This document shows, piece after piece, positions 1-64,000 of a DNA stretch of 64,000 nt. The DNA lies in NCBI GenBank assembly GCA_033764315.1, contig JANRJA010000018.1:1-64000 (forward strand), in the 5' to 3' direction. A model generated the notes under the pieces. That model ran no database searches, was not told where the DNA came from, and saw only the letters and a program-made list of their open reading frames with translations. The stretch comes from Oculatellaceae cyanobacterium bins.114 (GTDB taxonomy: Bacteria; Cyanobacteriota; Cyanobacteriia; Elainellales; Elainellaceae). The number at the start of each line of letters is the position of its first letter. Positions within the stretch are counted from its first letter, which is position 1. Position numbers and translations under genes: made by a program.

Positions 1-2
1 TG

Positions 3-158
3 GAGACCAATGAACCCGGCGGCGACGCGCGAATCTTTGATGGACGCGCAAGGCGTGCCGTTGAGCGTGGTTTTCAGCGAATCACCGATGGCTTCCAGGC
101 GGACTTTGTTCCAATCGCCGTGAATTCATTCACCGGGTTCAGTTCCCCCAACTACTAG
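3..158 (+). CDS. 3' end of a CDS entering from outside the window (unknown product)
   Basis: Open frame from base 3 to TAG at 156-158 (ETNEPGGDARIFDG...FSSPNY*); no family recognised. Confidence 0.4.
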   Translation, partial: ETNEPGGDARIFDGRARRAVERGFQRITDGFQADFVPIAVNSFTGFSSPNY

Positions 159-246
159 ATGCGCCCGTGCGTTTCCCTTTAAAGCAGGAATGCAAGCCAG
201 ATATCGACACTGAAATGATTTATTTACTCTATGTGCAACTATTCCC

Positions 247-311
247 GATCCCCGGTTTCTAGGGATGTCACGAGGCACCTTTCAGTTAGCTCCAACAAGA
301 AACCGGGGATC
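247..311. repeat. 14-bp perfect inverted repeat, cyanobacterial REP-like element / possible bidirectional terminator
   Basis: GATCCCCGGTTTCT (247-260) and AGAAACCGGGGATC (298-311) between convergent ORFs. Confidence 0.7.
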
Positions 312-337
312 TAAACCCCTAAATTGCACATCGCGTT

Positions 338-568
338 TTATTTGGTTTTTGTCCCCCACAACCAACTCATTAAGTTAGCTTCCTGCCGCATGGTTGCTAA
401 ATCGCGGCGATTTTGTTCTGCCACTGCGTAATACCATTGGCAATAGTCCTCAAGGGCTTGCCGATAATGAACCTCCTGATAAAACTCGTAGGAGGTTTGG
501 TGGATTTCTAGCACCTCAATGGTGGGTTGAGGTAATAGCACGATTTCTCTCAAAAAAAATTCTGACAC
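338..568 (-). CDS. small hypothetical protein
   Basis: 76-aa ORF with AGGAGAGG RBS, 18 bp downstream of the cyclase gene. Confidence 0.7.
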   Translation of the reverse strand: MSEFFLREIVLLPQPTIEVLEIHQTSYEFYQEVHYRQALEDYCQWYYAVAEQNRRDLATMRQEANLMSWLWGTKTK

Positions 569-586
569 GGCGATCGCCTCTCCTTG

Positions 587-1825
587 TTATCGCTTAGCCA
601 CTAGCAAATACACCATCATTTCGCCTTTGCCTTTGACATAAATGGCTCCCCTTTCTTCAAACTCATAGTGGTCTTTGAGCCGTTCATAAATGGCTGTGGT
701 GACTTGAATGCGTCCTGGAAGCCCTTGAGACTCCATGCGACTGGCGATATTGACGGTGTCGCCCCAGAGATCATAGATAAACTTTTTGACTCCAATGACA
801 CCAGCAACCACAGGGCCAGTGTTGATGCCAACGCGAATGTTAAACGGTTTGGTTTGAGTGGTGTTAAACTCTGCGATCGCTCTCAACATATCTAATGCCA
901 TCTTAGCGATCGCCTCAACGTGATCGTCACGCTCAATCGGTAGGCCACCCACCACCATATAAGAATCACCAATGGTTTTGATATTTTCTAACCCGTGATA
1001 TTCAGCCAGATAGTCAAATTTAGAGAAGATATGGTTGAGCAGTGTCACCATTTCTTGAGGGGGAATATTGCTTGACAACTCTGTAAAACCGACAATATCG
1101 GCAAACAACACACTTGCCTCAGCAAAGCTCTCGGCGATCGTTCGGTGCTCTTGTTTTAATTGCTTTGCCACGGCTGCTGGCAAAATATTGAGCAACAACC
1201 GTTCTGATTTCTTTTGTTCCTCCTCTAATTCATGACGAGCATGAAACTCGGCTTGTTGCAACTGTTCATATAAAAAGATGGACAAATTGCAAATGCAGCA
1301 AAACCAAAAAATATAGAGCCACAGAGACGAGTCCCACACTCCAGGCTTCTCTTCTGGCAACTTTAAGAGGGTGTTGACGGTGCAGTAATAAATCAACACC
1401 CCCAATTGAGACACCATGTGCAGTTGCCAGCGCACCGGCATCAAGGTAGCTTGAGCCAAAAAGACCAACGTCCAGGCAAATACTCCTGGAAAGGCAAAGC
1501 CTCGCCAGGTTGACCACACTTGCTCAATCAAGGTAATCGACCAAGAGCAAACCAAAAATATCAACTCTGGATAACGTTGCCCAAATGGCAGTCGCAGAGC
1601 GGCAAGACAAACCAATAAACCAACCTCAGTAGCACCTGCCATTACCAGCCAGCTTGGGTCACGAGGACTGATGCCCAAACTGATCAAAATGAGTTCCAGA
1701 ATAATAAACGTTAAATAGGCGATGAGTGCCAGGTGAATCGTCAACCGCAATCGCCGCCGCAAAAATTTCTTACGCCACGCTTTATACCGTGACGAGATTG
1801 AAGATTGCTCCTCGTGAGAAGGCAT
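587..1825 (-). CDS. membrane-bound class III adenylate/guanylate cyclase
   Basis: About 6 TM helices, then SERLLLNILP, VLFADIVGFT, IKTIGDSYM, YDLWGDTVNIASRMES; ATG at 1825 preferred over TTG at 1906. Confidence 0.93.
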   Translation of the reverse strand: MPSHEEQSSISSRYKAWRKKFLRRRLRLTIHLALIAYLTFIILELILISLGISPRDPSWLVMAGATEVGLLVCLAALRLPFGQRYPELIFLVCSWSITLIEQVWSTWRGFAFPGVFAWTLVFLAQATLMPVRWQLHMVSQLGVLIYYCTVNTLLKLPEEKPGVWDSSLWLYIFWFCCICNLSIFLYEQLQQAEFHARHELEEEQKKSERLLLNILPAAVAKQLKQEHRTIAESFAEASVLFADIVGFTELSSNIPPQEMVTLLNHIFSKFDYLAEYHGLENIKTIGDSYMVVGGLPIERDDHVEAIAKMALDMLRAIAEFNTTQTKPFNIRVGINTGPVVAGVIGVKKFIYDLWGDTVNIASRMESQGLPGRIQVTTAIYERLKDHYEFEERGAIYVKGKGEMMVYLLVAKR

Positions 1826-2144
1826 CTCTAAAATCTTTGATGCATATGCCGCCAAGCTTTTGATGAACACGAATCGCCACACAATGAAGGGCAAATTGCA
1901 ATACAACCAATCGGTGCTTATCAGACCATTGCAACAAACAATCTCTGTTATCTATCACTCTAAGGGCTAGAGCTTCCGTTATGAATAGATTTTGTTTGAT
2001 GAGTGCAGAGTGATTGCGTTAGAAGTTTGGTTCAATGGCTGAAAAAATTAGATTAAATGGCTGAAAATTTGATCTTTTTAGCCCTCTCCCGCAAACTTTT
2101 TGATAAGGTCTTAGCAAAATGCTTAGCTCAATTCTTAGCCCATC

Positions 2145-2615
2145 ATGTGGCAACACCCTGAGTATTTAACCCACTGCCACTGGATGCAACGTGCGATCGC
2201 CCTAGCAGAGTCAGCAGGTCAGGCGGGTGAAGTGCCCGTTGGAGCCGTTGTAATTGGGGCAACAGGTGAACTGATCGCAGAAGGCGAAAATCGCCGAGAA
2301 CGCGATCGTGATCCCACAGCCCATGCTGAGATCGTGGCACTCCGAGCCGCTGGGCGATCGCTCCAAAGCTGGCACTTAAACGATTGCACGCTCTATGTCA
2401 CGTTAGAACCCTGCCCCATGTGTGCGGGTGCGATTATCCAGGCTCGTTTGGGCACTCTGGTCTACGGGGTAGACGATCCTAAAAGTGGCGCAGTCCGAAC
2501 GGTGCTTAACCTGCCCGACCATGCCTGCTCAAACCATCGCTTACCTGTCTGGGGAGGAATTTTAGAAACGACCTGTCGGCAACAACTGCAAGCCTGGTTT
2601 GCTCAACGCCGTTAG
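2145..2615 (+). CDS. tadA: tRNA adenosine(34) deaminase
   Basis: GEVPVGAV, TAHAE, TLEPCPMC motifs. Confidence 0.93.
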   Translation: MWQHPEYLTHCHWMQRAIALAESAGQAGEVPVGAVVIGATGELIAEGENRRERDRDPTAHAEIVALRAAGRSLQSWHLNDCTLYVTLEPCPMCAGAIIQARLGTLVYGVDDPKSGAVRTVLNLPDHACSNHRLPVWGGILETTCRQQLQAWFAQRR

Positions 2616-2810
2616 TGAGTACGCTTGACGACTTTCATAAATTCAATGTAAGTTTTCCTGCGGTTGGAAGTTTCTCCCTTTGGTCATGTCCAGGACAGCC
2701 ATATAACTGTCCCAGGGACTGAAGGTTTCAATCTTGAAACGCTCTATGGTGTATCTAAGCAAGGCTGAAAAGCTTTGGAGGGTTCGTAGCTGGCTTTTTC
2801 GTTAATAACT

Positions 2811-3545
2811 ATGGTTTCGTTTAACTATCTCAAACATTCCGCTGAAACCCTGGTGCCTACATCCCGGCAGGTTGACCCCATCGATTCCCGTTTTTCTCCT
2901 TGGTTAACTCCATTAGCCTATCCGCTGATTGGTGGCTTGTTGTTGCCGGCCTACTTTAGCCAGATTCATGTGATTGGGCAAGACAACTTACCCACCGAGG
3001 GGCCTGTTATTTTAGCCCCAACTCATCGCTCTCGGTGGGATGCTCTAATTTTGGGATGGGTAGCAGGACGGGGTGTCACCGGACGAGATTTAAGATTTAT
3101 GGTGTCAGCCAATGAGGTTAAGGGAATTCAAGGCTGGTTTATTCGCCGTTTAGGTGGCTTTCCAGTGAACCCCAAGCACCCAGCGATCGCCAGCTTGCGG
3201 CATGGTGTAGAGATTTTACAAAATCGCCAAATGATGGTGATCTTTCCAGAAGGTGGAATCTTCCGCGATACCGACGTTCACCCACTCAAACCAGGATTAG
3301 CCCGGTTAGCCTTGCAAGCGGAGACGACCCAACCCGGCTTAGGAGTGAAAATCGTACCCATTAGCCTGCGGTATAGCGAACCCTATGTCGGGTGGCGCAG
3401 TCAGATGTCCATTCAGATTGGTGCTCCCATTCAAGCGGCTCACTACAGCAAAGGGATTGCCAAGCAAAACGCGCAACAGCTCACTAGTGACCTCGAAATG
3501 GCATTAAAGCAATTAGCTGGCTCTAATCATCTACCAGAGAGCTAA
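2811..3545 (+). CDS. plsC: 1-acyl-sn-glycerol-3-phosphate acyltransferase (PlsC family)
   Basis: HRSRWD (HX4D) and IFPEGG motifs. Confidence 0.85.
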   Translation: MVSFNYLKHSAETLVPTSRQVDPIDSRFSPWLTPLAYPLIGGLLLPAYFSQIHVIGQDNLPTEGPVILAPTHRSRWDALILGWVAGRGVTGRDLRFMVSANEVKGIQGWFIRRLGGFPVNPKHPAIASLRHGVEILQNRQMMVIFPEGGIFRDTDVHPLKPGLARLALQAETTQPGLGVKIVPISLRYSEPYVGWRSQMSIQIGAPIQAAHYSKGIAKQNAQQLTSDLEMALKQLAGSNHLPES

Positions 3546-3691
3546 AAAGCAAGAGATCGAGGCAGAAGGAAGACTTCGACCCATAGCTATCACGCATGAC
3601 CCTTGCCCCTTGACCTCCGTCATCGGTGCTCTATCACTCAGATATGGACAAAGTGGATTAGCATTAGAAATGCTGCTTCCGGTTTGAGTAT

Positions 3692-4285
3692 ATGTCTCAG
3701 GAGTTGTTGCGATCGCTCGTTTGGATGGATTATCGCTTGGCACTGGTGTTTACGGTGATTGTGCCACTTGTACTATCGGTGTGGGTGTTTGTGCGGCAAT
3801 TGAACTCAATGCAGCGACTTCTCATCATTTATTGGCGGGTTGCGAGTTTATTAGCAATCACGGTCTATTTGTTGATTGCAAGCCTGCCGATTGGGTTTAT
3901 TACGAGTTTAATGGCACGCATTCTCATTCCCATTAGTCTCTGGTTTTGGGTTGACTTGAATGAGGAGATTGATGAGCAGTCTCCCGGTTTGTTGAAGTTG
4001 ATGTTGACCTCTTGGCGGTGGGCAGTGAGTGCCTATTGCGTGTTGGGGGCGATCGCCACCCTGCCATTTTTACAATGTGCGCTTTCAGCGGAAGCCCTGA
4101 ACCAACCTTTTTGTCAAGTCTGGCAAGACCCACCATTTCTCTTCAAAGAATACTTTCACCACAATCTCACCCCACCCTTCCTGGGCTTCTTAGGGATTGT
4201 CGCGCTGATCATCTACCTGCTCTACCTGGGTCATTTTGTCTTTATTCGTTTGTCAAAGCAAGGTCGTACAGCAATGGAACAATAG
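3692..4285 (+). CDS. conserved cyanobacterial membrane protein (DUF3177-like)
   Basis: LVWMDYRLA...IYWRVASLL...LWFWVDLNEEI; multiple TM segments. Confidence 0.8.
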   Translation: MSQELLRSLVWMDYRLALVFTVIVPLVLSVWVFVRQLNSMQRLLIIYWRVASLLAITVYLLIASLPIGFITSLMARILIPISLWFWVDLNEEIDEQSPGLLKLMLTSWRWAVSAYCVLGAIATLPFLQCALSAEALNQPFCQVWQDPPFLFKEYFHHNLTPPFLGFLGIVALIIYLLYLGHFVFIRLSKQGRTAMEQ

Positions 4286-4339
4286 ATGGATGGTGCAACC
4301 ACTTTGCACAAATCGCCAAACTCTATTGATGCCAATCCT

Positions 4340-4639
4340 ATGAGTCGATCGCTAGGTCACAGGCTAGAGCAATACACATTAAAACGCCCACAAGAGGTGT
4401 TATTGGTGACAACCGAGATTGAGGGAGAACCCGACCAGATTTTAATTTTTAGAGGGTTCTCCAGTTCGTTGATGCATCCAACAGCTTACGATCCAGACAT
4501 TCCGGTGTTGTCAGACGAGGCTCAGATAGTCACTGTCGATCGTCTGCAAGCCCCCTATCACCCAGAAAACCTAAAGTATATCCAGCAAGGGCTGACGGTA
4601 GAGGCAATCCAACTGTTGCTAGAGGAAGCTGGGGTTTGA
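4340..4639 (+). CDS. conserved cyanobacterial/plastid hypothetical protein
   Basis: RLEQYT...IFRGFSSSL..PTAYDPD pattern; ATG at 4340 preferred. Confidence 0.75.
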   Translation: MSRSLGHRLEQYTLKRPQEVLLVTTEIEGEPDQILIFRGFSSSLMHPTAYDPDIPVLSDEAQIVTVDRLQAPYHPENLKYIQQGLTVEAIQLLLEEAGV

Positions 4640-4932
4640 AGGAAGCGAACATGAACTAGAAGCTAATTCTTCACGATTGATGAGTTTAATCATGAATTAT
4701 TTATGAACACTAGCGGTTGAGCATTGACCACCGACTGTATAAATTGTGATAGTTATTTCAGTTCCTAATACGCAGAATCCCCTAAAGCTGATATTAACTT
4801 TTGTAAGAAAAGCGTTGTAATGGATCGCTTTTCCCTGATCCGCCGAGTTTCATCTGCCTGTTGGGATATATAGACTTACGGAGCGAAAATGCTATGCTCC
4901 ACTGTGTGTGATGTGTGGAGTGAATTTTAAGA

Positions 4933-6417
4933 ATGGTTTTATCTTCTGTATCCCTAGATGATGTACTACTTCCCAAACCATCGCTCGCAGCAGATGCGAG
5001 AATGAGTTCGATTTTGGTAGAAGTGACGCAAGCGATCGCTCTCCCTTCCAGCAAGTTGTTTGGTACGGATGGCATTCGTGGACGGGTAGGAGATTTGCTG
5101 ACGGCACCCCTGACCAGACGTGTCGGGTTTTGGGCGGGGCAAGTGTTGCAACAAACAACGGCGTCTCTTGGGCCAGTCATTGTAGGGCAAGATTCTCGAA
5201 ACTCTAGCGATATGCTGGCAGCGGCGTTGTCAGATGGGTTGACAGCAGCAGGGGTAGAGGTTTGGAATCTAGGGTTATGTCCAACGCCAGCGGTTGCTTA
5301 TCTCACCAGCACGACTGGGGCGATCGGTGGTGTCATGATTTCTGCGAGTCACAACCCCCCCGAAGATAATGGCATCAAGTTTTTTGGATCAACAGGCACT
5401 AAGCTATCGAGTCAACTACAAGCTCAAATTGAAGCCGCTATTCGGGGCGAAGGGGCCGGGGCAGACTCAGCCGTCATACCTGTTCATCAGGGACACTATT
5501 GCGATCGCCCTGAGTTGGTTTCAGCCTACGTTACATCCCTGCATGCGTCTTTGCCTCAGATCAACTTGCATGGGTTGCGGATTGTTTTAGATTTAGCGTG
5601 GGGTGCCGCTGCCCGTTTAGCTCCTCAGGTGTTTGAGGCGTTAGGGGCTGAGGTGATTTGCTTACATAACCGCCCTGATGGCGATCGCATTAATGTTAAT
5701 TGTGGCTCAACCCATTTGGAACCGCTAAAAGCGGCGGTGCAAGAACACAAAGCCGATATCGGATTTGCTTTTGATGGCGATGCCGATCGCGTCCTAGCTG
5801 TCGATGCAGAAGGTCGCATTGTCGATGGAGATTACATTCTCTTCTTTTGGGGACAAGCCCTGCAACGGGCCAACCAACTCCCTCACAACACTATCGTTTC
5901 TACGGTGATGTCAAACCTGGGTTTTGAGCGAGCTTGGGAGCGTCAAGGTGGCACCTTAATTCGCACCGCAGTTGGCGATCAATATGTTCATGCTGAGATG
6001 GTGAAACGGGGTTGCGTACTGGGTGGTGAGCAGTCGGGGCACATTCTTTGTCGCCACTACAGCGTTTCTGGAGATGGCATTTTAACGGCATTACATCTAG
6101 CCGCACTGGTGCAGCAATCGGGTACTACTCTGACAGAGATGATGCAACACAGTTTTCAGACCTATCCTCAGTTGTTGCGAAATGTGCGCGTTGAGGATCG
6201 CGATCGCCGTCTCAATTGGCAAACCTGTGAGCCTGTGCAACACGCGATCGCCGCAGCCGAAACAGCAATGGGAGATCAGGGACGCATTTTAGTGCGAGCC
6301 TCTGGCACAGAACCCGTTATTCGAGTCATGGTTGAAGCGGCTTCTGCTGAATTGACCCAATATTGGTGTGACACCCTGGTTGCAGTCGTACAGCAGCACT
6401 TGGGGAAAGGGTATTGA
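4933..6417 (+). CDS. glmM: phosphoglucosamine mutase
   Basis: [36 protein letters not shown]; start uncertain. Confidence 0.95.
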
Positions 6418-6419
6418 GA

Positions 6420-6500
6420 AAAGGCTAAAGGCTAAAGAATGAGGGATAAAAGGGGACTTTTGGCTTTCAGCCTTTATCCTTCAGCCTTTACCCTTCTTCT
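6420..6500. repeat. short tandem heptamer repeats (STRR-like) in inverted arrangement
   Basis: AAGGCTA/AAGAATG-type units followed by TCAGCCT/TTATCCT units. Confidence 0.6.
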
Positions 6501-6548
6501 CCTCCCATTCTCTTCTTACAATACAGAAGTAGCGCGATCAGAGGTGCA

Positions 6549-8039
6549 ATGGCTCGTACCCCTACATTGAAGTTTGATCGGGGCACATTGATTCTGCATC
6601 CACCGCCCAAAGGCAAAGGCTGGATGGATTATGCTACCTGGGATGACCGAGTGGAGCGGTTTCGGATTCCAGCCATCCAATATCGTGCCTTGGTAGAAAC
6701 CCTGCAAGCAGAAGGGATTACCTTCACTGATGAAGCCAAGGGGTTTGAGGCGATCGCCCTTAAAGCGGCGTTAGAGCGAGAACCCTATCCTCATCAAACA
6801 GAAGCACTAACCGCCTGGACTCAAGCCGGACGACGCGGAGTAGTGGTTTTGCCCACAGCAGCAGGCAAAACTTACCTGGCTCAGATGGCGATGCAAGCGA
6901 CTCCTCGCAATACGCTGATTACGGTGCCCACTCTGGACTTAATGCATCAGTGGTATGCTCACCTGTTGGCGGCTTTTCCAGATGCAGAGGTGGGTTTATT
7001 GGGTGGGGGTTCTAAAGATCGGACAGCTATTTTGGTGGCGACCTATGACAGTGCAGCGATTCACGCTGAGACCTTGGGTAACCGCTATGCCTTGTTGATT
7101 TGCGACGAGTGCCACCACTTGCCCAGTGACTTTAACCGCGTCATTGCGGAGTATGCGATCGCCCCTTATCGATTGGGATTGACCGCAACCCCTGACCGCA
7201 CGGATGGCAAGCATGCAGACCTCGATATTTTGTTGGGGGCGGTCGTGTATCACCGCACGGCTGAAGACTTAGCAGGGACGGCTTTAGCCCATCACGATAT
7301 TGTGCAAATTAAGGTAACGCTGTCTCAAGAAGAGCGCGATCGCTATGATCACCTGATTCAAACCCGCAATCGATTTTTAGAGAAATCGAATCTCTGGCTA
7401 GGCAGTATTGAAGGATGGCAACGCTTTGTGCAGGCGAGTGCCCAGTCGCAAGCCGGACGACGCGCCATGTTAGCTCACCGCGAAGCACGAGCGATCGCCC
7501 TCGGCACGGTTGGAAAATTGCGAGTCCTAGCTGATGTGCTAGCCCAACACTACCCTGAACAAACCCTCATCTTTACCAACGACAACGCCACGGTCTATCG
7601 CATCTCGCAAGACTTTTTGATTCCTGCGATCACCCATCAAACGCCTGTCAAAGAACGCCACGATATCTTGCAAAAATTTCGGGAGGGCACCTATAAAACT
7701 CTGGTTGCATCCCATGTGTTAAACGAGGGGGTCGATGTTCCAGCGGCTAGCGTTGCGGTTTTGCTCTCAGGGACTGGCTCAACCCGCGAATACATTCAAC
7801 GGTTGGGACGAGTTCTTCGTAAGGGGCAAGCCCACAAAAGGGCTATTCTCTATGAGGTGATTGCCGAAGAAACAACCGAAGAAAACGTCTCTCGTCGCCG
7901 CCGCACACCCCCTCAAAGTCATCGTCACCCTCATCAACTCGAACTCGTGCCCTCTTCACCGTATGAGGTCGTCACTCGGCGATCGCCCCTGGCTGCTGAA
8001 GAGTCTGGCACCTGGCACAAAGAAGCAGAAGAGGACTGA
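6549..8039 (+). CDS. SF2 DEAD/DEAH-box helicase (XPB/Ssl2-like)
   Basis: LPTAAGKT, DECHH, GLTAT, EGVDVP, QRLGRVLR. Confidence 0.9.
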   Translation: MARTPTLKFDRGTLILHPPPKGKGWMDYATWDDRVERFRIPAIQYRALVETLQAEGITFTDEAKGFEAIALKAALEREPYPHQTEALTAWTQAGRRGVVVLPTAAGKTYLAQMAMQATPRNTLITVPTLDLMHQWYAHLLAAFPDAEVGLLGGGSKDRTAILVATYDSAAIHAETLGNRYALLICDECHHLPSDFNRVIAEYAIAPYRLGLTATPDRTDGKHADLDILLGAVVYHRTAEDLAGTALAHHDIVQIKVTLSQEERDRYDHLIQTRNRFLEKSNLWLGSIEGWQRFVQASAQSQAGRRAMLAHREARAIALGTVGKLRVLADVLAQHYPEQTLIFTNDNATVYRISQDFLIPAITHQTPVKERHDILQKFREGTYKTLVASHVLNEGVDVPAASVAVLLSGTGSTREYIQRLGRVLRKGQAHKRAILYEVIAEETTEENVSRRRRTPPQSHRHPHQLELVPSSPYEVVTRRSPLAAEESGTWHKEAEED

Positions 8040-8287
8040 GAGCTGAGTCAACGAGCAGACGGAATCAGGCGATGAGGACTCCCTCAATATCCCACTGCTG
8101 TATGGACGTTTACAGCTACGCCCACTCCCCGATTAGCCCTGATTAGTCCGATGAGCTGAGCTACAGTCCTCCTTTTTAATTCCTCACATCCCTTACCCCT
8201 GCCGTCTTATACCCTTGTTGGCTTAAGCAGGGTCGATAAGGAATTCAGTACACTACTAGACGGGGAAGATTCATTGAGGACAGTGGA

Positions 8288-9973
8288 GTGCGTCTGTTTA
8301 AGACGGTTGCGGGTCTGCGCTGCTATCTCACTCTGACAAAGTCGGGGTGGCAATTGCAGGGTGGAGAAAAATCAGAGGGGGCAGTGCAAAGCAGCTCCCT
8401 TGATAGAATCTTTGCCCCTCCTCCGATGCCGGTCACTGTGGGATTAGTGCCGACAATGGGAGCGTTGCATGATGGTCATTTGAGCTTGATTCGACAAGCC
8501 CGATGTGAAACCGATGTTGTTGTCGTCAGCATTTTTGTCAACCCTCTGCAATTTGGCCCGAACGAAGATTTTCAAAAATATCCCCGGACGCTAGAGCACG
8601 ATCAAGTCTTATGTGAACAGGTTGGTGTAGATGTTATTTTTGCCCCCAGTGCTGAAGAGCTATATGGCAACTCTGATCCCGGTCAAACTAATTCTGTAGA
8701 CAATGCGACATTGACTCAAGTAATTCCCCCAGTTGATATGATGTCGAGATTGTGTGGTCGTTTTCGTCCAGGGCACTTTCAGGGTGTGGCAACTGTGGTG
8801 ACTAAATTGTTTAACCTGGTGCAGCCCGATCGCGCTTATTTTGGGCAAAAAGACGCTCAACAATTAGCAATTTTGCAACGAGTGGTGAAAGATTTGAATT
8901 TGTCTGTAGAAATTATTCCCTGCCCTATTGTGCGAGAGCAAGATGGATTGGCACTGAGTTCTCGAAATCGCTATTTGAGTCAAGCACAGCGATCGCAAGC
9001 AACCGTGCTCAACCGTGCCCTAACGCAAGCAGAGCAGCTCTTTCGCCAGGGCAATACCCGCAGTGAAGATTTAATCGCCGTGGTCAATGCGGCGTTGGCA
9101 ACAGAACCTGAGATTCAATTAGAATACGTCGAGTTAGTACATCCTATGACGATGGTGCCTCTTAACACGGTTGAAGAAACGGGCTTATTGGCGATCGCCG
9201 CCTATGTGGGAACCACCCGCTTGATCGACAATATTGTTTTGCGAAATCGCCAGCCGATTATCGCCATTGATGGCCCTGCTGGAGCCGGAAAATCTACGGT
9301 GGTGAGGCAAGTGGCTCAAAAGTTGGGGTTACTTTATCTTGATACTGGTGCTATGTATCGAGCCGTAACCTGGCTAGTCTTGCAATCGGGTATCGCCATT
9401 GACGACGAACCCGCGATCGCCGAGTTAGTCAGTCAGTGCGATATTGTCTTAGAAAACCCAGAGAATGAAGTCTCTTCTGAATCTGTTCATCTGCACACAG
9501 CCCTGTTTAAGCCCAAAGTGTGGATTAATGGGCAAGATGTGACTCAGGCCATTCGGACTCCTGAGGTGACGGCTCATGTCTCTGCGATCGCCGCTCAAGC
9601 AGCTGTGCGCAAAGAGTTGGTTAAACGCCAACAAGAGTATGGTCGCAAGGGTGGAGTTGTGATGGATGGGCGTGACATTGGCACCCATGTCTTTCCGAAT
9701 GCAGAACTCAAGATTTTTTTGACGGCCTCTGTGCAAGAGCGAGCACGGCGACGACAGCTAGACCTCAAAAACCAGGGTCAACTGGATATCAGCTTAGAAG
9801 ACCTGGAGCGCAGTATCTTTGAGCGCGATCGCAAAGATAGCACCCGATCTATCTCGCCCCTGCAAAAAGCGGCAGATGCAATTGAGCTCATCACCGATGG
9901 GCTGACAATCACCGAAGTGACTCACGAGATCATCCGTCTTTATCAGCAAAAACTCTTGAAGACTGAGGAGTGA
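8288..9973 (+). CDS. panC/cmk: bifunctional pantoate-beta-alanine ligase / cytidylate kinase
   Basis: PTMGALHDGH, FGQKD, ALSSRN, then IAIDGPAGAGKST and DGRDIG. Confidence 0.96.
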   Translation: MRLFKTVAGLRCYLTLTKSGWQLQGGEKSEGAVQSSSLDRIFAPPPMPVTVGLVPTMGALHDGHLSLIRQARCETDVVVVSIFVNPLQFGPNEDFQKYPRTLEHDQVLCEQVGVDVIFAPSAEELYGNSDPGQTNSVDNATLTQVIPPVDMMSRLCGRFRPGHFQGVATVVTKLFNLVQPDRAYFGQKDAQQLAILQRVVKDLNLSVEIIPCPIVREQDGLALSSRNRYLSQAQRSQATVLNRALTQAEQLFRQGNTRSEDLIAVVNAALATEPEIQLEYVELVHPMTMVPLNTVEETGLLAIAAYVGTTRLIDNIVLRNRQPIIAIDGPAGAGKSTVVRQVAQKLGLLYLDTGAMYRAVTWLVLQSGIAIDDEPAIAELVSQCDIVLENPENEVSSESVHLHTALFKPKVWINGQDVTQAIRTPEVTAHVSAIAAQAAVRKELVKRQQEYGRKGGVVMDGRDIGTHVFPNAELKIFLTASVQERARRRQLDLKNQGQLDISLEDLERSIFERDRKDSTRSISPLQKAADAIELITDGLTITEVTHEIIRLYQQKLLKTEE

Positions 9974-10013
9974 TCCTGAATCCATCGCGTCAAGCCGCCT
10001 ATTTTGAGCATAC

Positions 10014-10095
10014 GGGCAACGCATTCAGCAAACATTTAGCAAAGATGCAGCAAAGTTGATGCAACTCCATGACAGTTGTACCGAATGCGTTGCCC
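10014..10095. repeat. 13-bp perfect inverted repeat (REP-like) between convergent genes
   Basis: GGGCAACGCATTC (10014-10026) and GAATGCGTTGCCC (10083-10095). Confidence 0.7.
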
Positions 10096-10106
10096 TGCTT
10101 CTTCCC

Positions 10107-12167
10107 TCAGATCAACACGTGCTCTAAGCTAAACCGTAACGCTTCTAAGTTCACAACTAAATCTTCGGTCAAGGGATTGAGGTACATTAACTGGCGCAAT
10201 GGGGTACAAGCAAATCCTTCGCTCTGCAAAAAATAATGCCTTAATCTCAAAGATTGACTCATAGTCCAATAGTAAGGACGGATGTAGTTAGGGGAAACCA
10301 ACTCCAGCACCTGCGTTTGGGGTTGACAAAAGGCAATGTTGGTTAGCCCGCTGCCGTGGGGAGCGACGATCGCCTTGGCTGTGGCAAACAGCCTAATTTG
10401 CTCTACCAGAGATTGTGATTCAAGGTTGACCACCTTAAACCCATGCGATCGCAACTCCTCTATGACGGCTCCTTCGTTGAGCACCCGACGATAACGGGCA
10501 TTGGCGCGGCTAATGTAAATGCGTTGGGGAGGCGTGGGGGCAGAACCGTTGAGCAGAGACGACTGCAAAAATGTACGTCTCAAAAATTGCAGTGCCCAGG
10601 GTTGTGCCCAACCTAACGCTCCTGGAAAAGAGGGAACTAATAATTGATCAGCTTGGAGGTGAGGATGGCGATCGCTCTCTAAAATTTTCTCAGCGGGAAT
10701 GCCGAGTTGTGTCAGAGTTTCCCGTTGAAATGGGTGTTGTTGACTATTCACAAGGAACCAATCAATGTCGTTAAAGTTGATGCCTTGCGATCGCAACACT
10801 TCAACCCGTGGCAAAATATCCACCATCCAATGAAAGTAGACATGCCCCGATAAACCTGACAAAACGGCTACTGTGCCTCGAATCGGCTCAATGGGAGGTA
10901 AGGCAGCCAGTTGAAGCTGGGATAGGGAGACATCGGGTTGCGAGCAAGATGGCAGGTAAGCTGGATAGGCGCGAGACCCAGCGGGAATTAACTCTCTCTC
11001 GGTATTAAACACGGCGATCGCTCGACAGACCTTCCACGCGTTTTGTTGAGGCGTGATCCAAACCCGCCCTCTCAATACCCGTTTAACGTCGATAGGGTCG
11101 GCTTTTAAATGCAAGCTCTTGTTTGCGACATGCCCAACTACCTGATAGACGCCCTTACCGACTTGAATCGGATTGAACGCCTGAGTGATGGATTGCAAAC
11201 AGGGCTGACAGTTTAACCCAGCACAGTCTGACGGCTGTTCTGCCAATGGCTCAGTCAACAGGTTGCTCTGAGTGGGCAGAGACGGCTCAGGGGCATCTCG
11301 CAACTCCAAAGCCGCGCGATAACAGGCGATCGCTTTTTCAACTTGCTGTTGCTGCTCAAACAACTTTCCTAAGTGCAAGTAAATAGGGAAATGGTTGGGG
11401 CGCAACCGCTGTGCAGTGAGGTAATACATTTCTGCTTGCTGATATTGCTGAGTGCCGCCATAAGCCGTCAAAACATTCCCTAAGTGCAGGTAGGTTTGGG
11501 CTAACAACTCTACTGGTTGAGACTGATTGAGTTGAGATAACTCTGACCGTTGCAGGGCTTTGAGAAAACGAGCACAGGCAATCTTGGCTTGAGTTAACTC
11601 ATCATCATCGGTCAGGGTGTCTGCCCATTGACAAAACGAGTTTACAAAAATGGGTTGATGGGCGATCGCTTGACGCAACCAGTCCATTGCCTGATCAACT
11701 CGGTTTAATGCCAACAGGGATGTGGCTCCATCGCCCCAGGCTGCTATCTGAGTCGGGTCAAGTGCGATTGCCTGTTGAAAGCAATCCACCGCTTTGTCGT
11801 GTTGCCCCTGGTGTTGCCACACCTGACCCAGGTTGTAATAGGCAATCGTTAAGTCAGGTTGATGGTGAATTGCTGTCTGATAAGCGGCGATCGCCCCTGA
11901 GAGATCTCCAGTAGCGACGAGAACCCGCCCCAAATTGTTAGAGAGAGCTGCCCAGCCCGGAAACTGCGCGATCGCCTGTTGATAGACCTCGATCGCGGCT
12001 TCAAACTGGTGATGGTGCAACAACACAGAACCCAAATTGTTATAGGCGTGTTGATGCTGAGGATTGAGGGCGATCGCCTGTCGATAGCTCTCTGCTGCCT
12101 CTAATTTGCCCTGTCGCTGTAAAACGCAACCCAGGTTGTAATGTAGTTGAGCGAGTAAAGATGGCAA
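10107..12167 (-). CDS. TPR-repeat protein with C-terminal GT61/DUF563 glycosyltransferase domain
   Basis: Repeated AYNNLG/YNLG TPR units; YFHWMVDILPR, IYISR...RRVLNE, VAPHGSGLTN. Confidence 0.88.
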   Translation of the reverse strand: MPSLLAQLHYNLGCVLQRQGKLEAAESYRQAIALNPQHQHAYNNLGSVLLHHHQFEAAIEVYQQAIAQFPGWAALSNNLGRVLVATGDLSGAIAAYQTAIHHQPDLTIAYYNLGQVWQHQGQHDKAVDCFQQAIALDPTQIAAWGDGATSLLALNRVDQAMDWLRQAIAHQPIFVNSFCQWADTLTDDDELTQAKIACARFLKALQRSELSQLNQSQPVELLAQTYLHLGNVLTAYGGTQQYQQAEMYYLTAQRLRPNHFPIYLHLGKLFEQQQQVEKAIACYRAALELRDAPEPSLPTQSNLLTEPLAEQPSDCAGLNCQPCLQSITQAFNPIQVGKGVYQVVGHVANKSLHLKADPIDVKRVLRGRVWITPQQNAWKVCRAIAVFNTERELIPAGSRAYPAYLPSCSQPDVSLSQLQLAALPPIEPIRGTVAVLSGLSGHVYFHWMVDILPRVEVLRSQGINFNDIDWFLVNSQQHPFQRETLTQLGIPAEKILESDRHPHLQADQLLVPSFPGALGWAQPWALQFLRRTFLQSSLLNGSAPTPPQRIYISRANARYRRVLNEGAVIEELRSHGFKVVNLESQSLVEQIRLFATAKAIVAPHGSGLTNIAFCQPQTQVLELVSPNYIRPYYWTMSQSLRLRHYFLQSEGFACTPLRQLMYLNPLTEDLVVNLEALRFSLEHVLI

Positions 12168-12173
12168 TTGAAC

Positions 12174-12989
12174 TTAGAAAATTTCAAAATCAGCGGCTGT
12201 AACATTGAGACCTTGAGGCAACTGAACCAGGGCAATATTGGCACCCCGAATCGGGTTGTAATAGAGTAGCCCCGTGCTGCGCTCATAAATAATTTTCGCC
12301 GTATCAGCTGCCCCCAGTGTGTTCACGGCTTTAAAGTCTCTTGCTCTCAACCGACCTGCTCGCAATCCAGAGCGAGGTAATAGGCCTCGGTCGAGTTGAA
12401 TGGTGTCTTGGCGCGTGTTGTAGTCTGTAATTTCATCGCGCAAGCGAGGTCTACCTCCAGTTGACCTGCGTTCAAAGCGAAAGGTGTCTCGTCCACCGCT
12501 GCCTTCTAACTCATCTTTGCCAGCACCCCCGCTAATCACATCATTGCCAGCACCGCCAACGATGGTGTCACTGCCAGCACCGCCCAGCAGAGTATCATTC
12601 CCCGCACCGCCGTCCATCACATCATTGCCCAAATCGCCCTGTGCAGTGTCATTCCCGGCATCACCAGACACCGTATCTGCTCCGTCACCGCCTATCAAGA
12701 CATCGTCTCCGTCACCGCCTACCAAGACATCGTCTCCAATGCCACCCGAAAATGAGTCATTCCCAGCACCGCCAAAGGCAATATCGTTTCCAGCTTCGCC
12801 AGAGAATGTCAAGTTTGGGGTTCCACCCGATGAAACAGGGCTGATTGTATCGTTAGCCGAACTACCAAAGACAGTAATAGGGCCACCCTCTGTCAATCTT
12901 TCAAGCCGAATCGACTGTTCACTACTGAGAACTAACCCCAGTTGAGGGGTTGCGATTCCTGGCGCAACAATAACTTCTGACACTAGCAC
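12174..12989 (-). CDS. RTX/hemolysin-type Ca-binding repeat protein
   Basis: More than 10 GGxGxDxLx nonapeptides; GTG start with AGGAGGAG RBS. Confidence 0.9.
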   Translation of the reverse strand: MLVSEVIVAPGIATPQLGLVLSSEQSIRLERLTEGGPITVFGSSANDTISPVSSGGTPNLTFSGEAGNDIAFGGAGNDSFSGGIGDDVLVGGDGDDVLIGGDGADTVSGDAGNDTAQGDLGNDVMDGGAGNDTLLGGAGSDTIVGGAGNDVISGGAGKDELEGSGGRDTFRFERRSTGGRPRLRDEITDYNTRQDTIQLDRGLLPRSGLRAGRLRARDFKAVNTLGAADTAKIIYERSTGLLYYNPIRGANIALVQLPQGLNVTAADFEIF

Positions 12990-13331
12990 TCCTCCTACAG
13001 GTGTACAACAGCTCTTTTTCCTTTGGTGTAAGGATCACAGCACCGAGAGCAAATATCTTCAACCGCTCATGAGTCACTGAAATCAGTTGTATGAATGCCA
13101 AGTCGTGTGGCACAGTTGCCATTTAGACCTAGCCTTTTTTAAGGCGGGGGGCTATTTTCTCGACTCAGAGTAACGAGTATGGCGATCGCTCTACGTCTGC
13201 CAAAAGGAGTAGATCAGAAGGACGAGTGATAACGGGATAGGTGCCTGGGATCAAGCAATATTGAGCATCAGGGCATTAATCAGCACAACCCTGATGTGAG
13301 ATTACGGAGTAAATGCAAATTAGCCCCCTAC

Positions 13332-13394
13332 TTGTCAAAGCAGAGTGAGTAGACCATAATGAATGGTACAAATGAACCTAGTACATAAATACTA
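13332..13394 (+). promoter_or_regulatory. sigma70-type promoter followed by two LexA-box-like sites
   Basis: TTGTCA (13332-37), 17 bp, CATAAT (13355-60); GGTAC-N4-GAACC (13365-78) and AGTAC-N4-ATACT (13380-93). Confidence 0.6.
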
Positions 13395-13432
13395 TTTTTA
13401 TCCGTTCAGGATCTTGAGTTGAGGATTTTGTT

Positions 13433-13678
13433 ATGCACTTCCCAGTTCAATTTTCGGTTGAGACAATTGATGGCAACCGCTTAGGCAAATTAGCAGTGCC
13501 CTACTCTCAAATTGCAGATTGGCTCAATTTTTTAATCGCGCCTCAATATCAAACCGAAATAGTCTCCGCCGAACAGCAGAGAGAAGGAGTCGAGATTTAT
13601 TTTGAGGCAAGCGAAGGGCTGTATTTGTATCTAGACATGCGGGTCAACTGCGATCGCCCCGTTGCCCTGGCCCGCTAA
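13433..13678 (+). CDS. small conserved hypothetical protein
   Basis: 81-aa ORF, GAGGA RBS, clear promoter upstream. Confidence 0.75.
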   Translation: MHFPVQFSVETIDGNRLGKLAVPYSQIADWLNFLIAPQYQTEIVSAEQQREGVEIYFEASEGLYLYLDMRVNCDRPVALAR

Positions 13679-13709
13679 ATTAGCCTCTATCGTAATGTGG
13701 GCGATCGCC

Positions 13710-15293
13710 TTACCGTAAGGCCGCCAGTGTGCTAGGACCTGCTTTGCCATCGGCAGTTAACCCTTTGGCTCGCTGAAACTCAGCCACAGCTTGTTCTGTA
13801 AACTCCCCGTAATACCCTGTCATTGGCCCATTGAAATAACCAGCGTTGCGCAAGCGATTTTGTAAGTCTGCCACGGCTGCGCCACTGTCGCCTTTTTCAA
13901 GAATGGCTCCATTATTGGTGCCTGCACCGCCTGTGCGTCTCTGCAACGCCTCTAGAGTAGCGGCATCTGCTTTACCCGTAGCAGATAACCCATTCTCACT
14001 CTGAAACTTCGTGAGAGCTTGCTCAGTCAGTTGACCAAAAAATCCAGTGACTTGCCCATTCAAATAATTAGCTTGCTTCAGAGCCGTTTGCAGAGCAGCC
14101 ACTTCAGGGCCACCGTCTCCCCGCTCTAAGACATCACCCGATGCACTGGCAGTAGGAGGATTGGGGGCAGAGGAGGCAGTAGTTATAGGAGTCGGAGTTG
14201 GGTTTGTATTGGATTGAGCCGTGTTGGATTGAGCCGTATTCGATTGAATTGTGTTGGGCTGAGCCGTATTGGGCTGAACTGTTGGACGAGCACTGGCCTG
14301 CGTCGTGGGTCGTGGGCTAGGAGTAGCCGCATTGGGTTGAGTTCCAGTTGAGCGTTGATTGCCTTGTGATTGAGGATTTTGGGCTTGACGGTTGGCAGAA
14401 CCATTGGGTGATTGCAACAATGCCCCCAACGTTCTGGGACCCGCTTTGCCATCTACGGCTAACCCTTTGGTTTGTTGAAACTGAGTCACCGCTTCTTCGG
14501 TTAATGACCCATAAAAGCCCGTCATTGGCCCCTCAAAATATCCAGCGTTGCGCAGTCGATTTTGCAAATCGGCCACGGCTGTACCGCGATCGCCTCGCTC
14601 TAAAACACCATTACTCACCGAGGTCGCAGGTCCACCCTGAGAAGAGGTCGTGCGAGCCGCTGGCGTTGCCAATTGACGTAGTGCCGCTAGAGTCTGAGTG
14701 CCCACTTCACCATCGACAACTAACCCCTTTTGGCCTTGAAAACGGATAACCGACGCCTCAGTCAGGCTACCAAAATACCCTGTCACTGGGCCATTAAAGT
14801 ATCCAGCGGTGCGTAAGCGAGTTTGCAGATCGGTCACAGCCGTGCCTTGATCCCCTCGACGCAGCGTACCTCCTCCTGTTGTGGCACTTGCCGCTGGCGT
14901 GGCTGTCGTTCGGCTTTGCAAAACAGAGAGGGTTTCAGAACCAGCTACGCCATCCACCACCAACCCATTTTCAGACTGAAAGCGAGTGACAGCGGTTTCA
15001 GTGAGTTCACCATAAAAACCAGTCACCGGGCCGTCATAATATCCCGCACGCATCAAGTCAGTTTGCAAGGCTGTAACATTGGTGCCGCTATCCTCACGTT
15101 GCAAAGCCGACGCCATTCCTGCTGTGCCTAAAACAGCGAGACTACAGGCGATCGCCAACACACCAGTTGCCGTTTGAGTCGAAACCTGGTGCCAATTTAG
15201 CCCTTCAACAGTGGCAAATTCTTCTATCTCATCTGGAGCAGTTTCAGATTCTTCGTAAGCAGTAGCGGCATAGAGATAAGCAACGGTTTCCAT
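13710..15293 (-). CDS. protein with five peptidoglycan-binding (PG_binding_1) domains
   Basis: Five LxRGDxGxxVxxLQxxL...G.FG.LTE.AV..FQ...GL.VDG.AG..T units; one hydrophobic segment; ATG 15293 with GGAGGAG RBS. Confidence 0.9.
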   Translation of the reverse strand: METVAYLYAATAYEESETAPDEIEEFATVEGLNWHQVSTQTATGVLAIACSLAVLGTAGMASALQREDSGTNVTALQTDLMRAGYYDGPVTGFYGELTETAVTRFQSENGLVVDGVAGSETLSVLQSRTTATPAASATTGGGTLRRGDQGTAVTDLQTRLRTAGYFNGPVTGYFGSLTEASVIRFQGQKGLVVDGEVGTQTLAALRQLATPAARTTSSQGGPATSVSNGVLERGDRGTAVADLQNRLRNAGYFEGPMTGFYGSLTEEAVTQFQQTKGLAVDGKAGPRTLGALLQSPNGSANRQAQNPQSQGNQRSTGTQPNAATPSPRPTTQASARPTVQPNTAQPNTIQSNTAQSNTAQSNTNPTPTPITTASSAPNPPTASASGDVLERGDGGPEVAALQTALKQANYLNGQVTGFFGQLTEQALTKFQSENGLSATGKADAATLEALQRRTGGAGTNNGAILEKGDSGAAVADLQNRLRNAGYFNGPMTGYYGEFTEQAVAEFQRAKGLTADGKAGPSTLAALR

Positions 15294-16277
15294 CTTTCTC
15301 CTCCAACGAACAATCAAGACAATAATTTAAATTAGAAACCCACTCATGCAGGTTGATGTTTTGTTTAGTGATTTAAGGAAGTTGTATAGGGTGCGATCGC
15401 ACATTTACAGATAACTTACCAATATCTTACGAATCACTTACTAATAAGAAATAGCCTATCCCATTTTTAACGAAATGGAAGCTGACAACTCCATTAAACC
15501 TGATAAATCTATCTAAACACTGAGGGGTACTACACTGCAATGAATTCAATCCTTTTATAGAAGGAGCAACCCCCTCAAGCCAGTCAATCTTCTATCGCGA
15601 TCCTATTTGAATTATGAACAAGCAAGAAGTCTCAGAGCCGGGTTTGACCAAGCCATAATTTCACAGGTGATTCAAGATTGCGTACCGCAATTTCTAACCC
15701 GATCGTGGGAGAGAATGAACATGCGATCGCCACTATGCCACTCTGTCCGTTTTTGCACCTCAAGGTTTTCTGCAACCCGCGAGTCTTGCTCTTAGAGCGT
15801 TCAGATGAGGCTCAGGTGCTTTAGCCTTATTACTGGGGGTTCTCCCTTTTCTCAAAGGAGCAAGAGGGATCAAGCCGTAGCAATCGTTTCAAGGTGTAAG
15901 CTTGACTTCATCCATATGCTCTCAAGCTGAGCTGGCTCTGAAGAAGAAAGATAAAACCTTCAGGATGTCAAGTTTTAGAGTGAGTAGATATTGCCTAAGA
16001 GGGCAAGCAACGTATCTGAAAGCATTCTCTCTAAACCTTTGTCCGTCTTGACCCAACTATAACTTTTCTCTGTCATCATCCCGATGGATGAGCTTTTTGA
16101 AGTTGCCTATACTTTTTTTCATTTCTTTATACAGTTATGCTAGATTACCTGTGGTTTAAATCAAGTCAGTTTTGGGGTTAACCCATCATTGAACTGGTAT
16201 TTGAAATATCACGGGTCTGCCGACCTCAATTCAAGTCGTGAATTAACCATCTTGCTTTAGGGTCAATTCCATTCCCG

Positions 16278-17636
16278 TTGTTGAGGGAATTGTCTCAGGG
16301 TGCTGAATCAAAGTATCGCTCAGTTGTTTCAAATACCCACCAGATGATGAATTCCTGGTCAGCCACTCCTAATACCGCTAATTCTGCTGAACAGCACTTG
16401 TACGACTATCTCCTCAAGTGCGTTGAGACAGAAGCTCCTGATGAGGTCATTACAACATTTCGGAAGCTATTTATCGATGCGACAGGGTGCAGCGATCGCC
16501 CCATTTGGGAAGCTGTAGAAACGGTGGTTGGGTCTGCTGCCGCAGAACGAGAATTCAAATTTATTCTGAACCGCAGTTGCCACATTCTGATTAACCGCTG
16601 GCTGATGCAACCCAGGCTGCATGCCTATGTCCCTGAGTTGGTGGCTCTGTTTGAGACTGATCCCAGTGGTGTAGCCTATTCCAGGACAACAAAACGGCTC
16701 CGTGCCTTAGTGCAAGATTTTGTTGAGACTGAGCAATATCTGGCGTTAAAACGGTTAACGAAAATCACAGCTCAAGCTGAAACTACTGAATATCCTACAG
16801 AGGCCCCATTAGGAAGTTTAATTCAGCGGTATCCTTGCCTGTATGAGCACAGCTTGTTGACAGAGGACAGCACCAACGAACAGCGTCGCCGGGTTCGACG
16901 TTTGCGAATTCAAACCCAACATCAGTTTGAGATTGACCTGTCTCACTATGTCACCTATCGACAGCGATGCCACCTGCGGAGCCAATCAGAAGACCAGGCT
17001 GAGGCAGGCACTGACCCGCAACGTGAGTTAGTAGTGGTTAAAAACCCAACCCTGTTGAGCGATCGCCAGTTAAATGCGGCACTGATGCAATTCACCGGCA
17101 AGATCGATGGCACCAATACTCACCGAGATCTGGCAAAGCAGTTTTTGACCTATGGCAAACAAGCTCCGTCTTATCATCAATTTAAACAAGAACTCTATAG
17201 TTATCTAATCACCTCGGTCGATCCTCGCTATGGCAAATATCATTTCAATACCCAGTTATGTCAGCACTTGCTAGAGACGCTACCCCATTGCGATAACCAT
17301 CAAGTCAGCGATTTTCTCTTGGTTGAGACCTGTAAACGTCTGCTGAACTTTTTGGTGGTTGAAAGTGCTCAAGAACCCAATCATTCTCGCTTTGTTGACT
17401 TAGCGGGCAATATCGGAATTGCCCTCACGATTGGCTTGCTGCTCAAGATCGTGCTCCTTTGTCGGGCTGTCAAACCCTGGCTCGAAAAACGCTTTGCCAT
17501 TCTCTTTCAGCTACATGAGAGCAATTCCACTAGCAAGGTGTTGTGGCTTTTAGAGGCACTAGAACACCTCAACATTGCCCTGAGTACCAACTTTGGAAGC
17601 ATGAGACTCAATCTGCAAAATAGCGGGATTAGTTAG
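16278..17636 (+). CDS. conserved cyanobacterial hypothetical protein
   Basis: 452-aa ORF, helical composition; start may be ATG 16344. Confidence 0.8.
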   Translation: MLRELSQGAESKYRSVVSNTHQMMNSWSATPNTANSAEQHLYDYLLKCVETEAPDEVITTFRKLFIDATGCSDRPIWEAVETVVGSAAAEREFKFILNRSCHILINRWLMQPRLHAYVPELVALFETDPSGVAYSRTTKRLRALVQDFVETEQYLALKRLTKITAQAETTEYPTEAPLGSLIQRYPCLYEHSLLTEDSTNEQRRRVRRLRIQTQHQFEIDLSHYVTYRQRCHLRSQSEDQAEAGTDPQRELVVVKNPTLLSDRQLNAALMQFTGKIDGTNTHRDLAKQFLTYGKQAPSYHQFKQELYSYLITSVDPRYGKYHFNTQLCQHLLETLPHCDNHQVSDFLLVETCKRLLNFLVVESAQEPNHSRFVDLAGNIGIALTIGLLLKIVLLCRAVKPWLEKRFAILFQLHESNSTSKVLWLLEALEHLNIALSTNFGSMRLNLQNSGIS

Positions 17637-17740
17637 GGATCGGCAACACAGTGAGGGGCTAGTCAGGCATCGTTGATCCATCATGACCATTCTGATCAGA
17701 GAATGGGTTTAATACGGAGTTCCTCTGAACTCGATCTGCA

Positions 17741-19210
17741 ATGCATTCAAAGTCCTTAAAGTTTACATTTCCAATCAAGGCTGACGGGGTAGAAGGGGCG
17801 ATCGCACAGTTGTCGAGTCGCTTTTTGAAGCCGACTCGCACGTCCTGCAAAGTCGTGCAAGAGCCAACCGATTTTGCATTGCTGGAGTTGTGTAAACCAC
17901 TCATTGAGGATTGGAAAAGCGGGAAAGTTGCCTTTGCTAATGGTGAGATCACCCTGACCTTTACATCCGGCAAACTGGCTCGTGAAGCAGATTTGCTAGT
18001 CTATAGCCCAGAACAGGGCGATCGCTTTTTATATACAGGCAAGGGGTTTGCAGCGGCTCCGCAACAGTTGCCCATCTCTGGAGTGATAGAGCATGAGGCG
18101 ATCGCTCAGGTGGCTCAACCGCTCCAAACGTTAGTTGAAACCCTAAACCAACTAACGGCCCATCAACGAGCTGTCGAAAATCGGTTACAAACCTTGATAT
18201 TGCAAGCTCCAACGACAGCCAGCTCTCAAGCCTATCCAAGCGATCTTCAAGCTGTGATGCAACAGGCGTTAGCCGCTCAAGCCAGTGCGTTTAACCAACA
18301 ACTGCAAAGTGCTTTAGAGGCTCAAGCCGCTACGTTTGCCCAGATTCTCTCTAGCCAACTGACATCAACAGCACTGCACTTTAACAAACGGTTAGATGTC
18401 CTGCAAACTCAACTAGAACAACTAGCAGCCCAACTCAAAGAATTGGGAGAACTGAGTGAGCCGATCCAGGTTCCTCAAACCGATGCAGACTGGTTAACGT
18501 TAATCAAACGAGCTTGGGGCATGGTTGGTGACTATGAGCAATATAGCCTCAGCCACCGACTCGCCAATGCCGAAACACCCCTCTTTGCAGTTCCTGACTG
18601 GGTCGCATTGTGTGAATTTGACTGGGCACACAAGTTATCTCCCACACTGGCATTTCTCTATGATCTCATTCATGGCGATAACGGCATTGGCTATAGCGGA
18701 GCCGATATTTTGCAACAGTTTGGCCGTCATGTAGATGCTCAAACGGGGGAGCCTTATTACATCTATCATCAAGGGGGCTTCACGGCTTATGAAGCGTTGT
18801 GGCAAACTGCGAGTAATGGAGAGCATTCCTGGCTACCCGAATTGCAACGCCTGAGTGTCCGCATTGCTAACCGCCATCCCGATATTTTTGAATTGTTTGG
18901 TTGGGAGCCAGAGGCGATCGCCTCGCTTGAAAGTGTCATAAAACGAGCAACCTATCAACGCCAATCAGGGCGGCAAACGGCATCTGATTCTCAAAGCCAC
19001 GCTCAACAAAAAACTAATGCGATGAGCGACTATCTTGCCATCTTAAACATTGGGCCATTTACACCCATCACCCTGGAATTGATCAAACGAGCCTATAAAC
19101 AAGCTATAAAAACCGCTCATCCCGATACTGGGGGCAGCAAAGAACAGGCTCAACGGGTAAATGAAGCTTATGAGGCCGTGTTGAAACACTATTTCCCGCA
19201 AGCGACCTAG
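17741..19210 (+). CDS. coiled-coil protein with C-terminal DnaJ (J) domain
   Basis: IKRAYKQAIKTAHPDTGGS...VNEAYE (HPD motif) at the C terminus; Q/A-rich coiled coil. Confidence 0.85.
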   Translation: MHSKSLKFTFPIKADGVEGAIAQLSSRFLKPTRTSCKVVQEPTDFALLELCKPLIEDWKSGKVAFANGEITLTFTSGKLAREADLLVYSPEQGDRFLYTGKGFAAAPQQLPISGVIEHEAIAQVAQPLQTLVETLNQLTAHQRAVENRLQTLILQAPTTASSQAYPSDLQAVMQQALAAQASAFNQQLQSALEAQAATFAQILSSQLTSTALHFNKRLDVLQTQLEQLAAQLKELGELSEPIQVPQTDADWLTLIKRAWGMVGDYEQYSLSHRLANAETPLFAVPDWVALCEFDWAHKLSPTLAFLYDLIHGDNGIGYSGADILQQFGRHVDAQTGEPYYIYHQGGFTAYEALWQTASNGEHSWLPELQRLSVRIANRHPDIFELFGWEPEAIASLESVIKRATYQRQSGRQTASDSQSHAQQKTNAMSDYLAILNIGPFTPITLELIKRAYKQAIKTAHPDTGGSKEQAQRVNEAYEAVLKHYFPQAT

Positions 19211-19384
19211 TGGAGATCGGGGAGTAGAGAGGGGTAATTTGGGTGAAAGACGACCCTGCCCATGAATTCGGCACATCGCGGTAACGACCCTATTTTCAAG
19301 ATGAGAATTGCTGCATGGCGTCACTCGCGGTTGACCCCGATCAAGGCAATTGACTAATGACAACTGACCCTTGAGGATGGATGA

Positions 19385-19597
19385 GTGACTATTGATCTAA
19401 AGCGTATGCAGGGCGAATTCGGATTTGTGCTTAAAGTATTGCTGATCTCGTTGATAGGAGCGATCGCCATTAAATATATCGCCCCCTATCTAGCCATTTC
19501 AGCATCGACAGGAGGCGTGTTAGTCAGTGTATTTCTACCCAGCACTGTGATTGGGATCGTTTTAGGATGGCGATCGCTGCAAGAGAAATCCCATTAG
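19385..19597 (+). CDS. small two-TM hypothetical protein
   Basis: 70-aa hydrophobic ORF (FVLKVLLIS...AIKY). Confidence 0.65.
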   Translation: MTIDLKRMQGEFGFVLKVLLISLIGAIAIKYIAPYLAISASTGGVLVSVFLPSTVIGIVLGWRSLQEKSH

Positions 19598-19648
19598 AAG
19601 CGACTTTTCCATCTCCGTCAACCCATAGCAGTCGATTGAGCCACAGAC

Positions 19649-20371
19649 TTACAACATTTTCTCTAAAAACTGCTTAGCCCGCTCTGATGTAGGGTTGTTG
19701 AAAAACTCGTGCGGGGGTGAATCTTCAACCAACTTGCCTTGATCAAGAAACAAGATACGATTAGCGACTTCACGAGCAAACCCCATTTCGTGAGTCACAA
19801 TCGCCATTGTAATGCCCGTTGTTGCCAGGTCTTTCATCACCTCTAACACCTCTTTCACCATTTCAGGGTCAAGGGCTGAGGTCGGTTCATCAAACAACAT
19901 CACATCGGGTTCCATCGCCAACGCGCGGGCGATCGCCACCCGTTGCTTTTGCCCCCCTGATAACCGGGATGGAAAAACATGTGCCTTTTCAGCCAACCCC
20001 ACTCGGTTTAACAACTCAAACGCGGTTTCATTGGCCTCATCTTTAGAAAGTTTTTTAACCTTAATTGGGGCGTAGGTAATGTTTTCTAGAACGGTTTTGT
20101 GAGGAAACAAATGGAAGTGTTGAAACACCATGCCAATATTTTGACGGACGGCTGAAATATTGGTTTTGGGATGGGTAATGTCTTGATCGGCAATATAGAC
20201 CCTGCCCCGCGTCGGAACCTCTAGCAAGTTAATGCATCGCAACATTGTGGACTTGCCTGACCCAGATGGGCCAATAATAGCAACCACTTCTCCCTTTTTA
20301 ATCTCAGTTGAAATGTCTTTTAAGACATCCAGCTTACCGAAAGATTTACAAAGAAACTCAACTCTAATCAC
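19649..20371 (-). CDS. polar amino acid ABC transporter ATPase (GlnQ/ArtP family)
   Basis: [29 protein letters not shown] 20371 overlaps the permease stop. Confidence 0.95.
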
Positions 20372-21092
20372 TGAGGCGCATCCTCCTTTCCAACTTCTGG
20401 GCTGCAAAACTCAGCCCCATTACCATGATGTAGTAAATCGCTCCAGCAAAAATTAGCGGCTCGAAGTAAATAAACTTTTCAGCGGCGACAATCGTGCTAC
20501 GCCGCAGGATATCGAGAACCCCAATGACCGAAACAAGCGCAGAGTCTTTGAGCAAGGCAATGCTCTCGTTGACAAGCGCAGGCAAGATATTTTTAAACGC
20601 TTGCGGCAAAATAATATCTCGCATCATTTCTGGGTAGGGCACACCCAATGACATAGAGGCTTCTCGTTGACCTTTATCAACGGCTAGAATGCCACCCCGA
20701 ATTGTTTCTGAGCTATAAGCAGCCGAGTTTAGCGCAAAGGTCACAACTCCTGCTTCGAGAGCTGAGATGGTATATCCCAGCAATTGAGGCGTTGCGTAAT
20801 ACACCAGTGAAAGCTGCAAAATTAAGGGTGTTCCCCTAAAAATTGACGTGTAAACATTTGCAAACACATTCAACACAGGCACACCTGTAATTTTTAGCAA
20901 AGAGAGCACTGTCCCCCAGGTAAACCCAAAAAAAGCAGAGAGTAGTGTGAATTTTAATGTGACCCAAATTCCCTGCAAGATAAAGGGAACAGAGGGCAAG
21001 ATTTTGGTGAAATCTAAATTGAGACCAGTTTGGGGCGGACTGGTCGCCACCTGAGATAAAGCAGTAATAAGATCGAACGACGGAAGCTCCAT
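20364..21092 (-). CDS. polar amino acid ABC transporter permease
   Basis: [37 protein letters not shown]. Confidence 0.93.
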
Positions 21093-21305
21093 GAGTAAGA
21101 TTCTAAATAATGACTCAATGAAATAAAGGATAAGTTGTTGGGACAACGCTAATGCAGATTAGCGTAGGTTGATCGCCCACAAATGTAGCGAATGTAGCTT
21201 CATGAAAGGAGACTTTTTGCATGACTGAGTGGGCGTCTTGGCGGCACAACCATTGACACCCTTAAAACCACCTCACTCAAGCGATCGCGTGGAATGAATG
21301 AAATA

Positions 21306-21335
21306 GATCCCCGAAATCAGAAGATTCCAGGGATC
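21306..21335 (-). terminator. 13-bp RNA hairpin downstream of the substrate-binding gene
   Basis: Minus-strand GAUCCCUGGAAUC-UUCU-GAUUUCGGGGAUC pairs fully using two G-U pairs. Confidence 0.6.
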
Positions 21336-21362
21336 GGAGATTGCTATCAACCAGAATTGAGG

Positions 21363-22184
21363 TTAGCTAGCTGGAACGGGTGGCGCGTCGCCAAACCACT
21401 TTGTGACTAATTTCTCAATTTCGCCACTATCCAGCATTTGAGTCAAGACAGGGTCAAATTTTGCCACTAGCTCAGACCCTTTTGGAAAGGCGATCGCCGA
21501 GCCAGACTCTCCGGTATTGGGAATCGTGTTGAACTCCAAATCAGGGTTTGCTTCAATGTAACCCTTGGCAACTGTGTCTTCTACGATAGCCGCATCAATG
21601 CGTCCCGCTTTAATTTCTTGAATGATTTCGTTGATTCGGTTGAGGGGCACTACGTTGGCTCCCTGAATCTCTTTTGCGGCTCCCTCTTGAATCGAGCCTA
21701 GCTGTACACCAACTCGCTTGCCCGCAAGACTTTCGGCTGAGGTCAGGTTACTTCCTGCTTTTGCCACGATTGTATTTTGGGCATCGTAATAGATTTGAGA
21801 GAAATCAACGTTTTGCTTCCGTTCTGCGGTGGGGGTCATGCCTGCCATAACAAAGCTAGCCCGCCCAGACTGCAATGCTGGAATAAGGCCATTAAAGTCA
21901 ATATTGTTGATTTCTAAGCCATAGCCCAACTGACTGGTGATATAGGTTGCGATGTCTACATCAAAACCCACAATTTTTTCTTCACCACCTGAGGTGTCAA
22001 TAAACTCATAGGGTGGATAGTCTGCGGAGGTCGCCATAATGAGCGTTTCTGTGGGAGAAGCCGCAGGAGAAGCCCCAGGAGACTGGCTCGCCGTATCAGT
22101 CGGTTGTGAACCACATCCAGCCACAATCACTACTGTTAGAAGGGCACTCAGCAGAGCGGTAAATAAATACTTTAGTCGTTTCAT
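21363..22184 (-). CDS. polar amino acid ABC transporter substrate-binding lipoprotein
   Basis: Lipobox VAGC; SADYPPYEF, GFDVDIA, MAGMTPTAERK. Confidence 0.93.
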   Translation of the reverse strand: MKRLKYLFTALLSALLTVVIVAGCGSQPTDTASQSPGASPAASPTETLIMATSADYPPYEFIDTSGGEEKIVGFDVDIATYITSQLGYGLEINNIDFNGLIPALQSGRASFVMAGMTPTAERKQNVDFSQIYYDAQNTIVAKAGSNLTSAESLAGKRVGVQLGSIQEGAAKEIQGANVVPLNRINEIIQEIKAGRIDAAIVEDTVAKGYIEANPDLEFNTIPNTGESGSAIAFPKGSELVAKFDPVLTQMLDSGEIEKLVTKWFGDAPPVPAS

Positions 22185-22527
22185 TGTTGTGAATAGATGA
22201 GGGAACAGTCTTGTAGTTTGAACTGGTTAAGTTAACCGAGTTAAGCAGAGTGTGAACGGGGGCGGAGAAAATAGGATAACAATTCTTTAAGTGGCTGTGG
22301 TGCTTGTATATCAGCCCTATTGAGATTGATATTGGCAGCGACAACCAAAAACAATGTACCGTACTTGTCAGAAGATAAAGCTCTTAGTTTCCTGAGAAAA
22401 GAAAGAAGGCTTCCACTGAATTTGTAATACTCATCACACGAATAAAGCTATGTTCAAAGGTAGAGCGGTTATTGAGCCTCCTGCGAGAGAATGATTTTTA
22501 AACACGCAAAGGTTTGCATTCCTTGAC

Positions 22528-23421
22528 ATGAAAGGTCAGTTGCAACGGAACGTGCCGGAGAATTTAGCGGGATATGGGTTTATGGCACCCACGCTAATCG
22601 TGTTGGGAACGTTTGTGGTGTTACCGATTCTCTATGCCGTTTTCCTGTCGTTTCAAAAGGTTCAACTTTTAGGGGAGATTGAGTATCAATTCATTGGTCT
22701 TAGCAACTTTGCTCGGTTAGTCGAAGACGATCGCGTCTGGATCGCTTTGCAAAACACGGTGGAATATGTGGCGATCGTGGTACCCACTCAAACCCTGTTG
22801 GCGTTGGGGTTAGCGGTGACCCTTAACTCTGGAATTCGTGGGAAAGGTTGGTGGCGAGTGATTTACTTTATGCCGACGGTCACATCATCGGCGGTGTTGA
22901 CGTTAATTTTTATGTGGCTCTATAACACCAATGGTTTGCTCAACGATGCCCTGGCGTTTGTAGGATTGCCCACCTATAACTGGTTAGGAGATCCAGCGAT
23001 CGCCCTCAAAGGCATCATGGTGATGAATATCTGGTCTACTGCGCCTTATTTCATGGTGATTTACTTAGCAGCCCTGCAAGACATTCCGCGATCGGTCTAT
23101 GAAGCCGCCGAAATTGATGGAGCCAATGAGTGGCAACAGTTTTGGCACATCACCCTGCCCTTGCTCAAACCCGTGACGTTTTTTGTCATGACGATGGGCG
23201 TCATTGGCACCTTTCAACTGTTTGATCAGTCCTACATTTTTTCTAATGGCACCGGAGGCCCGAATAACTCAACGCTGACGGTGGTGTTGCTGATTTATCA
23301 AGCGGTGTTTCGCAATTTGCAGTTGGGCTATGGAGCCGCGATCGCCTTTTTGTTGGCAGTGGTGATCATCATCGCCACGGTGTTACAACGTCGGTTCTTT
23401 CAGGAGGAAGAGCGTGGTTAA
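22528..23421 (+). CDS. carbohydrate ABC transporter permease (MalF/UgpA-like)
   Basis: YEAAEIDGA EAA motif; 6 TM. Confidence 0.92.
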   Translation: MKGQLQRNVPENLAGYGFMAPTLIVLGTFVVLPILYAVFLSFQKVQLLGEIEYQFIGLSNFARLVEDDRVWIALQNTVEYVAIVVPTQTLLALGLAVTLNSGIRGKGWWRVIYFMPTVTSSAVLTLIFMWLYNTNGLLNDALAFVGLPTYNWLGDPAIALKGIMVMNIWSTAPYFMVIYLAALQDIPRSVYEAAEIDGANEWQQFWHITLPLLKPVTFFVMTMGVIGTFQLFDQSYIFSNGTGGPNNSTLTVVLLIYQAVFRNLQLGYGAAIAFLLAVVIIIATVLQRRFFQEEERG

Positions 23422-24319
23422 GACTCTTGACACTCAAAACCAACAACCAGTGAGACGCTTGCGTCTGTTCAGTTCTCCCAATCCCACTGATAAAACCAGG
23501 TCAGGTATATGGTTGAGAGTATTGGTATATGCCGGACTGATTACCTATGCCGTACTCACGCTAATCCCGTTTCTTTGGGCATTGTCTGCCTCTTTTAAGC
23601 CCCTATCAGAGATCGCCAGTGGTGAACCCAATTTCTTGCCGCAACAATTTACCCTTGATAACTATCGCAACATCTTTCGAGAGCCCTTGTTTTTGCGCTG
23701 GCTATTTAACAGTGTGGCGATCGCCGTCAGTGTCACTCTTTTGAATCTTCTGTTTAACTCAATGGCGGGCTATGCTCTGGCTCGACTGCGGTTTCAAGGC
23801 AGACAGTTCTGGTTTTTTCTAATTCTGGTGGTGTTAGCCATTCCTGCTCAGATTACGCTGATCCCTACGTTCTTAATTCTCAAAACTCTGGGCTGGCTCA
23901 ACTCCTATCAAGGCATGATTGTGCCAGGAATGGTCAATGCCACCTTTATCTTTATGATGCGGCAATTTTTTATGAATTTTCCGCGTGAACTGGAGGAAGC
24001 GGCTCAACTCGATGGACTGACTCGGTTTGGCACCTTTTGGCGCATTGTCTTACCTCTGGCAAAACCTGCCCTCGCGGCTCAAGCAATTTTTGTCTTTATG
24101 GGCAGTTGGAATAACTTTTTAATGCCAGTGGTGATTTTGTTTGACCCAGAGATGTTTACCCTGCCGTTGGGTCTAAACACCTTCAAAGGCACCTACATTA
24201 GTTACTGGAACTACATCATGGCGGCCTCAATGGTCTTCACGTTGCCCGCATTGGCAATCTACGCCTTCTTTAACCGCTACTTTATTGAGGGAGTGACCTT
24301 TACGGGAGGCAAGGGGTAA
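23414..24319 (+). CDS. carbohydrate ABC transporter permease (MalG/UgpE-like)
   Basis: LEEAAQLDG, WNNFL, YWNYIMAAS. Confidence 0.92.
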   Translation: MVKTLDTQNQQPVRRLRLFSSPNPTDKTRSGIWLRVLVYAGLITYAVLTLIPFLWALSASFKPLSEIASGEPNFLPQQFTLDNYRNIFREPLFLRWLFNSVAIAVSVTLLNLLFNSMAGYALARLRFQGRQFWFFLILVVLAIPAQITLIPTFLILKTLGWLNSYQGMIVPGMVNATFIFMMRQFFMNFPRELEEAAQLDGLTRFGTFWRIVLPLAKPALAAQAIFVFMGSWNNFLMPVVILFDPEMFTLPLGLNTFKGTYISYWNYIMAASMVFTLPALAIYAFFNRYFIEGVTFTGGKG

Positions 24320-24472
24320 GGAGAAGAAAGAAGAAAGAAAAGAGAAGAAAGAAGGCTGAAGGCTAAAGGATGAGAGGGGATACCGCAGAATGCTGATTGA
24401 GACATAAAACGCTTTTCTCCCTTCTTTTTTCTGTTTTCCCTCTTCTTTTTATGCTTCGTCCTTCATCCTTTT
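24320..24472. repeat. purine-rich/pyrimidine-rich STRR-like inverted repeat tract
   Basis: AGAAAGA/AAGGCTG heptamers, then TTTTCTC/TCATCCT heptamers running into the lnt 3' end. Confidence 0.55.
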
Positions 24473-26059
24473 CAGTAAACCCAACCCGGCGATCGCCAAT
24501 AAGGTCGGGGTTAGCCAATCGCCCCACCGGACAAAGAGAGTTTGGGTTTGACGACGATAGATCGTGGCGATGTGGGTTTCATAGGTTCTAAAGTCAGAGA
24601 TCCAGATGGTGTTACCGTGGGGATCAACGACTCCAGAAAATCCCGTATTCGTAGCACGCACTGCCCAGCGATCGCTCTCAATCGACCGCATGATGTCTTG
24701 AGCGTGATGTTGTGCCATCATCGCGGCTCCATAGGGGTCGTTGTTTGAAGCCGTGAGAATGAACTGTCCTCCTGTGGCGGCCTGATCTCGAAAGATGTAG
24801 GCAAAGGCAGAGTCAAAGCAAATTCCAGCGATCGCCCTGCCAAAGGGAGTGTCAACGTGTTGATGGCGCGAACCCGGAATCATCGATAGCTCAACCGGGG
24901 ATAAGCGTCTAATCACCTTTCCTAATATCGGCTCAAATGGCAAATATTCACCCAGGGGAACGGGTTTAATTTTGTCGTAGCGGCTCACAATTTCACCGTT
25001 GCCTGCAATGGTAAAGAGGCTCTGTGTGACTTTGCCATTCTCTAATCCAGGAGTGCCAATCCAGGTAGGGATGCCCGCTTGCAAAATCGCTTGATAGAGG
25101 GGGTCACGCGATCGATTCATGCCTACCCAAAAATAGGGCAAGGCTCCCTCTGGCATCAGCACGGCATCAACACCTTGAGCCGCTAAGGTGCGATAGCCAT
25201 CGGTGTAAGCTTTGACTGCCCGACGCACACCTTCCTCAAATAGTTTAATGCGAGTGGGGATGTTGCCCTGGATGATGCCAATGTTGAGCTGAGAGTTGGG
25301 CAGTTCAACCAGAGGTCGAGTATAGAGCCATGCCCCAATGCCATGCAGGGTGAGCAAGAGCGTCAAAGTAATCGTTAGTAGCCCTTGAGCGATCCGGTTT
25401 CTGGAGGAACTGGAGTAATACAACCACGCTTCTGCTAACAAGCCATTGACAGCCACGATCGCCCCCGTCACAGCATTAGGCCCTGAGAGTTGCCCCAGAT
25501 GTAAAATCGGCAGATTATGAGGACTTTGAGTAAACGACAACGAAGCCCACCAGAGGGCAGATTGGCTCCACAGTCCTTCGGTCAGGCACCACAACGCTGT
25601 GCCCAATAGCACCGACAGCAACGGTAAACCCAGTGACAGGGTCGATTCAGAGCCAAGCCGATGAGGGAGAAGGATCTTTCCTCGGTTGAGCAAAAATCGG
25701 AAGCTCCAGCCCCAAAAACTCACTAGTGCTCCGCCCCACAGGGTGATAGCTCCCCAGGCAAATAGAGCGATCGCCACACTGGCTAACCAGGGCACTCCCA
25801 TCCACGTCAAGGGATGCAAATCGCGAATCCAGGCGATCGCCAGACCGTAGTAGCCAAATGCCCAAAACAAGGGATACAACCATTGGCTGAATTGGCTACC
25901 CGGATCACTCACATGCAGTCGAATCAACACCCACAAAGGAACCAACGCCACCCAGGCTAACCACCAGGCATTGACCGGAGCCACCGTTAACCCCATGAGC
26001 ACTCCGCCACTGAAGGCGATCGCCAGTTTTGAGGGAAAGTTCAACCGTTTTGCAATCAT
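24449..26059 (-). CDS. lnt: apolipoprotein N-acyltransferase
   Basis: IQGNIP, PEGA, YDKIKPVPLGEY, ICFDS, VRATNTGFS. Confidence 0.93.
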   Translation of the reverse strand: MIAKRLNFPSKLAIAFSGGVLMGLTVAPVNAWWLAWVALVPLWVLIRLHVSDPGSQFSQWLYPLFWAFGYYGLAIAWIRDLHPLTWMGVPWLASVAIALFAWGAITLWGGALVSFWGWSFRFLLNRGKILLPHRLGSESTLSLGLPLLSVLLGTALWCLTEGLWSQSALWWASLSFTQSPHNLPILHLGQLSGPNAVTGAIVAVNGLLAEAWLYYSSSSRNRIAQGLLTITLTLLLTLHGIGAWLYTRPLVELPNSQLNIGIIQGNIPTRIKLFEEGVRRAVKAYTDGYRTLAAQGVDAVLMPEGALPYFWVGMNRSRDPLYQAILQAGIPTWIGTPGLENGKVTQSLFTIAGNGEIVSRYDKIKPVPLGEYLPFEPILGKVIRRLSPVELSMIPGSRHQHVDTPFGRAIAGICFDSAFAYIFRDQAATGGQFILTASNNDPYGAAMMAQHHAQDIMRSIESDRWAVRATNTGFSGVVDPHGNTIWISDFRTYETHIATIYRRQTQTLFVRWGDWLTPTLLAIAGLGLLKRMKDEA

Positions 26060-26088
26060 ATACTACACCCTTAATCCAAGCTACACCC

Positions 26089-27825
26089 TTAATGCAAGTC
26101 AGCATCCCAAACCGCCATATAAATGCGATCGTGATCACTATGCCGTTCAATAATGCCTTCTAGTCCATCTATCTCAAAGGTGTAGCTATTTGATTGGCGT
26201 TGCTGCACCTGCTTTAATTGGTGCTCCATTTCTTCAGTCAACTGCCCACCGACCATGCCGTTTAAGGTAACTCGCAACGTCAGCAGATCGATAGATTGAG
26301 CAAAGGAGGCTTCGCTTTGGCGCACCTGATTGGTATCGCGATCGTAGATATAGGCCAGCGTCACCTTGTTGGGGATCACGTCATATAATGCTGTGCGAGT
26401 ATTGCGCCAATAGCCATCGCTTACACGAGTGGGTGTCCCCAACAATGCCACGATTTGATCTTCACTAGTGCCAACGGTTACTCCTGGAATGCTAGGACGG
26501 CTCGACCTGTTCCCTCGATCTAGCTCTGGTTGGGGTTCATTCTTTGGTTCTGGAGTCGCCGGGGGAGTGCTCTCTGCGATTGTGATGGGGCCTAAAGCAG
26601 GCGGAGGCGTAACTGAGCTGGCCTCTGGAGCAGGCACCTCCTCTGGCAGCTCAACAGGAGTGGGCTGACGCTCAGGGCTAGGGCTTGGTTCGGTTGAGCC
26701 ATCCGTGGTTGCGACAGGTTGGGTCTGCTGCCATACAGTAGCGATTGCCGCAATAGCGATAGAGGTAATGACGACCACCCCTAAGGCTGTCACCAATGAC
26801 CGAGACGGCCCCCGTCGCCTGGGTGGGGTTGAATGAGCGAGAGGATCTGGGGAAGCCAGATCTGCATCAGGAGCGGGGTAAGGAGTACGGGGAGCGATCG
26901 CCTGGGTTGCCGCTCTCGACACCGGATCAGGGATTGGGGTTGGAGGGGTTAAAAGCACTCCATTGGTTCCATGCAGTTCCTGTACTGGAGGCGGCATTGA
27001 CACCGACACAGAAGCATTACCAGGCAACAACGCCAACCACTCTGCAATTGTTTGCGGGCGATAGCGCACTTCTACCGCCATGCCTCGCATGATGGCCTGG
27101 TTAATCGCCGCACTCAACTCTGGATGCAGATCTCGTGGAGTAGGCATCGGTTGGCGATCGCGCAAAATCGCCGCCACCGGGATATAGGCCGTCAATAGCG
27201 TATAAAGGGTTGCTGCCAGGGCATAGACATCTGTGGCAGGAGTACGCTTTTCATGAGAGAGATATTGCTCCACGGGAGCATAACCCGTTGAAATAATGCT
27301 GGTATGGGTTTGGGCGACACCGGGGGTAAACTCTCGCGCAATGCCAAAGTCAATTAAGACAACTTCTTGTGTGCCCTGCCGCAGAATAATGTTTTGGGGC
27401 TTCACATCGCGGTGTAACATGCCGTTTTGGTGAACCACTTCCAGGGCTGCCCCAATCTGCCGAATATAATAAATGGCGATCGCTTCAGCTAGAGGGCGAT
27501 CGGGCAACACCACCTGTTCTAAGGTTTGCCCCGGAATATAATCCATCACCAAATAGGGAATGCCTTCCTCCATAAAGAAGTCATTCACCCGCACGATGTT
27601 GGGGTGGATGCACACGGCCAGTCGGCGTCCCTCATCCTGAAACTGCTGCACCAATCGCGGAAATTGGGGGTCTTGTTGATTTCCCTGGTTCAGCGTCTTA
27701 ATCACAACAACCTGCCCCAAATAGTGGTGAGTTGCCTTAAACGTGATGCCAAAGCCACCCTGACCCAATTGCTGATCCAGGGTATACTTTCCACCTTGCA
27801 ACGTCTTACCCACTGGCGTATCCAT
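26089..27825 (-). CDS. Hanks-type Ser/Thr protein kinase with TM segment and C-terminal extracytoplasmic domain
   Basis: [34 protein letters not shown]. Confidence 0.95.
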
Positions 27826-27925
27826 GATTTCCTGACAGGGCTAATGCTCTCCAAAGCTTAACATTTCAGGCTTGATCGCTTCAGGAAATCTCTCTGGTGC
27901 TTCGTTAAGTATGTTGCGAGGTTGA

Positions 27926-28423
27926 TCAAAGGCCATAGTGTTGTTGTACTTGCTCTAAGGGAACATGCCACATCTGCTCAGGTTGCCAACTATCGACATC
28001 AAAGCTAGAGTGACTCCCCCGCTGATAGGCACTCCACAGTCTGGCTTGTACTTCTTGCCAAGTCGGGTGTTGGTGATAAATAGGCTTGAGCAACCCCACC
28101 CCTAAAAGGACGTGTGCGACTCGAAACTTTGACCCCAACAAAAAGGCTTGCACCTCTGCTTCGCCAAGAGGGTCAGTGTCATACCCCGTTAAGACGTGAA
28201 TGCCATCGTGTAAGTGTTTGCGGCGAGGTCCAGTGGTGAATGGAGCCAGGTTACGGCGATCGAGCGACTCTGCCCAGGCGTGACCAAGAGTGCCTACTGG
28301 GAGCGATCGCAACTGCTCTAAATGGACAAACGGAGGAACACTAACACCCAACTTGTCAGAGATGCGATCGATCAGGTTGAGAAACTGTTGAATCTTAGCG
28401 GGTGAAGGAGGAGAGAAAAGCAT
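27926..28423 (-). CDS. Coq4-family protein
   Basis: LPVGTLG and HDGIHVLTGY...GEAEVQAF (HDxxH...E); ATG 28423 preferred. Confidence 0.75.
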   Translation of the reverse strand: MLFSPPSPAKIQQFLNLIDRISDKLGVSVPPFVHLEQLRSLPVGTLGHAWAESLDRRNLAPFTTGPRRKHLHDGIHVLTGYDTDPLGEAEVQAFLLGSKFRVAHVLLGVGLLKPIYHQHPTWQEVQARLWSAYQRGSHSSFDVDSWQPEQMWHVPLEQVQQHYGL

Positions 28424-28650
28424 AGGAAAAAGAAAGAGGAAAGAACAAGGGTCAAAAGAGGAGAGAGATAGGGGTGCGGCAGTCGGATGGAGATTGACGC
28501 TTGAGGCACACAGGAGAGTTGACCAAATGCCACACACCCTTGATCGACCGGGGCATCCTGTCAAAGGGCTCAACCCAAACAAGGTTGGGCAGGGTAGTTT
28601 GCCAGCCCTGACAAAAACCTGTATGGGTCATCTAGATCGAAGAAATCGGA

Positions 28651-29391
28651 TTAAACGAAGGTAAACCCGCTGTTGAAATCAGAAATGCTAACCCCAGCCA
28701 CTACTCCAATTAATTCAGGGGTTCCAGTACCAGTGGTATTTTTGTAATAGATTCCTGTTCCTGCAAAACCAAGCTGCTCTGGCAGCGCACCCACGCTGTA
28801 GTTCTCAGCACTTCCCTTGAGTTGAATCTTGTCTTGCCCAGGGTTAAAGTCCACGATCAAGGCATAGTCACTGAGTCCAGCGGTGATGGAGTTGCCATCG
28901 TCATAAAAGACCATTGAGCGATCGCCCAGAACAAAGGTATCTTGACCTCCACCCCCACAGAGCGTGTCTACATCGCCTACGCCGAAGTCAGTCGCGGTTG
29001 CCCCCGTTAGCGTATCGTTGCCTAGCCCAGTCCACACGACATCATTGCCATCGGTGCCCGTCACGCTATCGTTGGTGCGGGGGAAGCGGGAGGCTTGAGC
29101 AATATTTTGCAAATCATAGAAAATAGTACGGGCTTCAGTTGGGGTGACACCTGCGCTGTCTACCACAGCTAAAACATCGCCAACAATCGCTTTAAACTCA
29201 GAACGAGTGATCGTGCGATCGCTAAAGGCGGCTTTTACACTTGCTTTAAGTTCCGCCACGCTACTGTCAGAGGGGTAATTATCGACACTGGTTTGAACGT
29301 CACTCACTAACTTGCGAATGTTTTGCTTTTGGGTTTCAGACAGCCGAGCCGCACGTCGAGCCGCAATGCGAGCATTGATTGAAGTTGTCAT
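28651..29391 (-). CDS. Ca-binding (RTX-like) secreted protein
   Basis: GNDVVWTGLGNDTLTG, GGGGQDTF, DFNPGQDKIQL. Confidence 0.8.
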   Translation of the reverse strand: MTTSINARIAARRAARLSETQKQNIRKLVSDVQTSVDNYPSDSSVAELKASVKAAFSDRTITRSEFKAIVGDVLAVVDSAGVTPTEARTIFYDLQNIAQASRFPRTNDSVTGTDGNDVVWTGLGNDTLTGATATDFGVGDVDTLCGGGGQDTFVLGDRSMVFYDDGNSITAGLSDYALIVDFNPGQDKIQLKGSAENYSVGALPEQLGFAGTGIYYKNTTGTGTPELIGVVAGVSISDFNSGFTFV

Positions 29392-29639
29392 GAGATTACT
29401 CCTTAAAGGCATAGGTGAAAACACGTATCAACCATCACTCAGTGGACATAGATTTTTAGTTAGAACGCTGGATGGGTCAGGTTCTAAACCCACACCCTGC
29501 TTTTGTCAGAGCGATCGCCCTCAATCCCTGATGCACAGGTAATTTCACGCAAGCGAAACTCACCGCTGCGGTTGCAGCGATTTGACTCGCTTCAGAAAAA
29601 CCAAGACTAAGTCGTGCCGTTATTGTTGATCGACAGTGA

Positions 29640-30083
29640 TCAACGCTGTTGCAATCGCGATCGCACTAGTTCTTGAACTTGTTGTCGTTGCTCATCTGTC
29701 AACACAGTTGCGGCCTGTTCACGAGCTGACTGAAAGATCGCCCGCAGTTGAGTTTGCTGCTCAGAGGAGAGGTTCATAGCCGCGATCGCCTCTCGAAAGC
29801 CATTGCCACTTTCCAGAGTGCTTCTAAACTGCGCTCGTTGGTCTTCGGTCAACAAGGCTTCTAACTCAGATCGAGTATTTTGCCGAATCTGGTTTAGTTG
29901 GGTTTGCTGTTCTGGCGTTAAATTTAATTCTTCTAAGACCTGCGACCATTGCTCCATGCCGTCTCTCGCTTGAGCCTGCACCACCACAGGATGAAATGCA
30001 ATGGTGAGTCCAGCTGCCAATCCGACGACTGCCATTGCTCCTCCGGTCAACACTGTCATGGGTTTGATCGTTACAAACTTCAT
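29640..30083 (-). CDS. Spy/CpxP-family (LTXXQ) periplasmic protein
   Basis: Signal peptide; LTPEQ, LTEDQ, LSSEQ, LTDEQ motifs. Confidence 0.85.
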   Translation of the reverse strand: MKFVTIKPMTVLTGGAMAVVGLAAGLTIAFHPVVVQAQARDGMEQWSQVLEELNLTPEQQTQLNQIRQNTRSELEALLTEDQRAQFRSTLESGNGFREAIAAMNLSSEQQTQLRAIFQSAREQAATVLTDEQRQQVQELVRSRLQQR

Positions 30084-30312
30084 TGCGGAACCTCCTTTCT
30101 GGATAGCCGTTTGATGCTTCAATCCTAGAAGGTTCAGGAGGGCGATCGCCTCAGATCAATGTCACGACTCAAGGCATGACAAATAGCATAGGTTTTGATT
30201 TCAGTAGAAATACTGACCCGATCAGCTAAAAGCCAAGTGTAATAATGCACAAAGGGGGCTTAGTAATTTGTGATCCAAGTTCAACACACCTCATCCTTAG
30301 GAGACTTCCCCT

Positions 30313-30708
30313 ATGACCCATCGGAGAGATTCGTGGTTCGATCGACAATGGGCGATCGCGTTCTGTCTCTACCTGCTGGTGCTATTGGTTATTACTCTTG
30401 CGGCCTATCTCGATATCTTGCCAACCCAACTTGCTGCCATTCCTTCGTATGACACATTAGGGCATTTCTTCTTAATGGGAATTGCCAGTTATTTAAGTTA
30501 TTTAGCTCTCCGAGGTCGCATGATTTGCGTTTGGCGATGCGCTATGCCATTGGGTCCGGCCCTGATTGGGGCGATCGTCATTGTCGATGAAACATTGCAA
30601 GCCTTTTCGCCCTATCGCACTGTCAGTGTGACCGATGTTGCTGCCAGCTTTAGCGGCATATTGCTGTTTTATCGATTAGCGCGAGCACAACTTATTCTTA
30701 AGCATTAA
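30313..30708 (+). CDS. VanZ-family membrane protein
   Basis: DTLGHF, DETLQAFSPYRTVSVTDVAA. Confidence 0.8.
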   Translation: MTHRRDSWFDRQWAIAFCLYLLVLLVITLAAYLDILPTQLAAIPSYDTLGHFFLMGIASYLSYLALRGRMICVWRCAMPLGPALIGAIVIVDETLQAFSPYRTVSVTDVAASFSGILLFYRLARAQLILKH

Positions 30709-30943
30709 TAATTTCCCAAAAAGCAGCCACAAAAGACTCCAGATCTGGATCAGATTTAGGGCAGGGAGTCACAAAATCATGGACTCTGCGAGCATAGCTG
30801 ACACCGCGATATTGACACATCACCAGCGGTGAAATTGCAGCCATGCGATCGGCATGGGCTTGAAAAGAGTGGATGGCTGTTCGAGAGTCCGAAAAATGAG
30901 AGGGAGTGAGTATATAACGAACTCCACGATAGATCAAGTACAT
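30698..30943 (-). CDS. DUF4278-family small protein
   Basis: Two YRGVxY motifs; GAGG RBS. Confidence 0.7.
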   Translation of the reverse strand: MYLIYRGVRYILTPSHFSDSRTAIHSFQAHADRMAAISPLVMCQYRGVSYARRVHDFVTPCPKSDPDLESFVAAFWEIINA

Positions 30944-31104
30944 TCGCTTAACCTCATAAAATGAGCGACACGAGCTGAAACTTTCTACGTTGATCCCCGT
31001 GAAATTATGCAGAGCATACTTACTAATTTTTACGGTTTTTTCGTTAGAAGTACGGATTTAGCCCTCCAAGAACTTTCAAAGTGCTTTTCTTGATTGCTCC
31101 AACA

Positions 31105-32937
31105 TTATTGCTCCTCCAACATTTGCAATCGGTAGAGGCTGGCGTATAACCCACCCTGACTCAACAATTCCTCATGACTGCCTGACTCAATCAACTGCCC
31201 TTGCTTGAGCACTAGGATGCGATCGACACTACGAATCGTAGAGAGGCGATGAGCGATGATAATTGCTGTTCGCTTAACCAACAATCGCTCTAGAGCCTGC
31301 TGGATCATGGCTTCAGTACCCACATCAAGATTAGCGGTTGCCTCATCCAAGACGAGAATATGAGGGTCACGAATGGCGGCGCGGGCAAAGGCAAGCAGTT
31401 GCTTTTGTCCTCCAGAGAGGTTTGTGCCCCGCTGACGCAACATCGTGTCATAGCCTTGAGGTAACTGCTCAATGAAACTGGCGACATTAGTTTGCTCGGC
31501 AGCCGCCCGAATCGCTTCGATGGGGTAATGCTCTCCTAGGGTAATGTTGCTCTTGACATCTCCGGCAAACAAAAAACCATCTTGCAAAATGACGGCCATG
31601 CGTTGTCGTAGCTCAACTTGGGGCAGATCTCGAATATCCACTCCATCCAACAAGATTCGCCCTTGTGTCACCTCATAAAGACGGCATAGCAAGCGAATAA
31701 TTGAGCTTTTACCGGCTCCAGTGGGTCCCACCAAGGCGACTTTTTCACCCGGACGGATGACGAAGTTGAGGTTACGCAAAACGGGTTCATCGGGTTTATA
31801 ACCAAACCAGACCTGCTCAAACCGAATCTCTCCAGCAGCACGGGGAACTGCCTTTTCTACAGCCTGTTCAGTGCGCTCTGGGTCGCGGATCTCAATCGGT
31901 TCGTTGAGAATGTCGCTGACCCTTTCTAATGCCGTAAACCCGGCTTGAATCGCAGTAAATTGTTCTGCAAACTCTCGTAGTGGGTCAAACAGCCGCTGAG
32001 CAAACAGAATAAAGGATGCCAGGATGCCGAAGTTGAGGGCGTCTTGTAACACTAACACCCCCCCTAACCACAACACAGCGGCGATCGCCCCTAAAGCCAC
32101 CCACTCTAACGTAGCTGAGACAGCCGAGTCATAAAAAATGGTCTTATCAACTTCACCAACATATCGCTGGTTAATTGTGCGATAAAGCTGCGAGTTAAAC
32201 TGCTCTCGTCGAAACAGTTGTACGACGTTAATTCCGGTGATGTTTTCCTGCAACGTAGAGTTGAGTGCTGATAGCTCTTCTCGTGCTATGTAATTGGCGG
32301 TGCGATACTTGCGTTGAAAATAAACGATTAAGGCTGTCACAGGAATCAACAGGCTCACCAGCATGAGTGCCAGTTGCCACTGCAGCGTAAACATCGTGAC
32401 AGCAATCACCACCATTGAGAACAGGTTGCCAATGATCCCGATCGCTCCGGTTGAAAACACATCTCCTAGCGCATCCACATCACTGGTGAGACGTGTGATC
32501 AAACGCCCAACCGGAGTGCGATCAAAAAATCGAGCGGCCAGTGAGGTGACATGCTGAAACAAATCATCTCGAATGTTGGCGGTGATCCGTTGCCCTACTT
32601 TTTGCACCATGTAACCCTGCCAGCCATCCACAGCCAGTCGAGTGGCGATCGTCGCTAGCAGCAGCAACACTAACAGATTTAACCCACTCGCTAACGTCTG
32701 CCCCCGCAAAAACCAGAGGACGGGTTCATTGCGAATCAGTGATATTGCCTGCCCTACTAGAATTGGTTGAATGGCTTCAGCGATCGAGGTTGGAACAAGC
32801 AGAATCAGGGCGATCGTCAGTAAGCGTTTATTTTGTAGAGCATAGGGAGCCAAAAGTCGCAACAATCGCCAATCGGTAGGTCGAGGTTGTCGGCGTTCCT
32901 CGTTTGAGGAAGATGCACTGGTCATGCTGAGGGTCAA
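31105..32937 (-). CDS. ABC exporter, fused permease + ATPase (MdlB-like)
   Basis: GPTGAGKS, LSGGQKQ, LDEATA; N-terminal TM domain; start may be ATG 32925. Confidence 0.93.
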   Translation of the reverse strand: MTLSMTSASSSNEERRQPRPTDWRLLRLLAPYALQNKRLLTIALILLVPTSIAEAIQPILVGQAISLIRNEPVLWFLRGQTLASGLNLLVLLLLATIATRLAVDGWQGYMVQKVGQRITANIRDDLFQHVTSLAARFFDRTPVGRLITRLTSDVDALGDVFSTGAIGIIGNLFSMVVIAVTMFTLQWQLALMLVSLLIPVTALIVYFQRKYRTANYIAREELSALNSTLQENITGINVVQLFRREQFNSQLYRTINQRYVGEVDKTIFYDSAVSATLEWVALGAIAAVLWLGGVLVLQDALNFGILASFILFAQRLFDPLREFAEQFTAIQAGFTALERVSDILNEPIEIRDPERTEQAVEKAVPRAAGEIRFEQVWFGYKPDEPVLRNLNFVIRPGEKVALVGPTGAGKSSIIRLLCRLYEVTQGRILLDGVDIRDLPQVELRQRMAVILQDGFLFAGDVKSNITLGEHYPIEAIRAAAEQTNVASFIEQLPQGYDTMLRQRGTNLSGGQKQLLAFARAAIRDPHILVLDEATANLDVGTEAMIQQALERLLVKRTAIIIAHRLSTIRSVDRILVLKQGQLIESGSHEELLSQGGLYASLYRLQMLEEQ

Positions 32938-33117
32938 TGAGGGTCTGCTCTATTTTAGAGTGTCCTCAGTTTTAGTGAGGCAGTATACAAAATTTCTCAT
33001 GCTCATGACGGTTGATGGGCTATCGATCAGCCCATAGCAGAGGTGGCATTTGGCAAAGAGTTTGGGTTAAGTTGCAACATAGAATGGCTAAGTACTGCAC
33101 TCTTAATTCCCTTCTCT

Positions 33118-33771
33118 CTACTTTTGACTGATCACTCCTCCTACTTCCACTCGAATGCGTTCAATCACGGTTTGCAACCCATCAATGTCAAGTCGATAAC
33201 CTAGAGGATGGGCAATCAGACGGGCTGTGCTATCAAACAAGCGATCGATTTCTAACAAATTGTTTTCTTTGAGGGTGCGTCCAGAGGCGACTAAATCGAC
33301 GATCGCCTCTGACATTCCAGTGATCGGCCCTAACTCAACCGACCCATAGAGGGGCACAATTTCTACTGGCAGATCAAGGCTCTGAAAATATTCGCGGGCA
33401 CAGTTAACAAACTTAGACGCCACTCGACTGTGAGGAGGCAACTGCAATGCCGAGCGATAAGGACTTGCTTCTTTAACCGCCACTGACAAGCGACATTGCC
33501 CAAACCCTAAATCTACTAAATGAGCTACTTTGGGCTGTTTTTCTCGCAAAATGTCATAGCCGACGATCCCCAATTGGGCCTGACCATATTCCACATAGAC
33601 AGGCACATCATAATTGCGAACTAGCAACGCCTTTGCAGTATGAGTCGTATCCCAAATTTCAAGCTGGCGATTACTAGAGTCGAGAAAAGCACTGAAGTCA
33701 AGTCCAACTGCTTGCAACAGGCGAATACTCTCTTCTAATAAACCGCCCTTGGGCAGCGCAACGGTAATCAT
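33118..33771 (-). CDS. hisG: ATP phosphoribosyltransferase (short form)
   Basis: [32 protein letters not shown]. Confidence 0.95.
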
Positions 33772-33953
33772 GGTATCTTTAACAACACTTTAGCCATCCT
33801 ACAGCAGGAAGGAGATTGCGAGTGAGAGAGTAGCCGAGTGGGAGTGTGAAAGGGGAGGAATGCCTAAGCATTGACCAATATCTCCCATGACCGATAACCA
33901 TGAACGAATGACCCATGCCTCTTGCTATCACATCATCTTGCTGCCCTAGTGAT

Positions 33954-34862
33954 TTAGGGAATTGGAGTCGATCGCAACAATCGCTCGATGATGCCCCGTG
34001 CTCTTCGTCCTCCAGCGGGGATCAGACGATGCGAGAGCACATGGGGTGCCAGCAACTTGACATCATCAGGGATGGCATAGTCTCTCCCTTCCAAAAAGGC
34101 GAGGGCCTGAATAGCTCGGTGCAATGATACCGAACCCCGGGGGCTAACCCCTAGAATAATTTCTTCATCTTGGCGGGTTGCCCGAATCAAATCGAGGATG
34201 TATTGCTGCAAAGGAGCCTCTACTCTCACCTGAGCACAGAGACGACGTAACTCCACAATGTCTGCCAAAGACAAACTGGGCTTTAGCTCATCCAATGAAG
34301 TGCCTTGCTGCAACCGTTGTAACATCTGCAATTCTTCTGCCTCGGTTGGATATCCTAAACTCAAAGACAGGGCAAAGCGATCCATTTGGGCTTCAGGTAA
34401 GGGGAACGTGCCCTGATATTCCACTGGGTTTTGAGTCGCAATGACAAAAAATGGAGTCGGCACGAGACGAGAGATTCCATCTACTGTGACCTGGTGCTCC
34501 TCCATAACTTCTAAGAGGGCCGATTGAGTCCGAGGAGTTGCCCGATTAATTTCATCAGCCAGCAACACATTGGCAAAGACAGGTCCCGGTGAAAACACAA
34601 ATTCACCCGTCCGGGGGTTCCAAATATTGGTGCCGGTGACATCGGTTGGTAGTAAGTCAGGAGTGCATTGAATCCGCTGAAACTGCCCATCAATTGAACG
34701 AGCCAACGATTTGGCTAACAACGTTTTCCCCACTCCTGGCACATCTTCTAAAAGGGCGTGACCGCCTGATAACAAAGCCACTAATACCAATCGAATTGCC
34801 TCAGCTTTGCCCACAATCGTACGACCCAGATTTTGGGTGAGCTGTTCAATGCTTTCTCTCAT
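33954..34862 (-). CDS. MoxR-family AAA+ ATPase
   Basis: DVPGVGKT, TPDLLPTD, ADEINRA, ATQNP, LPEAQMDRF. Confidence 0.95.
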   Translation of the reverse strand: MRESIEQLTQNLGRTIVGKAEAIRLVLVALLSGGHALLEDVPGVGKTLLAKSLARSIDGQFQRIQCTPDLLPTDVTGTNIWNPRTGEFVFSPGPVFANVLLADEINRATPRTQSALLEVMEEHQVTVDGISRLVPTPFFVIATQNPVEYQGTFPLPEAQMDRFALSLSLGYPTEAEELQMLQRLQQGTSLDELKPSLSLADIVELRRLCAQVRVEAPLQQYILDLIRATRQDEEIILGVSPRGSVSLHRAIQALAFLEGRDYAIPDDVKLLAPHVLSHRLIPAGGRRARGIIERLLRSTPIP

Positions 34863-34925
34863 AGTTTTTGTAATCTTGTGTGTAACCCAGAGGCGTGACC
34901 TGACTACCCATTCCCCTACTCTAAC

Positions 34926-35897
34926 TCAGGGTAAAGGAGTGGTGGCTAAGAGCGATCGCGCTATATCGCAATCTGCTTGGATTTGAGCTTTTAGTGCCTC
35001 CAGTGAAGCAAACTTTTGCTCAGGGCGAATAAACTTTTCTAGACTAACGGTTAAGGTCTGTCCATACAGGTCGCCCGACCAATCTAACAGGTGAACTTCG
35101 ATCGTTTGCTGCACCCCATTGACAGTAGGGCGGTTGCCAATATTCATCACGCCCGCCAATGAATGTCCCTGTAGGGTCAACTCAGTTCCTGATACCCGTA
35201 CTGAGTAAACTCCTTGATGCGGTAAAAACTTTTCGTCAGGGAGCTTGAGGTTAGCCGTGGGAAACCCCAAAAGACGACCGAGTTGTTGTCCCTGAACGAC
35301 CTGCCCCACTAGCGTATAGGTTCGACCTAACAGATGATTGGCTTGGGGCAGGTCGCCTGCTTGCAGCGCATGGCGGATAGCAGAGCTACTGATGCGATCG
35401 CCATTAGAGGTATGGAGCGGGATGATTTGCACGGTGATGTCATAGGTCGCGGCGATCGCCTGTAAATCTTGAGTGGTGCCCGATCGCTTACAGCCAAATC
35501 GAAAATCTTGACCAACGCTGATTTGGCGTGCTTGTAGCCGTTGCACGAGGATAATGTCTACAAAATCTTGAGCCGACATCTCTGCCAGGGTCTGGTCAAA
35601 TGGCAACAAGACCAACTGTTGCACCCCCATTTCCTGCAAGAGGGCTACTTTTTCATCTATTGGGGTCAACAAGGGGCGACGTTTCCCCGTAAAAAACTCT
35701 TGAGGGTGAGGACAAAACGTCAAGACGGTGGAGTGAGGCTTGTGGATCAAATCAGGAACAACAGCCTCTGAATGAGTCAGGGCAGACGCCAAAATTGGCT
35801 CAATGACACGTCGGTGCCCCCGATGAACTCCGTCAAAGTTTCCCAGGGCAACGTGTGTCGGAACGCGAACAGTGTCTAAAGAGGAAGTAATCCACAC
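34926..35897 (-). CDS. ribF: bifunctional riboflavin kinase / FAD synthetase
   Basis: GNFDGVHRGH, ISSSAIR, GFPTAN, NIGNRPT. Confidence 0.95.
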   Translation of the reverse strand: MWITSSLDTVRVPTHVALGNFDGVHRGHRRVIEPILASALTHSEAVVPDLIHKPHSTVLTFCPHPQEFFTGKRRPLLTPIDEKVALLQEMGVQQLVLLPFDQTLAEMSAQDFVDIILVQRLQARQISVGQDFRFGCKRSGTTQDLQAIAATYDITVQIIPLHTSNGDRISSSAIRHALQAGDLPQANHLLGRTYTLVGQVVQGQQLGRLLGFPTANLKLPDEKFLPHQGVYSVRVSGTELTLQGHSLAGVMNIGNRPTVNGVQQTIEVHLLDWSGDLYGQTLTVSLEKFIRPEQKFASLEALKAQIQADCDIARSLLATTPLP

Positions 35898-35955
35898 GCT
35901 TTACATTTTGACACAAAACAAGGGAAAGTCTGACAAAACCAATGGAAAGTAGCGA

Positions 35956-36858
35956 TCAGGCTGATAACTTAGCCTCTGATGTTTCCTCAGCCGGGACGTT
36001 AGTCGGAGAGGCTAACAAGTCAATTTCCAGACCCTCCCAGGCAACAACACTATTGGGAAACTCTTCAGCCGTGTTTTCTTGAATCTGATCCATAAAGGCA
36101 TCGCTGTGCAGCGGGTCATGATGGAAGATAACAAGCTTTTTAACATTAGCTGCCTTAGCCACTTTGACAGCTTCTTGCCAGGTTGAATGCCCCCAACCCA
36201 CTTTGCTCGACTTTTCAGAATAGTATTCTTCGTTGGTATAGGTGGAATCGTAGATCATCAAATCGGCTTCACGAGCCAGCCAGAGCACATGTTCATCCAG
36301 ACGGTCGGTAAAGTGCTCAGTGTCAGTGACATACGCCACAGCGTGCCCATTCCAGTTAACGCGATAACCCACCGCTTCACCGGGGTGATTAAGCAGTGCA
36401 TTTTCAACGCGAATATCGCCAATTTCTACAGTCTCACCGATCTCAATGTCGCAGAACGTCAGGTCTGCACCCATGATTTGCAAGGGGACTGGGAAGTTGG
36501 GATGAAGCATCTGGTCATTGAGCCGTTGCTCAATCGTGGAACCATTAGGAGCGATCGCCCCATAGATTTTGAACTTATTACCTTTAACGAAAGCAGGCAC
36601 AAAGAACGGAAAGCCTTGAATGTGATCCCAATGAGAGTGGGTAAAGAACAGGTGTCCTTCTAAGGGCAGTTCTCGCATGAGCGACTGTCCGAGAACACGC
36701 AATCCGGTTCCACCATCGAAGATCAGACGATAACCAGCAACTTGCATCTCAATGCAAGACGTATTGCCGCCATATCGCACCGTCTCAGGACCAGGACAAG
36801 CAATACTACCTCTGACACCCCAAAAGCGAACTTTGAACTGGTTTTGCATCTTAGACAT
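35956..36858 (-). CDS. MBL-fold metallo-hydrolase
   Basis: WGVRGSI, YGGNTSC, THSHWDH, WGHST, FHHDP. Confidence 0.9.
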   Translation of the reverse strand: MSKMQNQFKVRFWGVRGSIACPGPETVRYGGNTSCIEMQVAGYRLIFDGGTGLRVLGQSLMRELPLEGHLFFTHSHWDHIQGFPFFVPAFVKGNKFKIYGAIAPNGSTIEQRLNDQMLHPNFPVPLQIMGADLTFCDIEIGETVEIGDIRVENALLNHPGEAVGYRVNWNGHAVAYVTDTEHFTDRLDEHVLWLAREADLMIYDSTYTNEEYYSEKSSKVGWGHSTWQEAVKVAKAANVKKLVIFHHDPLHSDAFMDQIQENTAEEFPNSVVAWEGLEIDLLASPTNVPAEETSEAKLSA

Positions 36859-37197
36859 GAATGTTCCCTACCGGACTCGATCGAGTCTTAAAAGACGAGC
36901 CTTGCTCCCAAGATTGGTTAGCCTAAATCTTACTTACGATCTGGCAAGCATTGTCTCAGGATTACAGCCTCCGTTGCAGATTGGTAGAAATCTTTACAAG
37001 GGCACCCTTTTGATATCAAACTCCCACACAAGGTGGTTATCTGCTCCATCTCAACTAAAAGTCTTTAGCTAAGATATACAGCCCATATTGCACCGACCAA
37101 GATTATGTCGAACAATATTGCTTGATTTAGCTCCAGTCTAGACTGTTACTTACTATAGAAACATCTCAACTTAGAGCAATTCCTATCAAATTTAACG

Positions 37198-38040
37198 TTA
37201 TTTAAAAAAAATCGGTTGCCAATCCTGCAATTTTGCCAGCCCTGAAATGGAAGTCAAGTTATATTGCAACGGTGTAACAGTAATGTAATTCTGCCGAATT
37301 GCTTGTACGTCTGTCATTGTGTTGCTGATCCATTCTAAGTCAACTCTTGGGGCAGTGGTTCCAAATATAGACAAAACATCGATATCGGTTTCACTGACAT
37401 CTTCGAGCACCTCACCCGCTAGCCAGTAATACGTTTTACCGCGTGGGTCAAGTCGTTTCTCAAACATATCAAAGTAACGACGAATGCCTTGTCGAGTCAC
37501 CATCACCCCGGCAATTTTTTCGGGATGAACGGCTGGTATATTAACATTGAGCAACATGAGCTGGGGCAGTGGATGTTTCTCAAGCTGTTGCAGCAGGTCA
37601 CGGGCAAAATCAGCCGCAGGTTGAAAGGTCTGACTCGAAAAGCTCGTGAGACTAAAGGCAATCCCAGGAATGCCCTCAATCACGCCCTCCATTGCAGCTG
37701 AGACCGTGCCAGAATAAAGCACGTCAGTTCCTAAGTTAGAGCCATGATTGATGCCTGACAAAACCAGATCAGGAGGACTGTCTAGTAAAGCTCCTAGAGC
37801 AAGTTTGACACAATCAGACGGCGTTCCAGAACAGGCCCAGGCTTTGATATTGGGGTGAAAGGTTGATTCAACTTGTTCAGCTCGAATCGGATCGTGCAAG
37901 GTTAAGCCGTGTCCGGTTGCCGATCGCTCTCGATCAGGACACACGACAGTGACCTGATGTCCTGCCTCTGCTAGGGTGTTTGCCAGCGTGCGAATGCCTA
38001 ATGCAAAGATGCCATCATCGTTACTAATTAGAAGATTCAT
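37198..38040 (-). CDS. surE: 5'/3'-nucleotidase SurE
   Basis: [36 protein letters not shown] 38040. Confidence 0.95.
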
Positions 38041-38283
38041 GCCATTACCAGAACGAGTTGTCAGCCAGTTCCAGTGTAGAGGGAAGAGGGAAAAGGAAAG
38101 AGGAAAGAGGGAAGAAGCGGAGGTTAGGAGCAAAAAAGAGGGCTGAAAAAAAGAGGGCTGGATTTTTAGTGTTAAGTTTTGAATGCCTTGGTTCTGGAAT
38201 TCAGAAGATTTCATAGCGGGCTACGGCTACAACTCAAAATTCAACGCGCATCACTCAAAGCTCTATCACCTCTCTACTCATCG

Positions 38284-38325
38284 CTTCATCCCCTCATTCA
38301 CTTCATCCCCTCATTCACTTCATCC
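38284..38325. repeat. 17-bp tandem repeat (about 2.5 copies) upstream of pheS
   Basis: CTTCATCCCCTCATTCA twice plus CTTCATCC. Confidence 0.75.
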
Positions 38326-38392
38326 TTCGCACTCTATTTAGAGATAAACTGAAATAGTCTTAGCTGTTTCTTTATCACGGGCAATTCTAGGC

Positions 38393-39394
38393 ATGGCTAC
38401 AGTGCTCAATGAGCTTGAATCTCAACTGACCCACTTGCGTCAGGAGGCGCAGGAGGCGATCGCTGATACAACCACGTTGGAGCAGCTAGAACAACTGCGA
38501 ATCAAGTATTTAGGCAAAAAAGGTAGCCTCTCTCAGGTGTTAGGGGGGATGGGGAAACTAGAGGCAAGCGATCGCCCTCGCATTGGGGCACTTGCTAATG
38601 AGGTAAAAGAGGTGTTGCAGACAGCCCTCGATCAAAAGCGAGACACTCTGCAAGCAGCTCAAATCGAGGCTCAACTCACGGCTGAAAAAATAGATGTGAC
38701 CATGCCAGGGGTGTATGCACCTCAGGGTCATACCCATCCGCTGACGAGCACGATCGAGCGCGTATTAGACATTTTTGTGGGATTGGGCTACACCGTGGCT
38801 GAAGGCCCTGAGATGGAGACCGACTACTACAACTTTGAGGCACTCAACTTTTTAGAAGACCATCCGGCGCGAGACATGCAAGATACGTTGTATTTGCCCG
38901 ATGGCAATCTGCTGAGAACCCACACCTCCTCAGTGCAGATTCGCTATATGGAAAACAACGAGCCACCGATTCGAGTGGCGATTCCAGGGCGGTGTTATCG
39001 ACGAGACACCGTGGATGCAACTCATTCAGCGGTGTTTCACCAGGTTGAGATTTTGGCGGTGGATGAGGGGTTGACTTTCACCGATTTAAGAGGAACGCTC
39101 AAAGTCTTTTTAGAAGAGATCTTTGGCGATATTGAAATTCGCCTGCGTCCCAGTTTCTTCCCGTTCACAGAGCCATCTGCTGAGGTAGATGTGCAGTGGC
39201 GCGGTCGCTGGTTAGAGGTGATGGGCTGTGGCATGGTTGATCCCAATGTGTTGAAATCGGTGGGCTATGATCCCGAAGTCTACACTGGGTTTGCCGCAGG
39301 GTTTGGGGTTGAGCGGTTTGCGATGGTGTTGCACCAGGTAGACGATATTCGTCGGCTTTACAACAGTGACCTACGCTTTTTAAGACAGTTTTAG
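38393..39394 (+). CDS. pheS: phenylalanine-tRNA ligase alpha subunit
   Basis: [32 protein letters not shown]. Confidence 0.97.
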
Positions 39395-39548
39395 TCCATT
39401 TTGTCCTGATGGAGGATAAACGCTCCTGTATCACTAGGCAGTGATTGAGGTGGTATTTGAGGCATCGTCTGAGTTGGTAGAGCTTGCTTCTACTCTCTCA
39501 GCCTCTGTTCCACCTGAATTTGCCAGTGACCTTCATATAGGAGACAAT

Positions 39549-40406
39549 GTGCGCGTACCAACTCTAGCTTTGGCAACCGTGGCAGTGGTCGTAGGGCAGG
39601 AAATGGGTCAAGAGGCTCAAGCCAGCCCAATTTCTCAAGATTGGCAGCCCTCAGTGCCCATCGATCAGATAAAGGCAAGCCGATTCGATGACGTGAAGGA
39701 AACCGCGATTACTACTGCTCCAGAAGTCCTGGTTACTCCCCAATTTGCCCCAGAGCGATCGCCTGAGCCAACCCCATCGACAGCTGAGCCTGCACTGATG
39801 AATGGGGCGATCGCGGCGGCTCGTTCTGATGTGATGGTGACAGAGGCGATCGCTGAGTCTAGTGAAGTAGTGGCACCACAAAGTGGGTCTCGTGGTGGGG
39901 CGATCGCTCCTGTAGAGGCAGCGTTACCAATGGTAGCCGCATTGCCGACAGTGCCTATCCCTCAATCTATTCAAGGATCTCAACCTGTACCTGTTACTCA
40001 ACCTGTACCTGTTACTCAACCTATCGCAGAACCCTTAACAGTGGCTCAGTTTAGGCAGTTTAGCTATGAGTCTCCGGGGGTAAATCGACGACGGGTACGA
40101 ATCAGTCAACTCACGACCATTCAGGTCACGAACCGCACTAGACGGTCGATCGAAATTGAGTTGGTTGGGCGAACAAGACCTTTGCTATTACTGCCAGGGC
40201 AAACTCGGCGCATCCGGGTTGATCCCCGCGATTTGTCGCTGCTGTATTGGACTTTGGGGGGTCAGCAAGAGTTGACGGCTACAGTGTCACAACCTAGTTT
40301 AAGTACGGTTGTCGTGAATATTTTCCCAAGCCGCTTTCCCAATGGCAATTTGGCAATTTATTTACCAGACCCGGATAACCGTCCTGATATTCTCCGTGTT
40401 TTTTGA
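39549..40406 (+). CDS. secreted hypothetical protein with low-complexity P/A/T linker
   Basis: GTG 39549 with AGGAGA RBS; signal-like N terminus ending AQA; 18-bp tandem repeat at 39979-40022 (QPVPVT). Confidence 0.65.
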   Translation: MRVPTLALATVAVVVGQEMGQEAQASPISQDWQPSVPIDQIKASRFDDVKETAITTAPEVLVTPQFAPERSPEPTPSTAEPALMNGAIAAARSDVMVTEAIAESSEVVAPQSGSRGGAIAPVEAALPMVAALPTVPIPQSIQGSQPVPVTQPVPVTQPIAEPLTVAQFRQFSYESPGVNRRRVRISQLTTIQVTNRTRRSIEIELVGRTRPLLLLPGQTRRIRVDPRDLSLLYWTLGGQQELTATVSQPSLSTVVVNIFPSRFPNGNLAIYLPDPDNRPDILRVF

Positions 40407-40512
40407 CACTTTTGGCCTTGAGCCAGGAAATAAATTTCCTGGTATGAAAGGTTAATAGCTTCGGGATAGCTAACGACAAAGACCCATCAACCCAGTTTAA
40501 TCGTTGGTTGAC

Positions 40513-41136
40513 TCAACTATCCTCCGATTCAAGTTGTAATGGCCCTAAATATTTTGCCAAGTACGGCGAAAAGACTTCGTAAATCAACGTAATGGGGTGT
40601 CCGTGGTGCCAAAAGAGATAGTGTCTGCCCCAAAAGGGCCCAGGTTGTCCAAACGCCAACTCTAAGGCTGGAGAATGTCCACAGACGATGCCTTGAATGT
40701 CACGATATAACTCGGTGCGCGATCGCGACAAGTTTGACCAAATAGGGAGCGATCGATTCTGCAAATATTCATCAACGTGGCTTGCCTCCCACCAAGAGGT
40801 TGCATAGGCCAACCGTTTTCCTGACCGAGTTCTCAGCCAAACCTGCCGTCGCAGTCGAGGTGCCGTCAGCACCTGAATTGGCTCTGGAGCCTCATCCAAT
40901 GTGTCATCAATTAATGACATATCAATCACATCAACCTCGGTGGCCTCCCCGGTCAATAGTTGTAGATGCCGAGTGGGGGAGCCATCTCCTAACAACAGCA
41001 TTTGCCATGCGGGAGCAAGCTGATGATGTGGTAGTCCACGCTGCACAGTGTGTTCGCCACCTTGCCACAGCGGTTGGAGCCGATGCCAGGTGAGGGAAGG
41101 GTTGACATGATTGGAGGCTGAGAGTATTGAAGTCAA
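40513..41136 (-). CDS. ubiC: chorismate pyruvate-lyase (cyanobacterial UbiC/DUF98)
   Basis: LLGDGSPTRHL, RRQVWL, LAYATSWW, IYEVFSP. Confidence 0.85.
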   Translation of the reverse strand: MTSILSASNHVNPSLTWHRLQPLWQGGEHTVQRGLPHHQLAPAWQMLLLGDGSPTRHLQLLTGEATEVDVIDMSLIDDTLDEAPEPIQVLTAPRLRRQVWLRTRSGKRLAYATSWWEASHVDEYLQNRSLPIWSNLSRSRTELYRDIQGIVCGHSPALELAFGQPGPFWGRHYLFWHHGHPITLIYEVFSPYLAKYLGPLQLESEDS

Positions 41137-41478
41137 AGGATTTACAAAACTTTATTTACTTCCTTAATCATAGTATGACAGGGCTGAGTGGGGTGGAGAG
41201 GAGGTCACGCAATAGCAACTGAAGGGGTTTAGATCCAGGGGTTTAGATCCCTGAGTTCTCGTTGAAGGTACCTTTAACACGATGTCTGATGGACATCCCC
41301 AAAACCTGGAGATCTGGAATAGTCGTAGATCGTGTCTTGCGTCAGGGTGGGTCATGATATGGCTCCCTATTTAGGGCTACCTCACGAGAGAGTACTGTTA
41401 CAAAAACGAGATTTCATTCCTGCTTGTTGTTAATACGCTAAAATCCACAAATAGCCGTGCTACCGCATTTTCTGTCGT

Positions 41479-44400
41479 ATGCAAATTCTTCACGGTACGT
41501 GGATTCCTCAAAGCGATGAGGAATTTATTCAACAAGGGGCTTTTTATCTGTGGGTTGAGACAACGGAGCGCAAGCGGTTTCACAAAATCAGCCAGCGACA
41601 TCCCCGACAACGGGTTAAGGCAGATTTGGCTGCGTTATTGACTCAAGAACTAGGCATCCAACCCCCTGGCGATCGCAAGTTAGAAGATTTGATTTCGCCG
41701 CGCTATTTTTTGTTGCCGACAGTTGATGCTCAACCGTTACCCTCTTTGGAGTTGTCTCGGTATTTGGAGGAAGAACTCCCGGACACCTTTGAGTTTCAAT
41801 ATTGGCAGGTGGATTGCTATCAAACCGTTGCCTCTGCTAAACAGGGAGGCTACGTCAACAATGTGATTAGCTTACTCAATGACCTGCATTTCATCGCATT
41901 GCACAACCTGGCAGACATTCAACTAGGGTCTGATCTGCTGTTTTGGTTTCACTTTACTCAAGCGATTAAGCGCATCATTCTCAAAGATCAATATATTCCA
42001 GCGTTAAAGTATCGCGAACTGGAACCGCCAAAGCCCTCTGGAACGAAGCGTAAATCTACCAAAGCAACGACCCAGGCACCTGCCCCGGATCCCACCACCC
42101 CTAAAACTCGCCGCAGTTCCTCACGTGGTACCACCCCTCAGATGGCTAAAACCACTCGACGAACGCGATCGGCAGGGATGGCAAAGAAGACTTCTGCGGC
42201 TACAAAAACCATTGATGTATCGGTTGCCTCAGCCGAGAACGGCAAGTTTGAGATTTATCCTAGTTGGGAGTTTATTGGTGAAGAATACGAAGCCACGATT
42301 CAACAGTATGTGGAGTACATGCCGTTGATCTGTGTGGCGGGGTTTGCTGAACCGCGCGATCGCCCCGAATTCTACGATCGCTCTACGCTGTTGCGTCACT
42401 TTTCGGAGTGTTTGCTCACCGATATCGTCACCCATACTCCCACCACTCAGACCTATGAGAAAACAATCGCTGATACGCTGCTCTACAGTTGTTTGCATCT
42501 AACCAATCGGCCTGGGACAGGGGCACCTCAATTAGAGCAATATCAACAGTGGCAGGTATGGCGCGATCGCATTCTGCGAACTCAGACCGATCAGCCCTTT
42601 TATCTTTGCTTTCAACTGAAAGACCCAGCAAAACCTGAAGATGCCTGGGAACTTCAGTTTCAAGTGGCCCCTAAACATGACCCCTCTCTGCGAGTGTCGT
42701 TGCAAGACTATTGGCGCATGCGTCCTAAACAGCAAGCACAGGTCAAGAACGAGCTTGGAGAAGGCTTTGAGCAGCATTTGCTGATGAATCTCGGCTATGC
42801 AGCCCGCATCTATCCGACGCTCTGGCAAGGATTAGAAACCGATCAGCCTGTAGGGATTGCCCTCGATCTGGATGCGGCGTTTACCTTCCTCAAAGAGTCT
42901 GCCTGGGTGTTGGAAAACGCAGGCTATAAGGTAATCGTGCCTGCCTGGTGGACACCCAAAGGGCGACAGCGGGCCAAAGTGCGGCTCAAAGCCAAGGGTA
43001 AATCGCTCACCGGGGGAGAAGACAAGAGCAAGAAATACTTCTCGTTTGAAAGCCTGGTGGAATATCAGTACGAACTGGCAATCGGGGGTGAAACCGTCAG
43101 CGAACAGGAATGGAATCAACTGGTCAATGCTAAAACCTCTCTGGTCAAGTTCCGGGGGCAGTGGATGGAACTCGACCAGGACAAGATGAAGCAAATGCTG
43201 GAGTTTTGGAAGACTCAGCAACAAGAGAACCCAGAGTTGAGCTTGCTTGACTTCCTCAAACTGACCTCTGACCAGGATGACAACTTGGATATCGAGGTCG
43301 ATCGCCATGATGCTCTGTCTGATATGTTGTCAAAATTGGGTGACAAGAGCCAGCTGCAACCGATCGAAAACCCTCAACAGTTACAGGGCAATCTGCGGGA
43401 ATATCAAAAGCGAGGAGTTTCCTGGTTGCACTATTTAGAGCAGCTTGGCTTGAATGGGTGTCTTGCAGATGACATGGGATTGGGTAAAACCATTCAGGTG
43501 ATTGCCCGACTGTTGCAGGAACGGGAGATCGCTCAACAAAATCGGGTCAAAAATATTCCACCCACTCTTTTAATAGCCCCAACTTCAGTGGTGGGCAACT
43601 GGTATCGGGAGATCCAAAAGTTTGCCCCTGACCTCAAAGCGGTCGTACATCACGGCACTCAACGAGCAAAGGACACCAAAGACTTTAAGCAAATTTGCCG
43701 CGAAAACGATTTGGTGATTACGTCGTTTACCTTGGCTCGTAAAGATATTAAGTTGTTAGGCGAAATTCAGTGGCACCGCATTGTGCTAGATGAAGCGCAA
43801 AACATTAAGAACCCTAAAGCAGATCTAACCAAATCTATTCTCAAACTCTCGGCTCCGCACCGACTAGCGTTAACGGGAACCCCGGTCGAAAACCGTTTAC
43901 TTGATCTCTGGTCCATCTTTAACTTCTTAAATCCTGGTTATTTGGGCAATCAAACCCAGTTTCGCCGCAATTTTGAACTGCCGATTCAAAAAGCCAATGA
44001 TGTGCGCCAATCTGCCACGCTGAAAAAGCTGATTGAGCCATTCATTCTCCGGCGGGTCAAAACGGATCAGTCCATCATCAAAGATTTGCCTGACAAAGTT
44101 GAGCAGAAACTTTACTGCAATCTGACGAGAGAGCAAGCTTCTCTATATGAAGCGGTGGTGAAAGATGTTGAGGAAAAAATTCAAACCCTGGATGGCATTC
44201 AACGCAAAGGGTTGATTCTAGCGACACTGACTAAATTGAAACAAGTGTGTAACCATCCAATGCAGTTTTTACAAGATGGGAGTGAGTTTACACCAGAGCG
44301 ATCGCACAAGTTGACTCGTCTCAGTGAAATGGTCGAAGAAGTGATGGATGAAGGTGAAAGTTTGTTGATTTTTACTCAATTTACAGAACTGGGTGAAGCC

Positions 44401-44844
44401 TTAGAAAAGTACTTGCGACACAGCTGTCATCACAACACCTACTACTTGCATGGAGGCACCTCTCGCAAAAAACGAGAGCAGATGATTAGTGAATTTCAAG
44501 ACCCTGAAACAGAACCTTCTGTGTTTGTTTTGTCGCTTAAAGCGGGGGGTGTAGGAATTACGCTAACCAAGGCTAATCATGTGTTTCACTTTGATCGTTG
44601 GTGGAATCCGGCAGTTGAAGATCAGGCAACCGATCGCGCCTTTCGGATTGGTCAGAAAAAGAATGTGTTCGTTCACAAGTTTGTGGCAATGGGCACGTTG
44701 GAGGAGCGGATCGATGAAATGATCGAAGACAAGAAAAAACTAGCAGGGGCGATCGTAGGGGCAGATGAATCATGGCTCAGCGAGTTAGATAACGACGCCT
44801 TTAAAAAACTAATCGCTTTAAACAAGAGTGCCATCATGGAATGA
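41479..44844 (+). CDS. SNF2-family helicase/ATPase
   Basis: LADDMGLGKT, LDEAQNIKN, LTGTPVEN, SLKAGGVG, DRWWNPAVEDQATDRAFRIGQ. Confidence 0.95.
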   Translation: MQILHGTWIPQSDEEFIQQGAFYLWVETTERKRFHKISQRHPRQRVKADLAALLTQELGIQPPGDRKLEDLISPRYFLLPTVDAQPLPSLELSRYLEEELPDTFEFQYWQVDCYQTVASAKQGGYVNNVISLLNDLHFIALHNLADIQLGSDLLFWFHFTQAIKRIILKDQYIPALKYRELEPPKPSGTKRKSTKATTQAPAPDPTTPKTRRSSSRGTTPQMAKTTRRTRSAGMAKKTSAATKTIDVSVASAENGKFEIYPSWEFIGEEYEATIQQYVEYMPLICVAGFAEPRDRPEFYDRSTLLRHFSECLLTDIVTHTPTTQTYEKTIADTLLYSCLHLTNRPGTGAPQLEQYQQWQVWRDRILRTQTDQPFYLCFQLKDPAKPEDAWELQFQVAPKHDPSLRVSLQDYWRMRPKQQAQVKNELGEGFEQHLLMNLGYAARIYPTLWQGLETDQPVGIALDLDAAFTFLKESAWVLENAGYKVIVPAWWTPKGRQRAKVRLKAKGKSLTGGEDKSKKYFSFESLVEYQYELAIGGETVSEQEWNQLVNAKTSLVKFRGQWMELDQDKMKQMLEFWKTQQQENPELSLLDFLKLTSDQDDNLDIEVDRHDALSDMLSKLGDKSQLQPIENPQQLQGNLREYQKRGVSWLHYLEQLGLNGCLADDMGLGKTIQVIARLLQEREIAQQNRVKNIPPTLLIAPTSVVGNWYREIQKFAPDLKAVVHHGTQRAKDTKDFKQICRENDLVITSFTLARKDIKLLGEIQWHRIVLDEAQNIKNPKADLTKSILKLSAPHRLALTGTPVENRLLDLWSIFNFLNPGYLGNQTQFRRNFELPIQKANDVRQSATLKKLIEPFILRRVKTDQSIIKDLPDKVEQKLYCNLTREQASLYEAVVKDVEEKIQTLDGIQRKGLILATLTKLKQVCNHPMQFLQDGSEFTPERSHKLTRLSEMVEEVMDEGESLLIFTQFTELGEALEKYLRHSCHHNTYYLHGGTSRKKREQMISEFQDPETEPSVFVLSLKAGGVGITLTKANHVFHFDRWWNPAVEDQATDRAFRIGQKKNVFVHKFVAMGTLEERIDEMIEDKKKLAGAIVGADESWLSELDNDAFKKLIALNKSAIME

Positions 44845-44900
44845 TCAAAACACTCATCTCATGACTTTTGTGATAATGCGTGAACCGATGGAAACCAGTT

Positions 44901-45533
44901 ATGAACCCTGATTTACTTGATCGCCTCAAAGACCACCCTGATTTGCTCTCAGATGAGACTGATCAGCAATACACAATTACAAACGTGAGCTGGCAGGCAT
45001 ACGAAGCTCTGTTAGCCGATCTAGAGGATGATTTTCCAGGGTTGCGGGTTCACTATTGTGAGGGAACGCTTGAGATCACCATGCCAGGGCGCAAACACGA
45101 AGTTTTTAAGGACAACATTGGTGGGTTGCTGAGAGCCTATTTTGAGGAAACCCGGACTCGATTTTATGGATTAGGTTCAACTACGTTTAAGGTAGAAGCA
45201 AAACGTCGGGGGGCTGAACCGGATGTTTCCTTTTGTGTGGGCACTGATAAGGAATTTCCCGATATTGCCATTGAGGTGGTGCAAACCAGTGGCGGCATCG
45301 ATAAGTTAGCAGTTTATCTGGGGCTAAATGTTCCAGAAGTCTGGTTTTGGCAACATGGAGCCTTTCGGGTCTATCATCTGCGGGGCGATCGCTATGAGTT
45401 GGGCGATCGCAGTGAGTTTCTCCCCGATTTGGATTTAACTTTACTGGCAACTTATGTCCAATCGCCAGAGCCCCTGGATGCCGTCTTAGAATTTCGCGCT
45501 GCCATTCGCAATTTGTCTGGAGGAAAGCCATGA
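44901..45533 (+). CDS. Uma2-family PD-(D/E)xK endonuclease-like protein
   Basis: VSWQAYE, EPDVSF, PDIAIEV, VPEVWFW. Confidence 0.9.
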   Translation: MNPDLLDRLKDHPDLLSDETDQQYTITNVSWQAYEALLADLEDDFPGLRVHYCEGTLEITMPGRKHEVFKDNIGGLLRAYFEETRTRFYGLGSTTFKVEAKRRGAEPDVSFCVGTDKEFPDIAIEVVQTSGGIDKLAVYLGLNVPEVWFWQHGAFRVYHLRGDRYELGDRSEFLPDLDLTLLATYVQSPEPLDAVLEFRAAIRNLSGGKP

Positions 45534-46363
45534 GCCAGTTTAGCCGCACCTGGTGGGGACGAAAATTCATTGAGGCATTGGAAGCGTTTACCGATTCGGG
45601 GCGATTGAGTCGGGGTCGCTCCTACGCCAAAAACGACAAGGTCAAGAGCTTTGAGATTGTGGATGGCATTGTCACCGCTAAGGTACGCGGCTCCGTGAAC
45701 CCCTATTACGGTGTTTATAAGGAACCGCTCTACACGACCACGATTGAGTTTCAACCGATTAGTTCTGCCAAGTGGTCAGCGGCGATCGCCCTAATTGCCT
45801 CAAAAGCCAGCCTGATTTCGCGATTACTGTTGAACGAAATTCCCGAGGATATTGAGGACTCCTTCAAAACCCTGAAAATCAACCTGTTGCCCCATAGCCG
45901 CAAAGACTTTGATACAGAGTGCTCATGCCCCGATTGGGAAAATCCCTGTAAGCACATCGCTGGGGTCTATTACCTGATTGCCGCTGAACTTGACCGCGAT
46001 CCATTTTTGTTGTTTGAATTGCGCGGTTTATCTCGTCAAGACCTGCATAAAGAACTGGCAAAATCTCCTTTGGGGCTTGCCCTCTCAGCCGAACTGTTGT
46101 TAGAACAGCGATCGCCCGAATCTCGTTCCTCTTATCACACACGACCACAAACTGTTTCCGCAGAAGCGATCGCCGGATTGCGTGACTTTTGGCATGGAGC
46201 TAAGCGGCTACCCCAAACGATGGAACCGCTACCTGAAACGCTGGTTTCTGGCATTCCCGTCAAGAAACAGGGTGATTTCCCTGCTTTTTGGAGTCGTGAT
46301 AATTCCTTTATTGAGGCAATGGAAACGCTCTATGAACAAGTGAGAAATAAAGGTTCGTTGTAG
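45530..46363 (+). CDS. SWIM zinc-finger protein
   Basis: WWGRKF, RLSRGRSYA, CSCPDWENPCKH, DPFLLFELRG. Confidence 0.92.
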   Translation: MSQFSRTWWGRKFIEALEAFTDSGRLSRGRSYAKNDKVKSFEIVDGIVTAKVRGSVNPYYGVYKEPLYTTTIEFQPISSAKWSAAIALIASKASLISRLLLNEIPEDIEDSFKTLKINLLPHSRKDFDTECSCPDWENPCKHIAGVYYLIAAELDRDPFLLFELRGLSRQDLHKELAKSPLGLALSAELLLEQRSPESRSSYHTRPQTVSAEAIAGLRDFWHGAKRLPQTMEPLPETLVSGIPVKKQGDFPAFWSRDNSFIEAMETLYEQVRNKGSL

Positions 46364-46369
46364 GTGGCT

Positions 46370-47023
46370 CTATCTGGATGTCTGAAATTGGGCACGTAAG
46401 GCTTGCACTGCTTCAATTTCATCTTCTTTAGCGTGCGCCAAGAACTGATACAGCCACTCTTTCGGCACTGGTGGAAAAGTAGGACTGACTTCAAGTTCGA
46501 CGTAAACGCCTGCCTGAAGCTGATAAATTCGCCAGACCTGACCATTGAATCGCCAAAACTCAGGCACACCAACGGTGGCGTAAAACCGATTTTTCCGAAT
46601 ATCGGTATGGGTAATATCCACTTCAACCACTAAATCGGGTGGTGGATCATGAGCAAAATCGACATGGCGACCTTTAACCAAGGGTTGATTTTGAATGTAG
46701 TAGGCGTTGTCGGGTTCGGCTCCCTTTTGAAAGTTGGGATAATTCATCGTCGTTGAACCTATCGTTTTAACCCGCATTCCCAAGCACTCAATCAGTGTGA
46801 CAATGAAGCGTTCAATTAAGCTGCGATAGAATTCATGATCTTCTAAGGGCGTTGTAATTTCTAACATTCCCTCGTCGTAGGTAAGGCGAGAACTACGTGC
46901 TTGAGGCAGGGCATCTAAAATTTGCAGGTATGCCTCCCAGGACACGCCTCGAATCACCACCCGCTGTTCGCCAATGGGGGCGCGTTGTAGCTCAGTTGTG
47001 GGTTCGGGTGCTGCACTAACCAT
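46370..47023 (-). CDS. Uma2-family endonuclease-like protein
   Basis: VSWEAY, EPDNAYY, PPPDLVVEVD, GVPEFWR. Confidence 0.9.
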   Translation of the reverse strand: MVSAAPEPTTELQRAPIGEQRVVIRGVSWEAYLQILDALPQARSSRLTYDEGMLEITTPLEDHEFYRSLIERFIVTLIECLGMRVKTIGSTTMNYPNFQKGAEPDNAYYIQNQPLVKGRHVDFAHDPPPDLVVEVDITHTDIRKNRFYATVGVPEFWRFNGQVWRIYQLQAGVYVELEVSPTFPPVPKEWLYQFLAHAKEDEIEAVQALRAQFQTSR

Positions 47024-47067
47024 CGGGAATGCCCTGAAAATGCTAGAACCTTGCCATCTATTATGAA

Positions 47068-48375
47068 TTATCCCTCACTCGATTGGCTCTCTAACGGTGG
47101 AGCTACTTTGAGAATGCCGCGATCGCTATAGATGGGTCGCAACACCTGTCTAACTTGAGGTAAGTGTCTGACAAAAACAATAGAGCCAACGATGCAAGCT
47201 ACTCCACCGATCGCCACCGTATTGGCTGCTCCGATTGAGTTCGCTAGACCTCCCGCGTAGAGGCTGCCAAAGGGAATCGTTCCCATAAAACACATGGCAT
47301 AAAAACTCATCACTCTGCCACGTTTGTTGTCATCCACAATCGTTTGAATCAGGGTATTGCTGGAGGCAGCTTGCAAGATCGAACTAAATCCGGCGATCGC
47401 CATCAACCCCAGTGATAGCCAAAACACAGGGCAAAACGCAAATAGGATTAAACTACTTCCCAAGATCATCGGACTCCAGGCAATCAGCTTGCCCAACCCC
47501 AACACGGTCGTGCGCGTACTCAGGTATACGCCTGCTAAAAAAGCCCCCAATCCAGAAGCAGCCGTCAGAAATCCTAACGTAGTGGCATCTCCCTGGAACA
47601 CTTCGACTGCAAACACAGGCAATAGGGTCAGATAGGGCATCCCCATAAAACTCATCAATGCCAATAACAACAGCGTCGAGCGGATCGGCAAAAACCTGCA
47701 AACGTAAGAAAATCCCTCCTTCAAGGTTTTCCAAATTGGATGAGATATACCAGCGGAAGCGTTGGGTTGAATCTGCATCGACAGCAACATCGCAGTGACC
47801 GCCACATAACTCACCGTGTCGATCAAAAAGCAACTGCCCGCCCCAATCGTAGCAATCAAAATCCCCGCGATCGCAGGGCCAATGAGACGCGCACCATTGA
47901 TGAGAGAGGCATTTAGGGCGATCGCATTGGTCAAATCATCCCGGCTCTCTAACATCTCAACCACAAATGCCTGACGCACCGGAACGTCTAACCCGCGCAA
48001 CAAGCCAGAGAGGGTGCTGAGGATAATTAAGAGCACCACATTGAGTTGGTCAAATCCATAAAGTAATGTCAAAGCCAAGGACAAAATAGTGCCAATAATT
48101 TGCACCCAAATCAGCAAATGATAGCGATTCCAGCGATCGGCTAAAACTCCTGAAAAGGGTGCCAGCACAAAAGTAGGGAGTTGCCCCAAAAAGCCAGCTA
48201 ATCCTAGTAAAAAAGCAGAACCCGTTAGTTCATAGATTAACCAGGCGATCGCCACTTGGGTCATAAAAGTGCCGATCATCGACAGGCTTTGTCCGATGAA
48301 AAACAGGCGATAATTGCGCGATCGCAAGGCCGTTAAGACAGGCAGCTTCAGCGTCAGAATCGGTTTATTTGGCAT
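47068..48375 (-). CDS. MFS transporter
   Basis: About 12 TM; RNYRLFF, GVLADRWNR, RGRVMSFY. Confidence 0.9.
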   Translation of the reverse strand: MPNKPILTLKLPVLTALRSRNYRLFFIGQSLSMIGTFMTQVAIAWLIYELTGSAFLLGLAGFLGQLPTFVLAPFSGVLADRWNRYHLLIWVQIIGTILSLALTLLYGFDQLNVVLLIILSTLSGLLRGLDVPVRQAFVVEMLESRDDLTNAIALNASLINGARLIGPAIAGILIATIGAGSCFLIDTVSYVAVTAMLLSMQIQPNASAGISHPIWKTLKEGFSYVCRFLPIRSTLLLLALMSFMGMPYLTLLPVFAVEVFQGDATTLGFLTAASGLGAFLAGVYLSTRTTVLGLGKLIAWSPMILGSSLILFAFCPVFWLSLGLMAIAGFSSILQAASSNTLIQTIVDDNKRGRVMSFYAMCFMGTIPFGSLYAGGLANSIGAANTVAIGGVACIVGSIVFVRHLPQVRQVLRPIYSDRGILKVAPPLESQSSEG

Positions 48376-48457
48376 TCAAAAAAAAAGCAAAAGGCAGAAG
48401 GCAATAGGAATAAAGAGGTAACGTGACCAAGCCCAAGACCAATGATGACTGACCCCA

Positions 48458-49279
48458 TCACGTTTTCTGATATCCCGGATGCCATTCCAACCACTTGTAT
48501 TCTAAGTATCGAGCCGCAGAGTCAGCAAACTTACCCAACAACGCATACAAAATGACGCAGAGCATCACCACATCGGTTCGCAAAAACTCCCGTGCTTCGG
48601 TAGCTAAAAAGCCAATGCCAGAATCAGCCGCCACTGTTTCAGCCACAATAATCGTCACCCAAGTCACGCCTAAGGAATGGCGAAACCCAATCAAAATAGA
48701 AGATAGCGCACCAGGGAGAATCACCTGCCAAAACAGGTTCCAAGAGCGGAGCCCATAGACTTTTGCCACCTCAATCAACTCTGGATCAATATTGCGAACA
48801 CCATGAAAGGTGTTCATGTAGATGGGAAAAAATACGCCGATCGCCACCAAAAATAGCTTCGATTCTTCGTGAATCCCAAACCACAAAATTGCCAGGGGCA
48901 CCATTGCCAGATTGGGAATATTCCGCAGCATTTGCATCGATGCATCTAAATATTCTTCAGCACTGGGTAACATGCCGTTGATTAATCCCAACAAGAAGCC
49001 AAATCCACCTCCTACCAGGAATCCAACAAAGGCACGTCCTGTGCTGACTGCCATGTGATGCAACAGTTCACCACTAACTAATAGAGCGATCGCCGCACTC
49101 AATACCGTGCTGGGGGCAGGCATTAACTCAACGCGGAGCAACTGTAACCGTGCCAAGATTTCCCACAGCAGCAAAATGCCAACGGGCACAATCCAGGGTT
49201 TAATGCGCCGAAACCACCGTTTTGAAAATATTTGGCCGATTTTTGGATGAGCTTGTGAAGCTTGTTTTGCTAAGGTCAT
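48458..49279 (-). CDS. ssuC: sulfonate-type ABC transporter permease
   Basis: QMLRNIPNLAMVPLAILWFG, FFPIYMNT, IVAE...GIGF. Confidence 0.85.
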   Translation of the reverse strand: MTLAKQASQAHPKIGQIFSKRWFRRIKPWIVPVGILLLWEILARLQLLRVELMPAPSTVLSAAIALLVSGELLHHMAVSTGRAFVGFLVGGGFGFLLGLINGMLPSAEEYLDASMQMLRNIPNLAMVPLAILWFGIHEESKLFLVAIGVFFPIYMNTFHGVRNIDPELIEVAKVYGLRSWNLFWQVILPGALSSILIGFRHSLGVTWVTIIVAETVAADSGIGFLATEAREFLRTDVVMLCVILYALLGKFADSAARYLEYKWLEWHPGYQKT

Positions 49280-49391
49280 TTGGCTGAATTCAATCTAAAA
49301 CGGTTTGATGTGGCTGTAGCAAACGCTAAAGGGCTTTCCCATTGCTCCTGTGGATATGGTCTGCCCTTTAACTCCCGTTCCCAGCGCAGAA

Positions 49392-49645
49392 GCCTACTCT
49401 GTGTACACAAGTCCTCTTAGCCCTTAAATCCCCCTAACTTTGGGAGACTTTGAGCCTTTGCCAAAGGTCTTGCCCCCACCCGAAACACCCGGACTTGGAA
49501 CCGATGCGAAGCGCGTTTTTGGTTGAACCGAAACACCGTCTGCTAGGGGGTTTGGGGGAGACTCCCCCAATGCCTGGTTTTCACATGCTTGCAACAACCC
49601 TGCACCTAGTTTGGAAGGAAACAGAGATCTGTGTACACGGTAGGC
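49392..49645. mobile_element. MITE-like non-autonomous element
   Basis: Imperfect terminal inverted repeats GCCTACTCTGTGTACACAAGTC / GATCTGTGTACACGGTAGGC; internal hairpins such as TTGGGGGAGACTCCCCCAA; non-coding. Confidence 0.7.
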
Positions 49646-49671
49646 CCAGAAGTTTACGGGTATCAGACAAG

Positions 49672-50706
49672 CTATTTCTGATAAACCCACTCGTCAAAGG
49701 GAAACTCAGACTTGACAATATCTTCCGCAATCAGAAATGCCTGAGTTTTGCGCAGACGCTCGACTCCATCAGCCGGTAGTGGCTCTGCGGGATAAAGACT
49801 AATAGGTGAGGTGAACTCTGATACATCCAGTGGTTGCTTGTTAATCTCACTGACAAATTGGTAGTAAGCCTGAGGTTGAGATTTAATCTCTTGGGTCGCA
49901 CGAGCGATGATTTCGTACCACTTCTCAACAAACTCAGGATGTGCTGCCAAAAAGGCTTCACTGGCTGAAGTCACGTTTGAGCCGACCAGATCCCCATGAT
50001 TGGCTGCTTCATCAATCACCGTAAACCCCTGCGATTTCAACCGAAATGCTAAGGCACCTGTGGCAGCATAGGCATCAATATCTCCCCGTGTCAGTGCTGC
50101 TTCGCCTTCACTGTTAGTCAAGTTAACCAGTTTGACCTGATCCGTTAATCCGGCTTCATCTAGCAAGCCAACCAGATAACGATGGGGAATTGCCCCCACC
50201 CGAACCCCAACCGTTTTGCCTGCTAAGTCTTGAACCGATTGAATGCCACCCTCTTTGCGGGGCACCAGATACACATTAATGCCGCTCTGGTTGATGTTGA
50301 TTAAGCGAGTCCGCAAGCCATTCGTTTTGCCCACGATCGCCGGAGTATCGCCATTCATTGAGAGATCCACTTCCCCTGCGGCAACCGCTTCGTTGACCCC
50401 AGGGCCGCTGTCAAACCCGTAAAATTCGACTTCCCCAATGCCAATCTCTTGCAGCTCATCGTCTAAATAACCTTGGGTTTCTGCCCAGCCAATGGGACCA
50501 ATCGGCACATTGCCCCCATCCGCAGCCGTAAAGCCAATGCGCAGTGTCACGTCTTCTGTCGCTACAGGGCTGGCTGGCGTATCACCAGAACTGGCACTTG
50601 GAGTCGTTGGAGCTGGGGTTGAGCATCCCGTCACGAGTAACAATAGGGAGGCTACTGCTCCTGATAAATAAACTGGAACTGAATACGATAAACGCGCTGT
50701 CACCAT
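49672..50706 (-). CDS. sulfonate-type ABC transporter substrate-binding lipoprotein (SsuA/AsfC-like)
   Basis: Lipobox VTGC; SGPGVNEAVAAGEVD, GDTPA, DLAGKTVGV. Confidence 0.82.
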   Translation of the reverse strand: MVTARLSYSVPVYLSGAVASLLLLVTGCSTPAPTTPSASSGDTPASPVATEDVTLRIGFTAADGGNVPIGPIGWAETQGYLDDELQEIGIGEVEFYGFDSGPGVNEAVAAGEVDLSMNGDTPAIVGKTNGLRTRLININQSGINVYLVPRKEGGIQSVQDLAGKTVGVRVGAIPHRYLVGLLDEAGLTDQVKLVNLTNSEGEAALTRGDIDAYAATGALAFRLKSQGFTVIDEAANHGDLVGSNVTSASEAFLAAHPEFVEKWYEIIARATQEIKSQPQAYYQFVSEINKQPLDVSEFTSPISLYPAEPLPADGVERLRKTQAFLIAEDIVKSEFPFDEWVYQK

Positions 50707-50758
50707 TGGTTGAGATCCTCCTGAATGATTAATTGGGATGGAATAGTTTGAAGACCAC

Positions 50759-51109
50759 TCAGCTCATGCGAGTGTTTAATTCCTGTAAATAACGGTGGGT
50801 GTAATACGAGGTGTCGATCGCCGCTCCCGATGTTCGTCCTTTGCCCCAACCGACAATCTCGCGATAGCTGCCCAACAGCCCCGATTCGACTAATTCAGCT
50901 TCATCTACGGGCACTGACTGTTCAGCATCGTGAGCCACATAGAGAGCATCCACCGGGCAATAGACCTCGCACATAAAGCAGGTCTGACAATCGCTCTGAC
51001 GGGCGATCGCAGGGGGTGCATGAGGCACGGCATCAAACACATTCGTCGGACAAACGCTGACGCAGAGATTACAACCAATGCAGCGAGAGGCACTGACGAG
51101 TTCAATCAC
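50759..51109 (-). CDS. 2[4Fe-4S] ferredoxin (AsfB/AprB-like)
   Basis: CIGCNLCVSVCP and CQTCFMCEVYCP. Confidence 0.92.
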   Translation of the reverse strand: MIELVSASRCIGCNLCVSVCPTNVFDAVPHAPPAIARQSDCQTCFMCEVYCPVDALYVAHDAEQSVPVDEAELVESGLLGSYREIVGWGKGRTSGAAIDTSYYTHRYLQELNTRMS

Positions 51110-52755
51110 AGCGTTACCACCTCCCGAATCAAGGATGGATAGGACGAAACAGGCGTTATATCGGGCTTGACCCAGACCTGTTCTAATCCGCCACTGAGAA
51201 GCCGATGAGCTTGATTAGCATCGGTTTGAGGATAGTCCGATCGCTTGTGCATCCCCCGTGACTCTTGCCGCTGCAAGGCGGTGGCATACATCCAACGAGC
51301 TGTTGCTAACAGGGCGATCGCCTCCCGTCCTCGAATTTCGTCTGCTTCTGAGATAGAAAGCTGGCACACCTCACGCCACAAGGCATGCAAACGAGCGAGG
51401 GAATCGGTCAGGGTTGCTTCCTGGCGAAACAGGTTGCGATCGTAAGGAAAGACTTCTGCTTGCACCGATCGGATCAATTCTTCTGGCTGCAACACCTTAG
51501 ACGGAGTGGTTTGGGTCGTTTGACTGACTCGATATAGATCGCGAGTAGCAGCTTTAGAACCGAGCGATCGCGCAAACAAAGCAGCCGCCTTACCCGACCA
51601 AACCCCCGACGAAAACGCCCAGGCAACATTCAAACTGCCACCCCCCGACACGCCTCCACAGATCACCTCGCGGCTGGCGGCATCTCCTGCTACATACAGA
51701 CCTGGAATGGACGTAGCGCAGGTTTCGTCGATCACGCGGATGCCTCCGGTGCCCCGAACCGTGCCCTCTAGCCGCAGGGTGATGGCAAACCGTTGGGTAA
51801 AAGGATTAATGCCCGCGCGATCAAACGGCAAGAAAAAGTTAGGCTGAGCCGTTCGCATCATCGCCTGCGTCACATCGTCTGCCTCCAATTGGGCATAGAC
51901 GGGTTGCGAGAGTAACGCACGAGCAATCAAGGGTCTGCCCTTGCCTGCGTTTGCCCCTTCGATCGGGGTGCCATCTTCGTAGGTAAATTTTGCCCATCGA
52001 TAAAAGGCATTTTTGGTGACGGAGGCAAAAGTCGGCACAATGCCGTACACATTTGAGAACTCCATCCCCGACAGATCTGCTCCCGCCTCAGCTGCCATCA
52101 AGTAGCCATCTCCCGTCAGGACGTTGCAGCCTAATGCTTTGCTCAAAAAAGCACAGCCCCCCGATGCAATCACTACAGATCTGGCTTGCACCCGCCAGCG
52201 TTTGCCTAATTGCCGCTGGATTCCGGTTGCCCCTGCGACTACACCATCGGACGTCACTAACAATTCCAAAGCGGGACTGTGATCTAAAATATCGACGCCG
52301 ACTTTGCGGATCTGCTTTCGCATCCGCCGCATATATTCTGGACCCTGGAGCGATCGCCGATAAATCTGCCCCTGATCATCCAGCGGAAAGGGATAGCCCC
52401 ACTGTTCTAGCCAATGAATGCACTCGTAGGTCTGGTCTAACACGCGACTCATCCACTGGCGATCGCACAGTTCACCCCCTAACTCCAATCGTTTGGCGAT
52501 CGCGGCTTCCCGTGCTGCCCTATCCGGAGGAACATACCAGACCGTATTTCCAGAGGGAGCCGCCGCCCCACTGGCACCGCAATATCCCTTATCCACTAAA
52601 ACGACTTGCGCTCCATTAACCGCTGCACTCCAGGCTGCCCAGGTTGCCGCCGGACCTCCACCAATCACCAGGATATCGGCTTGAATCACAACATCGGCAT
52701 GGGTAAGCGTGGACTGATTGAAAGCACGCTGACGATTAACCATCCTAAATTTCAC
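51106..52755 (-). CDS. FAD-dependent oxidoreductase, SdhA/FrdA/AprA family (AsfA-like)
   Basis: VIGGGPAA, DKGYCGASG, IASGG, TGDGYLMA, GLYVAGD, RQESRGMH; start may be ATG 52743. Confidence 0.88.
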   Translation of the reverse strand: MKFRMVNRQRAFNQSTLTHADVVIQADILVIGGGPAATWAAWSAAVNGAQVVLVDKGYCGASGAAAPSGNTVWYVPPDRAAREAAIAKRLELGGELCDRQWMSRVLDQTYECIHWLEQWGYPFPLDDQGQIYRRSLQGPEYMRRMRKQIRKVGVDILDHSPALELLVTSDGVVAGATGIQRQLGKRWRVQARSVVIASGGCAFLSKALGCNVLTGDGYLMAAEAGADLSGMEFSNVYGIVPTFASVTKNAFYRWAKFTYEDGTPIEGANAGKGRPLIARALLSQPVYAQLEADDVTQAMMRTAQPNFFLPFDRAGINPFTQRFAITLRLEGTVRGTGGIRVIDETCATSIPGLYVAGDAASREVICGGVSGGGSLNVAWAFSSGVWSGKAAALFARSLGSKAATRDLYRVSQTTQTTPSKVLQPEELIRSVQAEVFPYDRNLFRQEATLTDSLARLHALWREVCQLSISEADEIRGREAIALLATARWMYATALQRQESRGMHKRSDYPQTDANQAHRLLSGGLEQVWVKPDITPVSSYPSLIREVVTL

Positions 52756-52856
52756 TCACCTGATACATTTGGGGCTATAGCAAATCTTGGCAAAGACAGA
52801 TTGAGCCAGAGTTGATGGACAATGCTTCACCATTACCCGTTGATCAACAGTTCCGG

Positions 52857-53660
52857 TCAAGCTCCCACCAGCGTGCCTGCCAAAGGCTTCGAGGCATCCG
52901 CTTGATCCGCTGTGGGGTCTGTGTTTTCTCGCTGCATCACCCGATCAAGAACCGTTTGGGCGATCGCACTGAAGGCAGGGCTGTTGGGGTGGCGCGGACG
53001 GGGCAATGTCACGGGAACATTGAGGGCGATCGTTCCCTGATCAATCAATACAATGCGATCGGCAAGCAACACCGCTTCTTGAATATCGTGTGTCACCAAA
53101 ACAGCCGTAAACTGCTGCGTCTGCCACAACTGTTCCACCAACCGTTGCATTTCCAGCCGAGTCAGGGCATCCAATGCCCCTAGCGGTTCATCGAGCAACA
53201 GCAACGACGGTTCACTGGCGAGTGCCCTGGCAAGAGAGACTCGTTGCCGTTGACCCCCTGACAAAAACGCCGGATAGTCTCGCAATTTGTCACTCAACCC
53301 CACCTGATGCAGCACTCGTTCTGCTCGTTTGCGCCAATCTTGACGGTGATTTAGCAAGCCCATGCCCACATTTTCGAGAACTCGTCGCCAGGGCAGTAAT
53401 CGTGGCGTTTGAAACATCACTCGTGTGGTTGGTTCCAACGCTTTTAAGGGTTTGCCATTCAGTAACACCTCTCCTTCACAAGGTTGCTCTAACCCAGCTA
53501 ACAATCGCAGCAGCGTGCTTTTGCCACAACCACTGTGTCCCACGATCGCCAAGAACTCTCCTGGCATCACCTCTAACGCCACATCCTGCAAAACCCGATT
53601 GGCTCCATAGGTTTTTGCCAACCTCTGAATGTTGAGGTGGGTTCCATAACCATGCTGCAT
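52857..53660 (-). CDS. ssuB: sulfonate-type ABC transporter ATPase
   Basis: GHSGCGKST, RLLPWRRV, LSGGQRQR, DEPLGALDALTR. Confidence 0.88.
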   Translation of the reverse strand: MQHGYGTHLNIQRLAKTYGANRVLQDVALEVMPGEFLAIVGHSGCGKSTLLRLLAGLEQPCEGEVLLNGKPLKALEPTTRVMFQTPRLLPWRRVLENVGMGLLNHRQDWRKRAERVLHQVGLSDKLRDYPAFLSGGQRQRVSLARALASEPSLLLLDEPLGALDALTRLEMQRLVEQLWQTQQFTAVLVTHDIQEAVLLADRIVLIDQGTIALNVPVTLPRPRHPNSPAFSAIAQTVLDRVMQRENTDPTADQADASKPLAGTLVGA

Positions 53661-53748
53661 AATTCAATTCCTTCCATGCGCGACTGTCTCAACTGCGGCT
53701 TACTCAAAAGATGTAAGGTTTTGAGCAGCATCAAGGGACATCTCAAGG

Positions 53749-53777
53749 TAAACTACGGTATCTCGATCAAGATTTAG
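53749..53777 (-). promoter_or_regulatory. 29-bp candidate operator, copy 1 (upstream of the ssuB operon)
   Basis: Minus strand CTAAATCTTGATCGAGATACCGTAGTTTA; 24/29 identical to copy 2. Confidence 0.6.
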
Positions 53778-53944
53778 ATGATTAATGAGGTGAGTATCAC
53801 ATAGCTCAAACGAAAACGCAAGTAGACGAACAAAGATCCTTTAACAAGCAGTAAAAGCCTTTTTTAAAGCCGTTTTAGGAATGGTGTAATCGAAAAACTT
53901 GCCAGCAAGTGAAGAACTATGAGACACTTCTTTTTCAGAAAATA

Positions 53945-53973
53945 CTAAATCTTGGTCAACTTATCGTAGTTTA
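53945..53973 (+). promoter_or_regulatory. 29-bp candidate operator, copy 2 (upstream of the thioredoxin-family gene)
   Basis: CTAAATCTTGGTCAACTTATCGTAGTTTA, 15 bp before the ATG. Confidence 0.6.
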
Positions 53974-53988
53974 ATTTAGGAGGTTTTT

Positions 53989-54594
53989 ATGCCCAGGACA
54001 GAATCGACTATGCTGCCCTTGGGGACAGTGGCTCCCGCTTTTTCATTACCCAATGTCGCCACCGGAGACCCCGTTTCACTTGACACCTTTGATGGCTCAA
54101 AGGCTTTGCTGGTGGTGTTTGCCAGTCCTCACTGTCCGTTTGTGCAACATGTAAAGTACGAACTTGCCCAATTAGGACACGACTTGATTGAGCAAGGTCT
54201 GGCGATCGTTGGCATTAGCTCGAACGATGTGGCGCAATATCCTGACGACGCCCCAGATCAGATTCAGGCATTTGCTCAAGCCGTAGATTTACCATTTCCG
54301 TTTGTGTTTGATGAGAGTCAAGAGGTCGCCAAAGCTTATCAGGCGGCTTGTACTCCTGACTTTTTTCTGTTTGATGGCGATCGCCGTTTGGTCTATCGGG
54401 GGCAATTAGATAGCAGTCGTCCTGGTAATGAGATTCCGGTTACAGGTCAAGATTTGCGTGAGGCGATCGCGGCTGTTCTCACAGGTCAACCTGTTTCAGC
54501 CGAACAAAAACCCAGCATCGGCTGCAATATTAAATGGAAACCTGGTAATGAGCCTGTGTATTACGGCGCAGCTTCAGCAGTAGCCACAAAGTAG
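53989..54594 (+). CDS. thioredoxin-fold AhpC/TSA-family protein
   Basis: HCPFV, ISSND, AACTPDFFLFD, YRGQLD, SIGCNIKW. Confidence 0.9.
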   Translation: MPRTESTMLPLGTVAPAFSLPNVATGDPVSLDTFDGSKALLVVFASPHCPFVQHVKYELAQLGHDLIEQGLAIVGISSNDVAQYPDDAPDQIQAFAQAVDLPFPFVFDESQEVAKAYQAACTPDFFLFDGDRRLVYRGQLDSSRPGNEIPVTGQDLREAIAAVLTGQPVSAEQKPSIGCNIKWKPGNEPVYYGAASAVATK

Positions 54595-54723
54595 TTAGAA
54601 AGTATCGACGTTAAAAACAGGGTACATCTCTCAGTCCAATTCCTCTGTCAGACAGGCTTTGCTCAACATCTACTCAACATCTATTAGTTCTCATTATTCA
54701 CTACAATCAATATCTAATAAACA

Positions 54724-55389
54724 ATGTCTAACAAAACAATTGGTCTAGATCAGTCGCTCTATAATTACTTGCTATCTGTTTCTCTGCGAGAACCCGAAAT
54801 TCTGTTTCGCCTGCGCGAAGAAACAGCACGTCACCCCAGAGCCAATATGCAAATTGCGCCAGAACAAGGGCAATTTATGGCACTCTTGTTGCAATTGATA
54901 GGGGCAACTAAAACATTAGAGCTAGGAGTCTTTACAGGATACAGTTCTCTGTCAACAGCATTGACATTGCCTGACCACGGCAAGATTGTGGCCTGTGATG
55001 TGAGTGAAGAATTTACCTCAGTCGCTCGTCGTTATTGGCAAGAAGCTGGAGTTGCTCACAAAATTGATTTGCGGTTAGCCCCTGCTTTGTCAACGCTTGA
55101 TCAGCTATTGGCTGAAGGTCAAGCAAACACCTTCGACTTTGCCTTTATTGATGCTGACAAAGAAAACTATCTCCATTACTACGATCGCGTGCTGCAACTG
55201 ATCAGACCAGGGGGATTAATCGCCATCGACAATGTGCTCTGGTCAGGGCGAGTGGTTCAACCGGATGCCAATAATTTAGGCACTACCGTCTTACGCGAAC
55301 TGAATCAAACGTTGCATCAAGATGAGCGTGTGAGTTTGAGCTTAGTGCCGATTGCCGATGGCTTAACTCTTGCTCTCAAGCGGGCTTGA
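54724..55389 (+). CDS. SAM-dependent O-methyltransferase (CCoAOMT-like)
   Basis: MQIAPEQGQF, ELGVFTGYS, FIDADK, IDNVLWSG. Confidence 0.92.
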   Translation: MSNKTIGLDQSLYNYLLSVSLREPEILFRLREETARHPRANMQIAPEQGQFMALLLQLIGATKTLELGVFTGYSSLSTALTLPDHGKIVACDVSEEFTSVARRYWQEAGVAHKIDLRLAPALSTLDQLLAEGQANTFDFAFIDADKENYLHYYDRVLQLIRPGGLIAIDNVLWSGRVVQPDANNLGTTVLRELNQTLHQDERVSLSLVPIADGLTLALKRA

Positions 55390-55582
55390 CCCTCGACGGC
55401 TAAGCTCACCGTTGAAGCTAGAAAATCGACAAATCAGCAATTGAGAACTCAGGAAATCCTGAGTTCTAGGGTTTGTAAAGCTAGTTGAGAATCGGGAACC
55501 CCAGAACAAACCGTTGCATCTATACATTTCTACGCAATAATACTGGGTACATCCCTCTTAACTCAACCACTAGCCAAACCGC

Positions 55583-56230
55583 ATGGAGAATTTGGAGGAA
55601 CAAATTCGTCAGTGGGTGATCGAAGCATGCAAACACCCATCTGGTAGCCCCACTCGCCAACGATATTTGACGAAAGTGATTCGTTATACCACTCACAAGC
55701 TGTGGCGAGAATCTAGTCCCTATTATCAAGATGCGCTGCAACAAACCTGGGTTTATTTTTGCCAAAATGTTTGTGAACGGGGCACAGGAGAACGCTATGA
55801 CCCCGATCGCAGTAGTGTAACAACCTGGCTTAACTCCTATCTCAAGCGGCGATTACAAGATTTCTTTATTGATACTCAAAAACAGCAAGCCCGCAAAGCC
55901 ACAGGGCTAGCTCAATTGTCGCGATCGGGCAACCACGACCTGCTTGACCCACTCGACACCGTTGCGGCTGAGCCAGACGTGCCTCCCATCCTCGACGAAG
56001 TCAGAACCTGGGTTGAGACAGATGCCACTGAGGAACTCCGTCGTGTTTGTATTGAGGGGCATCCTGCGGTCAATTGCCAATTGCTCATTTTGCGTCGCCT
56101 GCCGCCTGAAACCAGTTGGAAAGACCTGGCAAGCGAGTTTGGGTTATCGGTTTCAACCTTGAGTAGTTTTTATCAGAGACAATGTTTGCCACGTTTGCGT
56201 AAATTTGGCGAGTCAGAGGGATATCTGTAA
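55583..56230 (+). CDS. cyanobacterial sigma-70/ECF-like DNA-binding protein
   Basis: YQDALQQTW, YDPDRSSVTTWLN (region-2-like); C-terminal HTH SWKDLASEFGLSVSTLSSFYQR. Confidence 0.78.
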   Translation: MENLEEQIRQWVIEACKHPSGSPTRQRYLTKVIRYTTHKLWRESSPYYQDALQQTWVYFCQNVCERGTGERYDPDRSSVTTWLNSYLKRRLQDFFIDTQKQQARKATGLAQLSRSGNHDLLDPLDTVAAEPDVPPILDEVRTWVETDATEELRRVCIEGHPAVNCQLLILRRLPPETSWKDLASEFGLSVSTLSSFYQRQCLPRLRKFGESEGYL

Positions 56231-56244
56231 AGGAGGGCTTGACT

Positions 56245-57246
56245 ATGACCTACAGTACCCACGACACCGAATCGTTTGCGTTACCATTACCCATCACTCA
56301 ACGCGCTCAGCACTTGGCACAACAATTTGCCAACCAACAGCCGACCCCTCAAAAAGCCGAACAGGTTAGGCTCAACACGCTGGCCGTGATGGTGATTCAC
56401 GATTATTTAGAAATGCTGGGCATTGCCACTGATCCGCTTCAGAGTGATAGCTGGAACCCAGTCATCCGGTTATGTGCAGACGTTGCTGATTTACAAATTG
56501 TGGGCTTAGGTCGTCTGGAATGCCGCCCACTCGCCTCGGCTGAGCCAATCTGCCCCATTCCCCCAGAGGTTTGGGAAGACCGGGTTGGCTATGCCATTGT
56601 ACAAATCGGCCCGCAATCTGAAAACGCTAATTTGTTAGGGTTTGTGCCTACTGTGGCGGATGAGGGATTGCCGTTGAGTCAGTTGCGATCGCCCGAAGAG
56701 TTGCTCGACCACCTCGATCGCCTCTTACACCCTGTCACTCAAACCACCCCGACTCCAGGAGTCACGACATCGCCCGAACGAGCCTTGATTGCCTTGGGTC
56801 AGTGGTTCCAAAATCAGTTCAGCGAAAGCTGGCAAGCCATAGAATCGGTGCTCAATCCTCAAAATCTTACCTCTGCCTATGGCTTTCGGAGTGTCGCCAG
56901 TACAGCCGCAGCCCCGCAAGAGGCTTCTAAAATTGGGCGTGCCAAGCTGATTGATTTAGGAATTCAGTTTAATCGTCAACCCGTTGCTCTGGTCGTCGAA
57001 TTGCAACCTGCCGCAAATCAGACTACTCAAGTGTGCTTGCAAGTACACCCCACGCAAGATCAACCTTACTTACCTGCAAATTTGCGCTTAACCGTTCTTG
57101 ATGAATCAGGAGCAACCTTTTTAGAGGCTGAATCACGAGTAGCAGATAACTATATTCAACTGCAATTTAGCGGAAACTCTGGGGAACGGTTTGGAGTTCA
57201 AATTACCCTGGGTGATAGTAGTGTCTTCGAGGAGTTTATGATCTAG
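56245..57246 (+). CDS. DUF1822-family protein
   Basis: QVRLNTLAV, GRLECRP, DRVGYA, RAKLIDLG, LPANLRLTVLD, NYIQLQFSG..GERF; AGGAGG RBS. Confidence 0.82.
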   Translation: MTYSTHDTESFALPLPITQRAQHLAQQFANQQPTPQKAEQVRLNTLAVMVIHDYLEMLGIATDPLQSDSWNPVIRLCADVADLQIVGLGRLECRPLASAEPICPIPPEVWEDRVGYAIVQIGPQSENANLLGFVPTVADEGLPLSQLRSPEELLDHLDRLLHPVTQTTPTPGVTTSPERALIALGQWFQNQFSESWQAIESVLNPQNLTSAYGFRSVASTAAAPQEASKIGRAKLIDLGIQFNRQPVALVVELQPAANQTTQVCLQVHPTQDQPYLPANLRLTVLDESGATFLEAESRVADNYIQLQFSGNSGERFGVQITLGDSSVFEEFMI

Positions 57247-57377
57247 CCGATGGGGGAGTAGCAGAGACGTGATTAATCGCCTCTCTCCGAGTACAGACGC
57301 GATTGATTGCGCCTGTACGGAATGGGAAATTCCCCATTTCCTTAAGGAAAATGACACGGCATGATGGAGCAGCAGTC

Positions 57378-59747
57378 GTGGGTAAGGTCGTCGTCTTAAA
57401 ATTTGGAGAAGGTCGCTTTCAAGAAGGGTTTCTGGTCACATTGCAGATCGGAGAAGAAGGCGATCGCCCCTCAGTTGAAGTGACTGGCAGATTGCCTGCC
57501 GCTCCTGACCTGCTGCAAATTTATCAACGATGGCAACAGACCTATCGTCGATTGGGGGTGCCTTCTCGCCTCGAAGCCCCTGCTGCTCAAGTGACCAATG
57601 TTGCTCTTTCGGGTGATTGTGAGGAGGCAGCACACCAGTTGCGCGATCGCTTTAGTACCTGGCTGCAAGCCGAGTCATTTCGTCCGATTCGAGAAAAATG
57701 GTTAGAACAGCTCTCCCCCAGTGACGAAATTCGCGTGATCCTCCAGAGTGCTGACCCAGGCTTGCAATCTCTGCCCTGGCATCTGTGGGATTTGTTGGAG
57801 CGTTATTCTAAAGCGGAAGTTGCCCTCAGCATTCCCGCCTATGAACGGGTCAGTCAACCTCGTCTCCCCAGAGGCGTCGTCAGGATCTTAGCCATCTTGG
57901 GGAACAGCACGGGGATTGACGTCCAAGCCGATCGCCGCTTATTAGAGCAGCTCCCGGATGCCGAAATCTCCTTCCTCGTCGAGCCGCAACGCCAAGACTT
58001 AACCGACCGTTTGTGGGAGCAACGCTGGGATATTTTGTTTTTTGCCGGACATAGCGTCACTCAAAAAAATGGTGAGGCAGGACAAATTCACATCAACCCC
58101 ACTGAGAGCCTGACCATTAGTCAACTGCGCTATGCCCTCAAAAAAGCAATGGAACGGGGGTTAAAGTTAGCGATTTTTAACTCCTGCGATGGGTTAGGGT
58201 TAGCCCGCGAACTGGCAGACTTGCATATCCCGCAGTTGGTAGTGATGCGCGAATCAGTGCCTGACCGCGTGGCTCAAGCATTTCTAAAATACTTTTTAGC
58301 CGCTTTTTCTAAAGGGCGATCGCTTTATTTGGCAGTGCGTGAGGGACGCGAACGCTTGCAAGCCCTAGAAGAACAATTTCCTTGTGCCACCTGGCTGCCT
58401 GTAATTTTTCAAAACCCGGCAGAGATGCCCTTTACCTGGCACAGTTTAACCGGAAGGCAGTATTTTGATACAGCGATTCGAGATCTGTTACAGTCACCGC
58501 GATCGCCCCACACATCTCACGGGCAACCCTCTCTCAAGCGATCGCTGATCAGCAGTCTGGTGGCGGCTATCCTCTTGACTGGGATGCGATATCTAGGACT
58601 GTTGCAGGGAATGGAGCTGGCGGTTTTTGACCGGATGTTGAGCTTGCGACCAGACGAAGGCACCGATCCTCGGATTTTGTTGATCACGATTGATGACAAC
58701 GACATTCAGTCTCAACAAGAACGCACAGGCTCTCTCTCAGAGCCAAGCCTACAAGCCCTGCTCGACAAACTAGCACCCCATCACCCACGAGTCATTGGGC
58801 TGGATGTCTACCGCGATTTCTCAGTAGAGCAAGCAGACCTTGCCACTCGCTTGCAACAAACGGAATCTCTCATTGCCATTTGTAAGGCGGGTGATCCAGA
58901 TGGCAACGCCAAAGGCATTGCTCCACCGCCAGAGGTGCCTGCTTCACGGATTGGGTTCAGCGATTTTGTCGAAGATGACGATGGCAGTGTGCGTCGTCAC
59001 CTGCTGTTTATGAGTGCTGATCCAGCTTCACGGTGCACAACCCCCTATGCCTTTAGCACCCAAATTGCCTTTCAATATTTAGTGGCAGAAGGCATCGTTC
59101 CTACCTTTACTCAAGATAAAGATTTGCGGTTTGGCGACACCGTGTTTTACAGCTTGCGATCGCGATCGGGTGGATATCAAGCGATTGACGCGAGAGGGAG
59201 CCAAATTCTGCTCAATTATCGTTCTACCGACCGAATTGCCGCCCAAGTATCGCTCACCCAGGTTTTGCATAACGAGGTTGATCTGAGTGTTGTCCGTGAC
59301 AAAATTGTCCTGATTGGGGTCACAGCTTATAGTGCTGGTGATTATTGGGTCACACCCTATGGCACCAGTTCTGCTGAAAAGCTGTCAGGAGTCGAGGTGC
59401 AAGCTCACATGATTAGCCAGATGTTGAGTGCTGTCTTGGACGATCGCCCCTTATTGTGGGTTTGGAATGTCTGGGTTGACGTGATCTGGATCGGCACTTG
59501 GGCCGTGATCGGTGGCTTGCTAGCTTGGCGGATTCACTCGTTTCCCTACTTGGGGCTAGCGATCGCCATCTTCTCTAGTCTGCTCGGTGGTGTTAGTGTC
59601 GCTGTCCTGATCCACGGCGGATGGCTGCCCGTCGTGCCTGCTATTTTAGCCATGACTGGCAGTGGCATGCTTGTCTTGCTAACTCGCCCAACTGTAGCCC
59701 TAAGTGCGTCTGCCTCGACCTCTGCCCCCACTCAAAAACCTTTCTAA
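57378..59747 (+). CDS. CHAT (caspase/HetF-like) protease domain + TM + CHASE2 sensor + 3 TM
   Basis: FFAGHS and IFNSCDGLG catalytic His/Cys; CHASE2 motifs IGLDVYRD, DDDGSVRR, KIVLIG, GVEVQA; GTG 57378. Confidence 0.88.
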   Translation: MGKVVVLKFGEGRFQEGFLVTLQIGEEGDRPSVEVTGRLPAAPDLLQIYQRWQQTYRRLGVPSRLEAPAAQVTNVALSGDCEEAAHQLRDRFSTWLQAESFRPIREKWLEQLSPSDEIRVILQSADPGLQSLPWHLWDLLERYSKAEVALSIPAYERVSQPRLPRGVVRILAILGNSTGIDVQADRRLLEQLPDAEISFLVEPQRQDLTDRLWEQRWDILFFAGHSVTQKNGEAGQIHINPTESLTISQLRYALKKAMERGLKLAIFNSCDGLGLARELADLHIPQLVVMRESVPDRVAQAFLKYFLAAFSKGRSLYLAVREGRERLQALEEQFPCATWLPVIFQNPAEMPFTWHSLTGRQYFDTAIRDLLQSPRSPHTSHGQPSLKRSLISSLVAAILLTGMRYLGLLQGMELAVFDRMLSLRPDEGTDPRILLITIDDNDIQSQQERTGSLSEPSLQALLDKLAPHHPRVIGLDVYRDFSVEQADLATRLQQTESLIAICKAGDPDGNAKGIAPPPEVPASRIGFSDFVEDDDGSVRRHLLFMSADPASRCTTPYAFSTQIAFQYLVAEGIVPTFTQDKDLRFGDTVFYSLRSRSGGYQAIDARGSQILLNYRSTDRIAAQVSLTQVLHNEVDLSVVRDKIVLIGVTAYSAGDYWVTPYGTSSAEKLSGVEVQAHMISQMLSAVLDDRPLLWVWNVWVDVIWIGTWAVIGGLLAWRIHSFPYLGLAIAIFSSLLGGVSVAVLIHGGWLPVVPAILAMTGSGMLVLLTRPTVALSASASTSAPTQKPF

Positions 59748-59752
59748 CTGTT

Positions 59753-60571
59753 ATGAAATATCGCGCGGCGATCGCCCTTATCCTGCTCAGTTTAATGCCC
59801 GTCACAGCCCCTGTTTTGGCATATCCGACCTTGGCTCAATCCCTTCTAAAACAAACCCCTCCTCCGCCGCCTGATCGGGGTGCTCCGGGCGATCGCCTGC
59901 GAGGTGGAGCCGTCTGGTACACTCCCCCTGCACCCCCTGACCGAGGTATGCCAGAAGGACGCACGAGAGGCGGAGCCAGTCGGGGCAATTGCCCACCCTC
60001 TGTTCAATCATTGACAGCCCTTGCCCCCTCTACCCCAGTCAATACCCCGGTCACTCGAAATTCAGTTTGGGGCTTAACCACCGTTGAGCATCCTACCTTT
60101 TGGTTCTACGTTCCCTATGCAGCCACTCCTGACTTGCCTATGGAGTTTGTTTTGCTAGACGAACAAGACACCCTGATTTATCAGACTGATTTAACCGTGA
60201 CCAGCCCTGCGGGAGTGATTAACATTACCCTGCCCCCTACTGCGCCACCCCTAGAAGTCGGCAAAATGTATCGCTGGTATTTTCTGGTTTACTGTAGTCC
60301 CGAAAATCCCATCTTCACGCAAGGTGGCATTCAGCGCATGACTCCCACCCCAGAATTGGCGACTGCTTTACTGCAAGCTGACCCACGAGAGCAGGCAGCC
60401 CTCTATGCCTCTAATGGCGTCTGGTTTGATGCCCTCACCACAATGGCAAGACTACGACAGGCAGAACCCAACAATCCGGCGATCGCCACTGACTGGACAA
60501 GCCTACTGCAATCAGGGGGCTTAGAGGATGTCGCCCGACAACCTTTTGCCCCCTGTTGCACTCCTCACTAG
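59753..60571 (+). CDS. DUF928-family secreted protein
   Basis: Signal peptide; RGGASRG.C, PTFWFYVPY, LEVGKMYRW, YASNGVWFDAL, WTSLLQS. Confidence 0.85.
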   Translation: MKYRAAIALILLSLMPVTAPVLAYPTLAQSLLKQTPPPPPDRGAPGDRLRGGAVWYTPPAPPDRGMPEGRTRGGASRGNCPPSVQSLTALAPSTPVNTPVTRNSVWGLTTVEHPTFWFYVPYAATPDLPMEFVLLDEQDTLIYQTDLTVTSPAGVINITLPPTAPPLEVGKMYRWYFLVYCSPENPIFTQGGIQRMTPTPELATALLQADPREQAALYASNGVWFDALTTMARLRQAEPNNPAIATDWTSLLQSGGLEDVARQPFAPCCTPH

Positions 60572-60883
60572 GGCAGAGAGCAGGGACTCAACACAGCTAC
60601 TAACCCGACATCTCGGCATCAGCATAGCCAGATGCAAGCAGAAGAGCAGCAATTGCCAGTTTGAAAATCGGTTTGTTAGACCTGAGACAGACTTGCGCAA
60701 CCCCCGGTATGTTGAGAGAGTGGTAGACCGTGAACCCCACCTAAATCGTGAGCAGGTAAGCAGGGTGCTAGCCGCAAATCATCGGTGCTGCATAGCGCAA
60801 AGTTATCAATTGGCATCCAAGATAAAGTTGCTATGTATCTCCTTAGGAACCAGAAAATAGGCGGAAAGATTCTTGCTATTTAG

Positions 60884-61012
60884 CTTAAACGACAATTATG
60901 CGGAAATAATCTATATAAGTAGTAGATTTGGGCGTTAGGCATGAATCATGCTGCCTATCTACCCCAAATTGGGATCTTAGGCAGAAAATTTCAGTCTAAT
61001 AACTTGTTAGGC
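60884..61012 (+). other. attC-like recombination site 1 (degenerate, 129 bp)
   Basis: CTTAAAC...GTTAGGC ends, partly complementary arms (ATTATGCGGAAA / TTTCAGTCTAAT), internal palindromes. Confidence 0.5.
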
Positions 61013-61139
61013 GCAATCATTGGAGAACTCTTTTAGAAGAGCGCAATTATTAACCCAGCAATCAAAGTCGTAAAGGAAGATTCAGTGCTTTAGGGGACTC
61101 CAAGCTAAAAAATGCTAGAACAACGGGTACCAATTTAAT

Positions 61140-61859
61140 ATGACAAATCCCAGCAAAGAATCTATTGCTGTCCAAATTTCGCCTTCAACTAAGACGGTTG
61201 GATTCTGGTCTGCGGTACTTGCTACAGCGTTCAGCATCACATACATCGTGGGACAATTTGCCGAATGGTTGGGACTAATGGGGTCTCAAGGAGGTCCCGC
61301 GAGTGGTAGTACGCCTTTTGGGCTGGTGGTATTGCTAACACCGTCACTCTTCCTTGGTTCCTCGTTTCTCGTGCTTGTCGTGAGCATTCACCAACTGACG
61401 CCTCCCGACAGAAGAATCTGGAGTCATGCTGCCGTTGTATTCGCTACCATTTACGCAGTCCTGATCAGCATTGTCTACTTTGTTCAGCTCACGCTCGTTG
61501 CACCTCGTGTTGCTCACGGGCAGATCGAAGGCATTGAGGCGTTTCTATTTGTGCCCTTCGATTCATTTCTGTATTCCGTGGATATTCTTGGGTACAGCTT
61601 CATGAGTGTGGCTACCTTGTTTGCTGCACAGGTATTTACGGGTAGCGGGTTATATCGGGTTGTGCGGTTGTTTCTGATCACAAATGGGTTGTTACTTCCC
61701 TTCATCGCGCTACAAATATATTTCCATTCGTTGATATGGGTTGCAGCACTTTGGGCAGTGACGTTTCCGGGATCAACGTGGACACTTGCTATCCTCTTTC
61801 GACGTACTGCAACTACAGGAACTATTCCTAACAGTTCGGTGGATGAGACTCAGGAGTAG
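61140..61859 (+). CDS. multi-TM hypothetical membrane protein (cassette 1)
   Basis: 239 aa, about 6 TM; no HIP1 site noticed; stop 17 bp before attC2. Confidence 0.85.
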   Translation: MTNPSKESIAVQISPSTKTVGFWSAVLATAFSITYIVGQFAEWLGLMGSQGGPASGSTPFGLVVLLTPSLFLGSSFLVLVVSIHQLTPPDRRIWSHAAVVFATIYAVLISIVYFVQLTLVAPRVAHGQIEGIEAFLFVPFDSFLYSVDILGYSFMSVATLFAAQVFTGSGLYRVVRLFLITNGLLLPFIALQIYFHSLIWVAALWAVTFPGSTWTLAILFRRTATTGTIPNSSVDETQE

Positions 61860-61876
61860 CAAAATAGTCGCCTTGC

Positions 61877-61963
61877 GCCTAACAACCGCGCTGCACCGGA
61901 ACGTTTCAGTATGGTCGGTTTGTTGCGAAGGTTGTTTGCGTCCGGTGAGCGCGACCGTTATGC
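61877..61963 (+). other. integron attC site (87 bp)
   Basis: R'' GCCTAAC, 5 nt, L'' CGCTGCAC ... L' GTGAGCG, 5 nt, R' GTTATGC; extended stem with one extrahelical base. Confidence 0.85.
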
Positions 61964-62113
61964 TGCCTCAAGTTATCTGTGGGAGCGCAAGCTGAAATCT
62001 CTCTGTGAGACACAGTGCCCAAGTAGCGATGAGTTTTTTGCTGAGACGCAATTGGGAGGTGATCGGTAAGCTACAATTCCTAATAGATTATTCTTTTCAT
62101 CGCAGGTTGGGTA

Positions 62114-62404
62114 GTGCGAAAACAGGAAGTCCTGACATTACTGGTAAAGCACCAAAACACGCTGAAGGATTTTGGCGTAAAGTCTCTGATGCTGTTCGGC
62201 TCAGTGGCAAGAGATGAAGCGCGAACAGACAGCGATGTTGATCTGCTAGTAGAGTTTGATCGTCCGGTCGGGCTGTTTGCCTTTGTACGCTTGAAACGAT
62301 ACCTGGAAGAGATTTTAGAGAGTTCAGTTGATCTGGGTACGCCCGACTCCCTCAAACCTTATTTACGAGAACCCATTTTTCGGGAGGCGATTCGTGCCTT
62401 CTAG
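62114..62404 (+). CDS. minimal nucleotidyltransferase antitoxin (MntA-like)
   Basis: FGSVARDEARTDSDVDLLVEF (GSX10DXD). Confidence 0.92.
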   Translation: MRKQEVLTLLVKHQNTLKDFGVKSLMLFGSVARDEARTDSDVDLLVEFDRPVGLFAFVRLKRYLEEILESSVDLGTPDSLKPYLREPIFREAIRAF

Positions 62405-62732
62405 AGATTGGCAAAATCGAGTAAGGGATGTACTAGCCGCGATCGCAGAAATCCGAGAGTTCACCAACGAAATAACCTTTGAGGAATTTCAGAGCGATCG
62501 CAAAACAATCAGAGCAGTTTTGTATAACTTTGCAATCATTGGTGAAGCAGTTCGTGGCATTCCGCCTGATGTAGAAGCGTTACATCCTGAAATTCCCTGG
62601 GACGATGTACGTGGAATGCGAAATATTGTGATTCACGAGTATTTTCAGGTGAATCTATCGATCATCTGGCAAACGATTCAAGAAGACATTGTTTTATTAG
62701 AGATCTCGCTTCGTCAACTAATAAACCCTTAA
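62394..62732 (+). CDS. HEPN/DUF86 RNase toxin (HepT-like)
   Basis: IIGEA, PEIPW, GMRNIVIHEY (RX4HXY); GTG overlapping the MNT stop. Confidence 0.92.
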   Translation: MPSRDWQNRVRDVLAAIAEIREFTNEITFEEFQSDRKTIRAVLYNFAIIGEAVRGIPPDVEALHPEIPWDDVRGMRNIVIHEYFQVNLSIIWQTIQEDIVLLEISLRQLINP

Positions 62733-62773
62733 GCCCGATTGATTACGCTGTTAACTTTAGTAGATGAGCTTAG

Positions 62774-63235
62774 ATGCAACAGTCAGAGGATGCGAATACA
62801 CCGAAACCATTGAGCCGAGTACAACGCTGGGAAATAGTACGAACTTTGCTACAACGTGAAAACTTGAGAATTGAGGCAAGAGAGGCATTTCGTCAGGCTT
62901 ATCCCAATGCCCCAGAGGAGATGCTAACAACGGCTGTTTTTCATACTTGCGTTGATGGAATTGGAGCCGCAATAGATTGGCTAGTTGATTTAGAACTATT
63001 TTTACGTGAACCGAGTCGAGAACTTGATATGGGTACCACATATTACCTGTTGTACCATCTTTACAATTGGTATCAGTTTCATGTATTGCTTCCAGATGGA
63101 AGGACAGGCGTGTTAGAACGTCTTAAAGAAATTAGGGAGTTGATTGCAGATGGAGAGATAGAGGCAATTCTTGCAACAGTTGAGGAGTTAGAAGCGATGT
63201 TTGAAGGTGGTCGAAATAATCCTGATTTTCAGTAA
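62774..63235 (+). CDS. hypothetical protein (cassette 2)
   Basis: 153-aa ORF; stop 6 bp before an R''-like ACATAAC. Confidence 0.75.
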   Translation: MQQSEDANTPKPLSRVQRWEIVRTLLQRENLRIEAREAFRQAYPNAPEEMLTTAVFHTCVDGIGAAIDWLVDLELFLREPSRELDMGTTYYLLYHLYNWYQFHVLLPDGRTGVLERLKEIRELIADGEIEAILATVEELEAMFEGGRNNPDFQ

Positions 63236-63241
63236 GCAGCA

Positions 63242-63268
63242 ACATAACATAGCCTCTGAGCCGGACGA
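63242..63268 (+). other. left half of a disrupted attC-like site 3
   Basis: ACATAAC-ATAGC-CTCTGAGCCGGACG resembles the attC2 left arm; no complementary right arm found. Confidence 0.55.
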
Positions 63269-63484
63269 GGTCAAGTAGATCTTGAAGAATTCTGTTCATT
63301 CTCATTGCTCATTACATACACAGACATGTTCATTTAACTGACTCTAAATATGGATTTACAGCATCTATTTTGGAGTCAGTTATTTTGTCTATTCGTGTTA
63401 TATTTTTTGGTGCTTTAGCGTCTTTTTACTTTGAATGGGAGTTAGGTTGCTGTGCTCATTCTCTTGCTTTAAGGATTGGCAATG

Positions 63485-64000
63485 TCATAGAGCTAATGGC
63501 TTAGCAATAGGAGATCCCTTGCGTTTTAAGGATGCAAGATATTTGGCTTCATCGTAGGCTTCCCGGTTCTTCCAACACCGAAACAAAATGCGAATCCACT
63601 TGAACGCCAGTGACCGCATCGCCGCGGGATGGGATTTGCCCTTAGACCGTTGCATCTGGTAATAAGCTTGTGCCCAGCCACAATGATGACGGCTGTGATT
63701 GGCCCACTCCACAAAGGTCTGTCTCAAGAAGATCGGACAACTCCAACGCCAATGCACCCAGTTCTTTTTGCCGCTACTCTCTTTAACCGGCGCAATACCG
63801 AAGTAGCACATCATCTGCTGGGCATTCTCAAAACGTGTCCTATCTTCTCCAAAAGCTGCCAGTAATCGCGGAGCCAGATGCTCTCCAGCCCCAGGTAGAG
63901 CCGCAAACCACGCCGCATCCGAAAAGCTGGTAAAGCACTGGTCAATTTTGAGCGTCAGTTCCACTAAGCTTGCCAACAGGGGCTTTAACTGACCGATCAA
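63485..64000 (-). mobile_element. IS110-family transposase/recombinase, C-terminal part (5' end outside the window)
   Basis: LPGAG..LA..LLA..G...RF, GIAPVKESSGK, AYYQ..R.KGK.H.AA.R.LAFKW.RIL (Transposase_20-type domain). Confidence 0.9.

Follow-up and report, generated by a model that had tools for sequence, protein, structure and literature searches.

Near the right end of the 64,000-nt stretch analysed here (the window), in what appears to be a chromosomal setting among housekeeping genes, GC content drops to 0.38–0.49 over positions 60800–63500, compared with ~0.53 elsewhere in the window. An initial annotation had described this interval as a CALIN-like array of integron cassettes with no integrase, which raises the question of whether the locus is a cassette array and, if so, what kind of integron it belongs, or belonged, to. 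The strings quoted in that annotation were recovered where it had placed them, and its account of the gene content, including the MNT-HEPN pair, agrees with our profile searches. Our analyses point with considerable confidence to a decayed integron in which the docking site persists together with one or more captured cassettes, intI is absent and an insertion sequence occupies the far end.

The element at the center of this question is a potential recombination site:

61877–61963, plus strand: attC, with R'' GCCTAAC, a 15-bp L stem carrying bulged G61893 and A61901, and R' GTTATGC

This is a genuine attC-type site, though its geometry is less canonical than had been claimed. The R'' box matches the RYYYAAC consensus, but R' has a T at position 5 and so departs from strict GTTRRRY, and three unpaired nucleotides lie on each side between the cores. 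The hairpin thus comprises a 7-bp R box, 3+3 unpaired nucleotides and the 15-bp L stem. Instead of one extrahelical base, the R''–L'' arm contains two bulged bases, G61893 and A61901 (top strand), 8 nt apart; the bulges of canonical attC sites are likewise 8 nt apart. Among members of the attC family described below the R' tails differ (GTTGTGC, GTTGAAC, GTTGACC, GTTAGAC and GTTAGCT), as expected if the R' tails are part of the next cassette. The folding stability of the site is ordinary, with z = −1.08 for the top strand (29 of 200 shuffles equally good) and z = −1.63 for the bottom strand (14 of 200). In a geometry scan of both strands of the 64 kb, using a scanner designed after the site had been seen, 61877–61963 was the sole match, and none of 150 Markov-simulated versions of the window contained a stem of at least 13 bp with these cores.

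Comparison with other replicons revealed a family of such sites. Positions 61878–61966 are 80–84% identical to sequences on Kovacikia minuta CCNUW1 plasmid pB, Nostoc C052 pC052_E, Chroococcidiopsis CCNUC1 pA and two Calothrix NIES-4101 plasmids, with the similarity beginning at R'' (the AAC core) and ending at R' (the GTT core). Pairing is conserved across the family, with the 22 pairs 90.9% paired compared with 25–37% when the partner is slid, and three stem pairs show compensatory changes. A model of the family built from five sites, including that of the window (R1), located six further sites in these replicons, each directly behind an ORF; control loci totalling 265 kb yielded none at E<0.1. 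The window site has the highest R1 score in the family, 109.7 bits, a value that is partly circular given its place in the training set; a half-site profile whose training set excluded the window recovers the 5' half of the site at E = 1.5e-7. None of the three detectors (the geometry scanner, R1 run with its filters off, and the half-site profile) turned up another attC in the window. A search of Rfam returned no family at threshold and three matches with E = 0.44–3.3.

Upstream of the attC, the window contains a second integron feature, which was identified by comparison with two Kovacikia plasmids:

60806–61012, plus strand: attI-type region, homologue of the intI–attI intergenic region, from its identity to Kovacikia pA and pB
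60994–61012, plus strand: attI simple site, imperfect inverted repeat GTCTAAT-AACTT-GTTAGGC, crossover G61006/T61007

The key reference is plasmid pB of K. minuta CCNUW1 (NZ_CP083584.1), which carries a complete integron with intI (WP_224346711.1; 468 bits against TIGR02249, cut-off 265), attI and four cassettes, whose four attCs, of the window type, form an array next to IntI. The 60806–61012 region is 82.1% identical over 168 nt to pB (locus 6001–6164) and 78.7% identical over 211 nt to pA (locus 6001–6207), and in pB the homologous region sits between intI (4986–5948, minus strand) and the cassettes. The window, pA and pB copies all diverge completely past GTTA, located at 61006 in the window. 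The simple site is conserved in both plasmids and is a minimal R''/R' match to R1 (its fourth match). By homology, the array appears to be headed by an attI site. The attI1 simple site likewise combines an L-like box with GTTAGGC, the two separated by a short spacer.

As had been stated, the window encodes no integrase. No tyrosine recombinase (PF00589-type) was found in its 15+41 ORFs or in four small upstream ORFs, and tblastn of the Kovacikia IntI against the whole window yielded no match better than E = 0.34 and none at all around 60500–60900. On weak similarity, a CAT at 60791–60793, just upstream of the attI-type region, may be what is left of the intI start codon. A simple sigma-70 scan of 60560–63500 for the cassette promoter Pc gave no plus-strand site and three minus-strand sites, compared with 5.1 expected.

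Between the attI crossover and the attC core lies a single cassette:

61007–61957, plus strand: cassette 1, 951 bp, one ORF and attC, its start complementary to its own R''
61140–61859, plus strand: membrane protein of 239 aa, function unassigned, the cargo of cassette 1

The start of this cassette, GTTAGGCGCAA, is complementary to its own R'' region at 11 of 11 positions, and the inverted repeat that had been noted between 61006–61016 and 61873–61883 is real and longer than claimed, pairing 13 of 13 bases between 61004–16 and 61873–85. The same 3.5 kb holds a second, unrelated 13/13 inverted repeat, so the repeat alone is not conclusive. The perfect run between a cassette start and its own R'' is 11 in cassette 1 of the window, 11, 9, 8 and 7 in pB cassettes 1–4, and 9 in pA, compared with a mean of 4.2 in 56 non-own pairs. 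This signature is kept in seven of the eight cassettes tested, with that of Chroococcidiopsis failing (run 3, 5/10). Start/own-R'' complementarity is the mark left by IntI recombination at G|TT. Of the two units that had been proposed as real mobile cassettes, cassette 1 thus carries the marks of one, with its attC and 11/11 own-R'' match; the same does not hold for the second, in which the supposed R'' is insertion-sequence DNA.

The second unit begins at the R' of the attC and encodes three proteins:

61958–63238, plus strand: second unit after attC, abutting the insertion sequence; putative cassette
62114–62404, plus strand: MntA-type nucleotidyltransferase (antitoxin), PF01909 54.7 bits (cut-off 21)
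62328–62732, plus strand: HepT-type HEPN RNase (toxin), PF01934 97.9 bits (cut-off 23.5)
62774–63235, plus strand: orphan protein of 153 aa, no family found

The adjacent MNT nucleotidyltransferase and HEPN RNase genes, both above Pfam cut-offs, constitute a type VII MntA-HepT pair; the corresponding NCBIfam scores of 46.6 bits for MntA and 38.4 bits for HepT are each under the cut-off of 60. The true HepT start is probably near the MntA stop; the coordinates above are those of the listed ORF. The orphan has 62 relatives, and all those named by a source are cyanobacterial. A second end-pairing had been taken to delimit this unit, and its count of 9/10 is correct (run 6). However, the partner, GCAACATAAC (63239–63248), belongs to the right end of an IS110/IS1111-family element, and the pairing is therefore no evidence for a cassette boundary. 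The outer boundary of the unit is not visible, and its status as a bounded cassette is one that we infer.

63239–64000, minus strand: IS110/IS1111-family insertion sequence, right part, running off the window; PF02371 61.5 bits
63239–63484: non-coding region of the insertion sequence, 246 nt, downstream of tnp
63485–64000: C terminus of the transposase

The part of this element inside the window excludes its left end and the N-terminal domain of its transposase. The partial protein scores 74.7 bits against the NCBIfam IS110 model, under the cut-off of 140, and its nearest relative in the plasmid set has 60% protein identity. The best local alignment of 63239–63277 to the end of an L. boryana IS is identical at 28 of 39 positions, a value equalled by 1 of 500 shuffles. 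IS1111 elements are defined by a DEDD transposase, a long non-coding region downstream of tnp and subterminal inverted repeats of 11–13 bp. A 10-bp subterminal inverted repeat is seen in the L. boryana relative only (12 of 500 shuffles equal it), and by analogy the window element may carry one. A further attC considered at 63242–63268 shares 9 of 12 bases with the L'' of the real attC at the same offset; it was rejected, as the profile trained without the window ranks it eighth (E = 14) and it aligns to the related IS end.

Comparison with known systems places the locus closest to the Kovacikia pB integron. The two share an attI region (82% identical), an attC of the same sequence type (84% over 90 nt), the same G|TT junction logic and multi-gene cassettes, and in both an X-CHASE2 and DUF928 gene pair adjoins. 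Common ancestry of the DUF928 neighbors was rejected, as these are only 27% identical. The window differs from pB in that it lacks intI, has one demonstrable attC, is apparently chromosomal and has its far end cut by the IS. A CALIN, as introduced by Cury et al. 2016, is a cluster of attC sites without an integron integrase, for which that paper proposes intI loss as one origin (PMC4889954); the definition calls for two or more attC sites inside 4 kb, with intI absent from the vicinity. The designation of the locus as CALIN-like is apt insofar as it has integron-type cassette DNA with attC and no integrase nearby, but it has one demonstrable attC instead of two and retains at its head an attI-type site, which is not required of a CALIN. 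Because the array is headed by a sequence homologous to the attI/promoter region of a complete integron from a cyanobacterium, the locus is better described not as a plain CALIN but as an integron that has lost intI. The likeness to class 1 integrons (intI1/attI1) lies in the Kovacikia IntI, which is ~50% identical to IntI1 and divergent from the cassettes; in contrast to class 1, the window carries neither resistance genes nor a Tn402 or 3'-CS context. The IS1111-family elements ISKpn4 and ISPst6 target attC (PMC11187229). The window element resembles them in its DEDD-family transposase C terminus, its long downstream non-coding region and its position at the end of a cassette array, but only its right part is visible, and attC targeting is only a candidate feature.

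Three other explanations bear on this assignment. If the 87-nt element were a cyanobacterial repeat that mimics attC (a MITE, REP-like palindrome or terminator), the flanking inverted repeat would be a coincidence. The unexceptional folding energy, the chance 13/13 repeat nearby and the lack of IntI within 6–8 kb on four of the six other replicons that bear the element (Kovacikia pA, Chroococcidiopsis pA and both Calothrix plasmids) are compatible with such a repeat. However, in Kovacikia pB four copies stand directly behind an IntI gene and attI, the limits of homology coincide exactly with the AAC and GTT cores, stem pairing is preserved by compensatory changes, and own-R'' complementarity in seven of eight cassettes is not predicted by a MITE or terminator; together with the lack of any Rfam family at threshold, these observations make a mimic highly improbable. 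A second explanation accepts the attC and holds that the locus is functionally part of an active integron system, in which cassettes are still moved out and back in trans by an IntI whose gene lies on a plasmid or in another part of the genome. The intact stem, bulges and cores of the top-scoring attC, the conserved attI simple site and the related attCs on five other cyanobacterial plasmids fit such a live satellite array, as does the statement, in PMC4889954, that half of published CALINs lie on replicons also encoding IntI, with trans mobilization proposed. Against it, no IntI is encoded within the 64-kb window, and the window site whose score tops the family is one of the five training sequences of R1. 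We consider continued mobility a minority possibility.

The remaining explanation concerns the far end only: unit 2 may be a true cassette, with the IS110/IS1111-type element inserted in the R'' end of its attC and the remainder of that attC beyond the element, outside the window. The non-coding region downstream of the transposase and a G-I-x-P-x4-S-G motif fit the IS1111 type; the element begins 3–5 nt past the last stop codon, at the point expected for an attC; and the bases just before it, GCAGC (63236–63240), are identical to the outer part of the R'' that the beginning of unit 2 predicts. The position of the boundary has an uncertainty of ~3 nt, however, and two of the five GCAGC bases are inside the IS-homologous block. 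In addition, the L. boryana relative does not sit in an attC, with no attC found in its flanks (top match 12.8 bits). Guide-RNA logic for the IS target was also tried and rejected, as the flank and the non-coding region share one 7-mer, compared with ~2 expected by chance (the author's estimate). Insertion into an attC is a tentative reading that we would not favor at present.

The decayed integron that we prefer over a repeat or a live satellite array can be pictured as follows. An integron integrase gene would formerly have lain immediately left of 60791, and circular cassettes would have entered attI by IntI recombination between G61006 and T61007. The surviving intact cassette is the membrane-protein gene with its 87-nt attC, the folded bottom strand of which would serve as the recombination substrate. 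It is followed by the second unit, with its MntA-HepT toxin–antitoxin pair and cyanobacteria-only orphan; the distal end of this unit is cut or masked by the IS110/IS1111-family element. We infer that intI was lost through a deletion ending close to its start codon; intI loss is described as common in the literature. Because intI would be gone, the array would be static unless an IntI encoded elsewhere works in trans.

On this reading the locus represents an integron caught mid-decay on an apparent cyanobacterial chromosome, with attI and one intact cassette left, the integrase gone and an IS at the far end, and it connects cassettes on a chromosome with an integron on a plasmid and with related arrays that distant cyanobacteria carry on plasmids. 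Leptolyngbyales, Nostocales and Chroococcidiopsidales have one attC type in common (80–84% identity), which suggests that genes pass between cyanobacterial orders by way of it. The earlier claim of novelty for a cyanobacterial array with its own attC types was overstated: cyanobacterial integrons were reported in 2007–2016, and an attC covariance model specific to Cyanobacteria is available (PMC2426708, PMC4889954, PMC8352920). Our findings leave knowledge of how integrons work unchanged. A broader and rather speculative reading, to which we give little credence, is that a single cassette pool, recognizable by one conserved attC type and present on plasmids and chromosomes, is common to filamentous and coccoid cyanobacteria from three or more orders. 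IS110/IS1111-type elements, whose right ends would resemble the 5' half of that attC (TAAC, 5 nt, CNCTG), may be its terminators, inserting into or being mistaken for attC ends and so capping or decapitating arrays. Were this so, the window would exhibit both outcomes of decay, with the integrase lost from one flank and the other capped by an IS.

The membrane protein of cassette 1 matches no Pfam or NCBIfam family. In all 20 loci examined from other phyla, the gene lacks an attC-like flank, as judged by inspection of the 170 nt past each stop, by the scanner and by R1; the gene is therefore not generally cassette-borne, and these loci lend no support to its being a cassette outside cyanobacteria. 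The protein has 2822 relatives at E<=1e-3, and its loci in many phyla are 58–77% identical, with 36% identity in one archaeal contig; the window flags a widespread, strongly conserved membrane protein as cassette cargo.

The locus is best classed as an integron minus its lost integrase. GC content is 0.38–0.49 across 60800–63500, down from about 0.53, and the genes are arranged in the following order.

Gene order at the locus (window coordinates; strand where noted)
DUF1822 gene, then CHAT-CHASE2 gene, then DUF928 gene (ends at 60571), then a gap
61140–61859, 239-aa membrane protein
62114–62404, MntA
ends at 62732, HepT
62774–63235, 153-aa orphan protein
63485 to the window end, minus strand, C terminus of an IS110-family transposase

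The window contains the HIP1 octamer GCGATCGC, a marker of cyanobacteria, and in blastn searches of a plasmid collection the close relatives found for the recombination sites at the DNA level were all cyanobacterial. The sequence strings quoted in the initial annotation are present at their reported positions.

The attC at 61877–61963 has R'' = GCCTAAC and R' = GTTATGC, with 3 unpaired nucleotides per side followed by a 15-bp stem. Top-strand bases G61893 and A61901 are bulged from this stem, 8 nt apart and both on the R''–L'' arm. Of the canonical geometry originally proposed, R'' and the stem were found; R' deviates from GTTRRRY in having T at position 5, and there are two bulged bases rather than one extrahelical base. 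Folding energy alone was not significant (29/200 and 14/200 shuffles were equally good). The site was the sole match in the window of a geometry scanner devised only after the site had been seen; a stem of at least 13 bp arose in 0 of 150 simulated windows.

The decisive evidence for identity of the predicted attC is sequence homology. The site is 80–84% identical to sites on Nostoc sp. C052 pC052_E, Chroococcidiopsis sp. CCNUC1 pA and two Calothrix NIES-4101 plasmids (blastn, plasmid collection), as well as on Kovacikia minuta CCNUW1 pB (local blastn), and on all these plasmids each relative lies directly behind an ORF. The similarity is bounded by R'' at its start and R' at its end, with unrelated flanks. 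Over five complete sites, the 22 proposed pairs were 90.9% paired, compared with 25–37% when the partner was slid by 1–3 columns as a control, and three pairs had compensatory substitutions, such as GC/GC to AA/TT in Nostoc. A covariance model built from five sites, including that in the window, detected six further sites: two more at pB locus L026, one at Kovacikia pA locus L025, one at locus L022, a fourth pB site (L027) and a truncated site at L024. Run on unrelated loci totalling 265 kb, the model gave no match at E < 0.1. A half-site profile whose training set excluded the window found the true attC at E = 1.5e-7. The initial annotation had considered a cyanobacterial array notable, but integrons in Cyanobacteria are already on record (PMC2426708; PMC4889954), and a Cyanobacteria-specific attC covariance model, made from chromosomal attCs, is described in PMC8352920. 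Within the literature collection searched, no paper dealing specifically with the biology of cyanobacterial integrons was found.

Kovacikia pB carries a complete integron, the integrase of which scores 468 bits against TIGR02249 (cut-off 265) and shares about 50% identity with IntI1. Its intI gene is divergent from four cassettes, every one ending in an attC of the window family. Window 60845–61010 is 82% identical to the pB stretch from intI to the first cassette, and 60806–61013 is 79% identical to a second copy, itself lacking intI, on Kovacikia pA. In a three-way alignment, identity reaches GTTA (window 61006–61009) and stops completely beyond it, as predicted if a different first cassette had been joined at this recombination junction in each copy. 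The last 19 nt of this region (60994–61012) form an L-box/spacer/GTTAGGC simple site. From the attI homology and the common GTTA breakpoint, we conclude that the window contains a predicted attI-type site, which the initial annotation had not recognised.

Decayed integrons were also seen on Kovacikia pA (L025 6001–8050), with an attI-type region, a ParE-like/DUF3800 cassette and an attC and no IntI within 6 kb, and on Nostoc pC052_E (L021 6676–8086), where a DUF4365 cassette with attC lies beside C-terminal IntI fragments only. At the end of the pB array (L027 25150–25170), the sequence past R' of the last attC (GTTAGCTGGCTTCA) matches the opening 14 nt of pB cassette 1 and looks like a duplicate of that cassette's start.

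The reported absence of an integrase is borne out: no tyrosine-recombinase domain was found in window ORFs, and tblastn of the Kovacikia IntI against the window found nothing, the best E value (0.34) falling elsewhere in the window. Weak similarity to pB extends leftwards as far as CAT 60791–60793, aligned with the pB intI start codon, and is lost beyond. Because similarity ends at this position, we infer a probable deletion of intI that broke close to the start of the gene. Integrons are described as commonly losing intI (PMC2426708).

A cassette integrated at G|TT starts with bases of its own attC, so complementarity is expected between its start and its own R''. The first end-pairing originally claimed agrees with this, as cassette 1 (61007–61957) shows a perfect run of 11. 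The runs are 11, 9, 8 and 7 in pB cassettes 1–4 and 9 in the Kovacikia pA cassette; in the Chroococcidiopsis cassette the run is 3 and the signature fails. The 56 non-own pairs gave a mean of 4.2 and a maximum of 9. For window unit 2 (MntA, HepT and the orphan), the run is 6 (9/10) and the partner is insertion sequence (IS) DNA.

Unit 2 begins at the attC R', and its far end is not visible within the window. The second end-pairing, proposed through GCAACATAAC (63239–63248), is not upheld, since 63239–63277 aligns to an IS end and the supposed R'' is thus IS DNA. The nearest plasmid relative of the IS is an IS110-family element on Leptolyngbya boryana pLBX (60% protein identity). Between the posttransposase regions of the two, the best local alignment is exactly 63239–63277, with 28/39 identical, equalled by 1 of 500 shuffles. 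A 10-bp inverted repeat (12/500 shuffles as good) has one of its arms in the matching L. boryana block and the other past the transposase start, consistent with the subterminal repeats described for IS1111-type elements (PMC11187229). As a candidate attC, 63243–63268 was rejected, ranking 8th (E = 14) with the half-site profile trained without the window.

The IS right end (63239–63266) looks like the attC 5' half (61879–61902), sharing TAAC, 5 nt and CNCTGNNCCGGA, with 9 of 12 bases matching when placed at equal offset, and a fainter form of this likeness is seen in the L. boryana element; by the half-site profile it is not significant (E = 14). The IS may be located in the attC of unit 2, its second junction falling outside the window; some IS1111 members target attC ends (PMC11187229). 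A promoter-like TTGACC-17-TATGTT motif (TTGAC(C/T)-17 nt-TATGTT) points outward from the IS right end (63246–63274, minus strand) and is kept in the L. boryana element (L029 3757–3785), though transposase identity between the two is only 60%. The motif could serve transposase expression after circle formation, or read-through into neighbouring genes.

The membrane protein has 2,822 relatives at E ≤ 1e-3, falls only in unnamed Atlas clusters and matches no Pfam or NCBIfam family. Relatives at 20 loci from many phyla are 58–77% identical (36% on one archaeal contig), and metagenome-assembled genomes carrying one include Myxococcales, Zixibacteria, Planctomycetes, Gemmatimonadota, Krumholzibacteriota, Gammaproteobacteria and others. 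None of the 20 loci has an attC beside the gene. For an uncharacterised protein, its conservation is unusually strong and its spread unusually wide. The 153-aa orphan has 62 relatives, the named ones all cyanobacterial.

An effector-CHASE2 and DUF928 gene pair adjoins both the window remnant (57303–60571) and the pB integron (L026 1–3696). The effector member is CHAT-CHASE2 in the window versus TIR-CHASE2 in pB (CHASE2 parts 39% identical), the DUF928 proteins are 27% identical, and the pair orientation is not the same; the shared neighbourhood may be coincidence. Elsewhere, two Uma2-family putative restriction endonuclease genes (44880–45533 and 46370–47023) lie either side of a 277-aa ORF that matched no family, directly downstream of a large SNF2/DUF3670 helicase gene. 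Finally, a perfect 13-nt inverted repeat joins the MntA gene start (62145–62157) and the IS non-coding region (63405–63417), and part of it recurs in the transposase gene (63927–63938) as a 12-nt direct copy; this repeat may be due to chance.

Follow-up and report, generated by a model that had tools for sequence, protein, structure and literature searches.

Insertion sequences that target attC sites disrupt and remodel integron cassette arrays. The known examples are proteobacterial IS1111 elements, which carry their guide downstream of the transposase gene. ISPa21 and ISPst6, both of the IS1111-attC group, and the group IIC-attC introns have been described as inserting close to the 5' end of attC in the antisense orientation relative to the cassettes (PMC3001079), and Siddiquee and colleagues have demonstrated seekRNAs for the attC-targeting elements ISKpn4 and ISPst6 (PMC11187229). 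In the bridge RNA of IS621, the handshake bases are described as following the right target guide (PMC11208160, PMC11208158), and our reading of RNA modules below follows the IS621 model of those two papers.

The window considered here, by which we mean the whole stretch of 64,000 nucleotides analysed, has at its far end part of an IS110-family element. An earlier note on this DNA described the transposase as lying next to a broken attC and proposed that its 3' non-coding region holds a guide programmed against attC cores. We think it quite probable, however, that positions 63246-64000, 755 bp in all, are the right-hand part of an element of the IS110 family that measures about 1.75 kb and has inserted at the 5' (R'') end of an attC, in antisense orientation to the cassettes, with its guide RNA upstream of the transposase gene, and that the stretch 63280-63484 and the 12-mer within it lie outside the guide machinery. 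The guide and the attC of this particular copy are known by homology, because its left end and left flank lie outside the window.

The transposase and its relatives

The minus-strand open reading frame at 63485-64000, open at the window edge, encodes the C-terminal 171 aa of an IS110-family DEDD transposase. It matches Pfam PF02371 (Transposase_20) with E=1e-16, and its segment GIAPVKESSG fits the serine motif G--P----SG given for the IS110 family in PMC11187229. Full-length relatives are about 417 aa long and have the domains PF01548 and PF02371; the best of them is 94% identical over the window fragment. The N-terminal DEDD domain, PF01548, is thus present in the full-length relatives, and that region of the window copy is beyond the window edge. 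One relative (P0001) scores 174.7 bits, against a cut-off of 140, on the NCBIfam model NF033542 ("IS110 family RNA-guided transposase"), and similarity to proteins in the PDB is confined to the N-terminal domain (IS621, E=6e-8; ISCro4, E=9e-7).

Our genome scan for related transposases comprises 79 loci, referred to as L001 and so on. None of them matches the window exactly. At the nucleotide level the closest is L001, with 84% identity, and L004 has 76%; L002 is 89% identical over query residues 1-416. A search of plasmids for further copies of the right end returned only distant matches to the transposase gene, at no more than 68.5% identity and none of them over the non-coding end. The plasmid records matching the window transposase gene number 102, none reaching the non-coding end, and include enterobacterial plasmids (L080; CP024484.1 64136-69400) with a 412-aa IS110-family transposase gene that is 68% identical in nucleotides over 265 nt.

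Element boundaries and the right terminus

The features at the right-hand boundary of the element are as follows.
63237-63245, minus strand: right target flank, ATGTTGCTG
63246-63247, minus strand: core dinucleotide TT (AA on the plus strand), common to target and element, as judged from multi-copy relatives
63246-63279, minus strand: conserved right terminus (left donor arm), ...CTACTTGACCTCGTCCGGCTCAGAGGCTATG+TT, from the alignment and 31 motif hits
63485-63487, minus strand: stop codon of the transposase gene

Genomes with several copies of an element fix both of its boundaries: in the relatives the left end starts TTATGGGGAGACGA and the right end finishes ...CTATGTT. The contig of L001, at 1736 bp, is exactly one element copy, running from TTATGGGG to CTATGTTA. 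Homology of L001 and L004 to the window, as found by blastn, spans the whole 3' non-coding region and stops at about position 63245, and eight aligned elements have ...CTACTTGACCCCGTCCGGCTCAGAGGCTATGTTA in common and diverge right after ...CTATGTTA. The contention that the 3' non-coding region is part of the insertion sequence is borne out by this homology and by the divergence of all aligned relatives at the same point. TT is found at both junctions in 26 of 27 elements, with CT in L038, from which the target reads left flank-TT-right flank and the junction of the circle CTATG-TT-ATGGGG. The relatives have no terminal inverted repeats, and a short core is common to target and circle junction.

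The terminal 31 nt of the element recur, beside unrelated flanks, in 31 motif hits. Since the element boundary has been mapped in the relatives, 63246-63279 is element terminus, and only 63237-63245 and the shared AA at 63246-63247 can be target. What had been taken for a third attC that stops after its left arm is, on the alignment of the relatives and the 31 motif hits, mostly the right terminus of the element itself. On the plus strand, CAGCAACAT followed by AA and C reads as an R''-like box, ACATAAC, 7 nt past the stop of the open reading frame at 62774-63235. The terminus also contains an outward promoter-like site on the minus strand, TTGACC-17-TATGTT, whose -10 is the TATGTT at 63251-63246 and whose -35 is the TTGACC hexamer at 63274-63269 to which the earlier note had rightly drawn attention; TTGAC is retained in 27 of the 31 right-end motif hits, the window being counted among them. 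Such a site could drive antisense transcription into the neighbouring cassette.

We considered the right terminus as a mimic of an attC arm and rejected the idea, which the alignment scores favour only weakly (mean 3.33, versus 2.4 with a standard deviation of 1.33 for random 26-mers); attC1 scores 6, and L077 alone reaches 12. Motifs resembling the right end (...CGTCCGGCTCAGAGGCTATGTTAG) are also found without a transposase gene, at L077:4640-4666, L045:3410-3440 and L041:8885-8906, and may be remnants of earlier elements or donor-like off-targets. The copy in L077 is inserted beside one of these solitary motifs and not at an attC. At 3.86 kb, the copy at L016:4664-8520 exceeds the usual length of about 1.85 kb; the additional DNA, some 2 kb, separates the transposase gene from the right terminus.

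attC sites, cassettes and an integron integrase

Upstream of the element on the plus strand, the window holds one intact attC and a cassette-like segment.
61877-61965, canonical top strand plus: intact attC, 78.6 bits; the model hit is at 61884-61977 on the minus strand, and the site was in the training set
61966-63236, plus strand: cassette-like segment with three small genes
62114-62404, plus strand: nucleotidyltransferase
62328-62732, plus strand: HepT-like RNase
62774-63235, plus strand: open reading frame of 153 aa without a family match

Directly left of TT, in most of the 27 loci with both ends defined, is an imperfect palindrome of about 90 nt starting ...CTAAC. An alignment of this repeat from 20 loci, together with the window's own repeat, has bulged bases on one arm and 11 consensus pairs, of which nine show compensatory changes. 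The covariance model made from it (R1) was built in the transposase orientation, hence the minus-strand hit for the window attC. Its hits number 77 over 63 loci, with 72 on the strand of the transposase, and form arrays of up to 10 copies. The earlier note had suggested looking at the insertion sites of other copies, and most of these turn out to be attC-related: an attC adjoins the left end of the element, at TT, in 28 of 35 related loci, 8 of the 28 being outside the training set. The seven loci with no attC at the left end are L003, L023, L026, L032, L041, L051 and L077. The cassette open reading frames are on the strand opposite the transposase, with a stop codon next to the TT end of the repeat; the element therefore occupies the 5' (R'') end of the attC, in antisense orientation to the cassettes. 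The repeats have R'' and R' boxes and belong to arrays whose cassettes hold a single ORF each. The attC of the window, which is downstream of the open reading frame at 61140-61859, is the sole intact one that the model found there.

An integron integrase is encoded in L045 (8201-9166, plus strand), matching TIGR02249 with 465 bits against a cut-off of 265; it is complete, lies 1.8 kb from the right end of the element and is divergent from the cassettes. Since this integrase is next to the array, the repeats are genuine attC sites, at least in L045. The integrase scan of the other loci covered 63 open reading frames of 270-420 aa, and no match to Phage_integrase was found among the 46 window open reading frames scanned (drawn from those of at least 150 aa). 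In L045 the element has inserted into a true integron, at one of its first attC sites.

Some further observations concern the cassettes and their neighbourhood. The nucleotidyltransferase and HepT-like RNase genes of the window (62114-62732) overlap by 77 nt and form a pair of the toxin-antitoxin type. At 61007-61054 the window reads GTTAGGC...TTATTAAC, with two direct GCGCAAT repeats; its box-like ends are not ordered as in an attC, and the model of attC has no hit there. Cassette arrays around these elements also contain a reverse-transcriptase (RVT_1) open reading frame and shorter IS110-family transposases (L023:9443-10540, L023:7811-9007, L024:1083-2162 and L041:7401-8447), so that several kinds of mobile element share these arrays. 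In an Acidobacteriota genome, five copies (L062-L066, each at about 4713-6290) have a related right end, ...CCCTCAGATGGGTTGTT, and an upstream RNA scoring 36 bits; their left flanks are palindromic-looking and contain TAAC, and attC-like targeting may therefore extend beyond the cyanobacteria.

A bridge-RNA-like structure upstream of the transposase gene in the relatives

When both non-coding ends of the relatives were compared with the reconstructed targets by an unbiased k-mer search, recurrent same-strand matches appeared in the left end and not in the right. The left-end alignment contains repeated modules, and the consensus from 29 distinct left ends consists of two units, each made of a stem, an internal loop and a hairpin. 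The 18 pairs of this RNA are 96.9% paired, versus 40-50% when slid, and its covariation score is 0.276 versus 0.106, a value equalled in none of 500 shuffles. A covariance model of the two units (R2) gave 103 hits at E<=0.01; nearly all loci have a hit upstream of the transposase gene, where the primary hit always lies, and the hits include distant relatives in Proteobacteria, Acidobacteriota, Myxococcota and KSB1 on which the model had not been trained. Among the R2 hits listed, none is on the sense strand between the transposase stop and the right end, and within the window the best R2 score, with filters off, is 5 bits (E=0.6). A guide in the 3' tail is thus not supported, because the relatives carry their guide RNA at the other end, which in this copy is beyond the window. 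The earlier proposal that the element is aimed at attC cores is supported for the lineage, and its placement of the guide in the 3' region is not.

In the first unit, the 5' strand of the internal loop (the target loop) is T(G/C)CA followed by six hypervariable bases; the column entropy of this variable guide is 1.05 bits, while that of the scaffold is 0.33 and that of the 3' strand 0.18. The 3' strand, ACUAACAUAU, is constant and is the complement of (A)TATG-TT-AG(T), which is to say of the core, the AG of the R'' box and the last bases of the element. In the second unit, the donor loop has a CTCAG(A/G)GG that agrees with the subterminal right end throughout the 29 elements: the loop reads CTCAGAGG in all 4 that have this type of right end, and CTCAGGG in all 25 that have the other. 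The donor-loop covariation amounts to one clade-level switch. The window terminus at 63246-63279 has the CTCAGAGG form, matched by the donor loop of relatives. The CCATAA of the donor loop is the reverse complement of TTATGG.

The correlation between guide and target in the relatives is modest. Aligned without gaps, a guide matches its own attC arm at 6.54 of 10 positions versus 5.87 when permuted (p=1e-4, n=35), and the anchored score is 2.83 versus 2.47 of 5 (p=0.007, n=35; p=0.02 for the 28 distinct guide sets); these statistics are weak because all of the targets are similar. The insertions of L004, L008, L013, L045 and L077 fit the guide poorly.

Most of the cyanobacterial relatives have, about 125 nt upstream of the first target loop, another one that is nearly invariant.
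L005:4688-4759, L014:4688-4759, L019:4683-4754 and 22 other distinct sequences: second target-type loop

The 6-nt variable guide of this second loop differs from that of the first. Among 27 insertions of two-loop elements, the first loop fits better in 15 and the second in 7, with 5 ties, and a single element makes use of both, its copies in L005 and L069 fitting the second loop and that in L032 the first. We tentatively suggest, as a reading with somewhat less than an even chance of being correct, that these are attC hunters of the IS110 rather than the IS1111 group that arrived independently at the IS1111-attC geometry, and that most of the cyanobacterial members have two target loops, each with its own guide, and one donor loop, addressing two classes of attC arm. 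In this reading the window element belongs with the one-loop subclade.

The 3' non-coding stretch and the 12-mer

Between the right terminus and the transposase stop codon are the following features.
63280-63484, minus strand: variable part of the right-end non-coding region, common to L001 and L004 only
63335-63382: hairpin with arms at 63335-63348 and 63369-63382
63441-63452, minus strand: 12-mer on the transposase strand, CAGCAACCTAAC, inverted-repeat partner of 63237-63248

We found no convincing open reading frame in 63249-63484, in agreement with the earlier description of non-coding DNA between the attC-like flank and the transposase stop. The variable stretch is absent in L002 and L030, where only about 45 nt separate the stop codon from the right end. 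The hairpin is also as described, except that its arms are 14 nt long and 93% matched, and not about 16 bp; it is found in L001 (12 nt, 100%) and in L004 as well, and L003 and L006 have unrelated perfect hairpins in the same position. As a whole the non-coding right-end region folds no better than shuffled sequences (z=-1.59). Searches against Rfam gave nothing at the gathering score in the whole 64-kb window or in L001, L009 and L047, and for 63000-64000 at E up to 10 there were only two chance-level matches to eukaryotic families.

The sequence GTTATGTTGCTG (63248-63237, minus strand) has one other match with at most one mismatch in the 64 kb, GTTAGGTTGCTG at 63441-63452 on the plus strand, and a repeat search reports the two as a 12-nt inverted repeat of 92%. 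The 11/12 match to the reverse complement of the flank is thus present as sequence. About 0.28 matches with at most one mismatch to the 12-mer are expected per 64 kb, and two or more were seen in 1 of 100 shuffles. An RNA of the transposase strand would read CAGCAACCUAAC at this place, and if the 3' non-coding region encoded a guide of the seekRNA or bridge type, this could act as an extended right target guide by base-pairing with GTTAtGTTGCTG, the top strand of the attC core and its flank. The polarity of the match is what one would expect of a right target guide, which is complementary to the top strand of core and right flank, and a predicted hairpin of 5 bp has the 12-mer in its loop. A downstream guide is indeed what IS1111 elements have, ISKpn4 and ISPst6 being described as targeting attC (PMC11187229), and a match of this quality is rare: in addition to the low expectation in the window, only 4 of 930 foreign pairs of right end and flank attain 11/12. 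However, L001 and L004 are the sole relatives with the same 3' region, hence the sole ones with homologues of the 12-mer, and the homologous positions read AAATAATTTAGT and AAGCAACTTGAT, respectively, both without a CUAA able to pair with the invariant TTAG. The L004 segment matches its own flank at 8/12. Covariation of the 12-mer with the targets had been named beforehand as the test, and over 31 elements the right ends match their own flanks at 7.84 of 12 positions versus 7.77 for foreign flanks. The window segment attains 10/12 against four foreign flanks, and so it resembles a generic box rather than its own flank. The absence of the region from L002 and L030, the lack of a bridge-like structure in the R2, Rfam and folding results, and the upstream position of the structured RNA in related elements count against a guide in this region as well. 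We thus consider a guide encoded in the 3' region very unlikely, and the same small chance attaches to the 12-mer acting as a guide; the claim that it is an attC-core guide founders on its lack of conservation in L001 and L004 and on own-flank matching that is no better than foreign. Coincidence is the most likely explanation of the match. A 6-mer common to the right end of L004 and its own flank, AACTTG, was likewise rejected as a guide match because it is out of register with the window 12-mer and, by our estimate, about 1.8 such 6-mers are expected by chance.

Two other explanations leave the guide aside. As the earlier note had offered by way of alternative, GTTAGGT at 63441 might be the R' of a long, decayed attC occupying 63237-63452 (R'' at 63242-63248, R' at 63441-63447), with the insertion sequence ending just past the stop codon. 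There are indeed box-like sequences at both ends, in the right order on the plus strand, but the stretch is collinear and homologous within the insertion sequences of L001 (84%) and L004 (76%) in other genomes, and for this reason we reject GTTAGGT as an R'. The L001 contig is moreover bounded by the ends of the insertion sequence, the terminal 31 nt are found beside unrelated flanks in 31 motif hits, and the attC model gives no hit on 63237-63452, all of which leaves a decayed attC with hardly any probability. It is also conceivable that the variable stretch, which has the transposase gene on one side and the terminal motif on the other, is an optional passenger like ssr9 of ISPpu9, which is described as using the insertion sequence for its own spread and as being unneeded for transposition (PMC12288879). 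Close relatives differ in the way that such a module would predict, the stretch being present in the window, L001 and L004 and absent in L002 and L030, and unrelated sequences with strong hairpins are found at the same place in L003, L006 and L034. Yet the 79 loci contain no solo copy of the stretch, nor is it bounded by another, internal copy of the end motif, and a passenger module is in our view an unlikely explanation. We prefer to regard 63280-63484 as probably an accessory spacer. It looks dispensable, because L002 and L030 do without it and right ends match their own flanks no better than foreign ones.

Proposed mechanism and its meaning

The steps proposed here for an element with its guide upstream are based on sequence and on publications about IS621 and seekRNAs. 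The element would excise as a circle, and the putative right-end promoter would then read across the junction CTATG-TT-ATGGGG into the left end, yielding the RNA and the transposase mRNA. The hypervariable 5' strand of the target loop, T(G/C)CA and the 6 nt after it, would pair with the attC arm left of TT, and the constant 3' strand, ACUAACAUAU, with TT-AG; after strand exchange ACUAACAUAU could also form a handshake by pairing with the ...TATG at the end of the element itself. The donor loop would bind both ends of the element by pairing, the right at CTCAG(A/G)GG and the left at TTATGG. The stretch 63280-63484, 12-mer included, would take no part in the guide machinery. For the window copy, the guide RNA and the remainder of the interrupted attC should be found beyond base 64000, where the left end is expected as ...CCCCATAA on the plus strand, followed by the remaining attC. 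The "broken attC" of the window is thus read as an insertion sequence terminus, and the guide is to be sought past the window edge.

A cyanobacterial lineage with an upstream IS110-type guide, using the same site and orientation as the IS1111-attC elements, suggests that the two have converged on attC, a landing site that is both plentiful and safe. Both the mechanism and the class of target are already known. A search of the main text of freely accessible papers turned up no cyanobacterial attC-targeting IS110 element with an upstream bridge RNA and no RNA with two target loops, although the supplements of Durrant and of Siddiquee may already list such elements. The potentially new part could be the two-target-loop RNA of the relatives with long left ends, which, if true, would be a natural case of multiplexed targeting by one bridge RNA.

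Comparison with known systems

The group IIC-attC introns resemble the elements studied here in inserting close to the 5' end of attC with antisense orientation to the cassettes and in carrying an outward promoter, as described in PMC3001079, but they are retroelements with a reverse transcriptase, and there is no homology. ISPpu9 is likewise of the IS110 family, with a palindromic-repeat target and an optional downstream non-coding module, ssr9, according to PMC12288879; in contrast to ssr9, neither solo copies nor bounding boxes of the module were found here.

The likeness to the bridge RNA of IS621 and the IS110 elements applies to the relatives only, which have a left-end RNA with two modules of stem, internal loop and hairpin, supported by covariation. 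As in IS621, the loop's 5' strand has the top-strand sequence on the left of the core, its 3' strand complements the core together with its right side, a handshake-like complement to the donor end comes after the right target guide, and the core is of 2 nt. The core is CT in IS621 and TT here. The target guide here is not visibly over the core and the donor guide is 5 nt from it, the handshake-like stretch is 4-5 nt long, versus 2 in IS621, and many of the relatives carry two target-type loops; the proteins are similar in the N-terminal domain only (E=6e-8).

With the IS1111-attC group (ISPa21, ISPst6, ISKpn4 and ISPa25), compared here by description only, the elements have in common a DEDD transposase with a PF02371 C-terminal domain, a position near the 5' end of attC, antisense to cassette transcription and with a putative outward promoter (PMC3001079), and an RNA-guided choice of the attC end (PMC11187229). 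The IS1111 transposases are given as 330-350 aa long in PMC11187229, versus about 417 aa in the relatives here, the IS1111 guide is downstream whereas the structured RNA here is upstream, with no such guide in the 3' region, and the hosts here, unlike those of the IS1111-attC elements, are cyanobacteria. The IS1111 group is marked by subterminal inverted repeats of 7-17 bp. A 9-10-nt match of GGGAGACGG with CCGTCTCCC, a possible subterminal inverted repeat, is visible in the L005 family, and no end-to-end subterminal pair occurs among the 25 longest inverted repeats of L001, L005 or L014. Because of the upstream RNA, the transposase of about 417 aa and the lack of clear subterminal inverted repeats, the element is by its features, and as placed against the published descriptions of the IS1111-attC elements rather than their sequences, of the IS110 group and not the IS1111 group, while being IS1111-attC-like in its behaviour.
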